NCBI GenBank assembly: GCA_964016885.1
Contig: OZ024741.1
Location: 55,304,001-55,368,000, forward strand
DNA from: Eledone cirrhosa
Lineage: Eukaryota
Reading direction: 5' to 3'
DNA: 64,000 bases
Positions 1 through 64,000 of the stretch are shown in pieces. Below the pieces are notes generated by a model. The model was not told where the DNA came from and ran no database searches. It saw only the letters and a list, made by a program, of their open reading frames with translations. The first letter of the stretch is position 1, and each line of letters begins with the position of its first letter. The translations under genes and the position numbers were made by a program.

Positions 1-641
1 GGTGGTGTTGGTGTTGTTGGTGGTGGTGTTGTTGGTGGTGGTGTTGTTGGTGTTGTTGGTGTTGGTGGTGTTGTTGTTGGTGGTGGTGTTGTTGGTGGTG
101 GTGCTGTTCGTGGTGGTGTTGTTGGTGTTGTTCCTGATGGTGTTGATGTTGTTGGTGGTGGTGTTGTTGGTGGCGGTGTTGTTGGTGGTGGTGTTGTTGG
201 TGGTGGTGTTGTTGGTAGTGTTGTTGTTGTTGATGGTGGTGTTGTTGGTGGTGTTGTTGTTGTTGTTGGTGCTGTTGCTGTTGGTGGTGTTGTTGTTGGT
301 GGTGGTGTTTTGTTGGTGATGGTGTTGTTGTTGGTGGTGTTGTTGGTGGTGGTGGTGTTGGTGGTGGTGGTGGTGGTGTTGGTGGTGTTTTTGTTGTTGG
401 TTGTAGGATTGTTGTTGGTTGTGTTGGTGTTGTTGTTGTTGGTGTTGTTGGAAGTTTTGTTGTTGGTGGTGTTTTTGTTGTGGTGGTGTTGTTGGTGGTT
501 ATGTTGTTGTTGGTGGTGTTGTTGGTGGTGGTGTTGTTGGTGTTGTTGTTGTTGGTGGTGGTGTTGTTGGTTGTGTTGTTGTTGTTGGTGGTGGTGTTGG
601 TGGTGGTGTTGTTGTTGGTGTTGTTGTTGGTGGTGGTGGTG

Positions 642-672
<31 letters not shown>

Positions 673-1359
673 GGTTGGTGGTGTTGTTGTTGTTGGTGGT
701 GTTGTTGTTGGTTGTGGTGTTGTTGTTGTTGGTGTTGTTGTTGGTGGTGGTGTTGATGTTGGTGTTGTTGTTGGTGGTGTTGGTGTTGGTGGTGTTGTTG
801 GTGGTGTTGTTGTTGTTGGTGGTGTTGTTGGTGGTCGTGTTGTTGTTGGGGGTGTTGGTGTTGTTGTTGTTGCTGTTGTTGGTGGTGGTGGTGTTGTTGG
901 TGGTGGTGTTGTTGGTGGTGGTGTTGTTGGTAGTGTTGTTGTTGTTGGTGGTGGAGTTGTTGGTGGTGTTGTTGTTGTTGGTGGTGCTGCTGCTGTTGGT
1001 GGTGTTGTTGTTGGTGGTGGTGTTTTGTTGGTGATGGTGTTGTTGTTGGTGGTGTTGTTGGTGGTGGTGGTGTTGTTGGTGGTGGAGGTGTTGGTGGTGT
1101 TTTTGTTGTTGGTTGTAGTGTTGTTGTTGGTTGTGTTGGTGTTGTTGTTGTTGGTGTTGTTGGAAGTGTTGTTGTTGGTGGTGTTTTTGTTGTGGTGGTG
1201 TTGTTGGTGGTTATGTTGTTGTTGGTGGTGTTGTTGGTGGTGGTGTTGTTGGTGATGTTGTTGTTGGTGGTGGTGTTGTTGGTGGTGTTGTTGTTGTTGT
1301 TGGTGGTGTTGTTGGTGGTGGTGTTGTTCTTGGTGTTGTTGTTGGTGGTGGTGGTGGTG

Positions 1360-1391
<32 letters not shown>

Positions 1392-4300
1392 GTTGGTGGT
1401 GTTGTTGGTGGTGTTGTTGTTGTTGGTGGTGTTGTTGTTGGTGGTGGTGGTGTTGTTGTTGGTGTTGTTGTTGGTGGTGTAGTTGTTGGTGTTGATGTTG
1501 ATGTTGTTGTTGACGGTGTTGGTGTTGGTGTTGTTGTTGGTGGTGTTCGTGTTGTTGTTGTTGGCGGTGTTTTTGTTGTTGGTGGTAGTGTTGTTGGTGT
1601 TGGTGGTGTTGTTGGTGTTGGTGTTGTTGTTGGTGGTGGTGTTGATGTTGGTGTTGTTGTTGGTGGTGTTGGTGTTGGTGTTTGTGTTGTTGGTGGTGTT
1701 TTTGTTGATGGTGTTGTTGTTGCTGGTGGTGTTGTTGTTGGTGGTGGTGTTTTTGTTGTTGGTGTTGTTTTTGTTGTTGGTGTTGTTGTTGGTGGTGTTG
1801 TTGATGTTGATGTTGTTGGTGGTGTTGGTGTTGGTGTTGTTGTTGGTGGTGTAGTTGTTGGTGTTGATGTTGATGTTGTTGTTGATGGTGTTGGTGTTCG
1901 TGTTGTTGTTGGTGGTGTTCGTGTTGTTGTTGTTGGAGGTGTTTTTGTTGTTAGTGGTAATGTTGTTGGTGTTGGTGGTGTTGTTGGTGTTGGTGTTGTT
2001 GTTGGTGCTGTTGTTGGTGGTGGTGTTGTTGTTGGTGGTGTTGGTTTGTTGTTGTTGGTGTTGTTGTTGGTGGTGGTGTTGTTGTTGGTGGTGTTGTTGG
2101 TGGTGGTGTTGTTGTTGTTGTTGGTGTTGTTGTTTGGTGGTGGTAGTGTTGTTGTTGGTGGTAATGTTGTTGGTGTTGTTGTTGCTGGTGGTGTTGTTGT
2201 TGGTGGTGTTGTTGTTGTTGGTGGTGGTGTTGTTGTTGGTGTTGTTGTTGCTGGTGGTGTTGTTGTTGGTGGTGGTGTTGTTGGTGGTGGTGTTGTTGGG
2301 TTGTTGGTGGTGGTGGTGGTGTCGGTGTTGGTGGTGGTGTTGTTGTTGGTGGTGTTGTTGGTGTTGGTGTTGTTGTTGGTGGTGTTGGTGTTGTTGTTGT
2401 TGGTGTTGTTGGAAGTGATGTTGTTGGTGGTGTTTTTGTTGGTGGTGGTGCTGTTGGTGGTGGTGTTGTTGGTGGTGGTGTTGTTGTTGGTGGTCGTGTT
2501 GTTGGTGGTGTTGTTGTTGGTGGTGGTGTTGTTGGTGGTGGTGTTGTTGGTGTTGGTATTGTTGTTGGTTGTGTTGGTGTTGTTGGTGTTGTTGGAAGTG
2601 TTGTTGTTGGTGGTGTTTTTGTGGGTGGTGGTGTTGTTGGTGGTGGTGTTGTTGGTGTTGTTGGTGGTGGTGTTGTTGGTGGTGTTGTTGTTGTTGGTGG
2701 TGTTGTTGGTGGTGGTGTCGTTGGTGGTCATGATGTTGGTGGTGGTGTTTTTGTTGGTGGTGTTGTTGTTGGTGGTGTTGTTGTTGGTGGTGTTTTTAGT
2801 GGTGGTGTTGTTGGTGGTGTTGTTGTTGGAAGTGTTGATAGTGGTGTTATTGGTGGTGGTGTTGTTGTTGGTGGTGTTGTTGGTGGTGGTTTTGTTGTTG
2901 GTGGTGTTGTTGGTGGTGGTATTGTTGTTGGTGGTGTTGTTGGTGTTGTTGTTGTTAGTTGTGTTGTTGTTGTTGGTGTTGTTGTTGGATGTGGTGTTGT
3001 TGGTGTTGTTGTTGTTGGTGGTGGTCTTATTGGTGGTGGTGTTGTTGGTGGTGTTGGTGGTGGTGTTGTTGTTGGTGGTGTTGTTGATGTTGGTGTTGTT
3101 GGTGGTGTTGGTGTTCGTGTTGTTGTTGGTGGTGTTATTGATGGTGGTGTTGTTGGTGGTGTTTTTGTTGTTGGTGGTAGTGTTGTTGGTGGTGGTGTTG
3201 TTGGTGTTGGTGTTGTTGTTGGTGGTGTTGTTGGTGGTGGTGTTGTTGGTGGTGGTGTTGTTGTTGGTGGTGTTGGTGTTGTTGTTGTTTGTGTTGTTGT
3301 TGGGGGTGTTGTTGGTGGTGATTTATTGTTGGTGGTAGTGTTGTTGGGGGTGGTGTTGTTGGTGGTGTTGGTGTTGTTGTCGTTGGTGGTGGTGTTGTTG
3401 TTGGTGGTTGTGTTGTTGGTGGTGGTGTTGTTGGTGGTGGTGTTGTTGGTGGTGTTGTTGGGGGTGCTGTTGTTGGTGGTGTTGGTGTTGTTGTTGTTGG
3501 TGGTGGTGTTGTTGTTGGTGGTGGTGTTGTTGGTGGTGGTGTTGTTGGTGGTGGTGTTGTTGGTGGTGTTGTTGTTGGTGGTGTTGTTGTTGGATGTGGT
3601 GTTGTTGGTGTTGTTGTTGTTGGTGGTGGTCTTATTGGTGGTGGTGTTGTTGGTGGTGTTGGTGGTGGTGTTGTTGTTGGTGGTGTTGTTGATGTTGGTG
3701 TTGTTGGTGGTGTTGGTGTTCGTGTTGTTGTTGGTGGTGTTATTGATGGTGGTGTTGTTGGTGGTGTTTTTGTTGTTGGTGGTAGTGTTGTTGGTGGTGG
3801 TGTTGTTGGTGTTGGTGTTGTTGTTGGTGGTGTTGTTGGTGGTGGTGTTGTTGGTGGTGGTGTTGTTGTTGGTGGTGTTGGTGTTGTTGTTGTTTGTGTT
3901 GTTGTTGGGGGTGTTGTTGGTGGTGATTTATTGTTGGTGGTAGTGTTGTTGGGGGTGGTGTTGTTGGTGGTGTTGGTGTTGTTGTCGTTGGTGGTGGTGT
4001 TGTTGTTGGTGGTTGTGTTGTTGGTGGTGGTGTTGTTGGTGGTGGTGTTGTTGGTGGTGTTGTTGGGGGTGCTGTTGTTGGTGGTGTTGGTGTTGTTGTT
4101 GTTGGTGGTGGTGTTGTTGTTGGTGGTGGTGTTGTTGGTGGTGGTGTTGTTGGTGGTGGTGTTGTTGGTGGTGTTGTTGTTGGTGGTGTTGGTGGTGTTG
4201 GTGGTGGGGTTTTTTTGGTGGTAGTGTTGTTGCTGGTGGTCTCGTTGGTGTTGGTGGTGTTGTTGGTGTAGGTGTTGTTGTTGTTGGTGTTGTTGGAAGT

Positions 4301-5403
4301 GTTGTTGTTGGTGGTGTTGTTGTTGTTGGTGGTGGTATTGTTGGTGTTGTTATTGCTGGTGGTGATGTTGTTGGTGGTGGTGTTGTTGTTGGTTGTGGTG
4401 TTGTTGGTGGTGGTGTTGTTGGGTTGTTGTTGGTGGTGGTGGTGTTGTTGGTGTTTTTGTTGTTGGTGCTAGTGTTGTTGTTGGTGGTGGTGTTGTTGGT
4501 GGTGGTGCTGTTGGTGGTGTTGTTGTTGGTGGTGGTGTTGTTGTTGGTGGTGTTGTTGGTGTTCGTGGTGTTGTTGGTGGTGGTGTTGTTGGTGGTGGTG
4601 TTGTTGGTGGTGTTGTTGTTGTTGGTGGTGTTGTTGGTGTTTTGGTGGTGTTGTTGTTGGAAGTGTTGACAGTGGTGTTGCTTTTGGTGGTGTTGGTGTT
4701 GTTGGTGGTGGTGTTGTTGGTGTTGTTGGTGTTGTTGGTGTTGGTGGTGTTGTTGTTGGTGGTGGTGTTGTTGGTGGTGGTGTTGTTGGTGGTGGTGTTG
4801 TTGGTGTTGTTCCTGATGGTGTTGGTGTTGCTGTTGGTGGTGTTGTTGTTGGTGGTGTTGTTGGTGCTGGTGTTGTACGTGGTGGTGGTGTTGGTGGTGG
4901 TGTTTTTGGTGTTGTTGTTGTTGGTGGTGGTGTTGTTGGGGTGGTGTTGTTGGTGGTGTTGTTGTTGTTGGTGGTGGTGTTGTTGGTGGTGTTGTTGTTG
5001 TTGTTGTTGGTGGTGTTGATGGTGGTGATATTGTTGGTGGTGTTGATAGTGGTGTTGTTGGTGGTGGTGTTGTTGGTGGTGTTGTTGTTGTTGTTGTTGG
5101 TGGTGTTGATGGTGGTGATGTTGTTGGTTGTGTTGATAGTGGTGTTGTTGGTGGTGGCGTTGTTGGTGTTGTTGTTGTTGGTGGTGGTGTTGTTGGTGGT
5201 GTTGATAGTGGTGTTGTTGGTGGTGTTGATGGTGGTGGTGTTGTTGGTGGTGTTGATAGTGGTGTTGTTGGTGGTGTTGATAGTGGTGTTGTTGGTGGTG
5301 TTGATGGTGGTGGTGTTGTTGTTGGTGTTGTTGGTGGTGTTGTTGGTGGTGGTGTTGATAGTGGTGTTGTTGGTGGTGCTGGTATTGCTGGCAGTAGTGG
5401 TGA
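1..5403. repeat. Compound (GGT)n/(GTT)n trinucleotide low-complexity tract, with internal ~600-700 bp duplications
   Basis: Plus strand is almost only G and T, as interleaved ggt/gtt triplets with frequent phase shifts. The marker 'atttattgttggtggtagtg' recurs at 3321 and 3926 (605 bp apart). Runs off the left edge of the window. Confidence 0.95.
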
Positions 5404-5445
5404 TGGAATTTGTCAGGAAATAAAATAGATTTTGTCAGTTCAAAT

Positions 5446-6003
5446 ACATACATAGACACACTCATACATAGAGATACACCCACATACATAGACATACACT
5501 CATATAGACACACTCATACATACAGATACACCCACATACATGGACATACACTCACATAGACACCATCATACATACAGATACACCCACATACATAGACATA
5601 CTCTCACATAGACATACTCATACATACAGATTCACCCACATACATAGACATACTCTCACATAGACACACTCATACATACAGATACACACACACATACATA
5701 GACATACTCTCACATAGACACACTCATACATACAGATACACCCACATACATAGACATACTCTCACATAGACACACTCATACATACAGATACACCCACATA
5801 CATAGACATACTCTCACATAGACACACTCATACAAACAGATACACACACACATACATAGAGATACTCTCACATAGACACACTCATACATACAGATACACC
5901 CACATACATAGACATACTCTCACATAGACACACTCATACATACAGATACACCCACATACATAGACATACTCTCACATAGACACACTCATACATACAGATA
6001 CAC
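5446..6003. repeat. 52-bp minisatellite, about 10 copies (catacagatacacccacatacatagacatactctcacatagacacactcata)
   Basis: Unit recurs with a 52-bp period (e.g. 5571 and 5623) and is built from CATA/CACA-type microsatellite variants. Confidence 0.9.
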
Positions 6004-9000
6004 CAGTATCCCAGAACACTACAACACCTACACTAGAACACCTTTAGAACACTACTACAGTATCCCAGAACACTACAACACCTACACTAGAACACCCTTA
6101 GAACACTACTACAGTATCCCAGAACACTACAACACCTACACTAGAACACCTTTAGAACACTACTGCAGTATCCCAGAACACTACAACACCTACACTAGAA
6201 CACCTTTAGAACACTACTACAGTAACCCAGAACAATACAACACCTACACTAGAACACCCTTAGAACACTACTACTGTAACCCAGAACACTACAACACCTA
6301 CACTAGAACACACTTAGAACACTACTACAGTAACCCAGAACAATACAACACCTACACTAGAACACCTTTAGAACACTACTGCAGTATCCCAGAACACTAC
6401 AACACCTACACTAGAAAACCTTTAGAACACTACTACAGTAACCCAGAACAATACAACACATACACTAGAACACCCTTAGAACACTACTACAGTAACCCAG
6501 AAAACTACAACACCTACACTAGAACACCCTTAGAGCATTACTACAGTAACCCAGAACACTACAACACCTACACTAGAACACCCTTAGAACACTACTACAG
6601 TAACCCAGAACACTACAACACCTACACTAGAACACCCTTAGAACACTACTGCAGTATCCCAGAACACTACAACACCTACACTAGAACACCCTTAGAACAC
6701 TACTGCAGTATCCCAGAACACTACAACACCTACACTAGAACACCCTTAGAACACTACTACAGTATCCCAGAACACTACAACACCTACACTAGAACACCCT
6801 TAGAACACTACTACAGTATCCCAGAACACTACAACACCTACACTAGAACACCCTTAGAACACTACTACAGTAACCCAGAACACTACAACACCTACACTAG
6901 AACATCCTTAGAACACTACTGCAGTATCCCAGAACACTACAACACCTACACTAGAACACCCTTAGAACACTACTACAGTATCACAGAACACTACAACACC
7001 TACACTAGAACACCCTTAGAACACTACTACAGTAACCCAGAACACTACAACACCTACACTAGAACATCCTTAGAACACTACTGCAGTATCCCAGAACACT
7101 ACAACACCTAAACTAGAACACCCTGAAAAAACTACTACAGTATCCCAGAACACTACAACACCTACGTTAGAACACCCTTAGAACACTACTACCGTATCCC
7201 TTAACACTACAACACCTACACTAGAACACCCTTAGAACACTACTACAGTATCCCAGAACACTAAAACACCTACACTAGAACACCCTTAGAATACTACTAC
7301 AGTAACCCAGAACACTACAACACCTACACTAGAACACCCTTAGAACACTACTACAGTATCCCAGAACACTACAACACCTACACTAGAACACCTTTAGAAC
7401 ACTACTACAGTAACCCAGAACAGTACAACACCTACACTAGAACACCCTTAGAACACTACTACAGTATCCCGGAACACTACAACACCTACACTAGAACAAC
7501 TTTAGAACACTACTACAGTATCCCAGAACAGTACAACACCTACACAAGAACACCCTTAGAACACTACTACAGTAACCCAGAACACTACAACACCTACACT
7601 AGAACACCCTTAGAACACTACTACAGTAACCCATTACAGTACAACACCTACACTAGAACACCCTTAGAACACTACTACAGTATCCCAGAACACTACAACA
7701 CCTACACTAGAACATCCTTAGAACACTACTGCAGTATCCCAGAACACTACAACACCTACACTAGAACACCCTTAGAACACTACTACATTATCCCAGAACA
7801 ATACAACACCTACACTAGAACACCCTTAGAACACTACTACAGTATCACAGAACACTACAACACCTACACTAGAACACCCTTAGAATACTACTACAGTATC
7901 CCAGAACACTACAACACCTACACTAGAACACCCTTAGAACACTACTACAGTAAACCAGAACACCACAACACCTACACTAGAACACCCTTAGAACACTACT
8001 GCAGTATCCCAGAACACTACAACACCTACACTAGAACACCCTTAGAACACTACTGCAGTATCCCAGAACAATACAACACCTACACTAGAACACCCTTAGA
8101 ACACTACTACAGTATCACAGAACACTACAACACCTACACTAGAACACCCTTAGAACACTACTACAGTATCCCAGAACACTAAAACACCTACACTAGAACA
8201 CCCTTAGAATACTACTACAGTAACCCAGAACACTACAACACCTACACTAGAACACCCTTAGAACACTACTACAGTATCCCAGAACACTACAACACCTACA
8301 CTAGAACACCTTTAGAACACTACTACAGTAACCCAGAACAGTACAACACCTACACTAGAACACCCTTAGAACACTACTACAGTATCCCGGAACACTACAA
8401 CACCTACACTAGAACACCTTCAGAACACTACTACAGTATCCCAGAACAGTACAACACCTACACAAGAACACCCTTAGAACACTACTACAGTAACCCAGAA
8501 CACTACAACACCTACACTAGAACACCCTTAGAACACTACTACAGTAACCCAGAACAGTACAACACCTACACTAGAACACCCTTAGAACACTACTACAGTA
8601 TCCCAGAACACTACAACACCTACACTAGAACACCCTTAGAATAGTACTACAGTAACCCAGAACACTACAACACCTACACTAGAACACCCTTAGAACACTA
8701 CTACAGTATCCCAGAACACTACAACACCTACACTAGAACACCCTTAGAACACTACTGCAGTATCCCAGAACACTACAACACCTACACTAGAACACCCTTA
8801 GAACACTACTACACTAACCCAGAACACTACAACATTTAAACTAGAACACCCTTAGAACACTACTACAGTATCCCAGAACACTACAACACCTACACTAGAA
8901 CACCCTTAGAACACTACTGCAGTAAACCAGAACACTACAACACCTACACAAGAACACCCTTAGAACACTACAACAGTATCCCAGAACACTACAACACCTA

Positions 9001-12000
9001 CACTAGTACATCCTTAGAACACTACTACAGTAACCCAGAACACTACAACACCTACACTAGAACACCCTTAGAACACTACTACAGTATCCCAGAACACTAC
9101 AACACCTACACTAGAACACCCTTAGAACACTACTACAGTATCCCAGAACAATACAACACCTACACTAGAACACCCTTAGAACACTACTACAGTATCCCAG
9201 AACACTACAACACCTACACTAGAACACCATTAGAACACTACTGCAGTATCCCAGAACACTACAAAACCTACACTAGAACACCCTTAGAATACTACTACAG
9301 TAACCCAGAACACCACAACACCTACACTAGAACACCCTTAGAACACTACTGCAGTATCCCAGAACACTACAACACCTACACTAGAACACCCTTAGAACAC
9401 TACTGCAGTATACCAGAACAATACAACACCTACACTAGAACACCCTTAGAACACGACTACAGTACCCCAGAACACTACAACACCTACACTAGAACACCCT
9501 TAGAACACGACTACAGTACCCCAGAACACTACAACACCTACACTAGAACACCCTTAGAACACGACTACAGTACCCCAGAACTCTATAACACCTACACTAG
9601 AACACCCTTAGAAGACTACTACAGTATCCCAGAACACTTCAACACCTACATCTAGAACACCCTTAGAACACTACTACAGTATCCCAGAACACTACAACAC
9701 CTACACTAGAACACCCTTAGAATACTACGACAGTATCCCAGAACACTACAATACATACACTAGAACACCCTTAGAACAATACTGCAGTATCCCAGAACAC
9801 TACAACACCTACACGAGAAAACCTTTAGAACACTACTACAGTAACCCAGAACACTACAACACCTACACTAGAACACCCTTAGAACACTACTACAGTAACC
9901 CAGAACACTACAACACCTACACAAGAACACCCTTAGAACACTACAACAGTATTCCAGAACACTACAACACCTACACTAGAACACCCTTAGAACACTACTA
10001 CAGTAACCCAGAACACTACAACACCTACACTAGAACACCCTTAGAACACTACTGCAGTATCCCAGAACACTACAACACCTACACTAGAACACCCTTAGAA
10101 CACTACTACACTAACCCAGAACACTACAACACTTAAACTAGAACACCCTTAGAACACTACTACAGTATCCCAGAACACTACAACACCTACACTAGAACAC
10201 CCTTAGAACACTACTACAGTATCCCAGAACACTACAACACCTACACTAGAACACCCTTAGAACACTACTACAGTATCCCAGAACACTACAACACCTACAC
10301 TAGAACACCCTTAGAACACTACTACAGTAACCCAGAACACTACAACACCTACACTAGAACACCCTTAGAACACTACTGTAGTATCCCAGTACACTACAAC
10401 ACCTACATTAGAACACCCTTAGAACACTACTACAGTATCCCAGAACACTACAACACCTGCACTAGAACACCTTTAGAACACTACTACAGTAACCCAGAAC
10501 ACTACAACACCTACACTAGAACACCCTTAGAACACTACTAAAGTATCCCAGAACACTACAACACCTACACTAGAACACCCTTAGAACACTACTGCAGTAT
10601 CCCAGAACACTACAACACCTACGTTAGAACACCCTTAGAACACTACTACAGTATCCCTTAACACTACAACACTTACACTAGAACACCCTTAGAACACTAC
10701 TGCAGTATCCCAGAACACTACAACACCTACACTAGAACACCCTTAGAACACTACTACAGTAACCCAGAACACTACAACACCTAAACTAGAACACCCTTAG
10801 AACACTACTACAGTATCCCAGAACACTACAACACCTGCACTAGAACACCTTTAGAACACTACTACAGTAACCCAGAACACTACAACACCTACACTAGAAC
10901 ACCCTTAGAACACTACTGCAGTATCCCAGAACACTACAACACCTACACTAGAACACCCTTAGAACACTACTGCAGTATCCCAGAACACTACAACACCTAC
11001 GTTAGAACACCCTTAGAACACTACTACAGTATCCCTTAACACTACAACACTTACACTAGAACACCCTTAAAATAGTACTACAGTAACCCAGAACACTACA
11101 ACACCTACACTAGAACACCCTTAGAACACTACTACAGTATCCCAGAACACTACAACACCTACACTAGAACACCCTTAGAATAGTACTACAGTAACCCAGA
11201 ACACTATAACACCTACACTAGAACACCCTTAGAACACTACTACAGTATCCCAGAGCACTACAACACCTACACTAGAACACCTTTAGAACACTACTACAGT
11301 AACCCAGAACAGTACAACACCTACACTAGAACACCCTTAGAACACTACTACAGTATCCAAGAACACTACAACCCCTTCACTAGAACACCCTTAGAATAGT
11401 ACTACAGTAACCCAGAACACTACAACACCTACACTAGAACACCCTTAGAACACTACTACAGTATCCCAGAACACTACAACACCTACACTAGAACACTCTT
11501 AGAACACTACTACAGTATCCCTGAACACTACAACACCTACACTAGAACACCCTTAGAACACTACTACAATATCCCAGAACACTACAACACCTACACTAGA
11601 ACACCCTTAGAATAGTACTACAGTAACCCAGAACACTACAACACCTACACTAGAACACCCTTAGAACACTACTACAGTATCCCAGAACACTACAACACCT
11701 ACACTAGAACACCTTTAGAAGACTACTACAGTAACCCAGAACAGTACAACACCTACACTAGAACACCCTTAGAACACTACTACAGTATCCCAGAACACTA
11801 CAACACCTACACTAGAACACCTTTAGAAGAGTAATACAGTAACCCAGAACACTACAACACCTACACTAGAACACCCTTAGAACACTACTACAGTATCCCA
11901 GAACACTACAACAGCTACACTAGAACACCCTTAGAACACTACTACAGTAACCCAGAACACTACAACACCTACACTAGAACACGCTTAGAACACTACTACA

Positions 12001-15000
12001 GTAACCCAGAACAGTACAACACCTACACTAGAACACCCTTAGAACACTACTACAGTATCCCAGAACACTACAACACCTACACTAGAACACCCTTAGAACA
12101 CTACTACAGTATCCCAGAACACTACAACAGCTACACTAGAACACCCTTAGAACACTACTACAGTAACCCAGAACACTACAACACCTACACTAGAACACGC
12201 TTAGAACACTACTACAGTAACCCAGAACAGTACAACACCTACACTAGAACACCCTTAGAACACTACTACAGTATCCCAGAACACTACAACACCTACACTA
12301 GAACACCCTTAGAACACTACTACAGTATCCCAGAACACTACAACACCTACACTAGAACAACCTTAGAACACTACTACAGTATCCCAGAACACTACAACAC
12401 CTACACTAGAACACCCTTAGAACACTACTACAGTATCCCAGAACACTACAACACCTACACTAGAACACCCTTAAAATAGTACTACAGTAACCCAGAACAC
12501 TGCAACAACTACATTGGAACAATCTTAGAATAGTACTACAGTAACCCAGAACACTACAACACTTACACTAGAACACCCTTAGAACACTACTACAGTATCC
12601 CAGAACACTACAACACCTACACTAGAACACCCTTAGAACACTACTACAGTATCCCAGAACACTACAACACCTACACTAGAACACCCTTAGAACACTACTA
12701 CAGTATCCCAGAACACTACAACACCTACACTAGAACACCCTTAGAATAGTACTACAGTAACCCAGAACACTACAACACCTACACTAGAACACCCTTAGAA
12801 CACTACTACAGTATCCCAGAACACTACAACACCTACACTAGAACACCCTTAGAACACTACTACAGTATCCCAGAACACTACAACACCTACACTAGAACAC
12901 CCTTAGAACACTACTACAGTATCCCAGAACACTACAACACCTACACTAGAACACCCTTAAAATAGTACTACAGTAACCCAGAACACTACAACACCTACAC
13001 TAGAACACCCTTAGAACACTACTACAGTATCCCAGAACACTACAACACCTACACTAGAACACCCTTAGAATAGTACTACAGTAACCCAGAACACTACAAC
13101 ACCTACACTAGAAAACCCTTAGAACACTACTACAGTATCCCAGAACACTACAACACCTACACTAGAACACCTTTAGAACACTACTACAGTAACCCAGAAC
13201 AGTACAACACCTACACTAGAACACCTTTAGAACACTACTACAGTATCCCAGAACACTACAACCCCTTCAATAGAACACCCTTAGAATAGTACTACAGTAA
13301 CCCAGAACACTACAACACCTACACTAGAACACCCTTAGAACACTACTACAGTATCCCAGAACACTACAACACCTACACTAGAACACCCTTAGAACACTAC
13401 TACAGTATCCCAGAACACTACAACACCTACACTAGAACACCCTTAGAACACTACTACAATATCCCAGAAAACTACAATACCTACACTAGAACACCCTTAG
13501 AACACTACTACAGTATCCCAGAACACTACAACACCTACACTAGAACACCCTTAGAACACTACTACAGTATCCCAGAACACTACAACACCTACACTAGAAC
13601 ACCTTTAGAACACTACTACAGTAACCCAGAACAGTACAACACCTACACTAGAACACCCTTAGAACACTACTACAGTAACCCAGAACACTACAACACCTAC
13701 ACTAGAACACGCTTAGAACACTACTACAGTAACCCAGAACAGTACAACACCTACACTAGAACACCCTTAGAACACTACTACAGTATCCCAGAACACTACA
13801 ACACCTACACTAGAATACCCTTAGAATAGTACTACAGTAACCCAGAACACTACAACACCTACACTAGAACACCCTTAGAACACTACTACAGTATCCCAGA
13901 ACACTACAACACCTACACTAGAGCACCCTTAGAATAGTACTACAGTATCCCAGAACACTACAACAACTACACTAGAACACCCTTAGAACACTACTACAGT
14001 AACCCAGAACACTACAACACCTACACTAGAACACCCTTAGAACACTACTACAGTAACCCAGAACACTACAACACCTATTCTAGAACACCCTTAGAACACT
14101 ACTACAGTATCCCAGAACAGTACAACACCTACACTAGAACACCCTTAGAACACTACTGCAGTATCCCAGAACACTACAACACCTACACTAGAACACCCTT
14201 AGAACACTACTACAGTAACCCAGAACACTACAACACCTACACTAGAACACCCTTAGAACACTACTACAGTAACCCAGAACACTACAACACCTATTCTAGA
14301 ACACCCTTAGAACACTACTACAGTATCCCAGAACACTACAACACCTACATTAGAACACCCTTAGAACACTACTGCAGTATCCCAGAACACTACAACACCT
14401 ACACTAGAACACCCTTAGAACACTACTACAGTAACCCAGAACACTACAACACCTACACTAGAACACCCTTAGAACACTACTACAGTAACCCAGAACACTA
14501 CAACGCCTATACTAGAACACCCTTAGAACACTACTACAGTCTCCCAGAACACTACAACACCTATACTAGAACACCCTTAGAACACTACTACAGTAACCCA
14601 GAAGACTACAACACCTATACTAGAACACCCTTAGAACACTACTACAGTATCCCAGAACACTACAACACCTACAATAGAACACCCTTAGAACACTACTGCA
14701 GTATCCCACAACACTACAACACCTACATTAGAACACCCTTAGAACACTACTACAGTAACCAAGAACACTACAACACCTACACTAGAACACCTTTAGAATA
14801 CTACTACAGTAACCCAGAACACTACAACACCTACACTAGAACACCCTTAGAACACTACTACAGTAACCCAGAACACTACAACACCTACACTAGAACACCC
14901 TTAGAACACTACTGCAGTATCCCAGAACACTACAATACCTACACTAGAACACCCTTAGAACACTACTGCAGTATCCCAGAACATTACAACACCTACACTA

Positions 15001-18000
15001 GAAGACCTTTAGAATACTACTACAGTAACCCAGAACACAACAACACCTACACTAGAACACCCTTAGAACACTACTACAGTATCCCAGAACACTACAACAC
15101 CTACACTAGAACACCCTTAGAACACTACTACAGTATCCCAGAACACTATAACACCTACACTAGAACACCCTTAGAATAGTACTACAGTATCCCAGAACAC
15201 TACAAAACCTACACTAGAACACCCTTAGAACACTACTACAGTATCCCAGAACACTACAACACCTACACTAGAACACCCTTAGAACACTACTACAGTAACC
15301 CAGAACACTACAACACCTACACTAGAACACACTTAGAACACTACTACAGTAACCCAGAACACTACAACACCTATACTAGAACACCCTTAGAACACCACTA
15401 CAGTATCCCAGAACACTACAACACCTACACTAGAACACCCTTAGAACACTACTGCAGTATCCCAGAACACTACAACACCTACACTAGAACACCCTTAGAA
15501 CACTACTACAGTAACGCAGAACACTACAACACCTACACTAGAACACCCTTAGAACACCACTACAGTATCCCTGAACACTACAACACCTACACTAGAACAC
15601 CCTTAGAACACTACTACAGTATCCCAGAACACTACAACACCTACACTAGAACACCCTTAGAATAGTACTACAGTAACCCAGAACACTACAACACCTACAC
15701 TAGAACACCCTTAGAACACTACTACAGTATCCCAGATCACTACAACACATACACTAGAACACCCTTAGAACACTACTACAGTATCCCAGAACACTACAAC
15801 ACCTACACTAGAACACCCTTAGAACACTACTACAGTATCCCAGAACACTACAACACCTACACTAGAACACCCTTAAAATAGTACTACAGTAACCCAGAAC
15901 ACTACAACACCTACACTAGAACACCCTTAGAACACTACTACAGTATCCCAGAACACTACAACACCTACACTAGAACACCCTTAGAATAGTACTACAGTAA
16001 CCCAGAACACTACAACACCTACACTAGAAAACCCTTAGAACACTACTACAGTATCCCAGAACACTACAACACCTACACTAGAACACCTTTAGAACACTAC
16101 TACAGTAACCCAGAACAGTACAACACCTACACTAGAACACCTTTAGAACACTACTACAGTATCCCAGAACACTACAACCCCTTCACTAGAACACCCTTAG
16201 AATAGTACTACAGTAACCCAGAACACTACAACACCTACACTAGAACACCCTTAGAACACTACTACAGTATCCCAGAACACTACAACACCTACACTAGAAC
16301 ACCCTTAGAACACTACTACAGTATCCCAGAACACTACAACACCTACACTAGAACACCCTTAGAACACTACTACAATATCCCAGAACACTACAATACCTAC
16401 ACTAGAACACCCTTAGAACACTACTACAGTACCCCAGAACACTACAACACCTACACTAGAACACCCTTAGAACACTACTACAGTATCCCAGAACACTACA
16501 ACACCTACACTAGAACACCTTTAGAACACTACTACAGTAACCCAGAACAGTACAACACCTACACTAGAACACCCTTAGAACACTACTACAGTAACCCAGA
16601 ACACTACAACACCTACACTAGAACACGCTTAGAACACTACTACAGTAACCCAGAACAGTACAACACCTACACTAGAATACCCTTAGAATAGTACTACAGT
16701 AACCCAGAACACTACAACACCTACACTAGAACACCCTTAGAACACTACTACAGTATCCCAGAACACTACAACACCTACACTAGAGCACCCTTAGAATAGT
16801 ACTACAGTATCCCAGAACACTACAACAACTACACTAGAACACCCTTAGAACACTACTACAGTAACCCAGAACACTACAACACCTACACTAGAACACCCTT
16901 AGAACACTACTACAGTAACCCAGAACACTACAACACCTATTCTAGAACACCCTTAGAACACTACTACAGTATCCCAGAACAGTACAACACCTACACTAGA
17001 ACACCCTTAGAACACTACTGCAGTATCCCAGAACACTACAACACCTACACTAGAACACCCTTAGAACACTACTACAGTAACCCAGAACACTACAACACCT
17101 ACACTAGAACACCCTTAGAACACTACTACAGTAACCCAGAACACTACAACACCTATTCTAGAACACCCTTAGAACACTACTACAGTATCCCAGAACACTA
17201 CAACACCTACATTAGAACACCCTTAGAACACTACTGCAGTATCCCAGAACACTACAACACCTACACTAGAACACCCTTAGAACACTACTACAGTAACCCA
17301 GAACACTACAACACCTACACTAGAACACCCTTAGAACACTACTACAGTAACCCAGAACACTACAACGCCTATACTAGAACACCCTTAGAACACTACTACA
17401 GTCTCCCAGAACACTACAACACCTATACTAGAACACCCTTAGAACACTACTACAGTAACCCAGAAGACTACAACACCTATACTAGAACACCCTTAGAACA
17501 CTACTACAGTATCCCAGAACACTACAACACCTACAATAGAACACCCTTAGAACACTACTGCAGTATCCCACAACACTACAACACCTACATTAGAACACCC
17601 TTAGAACACTACTACAGTAACCAAGAACACTACAACACCTACACTAGAACACCTTTAGAATACTACTACAGTAACCCAGAACACTACAACACCTACACTA
17701 GAACACCCTTAGAACACTACTACAGTAACCCAGAACACTACAACACCTACACTAGAACACCCTTAGAACACTACTGCAGTATCCCAGAACACTACAATAC
17801 CTACACTAGAACACCCTTAGAACACTACTGCAGTATCCCAGAACATTACAACACCTACACTAGAAGACCTTTAGAATACTACTACAGTAACCCAGAACAC
17901 AACAACACCTACACTAGAACACCCTTAGAACACTACTACAGTATCCCAGAACACTACAACACCTACACTAGAACACCCTTAGAACACTACTACAGTATCC

Positions 18001-21000
18001 CAGAACACTACAACACCTACACTAGAACACCCTTAGAATAGTACTACAGTATCCCAGAACACTACAAAACCTACACTAGAACACCCTTAGAACACTACTA
18101 CAGTATCCCAGAACACTACAACACCTACACTAGAACACCCTTAGAACACTACTACAGTAACCCAGAACACTACAACACCTACACTAGAACACACTTAGAA
18201 CACTACTACAGTAACCCAGAACACTACAACACCTATACTAGAACACCCTTAGAACACCACTACAGTATCCCAGAACACTACAACACCTACACTAGAACAC
18301 CCTTAGAACACTACTGCAGTATCCCAGAACACTACAACACCTACACTAGAACACCCTTAGAACACTACTACAGTAACGCAGAACACTACAACACCTACAC
18401 TAGAACACCCTTAGAACACCACTACAGTATCCCTGAACACTACAACACCTACACTAGAACACCCTTAGAACACTACTACAGTATCCCAGAACACTACAAC
18501 ACCTACACTAGAACACCCTTAGAATAGTACTACAGTAACCCAGAACACTACAACACCTACACTAGAACACCCTTAGAACACTATTACAGTATCCCAGATC
18601 ACTACAACACATACACTAGAACACCCTTAGAATAGTACTACAGTAACCCAGAACACTACAACACCTACACTAGAACACCCTTAGAACACTACTACACTAT
18701 CCCAGAACACTACAACACCTACACTAGAACACCCTTAGAACACTACTACAGTCTCCCAGAACACTACAACACCTATACTAGAACACCCTTAGAACACTAC
18801 TACAGTAACCCAGAAGACTACAACACCTATACTAGAACACCCTTAGAACACTACTACAGTATCCCAGAACACTACAACACCTACAATAGAACACCCTTAG
18901 AACACTACTGCAGTATCCCACAACACTACAACACCTACACTAGAACACCCTTAGAACACTACTACAGTAACCAAGAACACTACAACACCTACACTAGAAC
19001 ACCTTTAGAATACTACTACAGTAACCCAGAACACTACAACACCTACACTAGAACACCCTTAGAACACTACTACAGTAACCCAGAACACTACAACACCTAC
19101 ACTAGAACACCCTTAGAACACTACTGCAGTATCCCAGAACACTACAACACCTACACTAGAACACCCTTAGAACACTACTGCAGTATCCCAGAACATTACA
19201 ACACCTACACTAGAAGACCTTTAGAATACTACTACAGTAACCCAGAACACTACAACACCTACACTAGAACACCCTTAGAATAGTACTACAGTAACCCAGA
19301 ACACTACAACACCTACACTAGAACACCCTTAGAACACTACTACAGTATCCCAGATCACTACAACACATACACTAGAACACCCTTAGAATAGTACTACAGT
19401 AACCCAGAACACTACAACACCTACACTAGAACACCCTTAGAACACTACTACAGTATCCCAGAACACTACAACACCTACAATAGAACACCCTTAGAACACT
19501 ACTACAGTATCCCAGAACACTACAACACCTACACTAGAACACCCTTAGAATAGTACTACAGTATCCCAGAACACTACAAAACCTACACTAGAACACCCTT
19601 AGAACACTACTACAGTATCCCAGAACACTACAACACCTATACTAGAACACCCTTAGAACACTACTACAGTATCCCAGAACACTACAACACCTACAATAGA
19701 ACACCCTTAGAACACTACTACAGTATCCCAGAACACTACAACACCTACACTAGAACACCCTTAGAATAGTACTACAGTATCCCAGAACACTACAAAACCT
19801 ACACTAGAACACCCTTAGAACACTACTACAGTATCCCAGAACACTACAACACCTACACTAGAACACCCTTAGAACACTACTACAGTAACCCAGAACACTA
19901 CAACACCTACACTAGAACACACTTAGAACACTACTACAGTAACCCAGAACACTACAACACCTATACTAGAACACCCTTAGAACACCACTACAGTATCCCA
20001 GAACACTACAACACCTACACTAGAACACCCTTAGAACACTACTGCAGTATCCCAGAACACTACAACACCTACACTAGAACACCCTTAGAACACTACTACA
20101 GTATCCCTGAACACTACAACACCTACACTAGAACACCCTTAGAACACTACTACAGTATCCCAGAACACTACAACACCTACACTAGAACACCCTTAGAATA
20201 GTACTACAGTAACCCAGAACACTACAACACCTACACTAGAACACCCTTAGAACACTACTACAGTATCCCAGATCACTACAACACATACACTAGAACACCC
20301 TTAGAATAGTACTACAGTAACCCAGAACACTACAACACCTACACTAGAACACCCTTAGAACACTACTACAGTATCCCAGAACACTACAACACCTACACTA
20401 GAACACCTTTAGAACACTACTACAGTAACCCAGAACAGTACAACACCTACACTAGAACACCCTTAGAACACTACTACAGTAACCCAGAACAGTACAACAC
20501 CTACACTAGAACACCCTTAGAACACTACTACAGTATCCCAGAACACTACAACACCTACACTAGAACACCTTTAGAACACTACTACAGTAACCCAGAACAG
20601 TACAACACCTACACTAGAACACCCTTAGAACACTACTACAGTAACCCAGAACACTACAACACCTACACTAGAACACCCTTAGAACACTACTACAGTAACC
20701 CAGAACAGTACAACACCTACACTAAAACACCCTTAGAACACTACTACAGTATCCCAGAACACTACAACACCTACACTAGAACACCCTTAGAATAGTACTA
20801 CAGTAACCCAGAACACTACAACACCTACACTAGAACACCCTTAGAACACTACTACAGTATCCCAGAACATTACAACACCTACACTATAACACCCTTAGAA
20901 TAGTACTACAGTATCCCAGAACACTACAATACCTACACTAGAACACCCTTAGAACACTACTACAGTATCCCAGAACACTACAACACCTACACTAGAACAC

Positions 21001-24000
21001 CCTTAGAACACTACTACAGTAACCCAGAACACTACAACACCTATACTAGAACACCCTTAGAATACTACTACAGTATACCAGGACACTACAACACCTACAC
21101 TAGAACACCCTTAGAACCCTACTGCAGTATCCCAGAACACTACAACACCTACACTAGAACACCCTTAGAACACTACTACAGTAACCCAGAACACTACAAC
21201 ACCTACACTAGAACACCCTTAGAACACTACTACAGTAACCCTGAACACTACAACACCTATTCTAGAACACCCTTAGAACACTACTACAGTATCCCAGAAC
21301 ACTACAACACCTACACTAGAACACCCTTAGAACACTACTGCAGTATCCCAGAACACTACAACACCTACACTAGAACACCCTTAGAACACTACTACAGTAA
21401 CCCAGAACACTACAACACCTACACTAGAACACCTTTAGAATACTACTACAGTAACCCAGAACACTACAACACCTACACTAGAACACCCTTAGAACACTAC
21501 TGCAGTATCCCAGAACACTACAACACCTACACTAGAACACCCTTAGAACACTACTGCAGTATCCCAGAACACTACAACACCTACACTAGAAGGCCTTTAG
21601 AATACTACTACAGTAACCCAGAACACTACAACACCTACACTAGAACACCCTTAAAACACTACTACAGTATCCCAGAACAGTACAACACCTACACTAGAAC
21701 ACCCTTAGAACACTACTACAGTATCCCAGAACACTACAACACCTACACTAGAACACCCTTAGAACACTACTACAGTATCCCAGAACACTACAACACCTAC
21801 ATTAGAACACCCTTAGAATAGTACTACAGTAACCCAGAACACTACAACACCTACACTAGAACACCCTTAGAACACTACTACAGTATCCCAGAACACTACA
21901 ACACCTACACTAGAACACCTTTAGAACACTACTACAGTAACCCAGAACAGTACAACACCTACACTAGAACACCCTTAGAACACTACTACAGTATCCCAGA
22001 ACACTACAACCCCTTCACTAGAACACCCTTAGAATAGTACTACAGTAACCCAGAACACTACAACACCTACACTAGAACACCCTTAGAACACTACTACAAT
22101 ATCCCAGAACACTACAACACCTACACTAGAACACCCTTAGAACACTACTACAGTATCCCTGAAAACTACAACACCTACACAAGAACACCCTTAGAACACT
22201 ACTACAATAACCCAGAACAGTACAACACCTACACTAGAACACCCTTAGAACACTACTACAGTAACCCAGAACACTACAACACCTACACTAGAACACGCTT
22301 AGAACACTACTACAGTAACCCAGAACAGTACAACACCTACATTAGAACACCCTTAGAACACTACTACAGTATCCCAGAACACTACAACACCTACACTAGA
22401 ACAGCCTTAGAACACTACTACAGTAACCCAGAAGACTACAACACCTATACTAGAACACCCTTAGAACACTACTACAGTAACCCAGAACAGTACAACACCT
22501 ACATTAGAACACCCTTAGAACACTACTACAGTAACCCAGAACACTACAACACCTACACTAGAACACGCTTAGAACACTACTACAGTAACCCAGAACAGTA
22601 CAACACCTACACTAGAACACCCTTAGAACACTACTACAGTATTCCAGAACACTACAACACCTACACTAGAACACCCTTAGAATAGTACTACAGTAACCCA
22701 GAACACTACAACACCTACACTAGAACACCCTTAGAACACTACTACAGTATCCCAGAACATTACAACACCTACACTAGAGCACCCTTAGAATAGTACTACA
22801 GTATCCCAGAACACTACAACACCTACACTAGAACACCCTTAGAACACTACTACAGTAACCCAGAACACTACAACACCTACACTAGAACACCCTTAGAACA
22901 CTACTACAGTAACCCAGAACACTACAACACCTATTCTAGAACACCCTTAGAACACTAATACAGTATCCCAGAACAGTACAACACCTACACTAGAACACCC
23001 TTAGAACACTACTGCAGTATCCCAGAACACTACAACACCTACACTAGAACACCCTTAGAACACTACTACAGTAACCCAGAACACTACAACACCTACACTA
23101 GAACACCCTTAGAACACTACTACAGTAACCCAGAACACTACAACACCTATTCTAGAACACCCTTAGAACACTACTACAGTATCCCAGAACACTACAACAC
23201 CTACATTAGAACACCCTTAGAACACTACTGCAGTATCCCAGAACACTACAACACCTACAATAGAACACCCTTAGAACACTACTACAGTATCCCAGAACAC
23301 TACAACACCTACACTAGAACACCCTTAGAATAGTACTACAGTATCCCAGAACACTACAAAACCTACACTAGAACACCCTTAGAACACTACTACAGTATCC
23401 CAGAACACTACAACACCTACACTAGAACACCCTTAGAACACTACTACAGTAACCCAGAACACTACAACACCTACACTAGAACACACTTAGAACACTACTA
23501 CAGTAACCCAGAACACTACAACACCTATACTAGAACACCCTTAGAACACCACTACAGTATCCCAGAACACTACAACACCTACACTAGAACACCCTTAGAA
23601 CACTACTGCAGTATCCCAGAACACTACAACACCTACACTAGAACACCCTTAGAACACTACTACAGTAACCCAGAACACTACAACACCTACACTAGAACAC
23701 CCTTAGAACACTACTACAGTATCCCTGAACACTACAACACCTACACTAGAACACCCTTAGAACACTACTACAGTATCCCAGAACACTACAACACCTACAC
23801 TAGAACACCCTTAGAATAGTACTACAGTAACCCAGAACACTACAACACCTACACTAGAACACCCTTAGAACACTACTACAGTATCCCAGATCACTACAAG
23901 ACATACACTAGAACACCCTTAGTATAGTACTACAGTAACCCAGAACACTACAACACCTACACTAGAACACCCTTAGAACACTACTACAGTATCCCAGAAC

Positions 24001-27000
24001 ACTACAACACCTACACTAGAACACCTTTAGAACACTACTACAGTAACCCAGAACAGTACAATACCTACACTAGAACACCCTTAGAACACTACTACAGTAT
24101 CCCAGAACACTACAACACCTACACTAGAACACCTTTAGAACACTACTACAGTAACCCAGAACAGTACAACACCTACACTAGAACACCCTTAGAACACTAC
24201 TACAGTAACCCAGAACACTACAACACCTACACTAGAACACCATTAGAACACTACTACAGTAACCCAGAACAGTACAACACCTACACTAGAACAGCCTTAG
24301 AACACTACTACAGTATCCCAGAACACTACAACACCTACACTAGAACACCCTTAGAATAGTACTACAGTAACCCAGAACACTACAACACCTACACTAGAAC
24401 ACCCTTAGAACACTACTACAGTATCCCAGAACACTACAACACCTACACTAGAACACCCTTAGAATAGTACTACAGTATCCCAGAACACTACAACACCTAC
24501 ACTAGAACACCCTTAGAACACTACTACAGTATCCCAGAACACTACAACACCTACACTAGAACACCCTTAGAACACTACTACAGTAACCCAGAACACTACA
24601 ACACCTATACTAGAACACCCTTAGAATACTACTACAGTATCCCAGAACACTACAACACCTACACTAGAACACCCTTAGAACCCTACTGCAGTATCCCAGA
24701 ACACTACAACACCTACACTAGAACACCCTTAGAACACTACTACAGTAACCCAGAACACTACAACACCTACACTAGAACACCCTTAGAACACTACTACAGT
24801 AACCCAGAACACTACAACACCTATTCTAGAACACCCTTAGAACACTACTACAGTATCCCAGAACACTACAACACCTATACTAGAACACCCTTAGAACACT
24901 ACTACAGTAACCCAGAAGACTACAACACCTATACTAGAACACCCTTAGAACACTACTACAGTATCCCAGAACACTACAACACCTACAATAGAACACCCTT
25001 AGAACACTACTGCAGTATCCCACAACACTACAACACCTACATTAGAACACCCTTAGAACACTACTACAGTAACCAAGAACACTACAACACCTACACTAGA
25101 ACACCTTTAGAATACTACTACAGTAACCCAGAACACTACAACACCTACACTAGAACACCCTTAGAACACTACTACAGTAACCCAGAACACTACAACACCT
25201 ACACTAGAACACCCTTAGAACACTACTGCAGTATCCCAGAACACTACAATACCTACACTAGAACACCCTTAGAACACTACTGCAGTATCCCAGAACATTA
25301 CAACACCTACACTAGAAGACCTTTAGAATACTACTACAGTAACCCAGAACACAACAACACCTACACTAGAACACCCTTAGAACACTACTACAGTATCCCA
25401 GAACACTACAACACCTACACTAGAACACCCTTAGAACACTACTACAGTATCCCAGAACACTACAACACCTACACTAGAACACCCTTAGAATAGTACTACA
25501 GTATCCCAGAACACTACAAAACCTACACTAGAACACCCTTAGAACACTACTACAGTATCCCAGAACACTACAACACCTACACTAGAACACCCTTAGAACA
25601 CTACTACAGTAACCCAGAACACTACAACACCTACACTAGAACACACGTAGAACACTACTACAGTAACCCAGAACACTACAACACCTATACTAGAACACCC
25701 TTAGAACACCACTACAGTATCCCAGAACACTACAACACCTACACTAGAACACCCTTAGAACACTACTGCAGTATCCCAGAACACTACAACACCTACACTA
25801 GAACACCCTTAGAACACTACTACAGTAACGCAGAACACTACAACACCTACACTAGAACACCCTTAGAACACCACTACAGTATCCCTGAACACTACAACAC
25901 CTACACTAGAACACCCTTAGAACACTACTACAGTATCCCAGAACACTACAACACCTACACTAGAACACCCTTAGAATAGTACTACAGTAACCCAGAACAC
26001 TACAACACCTACACTAGAACACCCTTAGAACACTACTACAGTATCCCAGATCACTACAACACATACACTAGAACACCCTTAGAATAGTACTACAGTAACC
26101 CAGAACACTACAACACCTACACTAGAACACCCTTAGAACACTACTACACTATCCCAGAACACTACAACACCTACACTAGAACACCCTTAGAACACTACTA
26201 CAGTCTCCCAGAACACTACAACACCTATACTAGAACACCCTTAGAACACTACTACAGTAACCCAGAAGACTACAACACCTATACTAGAACACCCTTAGAA
26301 CACTACTACAGTATCCCAGAACACTACAACACCTACAATAGAACACCCTTAGAACACTACTGCAGTATCCCACAACACTACAACACCTACACTAGAACAC
26401 CCTTAGAACACTACTACAGTAACCAAGAACACTACAACACCTACACTAGAACACCTTTAGAATACTACTACAGTAACCCAGAACACTACAACACCTACAC
26501 TAGAACACCCTTAGAACACTACTACAGTAACCCAGAACACTACAACACCTACACTAGAACACCCTTAGAACACTACTGCAGTATCCCAGAACACTACAAC
26601 ACCTACACTAGAACACCCTTAGAACACTACTGCAGTATCCCAGAACATTACAACACCTACACTAGAAGACCTTTAGAATACTACTACAGTAACCCAGAAC
26701 ACTACAACACCTACACTAGAACACCCTTAGAATAGTACTACAGTAACCCAGAACACTACAACACCTACACTAGAACACCCTTAGAACACTACTACAGTAT
26801 CCCAGATCACTACAACACATACACTAGAACACCCTTAGAATAGTACTACAGTAACCCAGAACACTACAACACCTACACTAGAACACCCTTAGAACACTAC
26901 TACAGTATCCCAGAACACTACAACACCTACAATAGAACACCCTTAGAACACTACTACAGTATCCCAGAACACTACAACACCTACACTAGAACACCCTTAG

Positions 27001-30000
27001 AATAGTACTACAGTATCCCAGAACACTACAAAACCTACACTAGAACACCCTTAGAACACTACTACAGTATCCCAGAACACTACAACACCTATACTAGAAC
27101 ACCCTTAGAACACTACTACAGTATCCCAGAACACTACAACACCTACAATAGAACACCCTTAGAACACTACTACAGTATCCCAGAACACTACAACACCTAC
27201 ACTAGAACACCCTTAGAATAGTACTACAGTATCCCAGAACACTACAAAACCTACACTAGAACACCCTTAGAACACTACTACAGTATCCCAGAACACTACA
27301 ACACCTACACTAGAACACCCTTAGAACACTACTACAGTAACCCAGAACACTACAACACCTACACTAGAACACACTTAGAACACTACTACAGTAACCCAGA
27401 ACACTACAACACCTATACTAGAACACCCTTAGAACACCACTACAGTATCCCAGAACACTACAACACCTACACTAGAACACCCTTAGAACACTACTGCAGT
27501 ATCCCAGAACACTACAACACCTACACTAGAACACCCTTAGAACACTACTACAGTATCCCTGAACACTACAACACCTACACTAGAACACCCTTAGAACACT
27601 ACTACAGTATCCCAGAACACTACAACACCTACACTAGAACACCCTTAGAATAGTACTACAGTAACCCAGAACACTACAACACCTACACTAGAACACCCTT
27701 AGAACACTACTACAGTATCCCAGATCACTACAACACATACACTAGAACACCCTTAGAATAGTACTACAGTAACCCAGAACACTACAACACCTACACTAGA
27801 ACACCCTTAGAACACTACTACAGTATCCCAGAACACTACAACACCTACACTAGAACACCTTTAGAACACTACTACAGTAACCCAGAACAGTACAACACCT
27901 ACACTAGAACACCCTTAGAACACTACTACAGTAACCCAGAACAGTACAACACCTACACTAGAACACCCTTAGAACACTACTACAGTATCCCAGAACACTA
28001 CAACACCTACACTAGAACACCTTTAGAACACTACTACAGTAACCCAGAACAGTACAACACCTACACTAGAACACCCTTAGAACACTACTACAGTAACCCA
28101 GAACACTACAACACCTACACTAGAACACCCTTAGAACACTACTACAGTAACCCAGAACAGTACAACACCTACACTAGAACACCCTTAGAACACTACTACA
28201 GTATCCCAGAACACTACAACACCTACACTAGAACACCCTTAGAATAGTACTACAGTAACCCAGAACACTACAACACCTACACTAGAACACCCTTAGAACA
28301 CTACTACAGTATCCCAGAACATTACAACACCTACACTATAACACCCTTAGAATAGTACTACAGTATCCCAGAACACTACAATACCTACACTAGAACACCC
28401 TTAGAACACTACTACAGTATCCCAGAACACTACAACACCTACACTAGAACACCCTTAGAACACTACTACAGTAACCCAGAACACTACAACACCTATACTA
28501 GAACACCCTTAGAATACTACTACAGTATACCAGGACACTACAACACCTACACTAGAACACCCTTAGAACCCTACTGCAGTATCCCAGAACACTACAACAC
28601 CTACACTAGAACACCCTTAGAACACTACTACAGTAACCCAGAACACTACAACACCTACACTAGAACACCCTTAGAACACTACTACAGTAACCCTGAACAC
28701 TACAACACCTATTCTAGAACACCCTTAGAACACTACTACAGTATCCCAGAACACTACAACACCTACACTAGAACACCCTTAGAACACTACTGCAGTATCC
28801 CAGAACACTACAACACCTACACTAGAACACCCTTAGAACACTACTACAGTAACCCAGAACACTACAACACCTACACTAGAACACCTTTAGAATACTACTA
28901 CAGTAACCCAGAACACTACAACACCTACACTAGAACACCCTTAGAACACTACTGCAGTATCCCAGAACACTACAACACCTACACTAGAACACCCTTAGAA
29001 CACTACTGCAGTATCCCAGAACACTACAACACCTACACTAGAAGGCCTTTAGAATACTACTACAGTAACCCAGAACACTACAACACCTACACTAGAACAC
29101 CCTTAAAACACTACTACAGTATCCCAGAACAGTACAACACCTACACTAGAACACCCTTAGAACACTACTACAGTATCCCAGAACACTACAACACCTACAC
29201 TAGAACACCCTTAGAACACTACTACAGTATCCCAGAACACTACAACACCTACATTAGAACACCCTTAGAATAGTACTACAGTAACCCAGAACACTACAAC
29301 ACCTACACTAGAACACCCTTAGAACACTACTACAGTATCCCAGAACACTACAACACCTACACTAGAACACCTTTAGAACACTACTACAGTAACCCAGAAC
29401 AGTACAACACCTACACTAGAACACCCTTAGAACACTACTACAGTATCCCAGAACACTACAACCCCTTCACTAGAACACCCTTAGAATAGTACTACAGTAA
29501 CCCAGAACACTACAACACCTACACTAGAACACCCTTAGAACACTACTACAATATCCCAGAACACTACAACACCTACACTAGAACACCCTTAGAACACTAC
29601 TACAGTATCCCTGAAAACTACAACACCTACACAAGAACACCCTTAGAACACTACTACAGTAACCCAGAACAGTACAACACCTACACTAGAACACCCTTAG
29701 AACACTACTACAGTAACCCAGAACACTACAACACCTACACTAGAACACGCTTAGAACACTACTACAGTAACCCAGAACAGTACAACACCTACATTAGAAC
29801 ACCCTTAGAACACTACTACAGTATCCCAGAACACTACAACACCTACACTAGAACAGCCTTAGAACACTACTACAGTAACCCAGAAGACTACAACACCTAT
29901 ACTAGAACACCCTTAGAACACTACTACAGTAACCCAGAACAGTACAACACCTACATTAGAACACCCTTAGAACACTACTACAGTAACCCAGAACACTACA

Positions 30001-33000
30001 ACACCTACACTAGAACACGCTTAGAACACTACTACAGTAACCCAGAACAGTACAACACCTACACTAGAACACCCTTAGAACACTACTACAGTATTCCAGA
30101 ACACTACAACACCTACACTAGAACACCCTTAGAATAGTACTACAGTAACCCAGAACACTACAACACCTACACTAGAACACCCTTAGAACACTACTACAGT
30201 ATCCCAGAACATTACAACACCTACACTAGAGCACCCTTAGAATAGTACTACAGTATCCCAGAACACTACAACACCTACACTAGAACACCCTTAGAACACT
30301 ACTACAGTAACCCAGAACACTACAACACCTACACTAGAACACCCTTAGAACACTACTACAGTAACCCAGAACACTACAACACCTATTCTAGAACACCCTT
30401 AGAACACTAATACAGTATCCCAGAACAGTACAACACCTACACTAGAACACCCTTAGAACACTACTGCAGTATCCCAGAACACTACAACACCTACACTAGA
30501 ACACCCTTAGAACACTACTACAGTAACCCAGAACACTACAACACCTACACTAGAACACCCTTAGAACACTACTACAGTAACCCAGAACACTACAACACCT
30601 ATTCTAGAACACCCTTAGAACACTACTACAGTATCCCAGAACACTACAACACCTACATTAGAACACCCTTAGAACACTACTGCAGTATCCCAGAACACTA
30701 CAACACCTACAATAGAACACCCTTAGAACACTACTACAGTAACCCAGAACACTACAACACCTACACTAGAACACCCTTAGAACACTACTACAGTAACCCA
30801 GAACACTACAACGCCTATACTAGAACACCCTTAGAACACTACTACAGTCTCCCAGAACACTACAACACCTATACTAGAACACCCTTAGAACACTACTACA
30901 GTAACCCAGAAGACTACAACACCTATACTAGAACACCCTTAGAACACTACTACAGTATCCCAGAACACTACAACACCTACAATAGAACACCCTTAGAACA
31001 CTACTGCAGTATCCCACAACACTACAACACCTACACTAGAACACCCTTAGAACACTACTACAGTAACCAAGAACACTACAACACCTACACTAGAACACCT
31101 TTAGAATACTACTACAGTAACCCAGAACACTACAACACCTACACTAGAACACCCTTAGAACACTACTACAGTAACCCAGAACACTACAACACCTACACTA
31201 GAACACCCTTAGAACACTACTGCAGTATCCCAGAACACTACAACACCTACACTAGAACACCCTTAGAACACTACTGCAGTATCCCAGCACATTACAACAC
31301 CTACACTAGAAGACCTTTAGAATACTACTACAGTAACCCAGAACACAACAACACCTACACTAGAACACCCTTAGAACACTACTACAGTATCCCAGAACAC
31401 TACAACACCTACACTAGAACACCCTTAGAACACTACTACAGTATCCCAGAACACTACAACACCTACACTAGAACACCCTTAGAATAGTACTACAGTATCC
31501 CAGAACACTACAAAACCTACACTAGAACACCCTTAGAACACTACTACAGTATCCCAGAACACTACAACACCTACACTAGAACACCCTTAGAACACTACTA
31601 CAGTAACCCAGAACACTACAACACCTACACTAGAACACACTTAGAACACTACTACAGTAACCCAGAACACTACAACACCTATACTAGAACACCCTTAGAA
31701 CACCACTACAGTATCCCAGAACACTACAACACCTACACTAGAACACCCTTAGAACACTACTGCAGTATCCCAGAACACTACAACACCTACACTAGAACAC
31801 CCTTAGAACACTACTACAGTAACCCAGAACACTACAACACCTACACTAGAACACCCTTAGAACACTACTACAGTATCCCTGAACACTACAACACCTACAC
31901 TAGAACACCCTTAGAACACTACTACAGTATCCCAGAACACTACAACACCTACACTAGAACACCCTTAGAATAGTACTACAGTAACCCAGAACACTACAAC
32001 ACCTACACTAGAACACCCTTAGAACACTACTACAGTATCCCAGATCACTACAAGACATACACTAGAACACCCTTAGTATAGTACTACAGTAACCCAGAAC
32101 ACTACAACACCTACACTAGAACACCCTTAGAACACTACTACAGTATCCCAGAACACTACAACACCTACACTAGAACACCTTTAGAACACTACTACAGTAA
32201 CCCAGAACAGTACAACACCTACACTAGAACACCCTTAGAACACTACTACAGTATCCCAGAACACTACAACACCTACACTAGAACACCTTTAGAACACTAC
32301 TACAGTAACCCAGAACAGTACAACACCTACACTAGAACACCCTTAGAACACTACTACAGTAACCCAGAACACTACAACACCTACACTAGAACACCATTAG
32401 AACACTACTACAGTAACCCAGAACAGTACAACACCTACACTAGAACAGCCTTAGAACACTACTACAGTATCCCAGAACACTACAACACCTACACTAGAAC
32501 ACCCTTAGAATAGTACTACAGTAACCCAGAACACTACAACACCTACACTAGAACACCCTTAGAACACTACTACAGTATCCCAGAACACTACAACACCTAC
32601 ACTAGAACACCCTTAGAATAGTACTACAGTATCCCAGAACACTACAACACCTACACTAGAACACCCTTAGAACACTACTACAGTATCCCAGAACACTACA
32701 ACACCTACACTAGAACACCCTTAGAACACTACTACAGTAACCCAGAACACTACAACACCTATACTAGAACACCCTTAGAATACTACTACAGTATCCCAGA
32801 ACACTACAACACCTACACTAGAACACCCTTAGAACCCTACTGCAGTATCCCAGAACACTACAACACCTACACTAGAACACCCTTAGAACACTACTACAGT
32901 AACCCAGAACACTACAACACCTACACTAGAACACCCTTAGAACACTACTACAGTAACCCAGAACACTACAACACCTATTCTAGAACACCCTTAGAACACT

Positions 33001-36000
33001 ACTACAGTATCCCAGAACACTACAACACCTACACTAGAACACACTTAGAACACTACTGCAGTATCCCAGAACACTACAACACCTACACTAGAACACCCTT
33101 AGAACACTACTACAGTAACCCAGAACACTACAACACCTACACTAGAACACCTTTAGAATACTACTACAGTAACCCAGAACACTACAACACCTACACTAGA
33201 ACACCCTTAGAACACTACTACAGTAACCCAGAACACTACAACACCTACACTAGAACACCCTTAGAACACTACTGCAGTATCCCAGAACACTACAACACCT
33301 ACACTAGAACACCCTTAGAACACTACTGCAGTATCCCAGAACACTACAACACCTACACTAGAAGACCTTTAGAATACTACTACAGTAACCCAGAACACTA
33401 CAACACCTACACTAGAACACCCTTAAAACACTACTACAGTATCCCAGAACAGTACAACACCTACACTAGAACACCCTTAGAACACTACTACAGTATCCCA
33501 GAACACTACAACACCTACACTAGAACACCCTTAGAACACTACTACAGTATCCCAGAACACTACAACACCTACACTAGAACACCCTTAAAATAGTACTACA
33601 GTAACCCAGAACACTACAACACCTACACTAGAACACCCTTAGAACACTACTACAGTATCCCAGAACACTACAACACCTACACTAGAACACCCTTAGAATA
33701 GTACTACAGTAACCCAGAACACTACAACACCTACACTAGAACACCCTTAGAACACTACTACAGTATCCCAGAACACTACAACACCTACACTAGAACACCT
33801 TTATAACACTACTACAGTAACCCAGAACAGTACAACACCTACACTAGAACACCCTTAGAACACTACTACAGTATCCCAGAACACTACAACCGCTTTACTA
33901 GAACACCCTTAGAATAGTACTACAGTAACCCAGAACACTACAACACCTACACTAGAACACCCTTAGAACACTACTACAATATCCCAGAACACTACAACAC
34001 CTACACTAGAACACCCTTAGAACACTACTACAGTATCCCTGAAAACTACAACACCTACACAAGAACACCCTTAGAACACTACTACAGTAACCCAGAACAG
34101 TACAACACCTACACTAGAACACCCTTAGAACACTACTACAGTAACCCAGAACACTACAACACCTACACTAGAACACGCTTAGAACACTACTACAGTAACC
34201 CAGAACAGTACAACACCTACACTAGAACACCCTTAGAACACTACTACAGTATCCCAGAACACTACAACACCTACACTAGAACAGCCTTAGAACACTACTA
34301 CAGTAACCCAGAAGACTACAACACCTATACTAGAACACCCTTAGAACACTACTACAGTAACCCAGAACAGTACAACACCTACATTAGAACACCCTTAGAA
34401 CACTACTACAGTAACCCAGAACACTACAACACCTACACTAGAACACGCTTAGAACACTACTACAGTAACCCAGAACAGTACAACACCTACACTAGAACAC
34501 CCTTAGAACACTACTACACTATCCCAGAACACTACAACACCTACACTAGAACACCCTTAGAATAGTACTACAGTAACCCAGAACACTACAACACCTACAC
34601 TAGAACACCCTTAGAACACTACTACAGTATCCCAGAACACTACAACACCTACACTAGAGCACCCTTAGAATAGTACTACAGTATCCCAGAACACTACAAC
34701 ACCTACACTAGAACACCCTTAGAACACTACTACAGTAACCCAGAACACTACAACACCTAAACTAGAACACCCTTAGAACACTACTACAGTAACCCAGAAC
34801 ACTACAACACCTATTCTAGAACACCCTTAGAACACTAATACAGTATCCCAGAACAGTACAACACCTACACTAGAACACCCTTAGAACACTACTGCAGTAT
34901 CCCAGAACACTACAACACCTACACTAGAACACCCTTAGAACACTACTACAGTAACCCAGAACACTACAACACCTACACTAGAACACCCTTAGAACACTAC
35001 TACAGTAACCCAGAACACTACAACACCTATTCTAGAACACCCTTAGAACACTACTACAGTATCCCAGAACACTACAACACCTACATTAGAACACCCTTAG
35101 AACACTACTGCAGTATCCCAGACCACTACAACACCTACACTAGAACACCCTTAGAACACTACTACAGTAACCCAGAACACTACAACACCTACACTAGAAC
35201 ACCCTTAGAACACTACTACAGTAACCCAGAACACTACAACGCCTATACTAGAACACCCTTAGAACACTACTACAGTCTCCCAGAACACTACAACACCTAT
35301 ACTAGAACACCCTTAGAACACTACTACAGTAACCCAGAAGACTACAACACCTATACTAGAACACCCTTAGAACACTACTACAGTATCCCAGAACACTACA
35401 ACACCTACAATAGAACACCCTTAGAACACTACTGCAGTATCCCACAACACTACAACACCTACACTAGAACACCCTTAGAACACTACTACAGTAACCAAGA
35501 ACACTACAACACCTACACTAGAACACCTTTAGAATACTACTACAGTAACCCAGAACACTACAACACCTACACTAGAACACCCTTAGAACACTACTACAGT
35601 ATCCCAGAACACTACAACACCTACACTAGAACACCCTTAGAATAGTACTACAGTAACCCAGAACACTACAAAACCTACACTAGAACACCCTTAGAACACT
35701 GCTACAGTATCCCAGAACACTACAACACCTACACTAGAACACCCTTAGAACACTACTACAGTAACCCAGAACACTACAACACCTACACTAGAACACACTT
35801 AGAACACTACTACAGTAACCCAGAACACTACAACACCTATACTAGAACACCCTTAGAACACCACTACAGTATCCCAGAACACTACAACACCTACACTAGA
35901 ACACCCTTAGAACACTACAACAGTAACCCAGAACACTACAACACCTACACTAGAACACCCTTAGAACACTACTACAGTATCCCTGAACACTACAACACCT

Positions 36001-39000
36001 ACACTAGAACACCCTTAGAACACTACTACAGTATCCCAGAACACTACAACACCTACACTAGAACACCCTTAGAATAGTACTACAGTAACCCAGAACACTA
36101 CAACACCTACACTAGAACACCCTTAGAACACTACTACAGTATCCCAGATCACTACAACACATACACTAGAACACCCTTAGAATAGTACTACAGTAACCCA
36201 GAACACTACAACACCTTCACTAGAACACCCTTAGAACACTACTACAGTATCCCAGAACACTACAACACCTACACTAGAACACCTTTAGAACACTACTACA
36301 ATAACCCAGAACAGTACAACACCTACACTAGAACACCCTTAGAACACTACTACAGTAACCCAGAACACTACAACACCTACACTAGAACATCCTTAGAACA
36401 CTACTGCAGTATCCCAGAACACTACAACACCTACACTAGAACACCCTTAGAACACTACTACAGTATCACAGAACACTACAACACCTACACTAGAACACCC
36501 TTAGAACACTACTACAGTAACCCAGAACACTACAACACCTACACTAGAACATCCTTAGAACACTACTGCAGTATCCCAGAACACTACAACACCTAAACTA
36601 GAACACCCTGAAAAAACTACTACAGTATCCCAGAACACTACAACACCTACGTTAGAACACCCTTAGAACACTACTACCGTATCCCTTAACACTACAACAC
36701 CTACACTAGAACACCCTTAGAACACTACTACAGTATCCCAGAACACTAAAACACCTACACTAGAACACCCTTAGAATACTACTACAGTAACCCAGAACAC
36801 TACAACACCTACACTAGAACACCCTTAGAACACTACTACAGTATCCCAGAACACTACAACACCTACACTAGAACACCCTTAGAATAGTACTACAGTATCC
36901 CAGAACACTACAACACCTACACTAGAACACCCTTAGAACACTACTACAGTATCCCAGAACACTACAACACCTACACTAGAACACCCTTAGAACACTACTA
37001 CAGTAACCCAGAACACTACAACACCTATACTAGAACACCCTTAGAACACTACTACAGTATCCCAGAACACTACAACACCTACACTAGAACACCCTTAGAA
37101 CCCTACTGCAGTATCCCAGAACACTACAACACCTACACTAGAACACCCTTAGAACACTACTACAGTAACCCAGAACACTACAACACCTACACTAGAACAC
37201 CCTTAGAACACTACTACAGTAACCCAGAACACTACAACACCTATTCTAGAACACCCTTAGAACACTACTACAGTATCCCAGAACACTACAACACCTACAC
37301 TAGAACACCCTTAGAACACTACTGCAGTATCCCAGAACACTACAACACCTACACTAGAACACCCTTAGAACACTACTACAGTAACCCAGAACACTACAAC
37401 ACCTACACTAGAACACCTTTAGAATACTACTACAGTAACCCAGAACACTACAACACCTACACTAGAACACCCTTAGAACACTACTACAGTAACCCAGAAC
37501 ACTACAACACCTACACTAGAACACCCTTAGAACACTACTGCAGTATCCCAGAACAATACAACACCTACACTAGAACACCCTTAGAACACTACTGCAGTAT
37601 CCCAGAACACTACAACACCTACACTAGAAGACCTTTAAAATACTACTACAGTAACCCAGAACACTACAACACCTACACTAGAACACCCTTAAAACACTAC
37701 TACAGTATCCCAGAACAGTACAACACCTACACTAGAACACCCTTAGAACACTACTACAGTATCCCAGAACACTACAACACCTACACTAGAACACCCTTAG
37801 AACACTACTACAGTATCCCAGAACACTACAACACCTACACTAGAACACCCTTAAAATAGTACTACAGTAACCCAGAACACTACAACACCTACACTAGAAC
37901 ACCCTTAGAACACTACTACAGTATCCCAGAACACTACAACACCTACACTAGAACACCCTTAGAATAGTACTACAGTAACCCAGAACACTACAACACCTAC
38001 ACTAGAACACCCTTAGAACACTACTACAGTATCCCAGAACACTACAACACCTACACTAGAACACCTTTAGAACCCTACTACAGTAACCCAGAACAGTACA
38101 ACACCTACACTAGAACACCCTTAGAACACTACTACAGTATCCCAGAACACTACAACCCCTTCACTAGAACACCCTTAGAATAGTACTACAGTAACCCAGA
38201 ACACTACAACACCTACACTAGAACACCCTTAGAACACTACTACAATATCCCAGAACACTACAACACCTACACAAGAACACCCTTAGAACACTACTACAGT
38301 ATCCCAGAACACTACAACACCTACACTAGAACACCCTTAGAATAGTACTACAGTAACCCAGAACACTACAACACCTACACTAGAACACCCTTAGAATACT
38401 ACTACAGTATCCCAGAACACTACAACACCTACACTAGAACACCTTTAGAACACTACTACAGTAACCCAGAACAGTACAACACCTACACTAGAACACCCTT
38501 AGAACACTACTACAGTATCCCAGAACACTACAACACCTACACTAGAACACCCTTAGAATAGTAATACAGTAACCCAGAACACTACAACACCTACACTAGA
38601 ACACCCTTAGAACACTACTACAGTATCCCAGAACACTACAACACCCTTAGAACACTACTACAGTATCCCAGATCACTACAACACATACACTAGAACAACA
38701 TTAGAATAGTACTACAGTATCCCAGAACACTACAACACCTACACTAGAACACCTTTAGAACACTACTACAGTATCCCAGAACACTACAACACCTACACTA
38801 GAACACCCTTAGAACACTACTACAGTAACCCAGAACACTACAACACCTACACTAGAACACCCTTAGAACACTACTACAGTAACCCAGAACACTACAACAC
38901 CTATACTAGAACACCCTTAGAACACTACTACAGTATCCCAGAACACTACAACACCTACACTAGAACACCCTTAGAACACTACTGCAGTATCTCAGAACAC

Positions 39001-42000
39001 TACAACACCTACACTAGAACACCCTTAGAACACTACTACAGTATCCCAGAACACTACAACACCTACACTACAACACCCTTAGAACACTACTACAGTAACC
39101 CAGAACACTACAACGCCTATACTAGAACACCCTTAGAACACTACTACAGTCTCCCAGAACACTACAACACCTATACTAGAACACCCTTAGAACACTACTA
39201 CAGTAACCCAGAACACTACAACACCTATACTAGAACACCCTTAGAACACTACTACAGTAACCCAGAACACTACAACACCTACACTAGAACACCCTTAGAA
39301 CACTACTGCAGTATCCCAGAACACTACAACACCTACACTAGAACACCCTTAGAACACTACTACAGTAACCCAGAACACTACAACACCTACACTAGAACAC
39401 CTTTAGAATACTACTACAGTAATCCAGAACACTACAACACCTACACTAGAACACCCTTAGAACACTACTACAGTAACCCAGAACACTACAACACCTACAC
39501 TAGAACACCCTTAGAACACTACTGCAGTATCCCAGAACACTACAACACCTACACTAGAACACCTTTAGAACACTACTACAGTAACCCAGAACAGTACAAC
39601 ACCTACACTAGAACACCCTTAGAACACTACTACAGTATCCCGGAACACTACAACACCTACACTAGAACACCTTTAGAACACTACTACAGTATCCCAGAAC
39701 AGTACAACACCTACACAAGAACACCCTTAGAACACTACTACAGTAACCCAGAACACTACAACACCTACACTAGAACACCCTTAGAACACTACTACAGTAA
39801 CCCAGAACAGTACAACACCTACACTAGAACACCCTTAGAACACTACTACAGTATCCCAGAACACTACAACACCTACACTAGAACACCCTTAGAATAGTAC
39901 TACAGTAACCCAGAACACTACAACACCTACACTAGAACACCCTTAGAACACTACTACAGTATCCCAGAACACTACAACACCTACACTAGAACACCCTTAG
40001 AACACTACTGCAGTATCCCAGAACACTACAACACCTACACTAGAACACCTTTAGAATACTACTACAGTAACCCAGAACACTACAACACCTACACTAGAAC
40101 ACCCTTAGAACACTACTACAGTAACCCAGAACACTACAACACCTACACTAGAACACCTTTAGAACACTACTACAGTATCCCAGAACACTACAACACCTAC
40201 ACTAGAACACCCTTAGAACACTAATACAGTATCCCAGAACACTACAACACCTACACTAGAACACCCTTAGAATAGTACTACAGTACCCCGGAACACTACA
40301 ACACCTACACTAGAACACCCTTAGAACACTACTACAGTATCCCAGAACACTACAACACCTACACTAGAACACCCTTAGAACACTACTGCAGTATCCCAGA
40401 ACACTACAACACCTACACTAGAACACCCTTAGAACACTACTGCAGTATCCCAGAACACTACAACACCTACAATAGAACACCCTTAGAATAGTACTACAGT
40501 ACCCCGGAACACTACAACACCTACACTAGAACACCCCTAGAACACTACTACAGTATCCCAGAACACTACAACACCTACACCAGAACACCCTTAGAACACT
40601 ACTGCAGTATCCCAGAACACTACAACACCTACACTAGAACACCCTTAGAATAGTACTACAGTAACCCAGAACACTAGAACACCCTTAGAACACTACTACA
40701 GTATCCCAGAACACTACAACACCTACACTAGAACACCCTTAGAACACTACTACAGTATCCCTGAACACTACAACACCTACACTAGAACACCCTTAGAACA
40801 CTACTACAGTATCCCAGAACACTAGAACACCCTTAGAACACTACTACAGTAACCCAGAACACTACAACACCTACACTAGAACACCCTTAGAACAATACTA
40901 CAGTATCCCAGAACACTACAACACCTACACTAGAACACCCTTAGAATAGTACTACAGTAACCCAGAACACTACAACACCTACACTAGAACACCCTTAGAA
41001 TAGTACTACAGTAACCCAGAACACTACAACACCTACACTAGAACACCCTTAGAACACTACTACAGTATCCCAGAACACTACAACACCTACACTAGAACAC
41101 CCTTAGAATAGTACTACAGTATCCCAGAACACTACAACACCTACACTAGAACACCCTTAGAACACTACTACAGTATCCCAGAACACTACAACACCTACAC
41201 TAGAACACCCTTAGAACACTACTACAGTAACCCAGAACACTACAACACCTACACTAGAACACCCTTAGAACACTACTACAGTAACCCAGAACACTACAAC
41301 ACCTATACTAGAACACCCTTAGAACACTACTACAGTATCCCAGAGCACTACAACACCTACACTAGAACACCCTTAGAACACTACTACAGTAACCCAGAAC
41401 ACTACAACACCTACACTAGAAGACCCTTAGAACACTACTACAGTAACCCAGAACACTACAACACCTATACTAGAACACCCTTAGAACACTACTACAGTAT
41501 CCCAGAACACTACAACACCTACACTAGAACACCTTTAGAACACTACTACAGTATCCCAGAACACTACAACACCTACACTAGAACACCCTTAGAACACTAC
41601 TACAGTATCCCAGAACACTACAACACCTACACTAGAACACCCTTAGAATAGTACTACAGTACCCCGGAACACTACAACACCTACACTAGAACACCCTTAG
41701 AACACTACTACAGTATCCCAGAACACTACAACACCTACACTAGAACACCCTTAGAACACTACTGCAGTATCCCAGAACACTACAACACCTACACTAGAAC
41801 AACCTTAGAACACTACTGCAGTATCCCAGAACACTACAACACCTACACTAGAACACCCTTAGAATAGTACTACAGTACCCCGGAACACTACAACACCTAC
41901 ACTAGAACACCCTTAGAACACTACTACAGTATCCCAGAACACTACAACACCTACACTAGAACACCCTTAGAACACTACTGCAGTATCCCAGAACACTACA

Positions 42001-45000
42001 ACGCCTACACTAGAACACCCTTAGAATAGTACTACAGTAACCCAGAACACTACAACACCTACACTAGAACACCTTTAGAACACTACTACAGTATCCCAGA
42101 ATACTACAACACCTACACTAGAACACCCTTAGAACACTACTACAGTATCCCAGAACACTACAACACCTACACTAGAACACCCTTAGAACACTACTACAGT
42201 AACCCAGAACACTACAACACCTACACTAGAAGACCTTTAGAATACTACTACAGTAACCCAGAACACTACAACACCTACACTAGAACACCCTTAGAACACT
42301 ACTACAGTATCCCAGAACACTACAACGCCTATACTAGAACACCCTCAGAACACTACTACAGTCTCCCAGAACACTACAACACCTATACTAGAACACCCTT
42401 AGAACACTACTACAGTAACCCAGAACACTACAACACCTATACTAGAACACCCTTAGAACACTACTACAGTATCCCAGAACACTACAACACCTACAATAGA
42501 ACACCCTTAGAACACTACTGCAGTATCCCAGAACACTACAACACCTACACGAGAACACCTTTAGAACACTACTACAGTAACCCAGAACACTACAACACCT
42601 ACACTAGAACACCTTTAGAATACTACTACAGTAATCCAGAACACTACAACACCTACACTAGAACACCCTTAGAACACTACTACAGTAACCCAGAACACTA
42701 CAACACCTACACTAGAACACCCTTAGAACACTACTGCAGTATTCCAGAACACTACAACACCTACACTAGAACACCCTTAGAACACTACTGCAGTATCCCA
42801 GAACACTACAACACCTCCACTAGAACACCTTTAGAATACTACTACAGTAACCCAGAACACTACAACACCTACACTAGAACACCCTTAGAACACTACTACA
42901 GTAACCCAGAACACTACAACACCTACAATAGAACACCTTTAGAACACTACTACAGTATCCCAGAACACTACAACACCTACACTAGAACACCCTTAGAACA
43001 CTAATACAGTATCCCAGAACACTACAACACCTACACTAGAACACCCTTAGAATAGTACTACAGTACCCCGGAACACTACAACACCTACACTAGAACACCC
43101 TTAGAACACTACTACAGTATCCCAGAACACTACAACACCTACACTAGAACACCCTTAGAAGACTACTGCAGTATCCCAGAACACTACAACACCTACACTA
43201 GAACACCCTTAGAACACTACTGCAGTATCCCAGAACACTACAACACCTACACTAGAACGCCCTTAGAATAGTACTACAGTACCCCGGAACACTACAACAC
43301 CTACACTAGAACACCCTTAGAACACTACTACAGTATCCCAGAACACCACAACACCTACACTAGAACACCCTTAGAACACTACTGCAGTATCCCAGAACAC
43401 TACAACACCTACACTAGAACACCCTTAGCATTGTACTACAGTAACCCAGAACACTAGAACACCCTTAGAACACTACTACAGTATCCCAGAACACTACAAC
43501 ACCTACACTAGAACACCCTTAGAACACTACTACAGTATCCCAGAACACTACAACACCTACACTAGAACACCCTTAGAACACTACTACTGTATCCCAGAAC
43601 ACTACAACACCTACACTAGAACACCCTTAGAATAGTACTACAGTAACCCAGAACACTACAACACCTACACTAGAACACCCTTAGAACACTACTACAGTAT
43701 CCCAGATCACTACAACACATACACTAGAACACCCTTAGAATAGTACTACAGTAACCCAGAACACTACAACACCTACACTAGAACACCCTTAGAACACTAC
43801 TACAGTGTCCCAGAACACTACAACACCTACACTAGAACACCTTTAGAACACTACTACAGTAACCCAGAACAGTACAACACCTACATAAGAACACCCTTAG
43901 AACACTACTACAGTAACCCAGAACACTACAACACCTACACTAGAACACCCTTAGAAAACTACTACAGTAACCCAGAACAGTACAACACCTACACTAGAAC
44001 ACCCTTAGAACACTACTACAGTATCCCAGAACACTACAACACCTACACTAGAACACCCTTAGAATAGTACTACAGTAACCCAGAACACTACAACACCTAC
44101 ACTAGAACACCCTTTGAATAGTACTACAGTAACCCAGAACACTACAACACCTACACTAGAACACCCTTAGAACACTACTACAGTATCCCAGAACACTACA
44201 ATACCTACACTAGAACACCCTTAGAATAGTACTACAGTATCCCAGAACACTACAACACCTACACTAGAACACCCTTAGAACACTACTACAGTAACCCAGA
44301 ACACTACAACACCTACACTAGAACACCCTTAGAACACTACTACAGTAACCCAGAACACTACAACACCTACACTAGAACACCCTTAGAACACTACTACAGT
44401 ATCCCAGAACACTACAACACCTACACTAGAACACCCTTAGAACACTACTGCAGTATCCCAGAACACTACAACACCTACACTAGAACACCCTTAGAATAAT
44501 ACTACAGTAACCCAGAACACCTCAACACCTACACTAGAACACCCTTAGAACACTACTACAGTATCCCAGAACACTACAACACCTACACTAGAACACCCTT
44601 AGAACACTACTGCAGTATCCCAGAACACTACAACACCTACACTAGAACACCCTTAGAACACTACTGCAGTATCCCAGAACACTACAACACCTACACTAGA
44701 ACACATTTAGAACACTACTGCAGTATCCCAGAACACTACAACACCTACACTAGAACACCCTTAGAACACTACAACAGTAACCCAGAACACTACAACACCT
44801 ACACTAGAACACCCTTAAAACACCTTTAGAACACTACTGCAGTAACCCAGAACACTACAACACCTACACTAGAACACCCTTAGAACACTACTACAGTAAC
44901 CCAGAACACTACAACACCTACACTAGAACACCCTTAGAACACTACTGCAGTATCCCAGAACACTACAACACCTACACTAGAACACCCTTAGAACACTACT

Positions 45001-47611
45001 GCAGTATCCCAGAACACTACAACACCTACACTAGAACACCCTTAGAACACTACTACAGTAACCCATAACACTACAACACCTACACTAGAACACCCTTAGA
45101 ACACTACTACAGTATCCCAGAACACTACAACACCTACACTAGAACACCTTTAGAACACTACTACAGTATCCCAGAACACTACAACACCTACACTAGAACA
45201 CCCTTAGAACACTACTACAGTATCCCAGAACACTACAACACCTACACTAGAACACCCTTAGAACACTACTACAGTATCCCAGAACACTACAACACCTACA
45301 CTAGAACACCCTTAGAACACTACTACAGTATTCCAGAACACTACAACACCTACACTAGAACACCTTTAGAATACTACTGCAGTATCCCAGAACACTACAA
45401 CACCTACACTAGAACACCCTTAGAACACTACTACAGTATCCCAGAACACTACAACACCTACACTAGAACACCCTTAGAACACTACTACAGTAACCCAGAA
45501 CACTACAACACCTACACTAGAACACCCTTAGAACACTACTACAGTAACCCATAACACTACAACACCTACACTAGAACACCCTTAGAACACTACTACAGTA
45601 ACCCAGAACACTACAACACCTACACTAGAACACCCTTAGAACACTACTACAGTAACCCAGAACACTACAACACCTACACTAGAACACCCTTAGAACACTA
45701 CTGCAGTATCCCAGAAAACTACAACACCTACACTAGAACACCCTTAGAACACTACTACAGTATCCCAGAACACTACAACACCTACACTAGAACACCCTTA
45801 GAACACTACTACAGTATCCCAGAACACTACAACACCTACACTAGAACACCCTTAGAACACTACTACAGTAACCCAGAACACTACAACACCTACACTAGAA
45901 CACCTTTAGAATACTACTACAGTAACCCAGAACACAACAACACCTACACTAGAACACCCTTAGAACACTACTACAGTAACCCAGAACACTACAACACCTA
46001 CACTGGAACACCCTTAGAACACTACTGCAGTATCCCAGAACACTACAACACCTACACTAGAACACCCTTAGAACACTACTACAGTAACCCAGAACACTAC
46101 AACACCTACACTAGAACACCTTTAGAACACTACTACAGTATCCCAGAACACTACAACACCTACACTAGAACACCCTTAGAACACTACTACAGTATCCCAG
46201 AACACTACAACACCTACACTAGAACACCCTTAGAACACTACTACAGTAACCCAGAACACTACAACACCTACACTAGAACACCCTTAGAACACTACTACAG
46301 TAACCCAGAACACTATAACACCTACACTAGAACACCCTTAGAACACTACTACAGTAACCCAGAACACTACAACACCTACACTAGAACACCCTTAGAACAC
46401 TACTACAGTAACCCAGAACACTACAACACCTACACTAGAACACCCTTAGAATAGTACTACAGTATCCCAGAACACTACAACACCTACACTAGGACACCCT
46501 TAGAACACTACTGCAGTATCCCAGAACACTTCAACACCTAGACTAGAACACCCTTAGAACACTACTACAGTATCCCAGAACACTACAACACCTACACTAG
46601 AACACCTTTAGAACACTACTACAGTAACCCAGAACACTACAACACCTACACTAGAACACCCTTAGAACACTACTACAGTATCCCAGAACACTACAACACC
46701 TACACTAGAACACCCTTAGAACACTACTACAGTAACCCAGAACACTACAACACCTACACTAGAACACCCTTAGAACACTACTACAGTATCCCTCAACACT
46801 ACAACACCTACACTAGAACACCTTTAGAACACTACTACAGTAACCCAGAACACTAAAACACCTACACTAGAACACCCTTAGAACACTACTACAGTAACCC
46901 AGAACACTACAACACCTACACTAGAACACCCTTAGAACACTACTACAGTATCCCAGAACACTACAACACCTACACTAGAACACCTTTAGAACACTACTAC
47001 AGTAACCCAGAACACTACAACACCTACACTAGAACACCCTTAGAACACTACTACAGTATCCCAGAACACTACAACACCTACACTAGAACACCCTTAGAAC
47101 ACTACTACAGTAACCCAGAACACTACAACACCTACACTAGAACACCCTTAGAACACTACTACAGTAACCCAGAACACTACAACACCTACACTAGAACACC
47201 CTTAGAACACTACTACAGTATCCCAGAACACTACAACACCTACACTAGAACACCCTTAGAACACTACTACAGTAACCCAGAACACTACAACACCTACACT
47301 AGAACACCCTTAGAACACTACTACAGTAACCCAGAACACTACAACACCTACACTAGAACACCCTTAGAACACTACTACAGTATCCCAGAACACTACAACA
47401 CCTACACTAGAACACCCTTAGAACACTACTACAGTAACCCAGAACACTACAACACCTACACTAGAACACCCTTAGAACACTACTACAGTATCCCAGAACA
47501 CTACAACACCTACACTAGAACACCCTTAGAACACTACTACAGTAACCCAGAACACTACAACACCTACACTAGAACATATTTAGAACACTACTGCAGTAAC
47601 CCAGAACACTG
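6004..47611. repeat. 54-bp satellite DNA array, about 770 monomers (cagtaWcccagaacactacaacacctacactagaacacccttagaacactacta)
   Basis: Uninterrupted head-to-tail 54-mer over ~41.6 kb with scattered point variants and rare indels. Stop codons in all frames (no ORFs in the track here). Confidence 0.98.
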
Positions 47612-47686
47612 TAAACACCCAAAACATGTTGTAATCCCATACGAGAAAAGCTCAAACACTACAAAACCACATATATACACACGGAG

Positions 47687-47859
47687 ATACATACATACAT
47701 ACATACATACATACATACATACATACATACATACATACATACATACATACATACATACATACATACATGCTTGATAGAAACTTACATACATATTACATAT
47801 ATAATAAAAATACATAGATACATGTATGTATGTATCTCTCTCACGCACACACACACATA

Positions 47860-47923
<64 letters not shown>

Positions 47924-48189
47924 GTACAAAAATACATAGATCTAAGTAGTACTGATATGTAATATGATCTACTAACCGCTTGAGCCAGGAGGAGATAACC
48001 TCAGGGTAATCTGTAAAATATCCGTAGAAGGTCAGCCATTAATCTTGTACTTGCCTCGATCAATGTGAGAAGACTTGTCCAATGTTTTTCTATCAGTACA
48101 CTTTGGAATGGCCACACTACGTCCCAATATTATTTCAACCTGGTCTATCTATGTTTGTAGATATGTAATCGTATACACACATATACACG

Positions 48190-48277
<88 letters not shown>

Positions 48278-48317
48278 ACTCACTGTCTCTCTCTCCCTCT
48301 TTCTCTCTTTCTCTGAG

Positions 48318-48354
<37 letters not shown>

Positions 48355-48359
48355 CTGTG

Positions 48360-48427
<68 letters not shown>

Positions 48428-48480
48428 TGTCTGTGTGTGTGTATGTGTATGTATGTATATATATAGCTATGTGTATATAA
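47687..48480. repeat. Cluster of (TACA)n, (CT)n, (TA)n and (TG)n microsatellites with a short unique interval
   Basis: Direct reading of simple repeats; 47940-48150 is non-repetitive. Confidence 0.9.
47977..48010 (-). other. Possible 34-nt internal exon (DYPEVISSWLKR in phase 1) of an unidentified host gene
   Basis: Minus strand reads ggctgac...tattttacag|ATTACCCTGAGGTTATCTCCTCCTGGCTCAAGCG|gttagt: branch-point-like CTGAC, AG acceptor and GTTAGT donor. No homology recognised. Confidence 0.2.
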
Positions 48481-48486
48481 ATATAT

Positions 48487-49000
48487 ATAACGAAGGAAAT
48501 GTGGTCAGGAACCAGGTGGACCATAACGCACCAAAGTACTCAATACTTAGGGTAGTACAGTGGGTAATAGGAACAAGTAAGACCCTTACTTGTTCCTATA
48601 TATATATATATATATATAACGAAGGAATTGTGGTAAGGAAACAGATGGAACATAACGCACCAGAGTACTCAATACTTAGGGTAGTAGAGTGGGAAATAGG
48701 AAAAAGTATGACCCCGACGGCAGAGCTCAAGCCGTTTCAACGGCTATTTCTGGACGAGTCCAGAAATAGCCGTCGAACCTTTTTCATATATATATATATA
48801 TGTGTGTGTGTGTGGGAAAAGAGTCAGAACCCCGATGGCTGAGCTTCGACCATTGCGACAGCTCTAAACTAGCTGTCGCCACGGTCTGAGCTCAGCCGTC
48901 CGGCCCTAACTCTTTTCGTATTACCCACTCTACTACCCAGAGTACCGAGTACTCCGGTGCATTATGCTCCACCTGGTTCCTTATCACACTTCCTTCGTTA
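48487..49000. mobile_element. Three diverged copies of a short (TA)n-anchored element (ataacgaaggaa...gggtagtagagtgggtaata), each ending in a fold-back hairpin; probable PLE 3'-end fragments
   Basis: Copies at ~48487-48600 (+), ~48617-48786 (+) and ~48812-49000 (-). Hairpins: ataggaacaagtaa/ttacttgttcctat; cggctatttctggac/gtccagaaatagccg; ggctgagct..gcgacagct/agctgtcgc..agctcagcc. Confidence 0.65.
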
Positions 49001-49197
49001 TACATATATATATATGTAAGAATATTTTCGAAACAGCGAGCGAGCTTGAAATTATAAATGTAAGCTATCGCCGTATTTTGACTAAAGAAATTAAAGAAAC
49101 TTATTTAGCCTGACAGTGGGGTTAAGAACCCTGGGAGAAATGGAAAAAGATGAGTATTGACGTACATGTACGTCAATATATATATATATATATATAT

Positions 49198-49318
<121 letters not shown>

Positions 49319-49494
49319 ACTGAAAAAAAGGAAAAAACGAACACAGACATATATATATATATGTGTTCAAATCGTAATAGATAAAAATCGCTAAGGTGAA
49401 AAAAATACCAGCTACAGGCAATAGGGTTTGCTGGACTCAATTTAAGAACAAATTAAGAAAAATAAATAGAAACCAGTATTGTGGTAACTACCAT

Positions 49495-49575
49495 CACCCA
49501 GACGGTCTTTGATAGAACCGTTTCGCAATATTATTTGTGAAGAGAAATACCAAATTCCAGGCTCATCAATGGGTG
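49495..49575 (-). ncRNA. Type I hammerhead ribozyme (family A), inverted copy with C3-to-U core mutation, probably impaired
   Basis: Reverse complement of the 49759-49839 motif, but the core reads TTGATGA (plus-strand A at 49569). Confidence 0.75.
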
Positions 49576-49758
49576 TTGAATTTAGTATGCCCCTCACTTC
49601 TACTTCTAAATCAAATGTAGTGTAGACCCGGCTGCTATTTTTAGTGGCGTAAGTCTACGCGACACGCTAAGTTCGGAAACCATGTGCGTTATATATACAC
49701 ACACTTTCCAGTTTTCTATTTGATTTAGAAGTAGAAGTGAGGGGTATACTAATTTCAA

Positions 49759-49839
49759 CACCCACTGATGAGCCTGGAATTTGGTATTTCTCTTCACAAA
49801 TAATATTGCGAAACGGTTCTATCAAAGACCGTCTGGGTG
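49759..49839 (+). ncRNA. Type I hammerhead ribozyme (family A), intact core, GUC cleavage site at 49831-49833
   Basis: caccca-CTGATGA-gc(stem II)gc-GAAA-cggtt ctatcaaa gaccg-TC-tgggtg; stems I and III pair. Confidence 0.88.
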
Positions 49840-49968
49840 ATGGTAGTTACCACAATACTGGTTTGTATTTATTTTTCTTAATTTGTTCTTAAATTGAGTC
49901 CAGCAAACCCTATTGCCTGTAGCTGGTATTTTTTTCACCTTAGCGATTTTTTGTCCATTACGATTTGA

Positions 49969-50003
<35 letters not shown>

Positions 50004-50009
<6 letters not shown>

Positions 50010-50487
50010 ATTAAATAAATGGAAAACTATATTTATAAAACCATATTTATTTCATTATATATATTTCGGGGATATCATATTAACAATATGCTATGCCTTC
50101 ATCAGACAAAATACAATATAAACAGTTTTATAGATAAATATATTCGACATACCGTAATAAACATCAACTTCATTTGAAGAGGTTCACTCTAGCAGTGAAA
50201 ATACAGAGAGAAAGAAAGAGAGAGAGAAAAGAGGGAAATAGGAAAGAAAGAAAGACAAAACGAAGAAAAGGAAGAAAAAGAAGAAAAAGAAAAAGAAGAA
50301 ATGCATGGGACAAAATAGAGAGATGGAAAGATAGATAAAGCGAAGAGCTTCATGTAAAGAGACAGAAAGAGATATATATATATAGAGAGAGAGAGAGAGG
50401 AAGTAGAGATAGATACATATATAAATATAGATATAGAAAAATTAGGTAGTGGGAGGTCAATTTTGAGTAAGTGTATCAATGATGCAT

Positions 50488-50526
<39 letters not shown>

Positions 50527-51593
50527 GCTCAAGTATTAATGTAAGGGAGATATATAGAGAGATATAGAGAGATATAGAGAGAGAAAAAATTTAAAAATAG
50601 CCAGACATATTCGAGGCGTAGAAAACCCTATGTTTTAATGTATTAGTATTTATAAAACTTACACTATATTGTAAATATCAGTATTCCTGAATGAAACAAG
50701 TATTCACAATGCGTGAAAATTCATTATCTTATGTTTAGTTTTTTAAAAACTTCATATGTCTATGTGAATCCAACTGATTCACTCCGCAAATTCAAAGTTA
50801 CCGGAAAACATTCTCAATGTGGTATAAAAATTTGAGCGTATTATTATTCTTGCGATTACTCTACTAGATTATCTATCAAGCAGAAATAGAGAGCATATTT
50901 CAATATACTAATCGAAAATATATATTATATTATAAGCAGAGATAACAATAATAATGATAATAAGTAAAAATATATAAAAAAAAAATATATAAAAATATAG
51001 AATAGAAAACTAAAAAAGAATATTACGAAAGAATATTACATAATAAAAATATTGCATATTAAAAATACTACGTATTAAAAATATTCCGTATTAAAACTTT
51101 ACATATAAAAATATTAAAAATAAAAATTTACATATAAAAATATTAATAAAATAAAAATATTATAGAATACTACAATACTAAAAGAATAAAAATAAAAATA
51201 AAAATAAAAATAAAAATAAAAATAAAAATAAAAATAAAAATAAAAATAAAAATAAAGATAAAAATAAAAATAAAAAATAAAAATAAAAATAAAAATGAAA
51301 ATAAAAATAAACCACAAAGAACAACCCTTCAAAGTTAATTGACAATATATTGCCAAGTTCACTACAAGACAAAGCCAAAAATTATCTATCAAATCACATC
51401 TAGCAAGGAATATCGCAAAAAAAGATTATGATGTCCAATAATGTCTACATATGTTCCTATATTTAATATATAAGTTTATCAAGTGTAAGGTTAATTCAAA
51501 AAATTTGGAGCATCGGCTTTTAGGGTAGCTTAATTTTTCATGAGGAATGTTTAGATAAAAATAAAAATAAAAATAAAAATAAAAATAAAAATA
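50004..51593 (-). repeat. Left arm: 3' UTR/pLTR of the PLE, sense on the minus strand
   Basis: Reverse complement of 53168-54772. Mirrored spurious ORFs (50189..50479- vs 54297..54587+; 51114..51392- vs 53368..53658+) confirm it. Confidence 0.93.
50048..50113 (-). ncRNA. Hammerhead ribozyme in the PLE pLTR (family B), minimal palindromic stem III
   Basis: Reverse complement of the 54663-54728 motif with one stem II mismatch. Confidence 0.78.
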
Positions 51594-51707
51594 AAAATAA
51601 ATAAAATAAAATAAACAATAAAAAGAGTAAAAAGAGGGAATAAAAGATTTAGGAATCAAAAGATTTATCGGCTAGTTCTCATATAAATATAAATCAAACT
51701 AAATATA

Positions 51708-53160
51708 CTACATTTTAAATTTAGATTTATATTTAAACGTTGAGTTTAATCTATGTTTGCAACAACTGAATAAATTTGTCCGTAGGTTAAGGGAATTTTT
51801 AGATTTTAGTATAAAGAATATCTCCTCTGCGCAGAGGTCACATGTCTCAGAGGATGAATTAAAAGGAATCCCTCTTGAGACTATATTCCAAGCCGTCGAA
51901 TATCTAACGTTATCTAGCTTAAGTTGCCAGAGTACACCTGATAGTGCCGTTGAAGATTTTTTATTTGGATCTGTGAAAGAATTCTTGTGGTTATTATAGC
52001 GAAGTTTAAATTCCGTCGATGTGGAACCGACGTAGTTAAAAGAATTAGAGTCAGTATTAACATTACAATTGTATACTATATTTTTAACTAAGCAGTTGTT
52101 ATTTAACGGACATTTAGATCTATCTCTACAGTTACATTTGTTAACTTGTATATTATTTATGCTATTATCAGTAGGTTTTAAGTTCCTATTATTTATTCTA
52201 TTAATATTTTGTGCTAAATTTTTGGTGGATGAGTAGGTTAATTTAATTGTATGCCTATTGAAGATTGAGTGGTACCTGTGTGTTCTAGGGAAGCGATTAT
52301 CAAGAGCTTTGAAAAATAATTTAGCGATGTGGGTTTTAATGTTTAGTGAGAAAGGGGGGGGGGGGGGCAAACCAAATTATGTTCCTAGTTCTATTTCTTT
52401 TTTGTCCTTTGGAATTATTGTAATGCTTTCTATTATAGTTGTTAATGTTGTTGCCGTCAATAGAAAAGTTGTTACTTTGTTTAGTTTGTTTATCATTATC
52501 TATGTACACAATCTTATCAGCATACCCTGCCCTAGCTAGTGCATCATTATAGTATTGGGCCTTTTCGTCAAAAATCTTTCTATTCGACGAGATCCTAGAG
52601 ATACGTTTTTGGACTGAGTTTACTATAGTCTTTTTGACAGATCTGGGGTGGTTAGAGTTAAAGTTGACATAGTTTAAGTTTTCATTCAACTTGTGAAAAG
52701 GATAGTGGAGACATGTGTTGAGATTTAATGTTATATCTAGGAAATTGACTATTCTATGGTTGTTCTCAATTTCTATTTTAAGGTTAAAGTAATTAAAAAA
52801 TTTTGTAATTTGTTTACATTTTCTATTTAGTTCAGGATTATTATTATTAATAAGTAAAAGCATGTCATCCCTATATAAACCTCCGGTAGTACCAGGTATT
52901 TTCCTATGTAGCGAATTGATTAAAAATAAGCCCACAAGGTCAGTTACCTGAGCTGAGTCGGAAGATCCCATAGTTATGTCAAAATTGCTATCTCTATCTG
53001 CTCTAGTCCATAATTTGTCATCAAATTCTATCAAAGTTTTCCTAGCCGATAATATAATATGCATTTCTTTGCTAGTTAGGTCCGTATGTTTGAATGCGTA
53101 ATTTAGTGCCTTATTTAGTAGACTAGGGGTAATAGAAGAATAATAGTTAGCTATATCATA
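51708..53160 (-). pseudogene. PLE polyprotein: reverse transcriptase (from motif A on), thumb, Cys-rich linker and GIY-YIG endonuclease; N-terminus missing, frameshift in the C14 run at 52354-52367
   Basis: In frame upstream of ORF 52336..53064 reads YDIANYYSSI (RT motif A, from 53160), then ITMGSSDSAQVTDLVG, GLYRDD, NFLDITL and NSNHP. ORF 51708..52370 has CNCRDRSKCPLNNNC, NIVY...YVGST..FKLRYNNH, CDLCAEE and SLNLR (GIY-YIG motifs). Confidence 0.93.
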
Positions 53161-53167
53161 TATATAT

Positions 53168-54245
53168 ATTTTTATTTTTATTTTTATTTTTATTTTTATT
53201 TTTATCTAAACATTCCTCATGAAAAATTAAGCTACCCTAAAAGCCGATGCTCCAAATTTTTTGAATTAACCTTACACTTGATAAACTTATATGTTAAATA
53301 TAGGAACATATGTAGACATTATTGGACATCATAATCTTTTTTTGCGATATTCCTTGCTAGATGTGATTTGATAGATAATTTTTGGCTTTGTCTTGTAGTG
53401 AACTTGGCAATATATTGTCAATTAACTTTGAAGGGTTGTTCTTTGTGGTTTATTTTTATTTTCATTTTTATTTTTATTTTTATTTTTTATTTTTATTTTT
53501 ATTTTTATTTTTATTTTTATTTTTATTTTTATTTTTATTTTTATTTTTATTTTTATTTTTATTTTTATTTTTATTTTTATTTTTATTCTTTTAGTATTGT
53601 AGTATTCTATAATATTTTTATTTTATTAATATTTTTATATGTAAATTTTTATTTTTAATATTTTTATATGTAAAGTTTTAATACGTAATATTTTTAATAC
53701 GTAGTATTTTTAATATGCAATATTTTTATTATGTAATATTCTTTCGTAATATTCTTTTTTAGTTTTCTATTCTATATTTTTATATATTTTTTTTTTATAT
53801 ATTTTTACTTATTATCATTATTATTGTTATCTCTGCTTATAATATAATATATATTTTCGATTAGTATATTGAAATCTGCTCTCTATTTCTGCTTGATAGA
53901 TAATCTAGTAGAGTAATCGCAAGAATAATAATACGCTCAAATTTGTATACCACATTGAGAATGTTTTCCGGTAACTTTGAATTTGCGGAGTGAATCAGTT
54001 GGATTCACATAGACATATGAAGTTTTTAAAAAACTAAACATAAGATAATGAATTTTCACGCATTGTGAATACTTGTTTCATTCAGGAATACTGATATTTA
54101 CAATATAGTGTAAGTTTTATAAATACTAATACATTAAAACATAGGGTTTTCTACGCCTCGAATATGTCTGGCTATTTTTAAATTTCTTCTCTCTCTATAT
54201 CTCTCTATATCTCTCTATATATCTCCCTTACATTAATACTTGAGC

Positions 54246-54288
<43 letters not shown>

Positions 54289-54860
54289 ATGCATCATTGA
54301 TACACTTACTCAAAATTGACCTCCCACTACCTAATTTTTCTATATCTATATTTATATATGTATCTATCTCTACTTCCTCTCTCTCTCTATATATATATAT
54401 ATATATCTTTCTGTCTCTTTACATGAAGCTCTTCGCTTTATCTATCTTTCCATCTCTCTATTTTGTCCCATGCATTTCTTCTTTTTCTTTTTCTTCTTTT
54501 TCTTCCTTTTCTTCGTTTTGTCTTTCTTTCTTTCCTATTTCCCTCTTTTCTCTCTCTCTTTCTTTCTCTCTGTATTTTCACTGCTAGAGTGAACCTCTTC
54601 AAATGAAGTTGATGTTTATTACGGTATGTCGAATATATTTATCTATAAAACTGTTTATATTGTATTTTGTCTGATGAAGGCATAGCATATTGTTAATATG
54701 CTATCCCCGAAATATATATAATGAAATAAATATGGTTTTATAAATATAGTTTTCCATTTATTTAATATTGTAAATATACTCCAAGTATTTGTCGAGTGCT
54801 TTTATATCAGTTATAAATATTTACTAGTTGTAACCCAACAATTTTAAATATAACTTTACA
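53168..54860 (+). repeat. Right arm: inverted 3' UTR/pLTR of the PLE, with ~90 nt of extra 3' tail (54773-54860)
   Basis: Matches the left arm apart from a handful of substitutions and microsatellite lengths. The extra tail is homologous to 59470-59570(-). Confidence 0.93.
54663..54728 (+). ncRNA. Hammerhead ribozyme in the PLE pLTR (family B), minimal palindromic stem III
   Basis: tattttgt-CTGATGA-aggc atagcatatt gtt aatatgctat cccc-GAAA-tatata-TA-atgaaata; 8-bp stem I with two GU pairs and a 10-bp perfect helix in stem II. Confidence 0.82.
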
Positions 54861-54981
54861 TATATATATATATATATATGTCTGTGTTCGTTTTTTCCTT
54901 TTTGTTCAGAGCTAATTTACTGTAATGAGACTATTTTGAGTTTCTAACTCAATACAAGCTTTCCGAAATATCAACCATACG

Positions 54982-55121
<140 letters not shown>

Positions 55122-55167
55122 TTGCCAAAACATATATATCTGTGACTTTGTCTAGTTTGTGTATATG

Positions 55168-55206
<39 letters not shown>

Positions 55207-55335
55207 TTTCATTTATCGTTTTCGGTGCGCCCAGCCGACTAAACTCACTCGATATGCAAATTAGGCTGCTCAGCCGTTAATATGTATAAGGAAAGTATTT
55301 ACTTTCAGACGTTCAACCATCTGGCAGGAAGGTAT

Positions 55336-55378
55336 ACGATGCTGACGATAGCTAATAAGCTTGAAACTAGTACATCGT
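55336..55378 (+). ncRNA. Minimal type I hammerhead ribozyme (family C), GUA site, within a ~290-bp element (~55211-55500)
   Basis: acgatg-CTGACGA-tagct aata agctt-GAAA-ctag-TA-catcgt; stem I extended by gttcaac/gttgaac and caggaa/ttcctg. The first pair of stem II is a U-U mismatch. Confidence 0.8.
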
Positions 55379-55783
55379 TCCTGTGTCAGTGTTGAACAAA
55401 AGGTGACGTGGTTGCCTAAACACTGTACGGCGTAATTCGGGCTGTTTGTTTGTTTACAAACAAACAAACCGAGCATTATAATAAATGTTCGGTAAACCGA
55501 TACGTGCATATATATATGCGTGCATGTATGTATATATATACATACTACTGTACATCTGTAAACATATATGTATGTACGTATACATACATACATACATACA
55601 TACTTACATTTAAGTAACTGCCGTACTAAGAGTGAGAAATGAAATTTCGTTTCATTCTATTCCATATATATATATATAAAGATTTACATATACACAAACT
55701 AGACAAAGTCACAGATATATATGTTTCGGCAACCATTCACGATATGGCTCAATGATGAATTAATAAATTAAATAATCAGAGCA

Positions 55784-56593
55784 ATATACTATAAAGTATG
55801 TCCATAGAATCATTTTATAATATATATACACCATTTCCTCTCCCAATTAGTATAATTAACCACACAAAAAATCAATTCAACCAGGCTATAAGATCAAAAG
55901 GCACCTATGAAGAAATAGTAGATAAATAAACGACAGCAATCTATTCGCGACCAACCGCCATAGAATATTTACCCAACATTTCAATAGCACGTGGAGTGGG
56001 CTGGTTGCTAGAAAGCGCAGCCCAATATTGCCCAAATTGCATCTCGACCTTATGGGAGATTATTAAATATAAAGATTTACATATAGCAACCAGCCCACTC
56101 ACCGTAAGCAACCAATCACATTCTTTCTGACTTGACCACTGCCACGTCACAGTTCTTAGCCATTTTGAATTCGTTTCTGGCGGGGATCACTTAAGAAAAT
56201 TCTTTGTCCAAATGAGTTTGTTTCCTGATGAGTTCGAAGCTCGAGATTTTATCCTTAATAGGATATTTCCGAAAGCAAACGAAACCCTAAGGGTAGAAAC
56301 GTAAACCTGGTATGTGTATATGCATTTTTTCTTCTAACTTTAATTTTATACCTAATTGTGTATGGTTGACGGTATATTTAATCGATTTCCACGTGCTATT
56401 GAAATGTTGGGTAAATATTCTATAGCGGTTGGTCGCGAATAGATTGCTGTCGTTTATTTATCTACTATTTCTTCGTAGGTGCCTTTTAATATTATAGCCT
56501 GGTCTAATTGATTTTTTGTGTGGTTAATTATGCTAATTGGGAGAGGAAATGGTGTATATATTTATCAAATGATTCTATGGACATACTTTATAG

Positions 56594-56598
<5 letters not shown>
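55784..56598. mobile_element. Non-coding fold-back element, family D: ~210-bp inverted arms around a ~390-bp spacer that contains a hammerhead
   Basis: 55784-55995 is the reverse complement of 56388-56598 with modest divergence; the right end runs into (TA)n. Confidence 0.85.
56220..56300 (+). ncRNA. Type I hammerhead ribozyme (family D), long stem II, GUA site at 56293-56295
   Basis: gtttc-CTGATGA-gtt...tatcct taat aggata...aac-GAAA-ccc taa ggg-TA-gaaac. Confidence 0.82.
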
Positions 56599-56630
<32 letters not shown>

Positions 56631-57064
56631 TTATATATATTATTACACGCTTAAACCTACACACAAACAATTTCCTATATCAGTCATGTTGCTACAGTAA
56701 AAAGTTCACATTCCACACACAAGTTCCTGAGTTCTAACTCTACATTTGTCCCTGTAATTAGTTATTTCTCCAGTGTTACTCATACATCTAATCCCCCATG
56801 TCGTACATATATGCTGAATGTTTGTGCTCTTCAATCCTAGAAATAAATTATTAAAATATCTTTAATCGCCTCACACGTCATTAATCAACAGAAACAATTC
56901 TGTTATGCAAAACATAAATTTATCTAAACGCAAATTTCTAAGTTTGTATGCTTGTTCATCCCAGTAACCCTTGTATATATGGCATATCAAAACCGGACTA
57001 AGAATATTTTAAACATCCGATATTACTTTTGTAATTATTGAGGGCAGTGGTTCACTACTACAGA

Positions 57065-57480
57065 TTCTTCTTCTTCAATTTATTTTTGAGAGTGTCTTGG
57101 GGGCAGAGTCCTCAAACACCACTTCCAGTGGGTCCTGTCAGAACAAACAGTCTCCATGTTGATCCGGCTGGATCCGCAAGCGAGACCAGACAAGCTCATG
57201 GATGTTCTCCAACCATATTGCTCGGTGTCTACCCCTGGGTCTCCTGCTAGTTGATTTTACCCCAATAATCTGTCAAGCGATTCCTTCCTGAGACATTCTA
57301 ACCACATGCCCATAGTAGTATAGCTATGATCTCTCAATTCGGAGACTGAGGGACTCTACCTGGAGTGACTCTCTAATCTCCAAGCTACAAATCTGTCTAG
57401 CGATTCTTTCCTTAGACATTCTGATCATATGCCCATAATATCGAAGTTGTAATCTCTCAATTCAGAGAAGTAGCGGCTCT
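57065..57480 (-). mobile_element. Degenerate 3' end of an RTE-clade LINE with (GAA)n tail, plus an adjacent second diverged fragment
   Basis: Minus-strand translation SLEIRESLQVESLSLRIERS*LYYYGHVVRMSQEGIA*QIIGVKSTSRRPRGRHRAIWLENI matches the RTE C-terminal GHV.RM...RPRGRP..RW pattern. 57390-57480 gives EPLLL*IERLQLRYYGHMIRMSKERIARQI. Tail is ttcttcttcttc at 57065. Confidence 0.85.
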
Positions 57481-57778
57481 CTTATTAAATACAAAGTTTG
57501 AAATCGTTAGATGAGAATTTTATTAAGTGTTTCTCTCGTCTGCTAAACAAATGTGTTATTCGCCTTTTTTTTGTTTAATTCTTTCAGACTTAAAACCAAA
57601 GCACCGAATATTTTTGAGATGTGCATACTAAATATACTATATATGTCACTTAGATGAACTTGACGGCTCTAAACCTAATGATGGCTCTGGAACAGCTGAC
57701 CTATCATGACTCCAGTCTTATTGAGCAAGAAGTCTTAGATGAACAGAATTTACATTGCTTGTTATATACATGTAAATA

Positions 57779-57816
<38 letters not shown>

Positions 57817-58069
57817 AGGATAAAAAGGACGATTGATTATTCCTTCATTGCATTTATTGATAGGTGACGCGCGTTTCGCCACTGATCAGCTCAAGGTTCG
57901 ATCTATATCGATTCTACCCGACTCAATAATCCGCAGCTCGACGGACCTTCTTAAAATGCTATAAGAAAACGAAATACATGCGATGTGATAAAGTCAGATA
58001 TTCAAGAGTTTGACAAAATTAGTTGTTTTGATTGGTGGGAAGGATCAAGGCGATGTACTGGCCTGTAGT

Positions 58070-59340
58070 GTATATGGGGGTGGGTGTGATGGTGAGATGT
58101 TGGTGACGATGGGTGGATGAGATGGGCTGTGGTGTGGTGGTGGTTGGTTGGCCTTGGTGTGTAGAGTATGTAGGGGTAGATGTTATGATATGGTGGTGGT
58201 TATGGTTGCTTAGTGGGATGGGCTGTGGTATGAGGTTAGTGGATTGTCAGTAGACGGGTTGGGTGTGTGTGGGGGTGTTGTATTGGTGCCGCTGTCTATG
58301 GTAGTGGCGTTTGTGGTGGTGTGGCAGATGTATTGGTGGCGTCAAGGTCATTACCTAGATACATAGTTAGATGCTCATCGTCTGACAGATGCTTTGTATA
58401 TACGTATACGCACACACATATAGGTATATATGTGCACATATATTGTTGTATAAACACACCCACCACAAAACACATACTCGCATTCTTGCCCACACATATC
58501 GACACACGCTCACACACAGCCATATGTATATGTACACACATGTATGTGCGTGTGCGCATGCGGACACAAATATGGAGAGTGGGGGAGTATCGTTGGTTGT
58601 GGCGAACGACGGAGATGGGGGGAAGGTGAGAGGCAATGTAGAAGGTGTTTTACATATATACATACCCATACACACATATGGGTATGGGCACATGGACTCA
58701 CTCTCACGTATACAAAATATACACATACACACTCACACACACGTATACCCACGCACATATATACACATACATATATATACACACACATATATACATATAC
58801 ATATATATATATATATGTACATACATATACACACACACATGTACAGACAACACACAGATATACACGCACATATACACATACATGCACGCACATGAGCTCA
58901 CCTACACATATAGTCAGATTCACCCATATACATATATGTAGACGTGCACATATACACACACATACATATATACACACACACATACACATACGCATACACA
59001 TACACATATATATACATATACGTACCCACACATACACACATGTATACACCTGCGCTCACATACACACACACACATACAATAACTATGCGTACACGCACGC
59101 ACACTCATACGTCCGTATGTGTAAGAATACTTACACACCGACACACACGCTATTGTTGGTTGGGGAGTGGGGGTATGTGCTGTCGGTGTTGGGGAAGTAT
59201 GGAGTTGTGTCTTGTGGTGGTGGTGGTGGAGTTGTGAGGGACAAAAATATATATACAAGATCGAATACCGGTTAGAAGGTGTTTATGGACGTACGGCGAT
59301 GTGTGTTGTGGACATGGTGATGGTGGTGGTGCTGGGGTGA
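58070..59340. repeat. Degenerate low-complexity region: alternating G/T-rich blocks and (CA/TA)-rich blocks
   Basis: Direct reading; accounts for the many H/T/Y/I and C/V/M-rich spurious ORFs. Confidence 0.8.
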
Positions 59341-59381
59341 TATGTTCGACAAGATGATTACATGATCAGAGGTTACCCCCT

Positions 59382-59456
<75 letters not shown>

Positions 59457-59469
59457 TATATATAGATAT

Positions 59470-59690
59470 GTAGGATTTGTATTTAATTTGTTGGAATTCC
59501 GACAAACATAAATGTTTATAACTGATATAGAGCACTCAACAAATTACTGGAGTAAATATTCCAAGATGATAATAAATGGAAACTATATTTGCAAAACCAT
59601 ATTTATTTTATTATATATATTTCAAGGGCAACCAAGCAAATCTTGGTGCGCTTTCATCAGATAAAATACAAAATTTGTTTTATAAACAAT
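59470..59690 (-). mobile_element. Solo diverged PLE pLTR 3' end (family B relative) ending in (TA)n
   Basis: Reverse complement aligns by eye with 54640-54860 (e.g. gagtgctctatatcagttataaa vs gagtgcttttatatcagttataaa). Confidence 0.8.
59604..59668 (-). ncRNA. Hammerhead ribozyme (family B variant) with a re-written stem II
   Basis: tattttat-CTGATGA-aagcgc accaag atttg cttggt tgccctt-GAAA-tatata-TA-ataaaata; perfect 8-bp stem I. Confidence 0.82.
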
Positions 59691-59743
59691 GACATACCCA
59701 TGGAAATCACACCTTAACGGTCCGAAAATTCGATGGATAGTGG

Positions 59744-59779
<36 letters not shown>

Positions 59780-59839
59780 GTGTACATATTAAACGTAATG
59801 AGCTGTGTGGTTACTGTAAACAAAGTTTAAAATGGTAAT

Positions 59840-60086
59840 ATGGACGAAACAAGGCAAGAAATCCTTCATCAGCTGCAAACCAAGATGTTTCGGCGCTTAA
59901 TAGAGAGAGCGCCAAAACATCTATGATCTCGGTTTACAGCTGATGAAGGACTTCTTCCCTTGTTTCGTCCATTTAATTAAATTTCGTTTCGTTTGTAACT
60001 CACTTTTGTATGACTGACGCTTAAACAATTAAGTTAAAAATGTACAGTCATACAAAAGTGAGTTACAAACGAAACGAAATTTAATT
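59840..60086. repeat. Two abutting inverted repeats: an imperfect ~130-bp fold-back (59840-59972) and perfect 42-bp arms (59975-60016 / 60045-60086)
   Basis: atggacgaaacaagg/ccttgtttcgtccat and ccttcatcagctg/cagctgatgaagg; aattaaatttcgtttcgtttgtaactcacttttgtatgactg and its exact reverse complement. Confidence 0.88.
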
Positions 60087-60234
60087 TCGTTTCGTTATTT
60101 GTTTTTATCGTCTCCGTTGAACCGGTACGTACTCACACTCTATGCAAATTAGTCTGCCCACTACTAATTTTCATAGAAAAAGCATATAACGATATGTGCT
60201 TTTACGATTCTCCAGAAAGGCCGGAAGATAGGTA

Positions 60235-60279
60235 AATATTGCTGATGAGTTGTAACAACAACGAAACTAGTTCAATATT
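60235..60279 (+). ncRNA. Minimal type I hammerhead ribozyme (family C), GUU site, within a ~300-bp element (~60100-60400)
   Basis: aatattg-CTGATGA-gttgt aaca acaac-GAAA-ctag-TT-caatatt; perfect stems I and II; stem I extended by attctccagaaag/ctttctggagaat. Confidence 0.88.
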
Positions 60280-60494
60280 CCTTGTCTGGCTTTCTGGAGA
60301 ATAGAGGAAAGGTGTTTCCTCAAAAACCAGTATGACTCTAAAAACCGGTTTGTCTGTGTGTTTACATACAGAATAGCTGGACACTCACAGTAAAGTGACC
60401 AGTGAAAAACTTGGTACATCTACATATGTATACGTGTGTGTATTCATATGCATACTAGTATTTCAGTATACATATGTGGATGTACATTTTTAAC

Positions 60495-60539
<45 letters not shown>

Positions 60540-60631
60540 AATAAGATAACCAGGATTAAATTACTAAATTATTTAATTGATTGACCGATTGGATTAAACT
60601 CTGAACTGTCATTTACCTATCTTTCTGAGAC

Positions 60632-60859
60632 CAGGGGTGCTCAAAGTGGCCGCTACCGCCCCCCGGAGGCAGGGGTGGTTCGTTGAGAAGGTCCAAGTGG
60701 CACTGTGGCCCAACTTGGCACTGTGGCCCAAGGTGGAACTGTGGCCCAAGGATTCTTATATATTATTTACAATTAGAGTGTAGACAGGGCTCTCTGGGAA
60801 TGGGGGAATGAGGGTATTACGTGGCCGTGAGGGGGGTCCAAATAGTTGGGGAACCTCTG
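60632..60859. mobile_element. Probable hAT (Charlie-like) MITE with an internal ~18-bp tandem triplication
   Basis: Termini caggggtgctcaa ... ttggggaacctctg resemble CAGNGGTTCYCAA-type TIRs; tggcactgtggcccaa-like unit three times at ~60694-60751. No clean 8-bp TSD seen. Confidence 0.55.
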
Positions 60860-60958
60860 CTGTGAACGATAAAATCACATTTAAGCTTTTAATTATTATT
60901 TGCCTTATATGGTTGTGTTATCAACTCGTCTAAAATATGACATATATAAATATATGTA

Positions 60959-61043
<85 letters not shown>
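60959..61043. repeat. (TG)n microsatellite
   Basis: Pure dinucleotide run. Confidence 0.95.
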
Positions 61044-61044
<1 letters not shown>

Positions 61045-61386
61045 TATATATAGAGAGAGAGAGAATAATGTATGTCGGATGAAAATGACTATAAGAGTAT
61101 TAGAACTGCTTCATTGCTTGAAATTATCAGGAATTTACCGTCATTTCTACAGAAAGAAACAGTGCTAATCCTGTAGAATTCATTTCCATCTGAAATAAAT
61201 TATACCTCCGATCTACTTCGTGTATTAACGGCCTTATTTAGGTGCGGCCTCTTTCTGTTCTTTTGGGGGGAAACCATTCTATATTTATATGGACACACAT
61301 ATACACACATATACATACATATACACAATATACATACATATACACACATATACACACATAGACACACATATACATACATATATATA

Positions 61387-61427
<41 letters not shown>

Positions 61428-61471
61428 GTGTGTGGGCGGGAGTGGGTAACATACATATACTCATGCGTATT

Positions 61472-64000
61472 CATACATTAGTATATAGAGTACATACATT
61501 AGAATATACAATACATACAATAGTATATAGAGTACATACATTAGAATATACAATACATACAATAGTATATAGAGTACATACATTAGAATATACAATACAT
61601 ACATTAGTATATAGAGTACATACATTAGAATATACAATACATACAATAGTATATAGAGTACATACATTAGAATATACAATACATACAATAGTATATAGAG
61701 TACATACATTAGAATATACAATACATTCATTAGTATATAGAGTACATACATTAGAATATACAATACATACAATAGTATATATATACATACATTAGAATAT
61801 ACAATACATACATTAGTATATAGAGTACATACATTAGAATATACAATACATACAATAGTATATAGAGTACATACATTAGAATATACAATACATACATTAG
61901 TATATAGAGTACATACATTAGAATATACAATACATACATTAGTATATAGAGTACATACATTAGAATATACAATACATACAATAGTATATAGAGTACATAC
62001 ATTAGAATATACAATACATACAATAGTATATAGAGTACATACATTAGAATATACAATACATACAATAGTATATAGATAACATACATTAGAATATACAATA
62101 CATACATTAGTATATAGAGTACATACATTAGAATATACAATACATACATTAGTATATAGAGTACATACATTAGAATATACAATACATACAATAGTATATA
62201 GAATACATACATTAGAATATACAATACATACATTAGTATATAGAGTACATACATTAGAATATACAATACATACATTAGTATATAGAGTACATACATTAGA
62301 ATATACAATACATACATTAGTATATATATACATACTTTAGAATATACAATACATACAATAGTATATAGAGTACATACATTAGAATATACAATACATACAT
62401 TAGTATATAGAGTACATACATTAGAATATACAATACATACATTCGTATATATATACATACATTAGAATATACAATACATACATTAGTATATAGGGTACAT
62501 ACATTAGAATATACAATACATACAATAGTATATAGAGTACATACAGTAGAATATACAATACATACAATAGTATATAGAGTACATACAGTAGAATATACAA
62601 TACATACATTAGTATATAGAGTACATACATTAGAATATACAATACATACATTAGTATATAGAGTACATACATTAGAATATACAATACATACATTAGTATA
62701 TAGAGTACATACATTAGAATATACAATACATACATTAGTATATAGAGTACATACATTAGAATATACAATACATACAATAGTATATATATATACATACATT
62801 AGAATATACAATACATACAATAGTATATAGAGTACATACAGTAGAATATACAATACATACATTCGTATATATATACATACATTAGAATATACAATACATA
62901 CATTAGTATATAGAGTACATACATTAGAATATACAATACATACATTAGTATATAGAGTACATACATTAGAATATACAATACATACATTAGTATATAGAGT
63001 ACATACATTAGAATATACAATACATACAATAGTATATATATACATACATTAGAATATACAATACATACAATAGTATATAGAGTACATACAGTAGAATATA
63101 CAATACATACATTAGTATATAGAGTACATACATTAGAATATACAATACATACAATAGTATATATATACATACATTAGAATATACAATACATACATTAGTA
63201 TATAGAGTACATACATTAGAATATACAATACATACATTCGTATATATATACATACATTAGAATATACAATACATACATTAGTATATAGAGTACATACATT
63301 AGAATATACAATACATACATTAGTATATAGAGTACATACATTAGAATATACAATACATACAATAGTATATATATACATACATTAGAATATACAATACATA
63401 CAATAGTATATAGAGTACATACAGTAGAATATACAATACATACATTAGTATATAGAGTACATACATTAGAATATACAATACATACATTAGTATATAGAGT
63501 ACATACATTAGAATATACAATACATACATTCGTATATATATACATACATTAGAATATACAATACATACAATAGTATATAGAGTACATACAGTAGAATATA
63601 CAATACATACATTAGTATATAGAGTACATACATTAGAATATACAATACATACAATAGTATATAGAGTACATACATTAGAATATACAATACATACATTAGT
63701 ATATAGAGTACATACATTAGAATATACAATACATACATTCGTATATATATACATACTTTAGAATATACAATACATACATTCGTATATATATACATACTTT
63801 AGAATATACAATACATACAATAGTATATAGAGTACATACAGTAGAATATACAATACATACATTAGTATATAGAGTACATACATTAGAATATACAATACAT
63901 ACAATAGTATATAGAGTACATACATTAGAATATACAATACATACATTCGTATATATATACATACATTAGAATATACAATACATACAATAGTATATAGAGT
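61472..64000. repeat. 42-bp minisatellite made of two 21-bp halves (catacattagtatatagagta + catacattagaatatacaata), about 60 copies, continuing past the window
   Basis: 42-bp period with recurring 41-bp variants (tatatatata in place of tatatagagta); explains the [14 protein letters not shown] and MYVLYIL repeat ORFs. Confidence 0.95.

Follow-up and report, generated by a model that had tools for sequence, protein, structure and literature searches.

Two repeat copies in a 64,000-nucleotide stretch of Eledone cirrhosa DNA (contig OZ024741.1, positions 55,304,001 to 55,368,000, assembly GCA_964016885.1; the window) belong to one hammerhead ribozyme family, family C, which judged by its sequence is a metazoan non-LTR retrozyme: high-copy, non-coding, both tandem and dispersed, each unit carrying a type I hammerhead fold. 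With a probability of roughly 0.8, its life cycle would be that of a retrozyme transcribed from an snRNA-type promoter in the unit, excised by its hammerheads, circularised and reverse transcribed into (TA)n by Penelope-like elements (PLEs).

Organisation of family C

The two copies were inserted separately and do not form a single element; as single units both are probably end products (Table 1). The motif ACTCAC / TATGCAAATTAG, described in the first-pass annotation as lying upstream in both copies, was found at 55243/55253 in copy 1 and at 60131/60141 in copy 2.

Table 1. Position and strand of the family C parts in the window.
Feature	Position	Strand	Remarks
Copy 1, one family C1 unit	55207..55663	+	Between (TA)n tracts; 3' end at site B
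12-mer TATGCAAATTAG, copy 1	55253..55264	+	Contains octamer; identical to -78 element of U6 locus L265; doubles as 5' arm of a hairpin
TATA-like box, copy 1	55295..55302	+	30 nt after 12-mer; reads GTATTTAC
Type I hammerhead with extended helix I, copy 1	55311..55397	+	Core CUGACGA 55342-55348; U.U closing helix II; ACUAGU 55366-55371; predicted cut after A55372
Small hairpin ACTTACATTTAAGT, copy 1	55602..55615	+	Loop is 3' end point A of C1 insertions
'Tail' region, copy 1	55630..55663	+	GAGTGAG, GAAATGAAATTTCGTTTCATT hairpin, end point B
Inverted 5'-truncated partner of copy 2	59975..60046	-	Contains tail
Copy 2, nearly one family C2 unit (466-bp unit)	60045..60500	+	3' end site A; adjoins (TA)19
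GTGAGT, hairpin 60067-60096 and invariant TTTATCG, copy 2	60058..60110	+	Site B falls within
12-mer TATGCAAATTAG, copy 2	60141..60152	+	C unpaired in C2 hairpin yet retained
TATA-like box GCATATAAC, copy 2	60182..60190	+	29 nt after 12-mer
Type I hammerhead with extended helix I, copy 2	60207..60302	+	Core CUGAUGA 60242-60248; ACUAGU 60266-60271; predicted cut after U60272

A genome search with the pattern CTGANGA-N14-GAAACTAGTH revealed 40,100 matches, compared with 2 for the reversed control pattern. The family occurs as monomers and as head-to-tail arrays of up to 31 units. The unit, initially estimated at ~300 bp, is longer: 466 bp in the family of copy 2 (C2) and about 422-502 bp in that of copy 1 (C1). 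It is non-coding, has a GC content of 0.35-0.36 and carries no LTR. At 422-502 bp it closes on itself with base pairing that spans the junction; in copy 1, GAGTGAG of the tail pairs with ACTCAC once the unit is joined. The same series of hairpins runs through the 450-466 nt unit of both families despite an identity of ~60%, and the predicted circle is highly self-paired (z=-13.0 and -9.5, 40 shuffles each, with a contribution from microsatellite-like palindromes). One contig set (X4) yielded a 496-nt closed contig, which could be a tandem repeat just as well as a circle and was therefore not counted as evidence; sets X1 and X4-X6 also contain neighbouring repeats. Searches with the same helix III and other helix II lengths gave 215 matches for lengths of 15-30 nt and 112 for 8-13 nt; among the 100 matches listed per length class there was no third family, most being decayed family C or unrelated motifs.

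Hammerhead fold and its conservation

Sequence and scan confirmed the two hammerheads and their pairing stems. A spacer of 14 nt separates each core (55342 and 60242) from the following GAAACTAGT. Helix I pairs as ACGATG/CATCGT in copy 1 and (A)ATATTG/CAATAT(T) in copy 2, helix II as AGCT/AGCT and GTTGT/ACAAC, and the distal helix as GTTCAAC/GTTGAAC (55311-55397) and ATTCTCCAGAAAG/CTTTCTGGAGAAT (60207-60302), respectively. Fold z-scores were -2.32 for copy 1 and -6.05 for copy 2. The CUGANGA and GAAA core is accompanied by an NUH site (GUA, GUU or GUC), a 6-bp helix I with a bulged extension, a helix II of about 4 bp and a 6-nt loop II; the helix I bulge comprises 3 nt and lies opposite an invariant U. 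This is the canonical layout (PMC4209133), and the hammerheads, previously labelled 'minimal', are from their predicted pairing of the canonical type I fold. An identity with the minimal PLE hammerhead was rejected: its long helix II, short helix I and lack of a tertiary loop were not found here. PLE pLTR hammerhead motifs also occur within the window, and the family C hammerhead is canonical, unlike those.

Copy 2 matched Rfam Hammerhead_HH9 (RF02275) with 37.7 bits (E 2.9e-8), under the gathering score of 52 bits, and aligned across all 77 HH9 positions including the helix I bulge and the 6-nt loop II; its helix III is shorter than that of HH9. Copy 1 had no hammerhead match in the Rfam model search, and nothing across the whole window reached the gathering level. 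The active helix III was absent from the predicted minimum-energy fold.

The stems had been described as fully covarying. This applies to 7 of 16 core pairs, which change on both sides, but not to helix III, where ACUAGU is invariant in 14/14 haplotypes, nor to the pair closing helix II: G10.1-C11.1 is present in C2 (4/14 haplotypes), C-G in one, and 9/14 have a mismatch, mostly U.U. Stem variants that recur at 4 or more loci still pair in 9 of 11 cases, compared with 14 of 57 single-locus variants (Fisher p=6e-4, which is generous because the loci partly overlap and are related). Since common variants keep pairing and the hairpin series is the same at ~60% identity, the sequences support selection on RNA structure, as proposed at first pass.

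A candidate promoter motif shared with U6 and MRP

The motif TATGCAAATTAG matches a 12-mer at -77/-78/-79 in three independent U6 loci (L264, L265 and L266-type), which carry GTATA[AT]A at -31. The MRP gene, tested after U6, shows the same arrangement with the 12-mer within -77 to -79, and the background of TATGC[AT]AAT[TG]AG is 2 in 574,658 positions. The upstream regions of RNase P and U2 do not contain it; a ACCTCCCTT-like element that visual inspection placed at about -260 to -290 of U2, U6 and RNase P did not turn up in the units. In the family of copy 1 the TATA-like box mostly reads GTATATAC, with GTATATACT in 77 of 98 tallied. The motif in common with the host U6 and MRP promoters may be the family's own promoter. 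No pile-up of 5' ends was found at the predicted start. C2 has two T5 tracts and C1b a T7, whereas one C1 unit has only T4; the T5 and T7 tracts would stop Pol III and argue against Pol III read-through.

Only slightly less than an even chance goes to a retrozyme mobilised by PLEs that has no promoter, is transcribed by read-through from its flanks and keeps TATGCAAATTAG as an RNA hairpin arm or a protein-binding site. The 12-mer is indeed a hairpin arm in both families, but the 5' arm has stayed constant where the 3' arm has diverged, and the octamer retains its C even though this base has no pairing partner in C2 and C1b (A variant in 3 of 174 tallied). TATA-like hexamers are frequent in AT-rich DNA, and the box lies 29-30 nt behind the 12-mer in the units as opposed to 34-36 nt in U6/MRP, that is 5-6 nt closer; however, one C1 subfamily has lost 7-8 nt just after the box and retains the box itself. 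A 2020 review, in the part available to us, describes metazoan retrozymes as seemingly having neither a promoter nor a motif pointing to a mobiliser (PMC7761336); against this, the 12-mer of copy 1 is identical to the U6 promoter element in 12 of 12 positions.

Insertion signature and Penelope-like elements

Extension of C2 sequences stopped in 58 cases, 10 at internal indels and 48 at true ends. All 48 true ends, a few of them duplicates from overlapping loci, fall at two fixed sites, unit positions 221-233 (29) or 298-303 (19), and nearly all adjoin (TA)n. C1 showed homologous end sites at (TA)n, with 41 ends at A and 28 at B (36 rows unclassified, 44 read-throughs). The 3' end points A and B are ~74 nt apart. 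Family C insertions display (TA)n targets, inverted 5'-truncated partners, partial tandems and a tail at one end; the inserts lie within (TA)n flanks, in which a target-site duplication would not be readable. The 5' truncations are scattered with 0 of 51 at the cut site, and the templates were therefore continuous across it. That 46 of 51 runs cross the cut site is biased by the choice of loci and was not counted as evidence.

A tail, an inverted truncated copy and a (TA)n bias are hallmarks of PLEs (PMC8557442), and two internal reverse transcription start sites together with two-strand cleavage have been demonstrated in vitro for one PLE (PMC11167929). The genome contains intact young PLEs with 738-aa Hydra-type and 777-aa Neptune-type frames and many copies of 97-100% identity. 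Family C was likely inserted by Penelope-type retrotransposons in trans; the signature is observed directly, and from it we infer the enzyme. A comparison of the family C tail with seven PLE families (the Hydra-type element from the window, one Neptune-type element and the 3' regions of five other PLEs, in a genome with many more such families) detected only microsatellite matches or matches with E>0.3.

The units could also be solo pLTRs or 3' fragments of an autonomous PLE yet to be found and not an independent retrozyme. PLE insertions are mostly 5'-truncated, pLTRs carry hammerheads, Xenopus retrozymes are related to pLTRs (10.64898/2026.07.22.740005) and only seven PLE families were compared. 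We regard this origin as improbable, since in the loci examined a unit is preceded by a further unit, an inverted copy or flanking sequence, the unit sequence closes on itself with pairing across the junction, and the hammerhead differs from the pLTR motifs of the window.

Dimers and arrays

Cleavage as dimers with a short palindromic helix III has already been published (PMC4209133, PMC7229834), and by analogy dimeric cleavage of family C is plausible. The stronger claim that the 2-nt loop implies obligate dimers does not follow: newt hammerheads are reported to cleave as monomers with an internally looped helix I extension (PMC6155905, in the part consulted), and an axolotl motif whose helix III has 2 bp and whose helix II carries U.U showed 22% monomer cleavage in an hour (PMC7229834). 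Mixed dimers had been suggested through the shared palindrome. A15.1 of either copy in a double hammerhead pairs with U16.1 of its partner, and therefore the helix I strands must swap; in mixed dimers the swapped strands leave 2 of 6 proximal pairs mismatched, helix I duplexes across families are weaker (-14.5 and -10.1 vs -23.5 and -33.2 kcal/mol for the cognate ones) and 0 of 105 tandem neighbour pairs are mixed between families. For these reasons, heterodimers of C1 and C2 are predicted to be unlikely. Cleavage in dimers only, with mixed dimers formed between subfamilies through ACUAGU, is accordingly hard to credit, even though ACUAGU is invariant and self-pairs at -4.8 kcal/mol, the 2-nt loop is strained and axolotl dimers are far more active than monomers (PMC7229834). 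In Xenopus, one of nine predicted retrozyme dimers cleaved in vitro (10.64898/2026.07.22.740005).

The 31-unit array has a period of ~466 bp, an inverted partner and (TA)n on both sides. Among 30 of its units 19 are distinct, and variants are common to several units, which rules out clean rolling copying of one circle as its origin and shows that some arrays were also reshaped or copied as multimers. Long arrays with variants in common would also suit an ordinary satellite spread by unequal crossover with the ribozyme as a passive relic, a highly improbable account that is already contradicted by the end-point data, namely dispersed inserts that number tens of thousands, end 3' at fixed points, target (TA)n and include inversions, and by subfamily changes that preserve structure.

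Proposed life cycle

In the retrozyme cycle that we favour, the 12-mer and the TATA-like box would start transcription 11-29 nt 5' of the hammerhead core, a step for which we see about even odds; only a tandem would therefore yield RNA carrying a copy of the promoter. Successive hammerheads, as monomers or homodimers, would release one unit. The extended helix I of 22-34 bp would, rather probably, keep the ends left by cleavage side by side so that they can be ligated into a circle. A PLE endonuclease and reverse transcriptase would then nick both strands of (TA)n and prime cDNA at the two fixed internal sites A and B, leaving several units in a row on one side and, on the other, a truncated copy in inverted orientation.

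More tentatively, family C could be a SINE-like retroelement in which a ribozyme solves the problem of an external promoter. An snRNA-type upstream promoter of U6/MRP design, borrowed from the host, would be recovered by read-through into the next unit, the hammerhead would excise and circularise one permuted unit, and two structured internal start sites would be offered to the Penelope reverse transcriptase. If true, this would be a retrozyme with promoter and mobilisation signals placed to the nucleotide, and a minimal 460-nt substrate of PLE transposition.

Comparison with known systems

The minimal PLE hammerheads (PMC4209133) are, like those of family C, of type I with palindromic 15.2-16.2/loop 3 and proposed dimers. 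They have a helix II of 7-8 bp, a helix I of 4-5 bp and no tertiary loop, whereas family C has a 6-bp helix I with a bulged extension and a helix II of 4-5 bp. With the PLEs themselves (Hydra, Neptune and Naiad; PMC8557442, PMC11167929) it shares partial tandems, the inverted 5'-truncated copy, a tail at one end, (TA)n targeting and internal start sites of reverse transcription. In contrast to PLEs it has no ORF, its tail is ~74 nt instead of 30-40, its hammerhead is canonical instead of minimal, and no sequence links it to the seven families tested.

Newt satellite 2 is likewise a tandem hammerhead repeat (~330 bp) with a weak palindromic helix III. Its promoter contains an octamer. The part of PMC2220036 available to us reports, second-hand, an internal snRNA-type Pol II promoter for this satellite; the family C motif, unlike it, matches the Pol III genes U6 and MRP of the host but not its U2.

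Closest are the metazoan non-LTR retrozymes of coral, mussel and axolotl (Cervera and de la Pena 2020, PMC7229834; Li et al. 2026, 10.64898/2026.07.22.740005). Like family C they are short non-coding tandem repeats with a GC content below 50%, range from monomers to long arrays, have one canonical type I hammerhead per unit and a highly self-paired predicted circle, and share their genome with PLEs; further features in common with axolotl HHR_Amex2 are U.U at the helix II base and a helix III of 2 bp. The family C unit is at or above the upper end of their 150-450 bp range, has (TA)n flanks, in which a target duplication would not be readable, and is known here from DNA sequence alone. The hammerhead itself, the palindromic helix III and the dimer idea are already known. 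The 2026 preprint derives a PLE origin of retrozymes from co-occurrence and pLTR similarity, leaving the mechanism of mobilisation open (10.64898/2026.07.22.740005). Neither 3' ends at two fixed sites nor inversions nor a promoter-like motif appear in the retrozyme descriptions of PMC7229834 and 10.64898/2026.07.22.740005, as far as the portions consulted go, and to that extent the PLE insertion signature and the U6/MRP promoter match go beyond the cited literature. Family C thus provides PLE insertion marks at nucleotide level and a candidate promoter matched to host genes.

Family C repeats and their hammerhead fold

Most of the 64-kb window, G000:C2:55304001-55368000 of a 3.0-Gb animal assembly rich in microsatellites, is satellite; a nest of insertions is embedded in (TA)n. 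First-look DNA searches with family C, a high-copy non-coding repeat, gave 782 and 1,727 candidates, of which the best 40 showed 99-100% (C2) and 97-98% (C1) identity. The hammerhead core pattern matched the genome 40,100 times (control: 2) and a tail pattern common to C1 and C2 22,410 times (control: 0). Head-to-tail units measure 466 bp in C2 and 422-502 bp in the C1 subfamilies. C1 and C2 are 60% identical (shuffles: 48%), have the same hairpin order and, when folded as circles, came out far lower than shuffles.

Sequence reading and a scan of the window found both hammerheads where the first-pass annotation had placed them, with every named helix pairing; its term "minimal" has to be replaced, as the motif is canonical type I by the definitions in PMC4209133. 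An ungapped alignment of 14 haplotypes (53 columns) resolved an outer helix (3 bp), a bulge of 3 nt facing an invariant U, helix I (6 bp), helix II and a helix III of 2 bp with a UA loop. Paired cells amounted to 95.1% (slid controls: 30-51%). Both sides had changed in 7 of 16 pairs and helix III was invariant; the haplotypes were hand-picked and fall in two clades, and this tally is thus distinct from an R-scape test. Helix II closes with G-C in C2, and in C1 mostly with U.U. The alignment of copy 2 to Rfam HH9 scores under the model cut-off, and copy 1 gave no match to HH9. Among stem variants in 132 C1 and 112 C2 segments (from 72 and 45 loci, partly overlapping), pairing was kept in 9 of 11 cases present in at least 4 loci, 10 of 26 in 2-3 loci and 14 of 57 confined to one locus. 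Two loci of an older C2 subfamily (L136, L170) have the cut site GUC and a GATGT/ACATC helix II.

Because of strain in the 2-nt loop, and because nearest-neighbour folding favours an inactive pairing over the active one, homodimer cleavage in arrays, an already published idea, is plausible. Precedent in PMC6155905 and PMC7229834 speaks against dimers being obligate, as annotated. Heterodimers between subfamilies, also proposed, would need swapped helix I strands; cross-family helix I pairing is poor, and no mixed C1/C2 arrays were found among 105 neighbour pairs (some duplicates; one additional pair unclassified). The long helix I would more probably provide a scaffold for tertiary contacts and clamp together the two ends of an excised unit.

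Features in the window and at one further locus
Feature	Coordinates	Strand	Remark
Family C copy 1	55207..55663		C1
Family C copy 2	60045..60500		C2
Partner of copy 2	59975..60046	-	inverted, 5'-truncated
12-mer, copy 1	55253..55264		
12-mer, copy 2	60141..60152		
Predicted start, copy 1	55326-55331		-31 or -78 rule
Predicted start, copy 2	60213-60219		-31 or -78 rule
Insertion nest	47.6-61.5 kb		(TA)n-embedded
Hydra-clade PLE	50010-54860		young, inserted head-to-head inverted
RT and GIY-YIG fragments of this PLE	51708-53205	-	
Hammerhead-like motif of this PLE	near 54673		
Further hammerhead-like cores	48741, 49767, 56226, 59941		short inverted-repeat elements
Further hammerhead-like core	57870	-	short inverted-repeat element
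54/108-bp satellite and 42-bp satellite	6004-47610, 61472-64000		54/108-bp satellite: about 41 kb, strong strand skew
Neptune-type PLE (L244)	G000:C4:119553500-119563400		young

An upstream 12-mer shared with host U6 and MRP genes

The family C 12-mer TATGCAAATTAG contains the octamer ATGCAAAT. Host snRNA genes were compared as a test of a possible promoter role. In 7 of the 27 U6 loci examined (L264 on C5, L265 on C9 and copies of an array on C19), TATGC[AT]AAT[TG]AG lies at -77 to -79 and GTATA[AT]A at -31; the 12-mer of L265 is identical to that of family C. An insertion shifts the 12-mer to -271 in 6 more copies of the C19 array, it lies at -276 in L278, and it is absent from 13 of the 27 loci, mostly 5'-truncated or within microsatellites. 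The MRP gene, tested after the U6 match, has the 12-mer at -78 and TATA at -31, and the 12-mer was not found at RNase P or the U2 loci. Its background is 2 in 574,658 positions. A TATA-like box follows it after 30 nt in C1 (96/98) and 29 nt in C2 (73/76), a spacing 5-6 nt tighter than in U6/MRP. The predicted starts fall within the 5' strand of the extended helix I.

We give about even odds that the family C 12-mer and TATA-like box form a promoter. Lying upstream, a promoter would not be part of the RNA that it drives; read-through into the following unit would recover a copy, and cutting at successive hammerheads would free a promoter-bearing unit, which would explain the tandem form of family C. 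Use by Pol II, as related second-hand in PMC2220036 for the snRNA-type promoter of newt satellite 2, is at least as likely as use by Pol III as in U6/MRP; the Pol III option is weakened by T5 and T7 tracts in subfamilies that are young and form arrays. The 12-mer may instead act at the RNA level, because it is also one hairpin arm.

Other features of the snRNA loci were observed. In the C19 array (L270-L276) a repeat of ~190 bp separates 12-mer and TATA box in 6 of 11 copies examined. Across L264-L266, L279, L249-L261 and L293, U6 and MRP have the 12-mer at about -78, and U2 and RNase P, both without the octamer-containing 12-mer, share a TCAGTGG element; the RNase P promoter may be U2-like. 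U2, U6 and RNase P each carry a ACCTCCCTT-like element at about -260 to -290. Five loci (L280, L282, L283, L286, L289) are U6 retrocopies, some within (TA)n or (TG)n, and several are followed by similar GGGCGGTG-like sequence, which suggests U6-retroelement chimeras. The U6 promoters could suit guide-RNA expression in this host.

Insertion ends and Penelope-like elements

When C2 units were extended 3'-ward, 34 read through and 58 stopped. Of the stops, 10 were internal indels, 29 lay at unit positions 221-233 (site A, the loop of a small hairpin) and 19 at 298-303 (site B, after a GAAAC/TGAAAT hairpin). (TA)n adjoins all but about three C2 end points, and C1 insertions stop at the homologous sites. 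An insertion typically ends at site A on one side; its opposite end, carried by an inverted 5'-truncated copy, is at site B. Window copy 2 and a 31-unit array show this layout. 5' truncations are spread round the unit, none of the 51 falling on the cut site, so that a circle or an uncut multimer would have been the template. Variants shared between units along the 31-mer show later reshaping or multimer copying, so circles are a putative intermediate.

The genome holds young intact Penelope-like elements (PLEs), a Hydra-type element with a CxCX5C linker, partly inside the window, and a Neptune-type; no sequence common to family C was found in these two or in five other PLE 3' regions. The full Hydra-clade element is a 4,011-bp unit with a 738-aa frame and numerous copies at 99-100%. 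The Neptune-type element (4,843-bp unit, 777-aa frame) apparently has a second frame upstream, and inspection of its non-coding part by eye revealed no canonical hammerhead. The short inverted-repeat elements with further hammerhead-like cores are probably what remains of pLTRs from other PLE families.

Comparison with known elements

The hammerhead, its palindrome, the dimer and the retrozyme class have all been described before. According to PMC7761336, retrozymes seem to be without promoters and partner-indicating motifs, and our search of the retrozyme literature, thin on subscription papers, Repbase and key supplements, found no retrozyme described with a U6-type motif matched to its host or with PLE ends at two sites. 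PMC11167929 describes two-strand cleavage of AT-rich DNA by a purified PLE protein, which initiates at two internal sites bounding the tail. PMC8557442 gives an optional tail, a truncated copy in inverted orientation and a preference for (TA)n as marks of PLEs; family C insertions likewise have the inverted truncated copy and (TA)n adjoining their ends. In copy number, tandem units, folding and pairing-keeping variants, family C matches the non-LTR retrozymes as portrayed in PMC7229834 and 10.64898/2026.07.22.740005.
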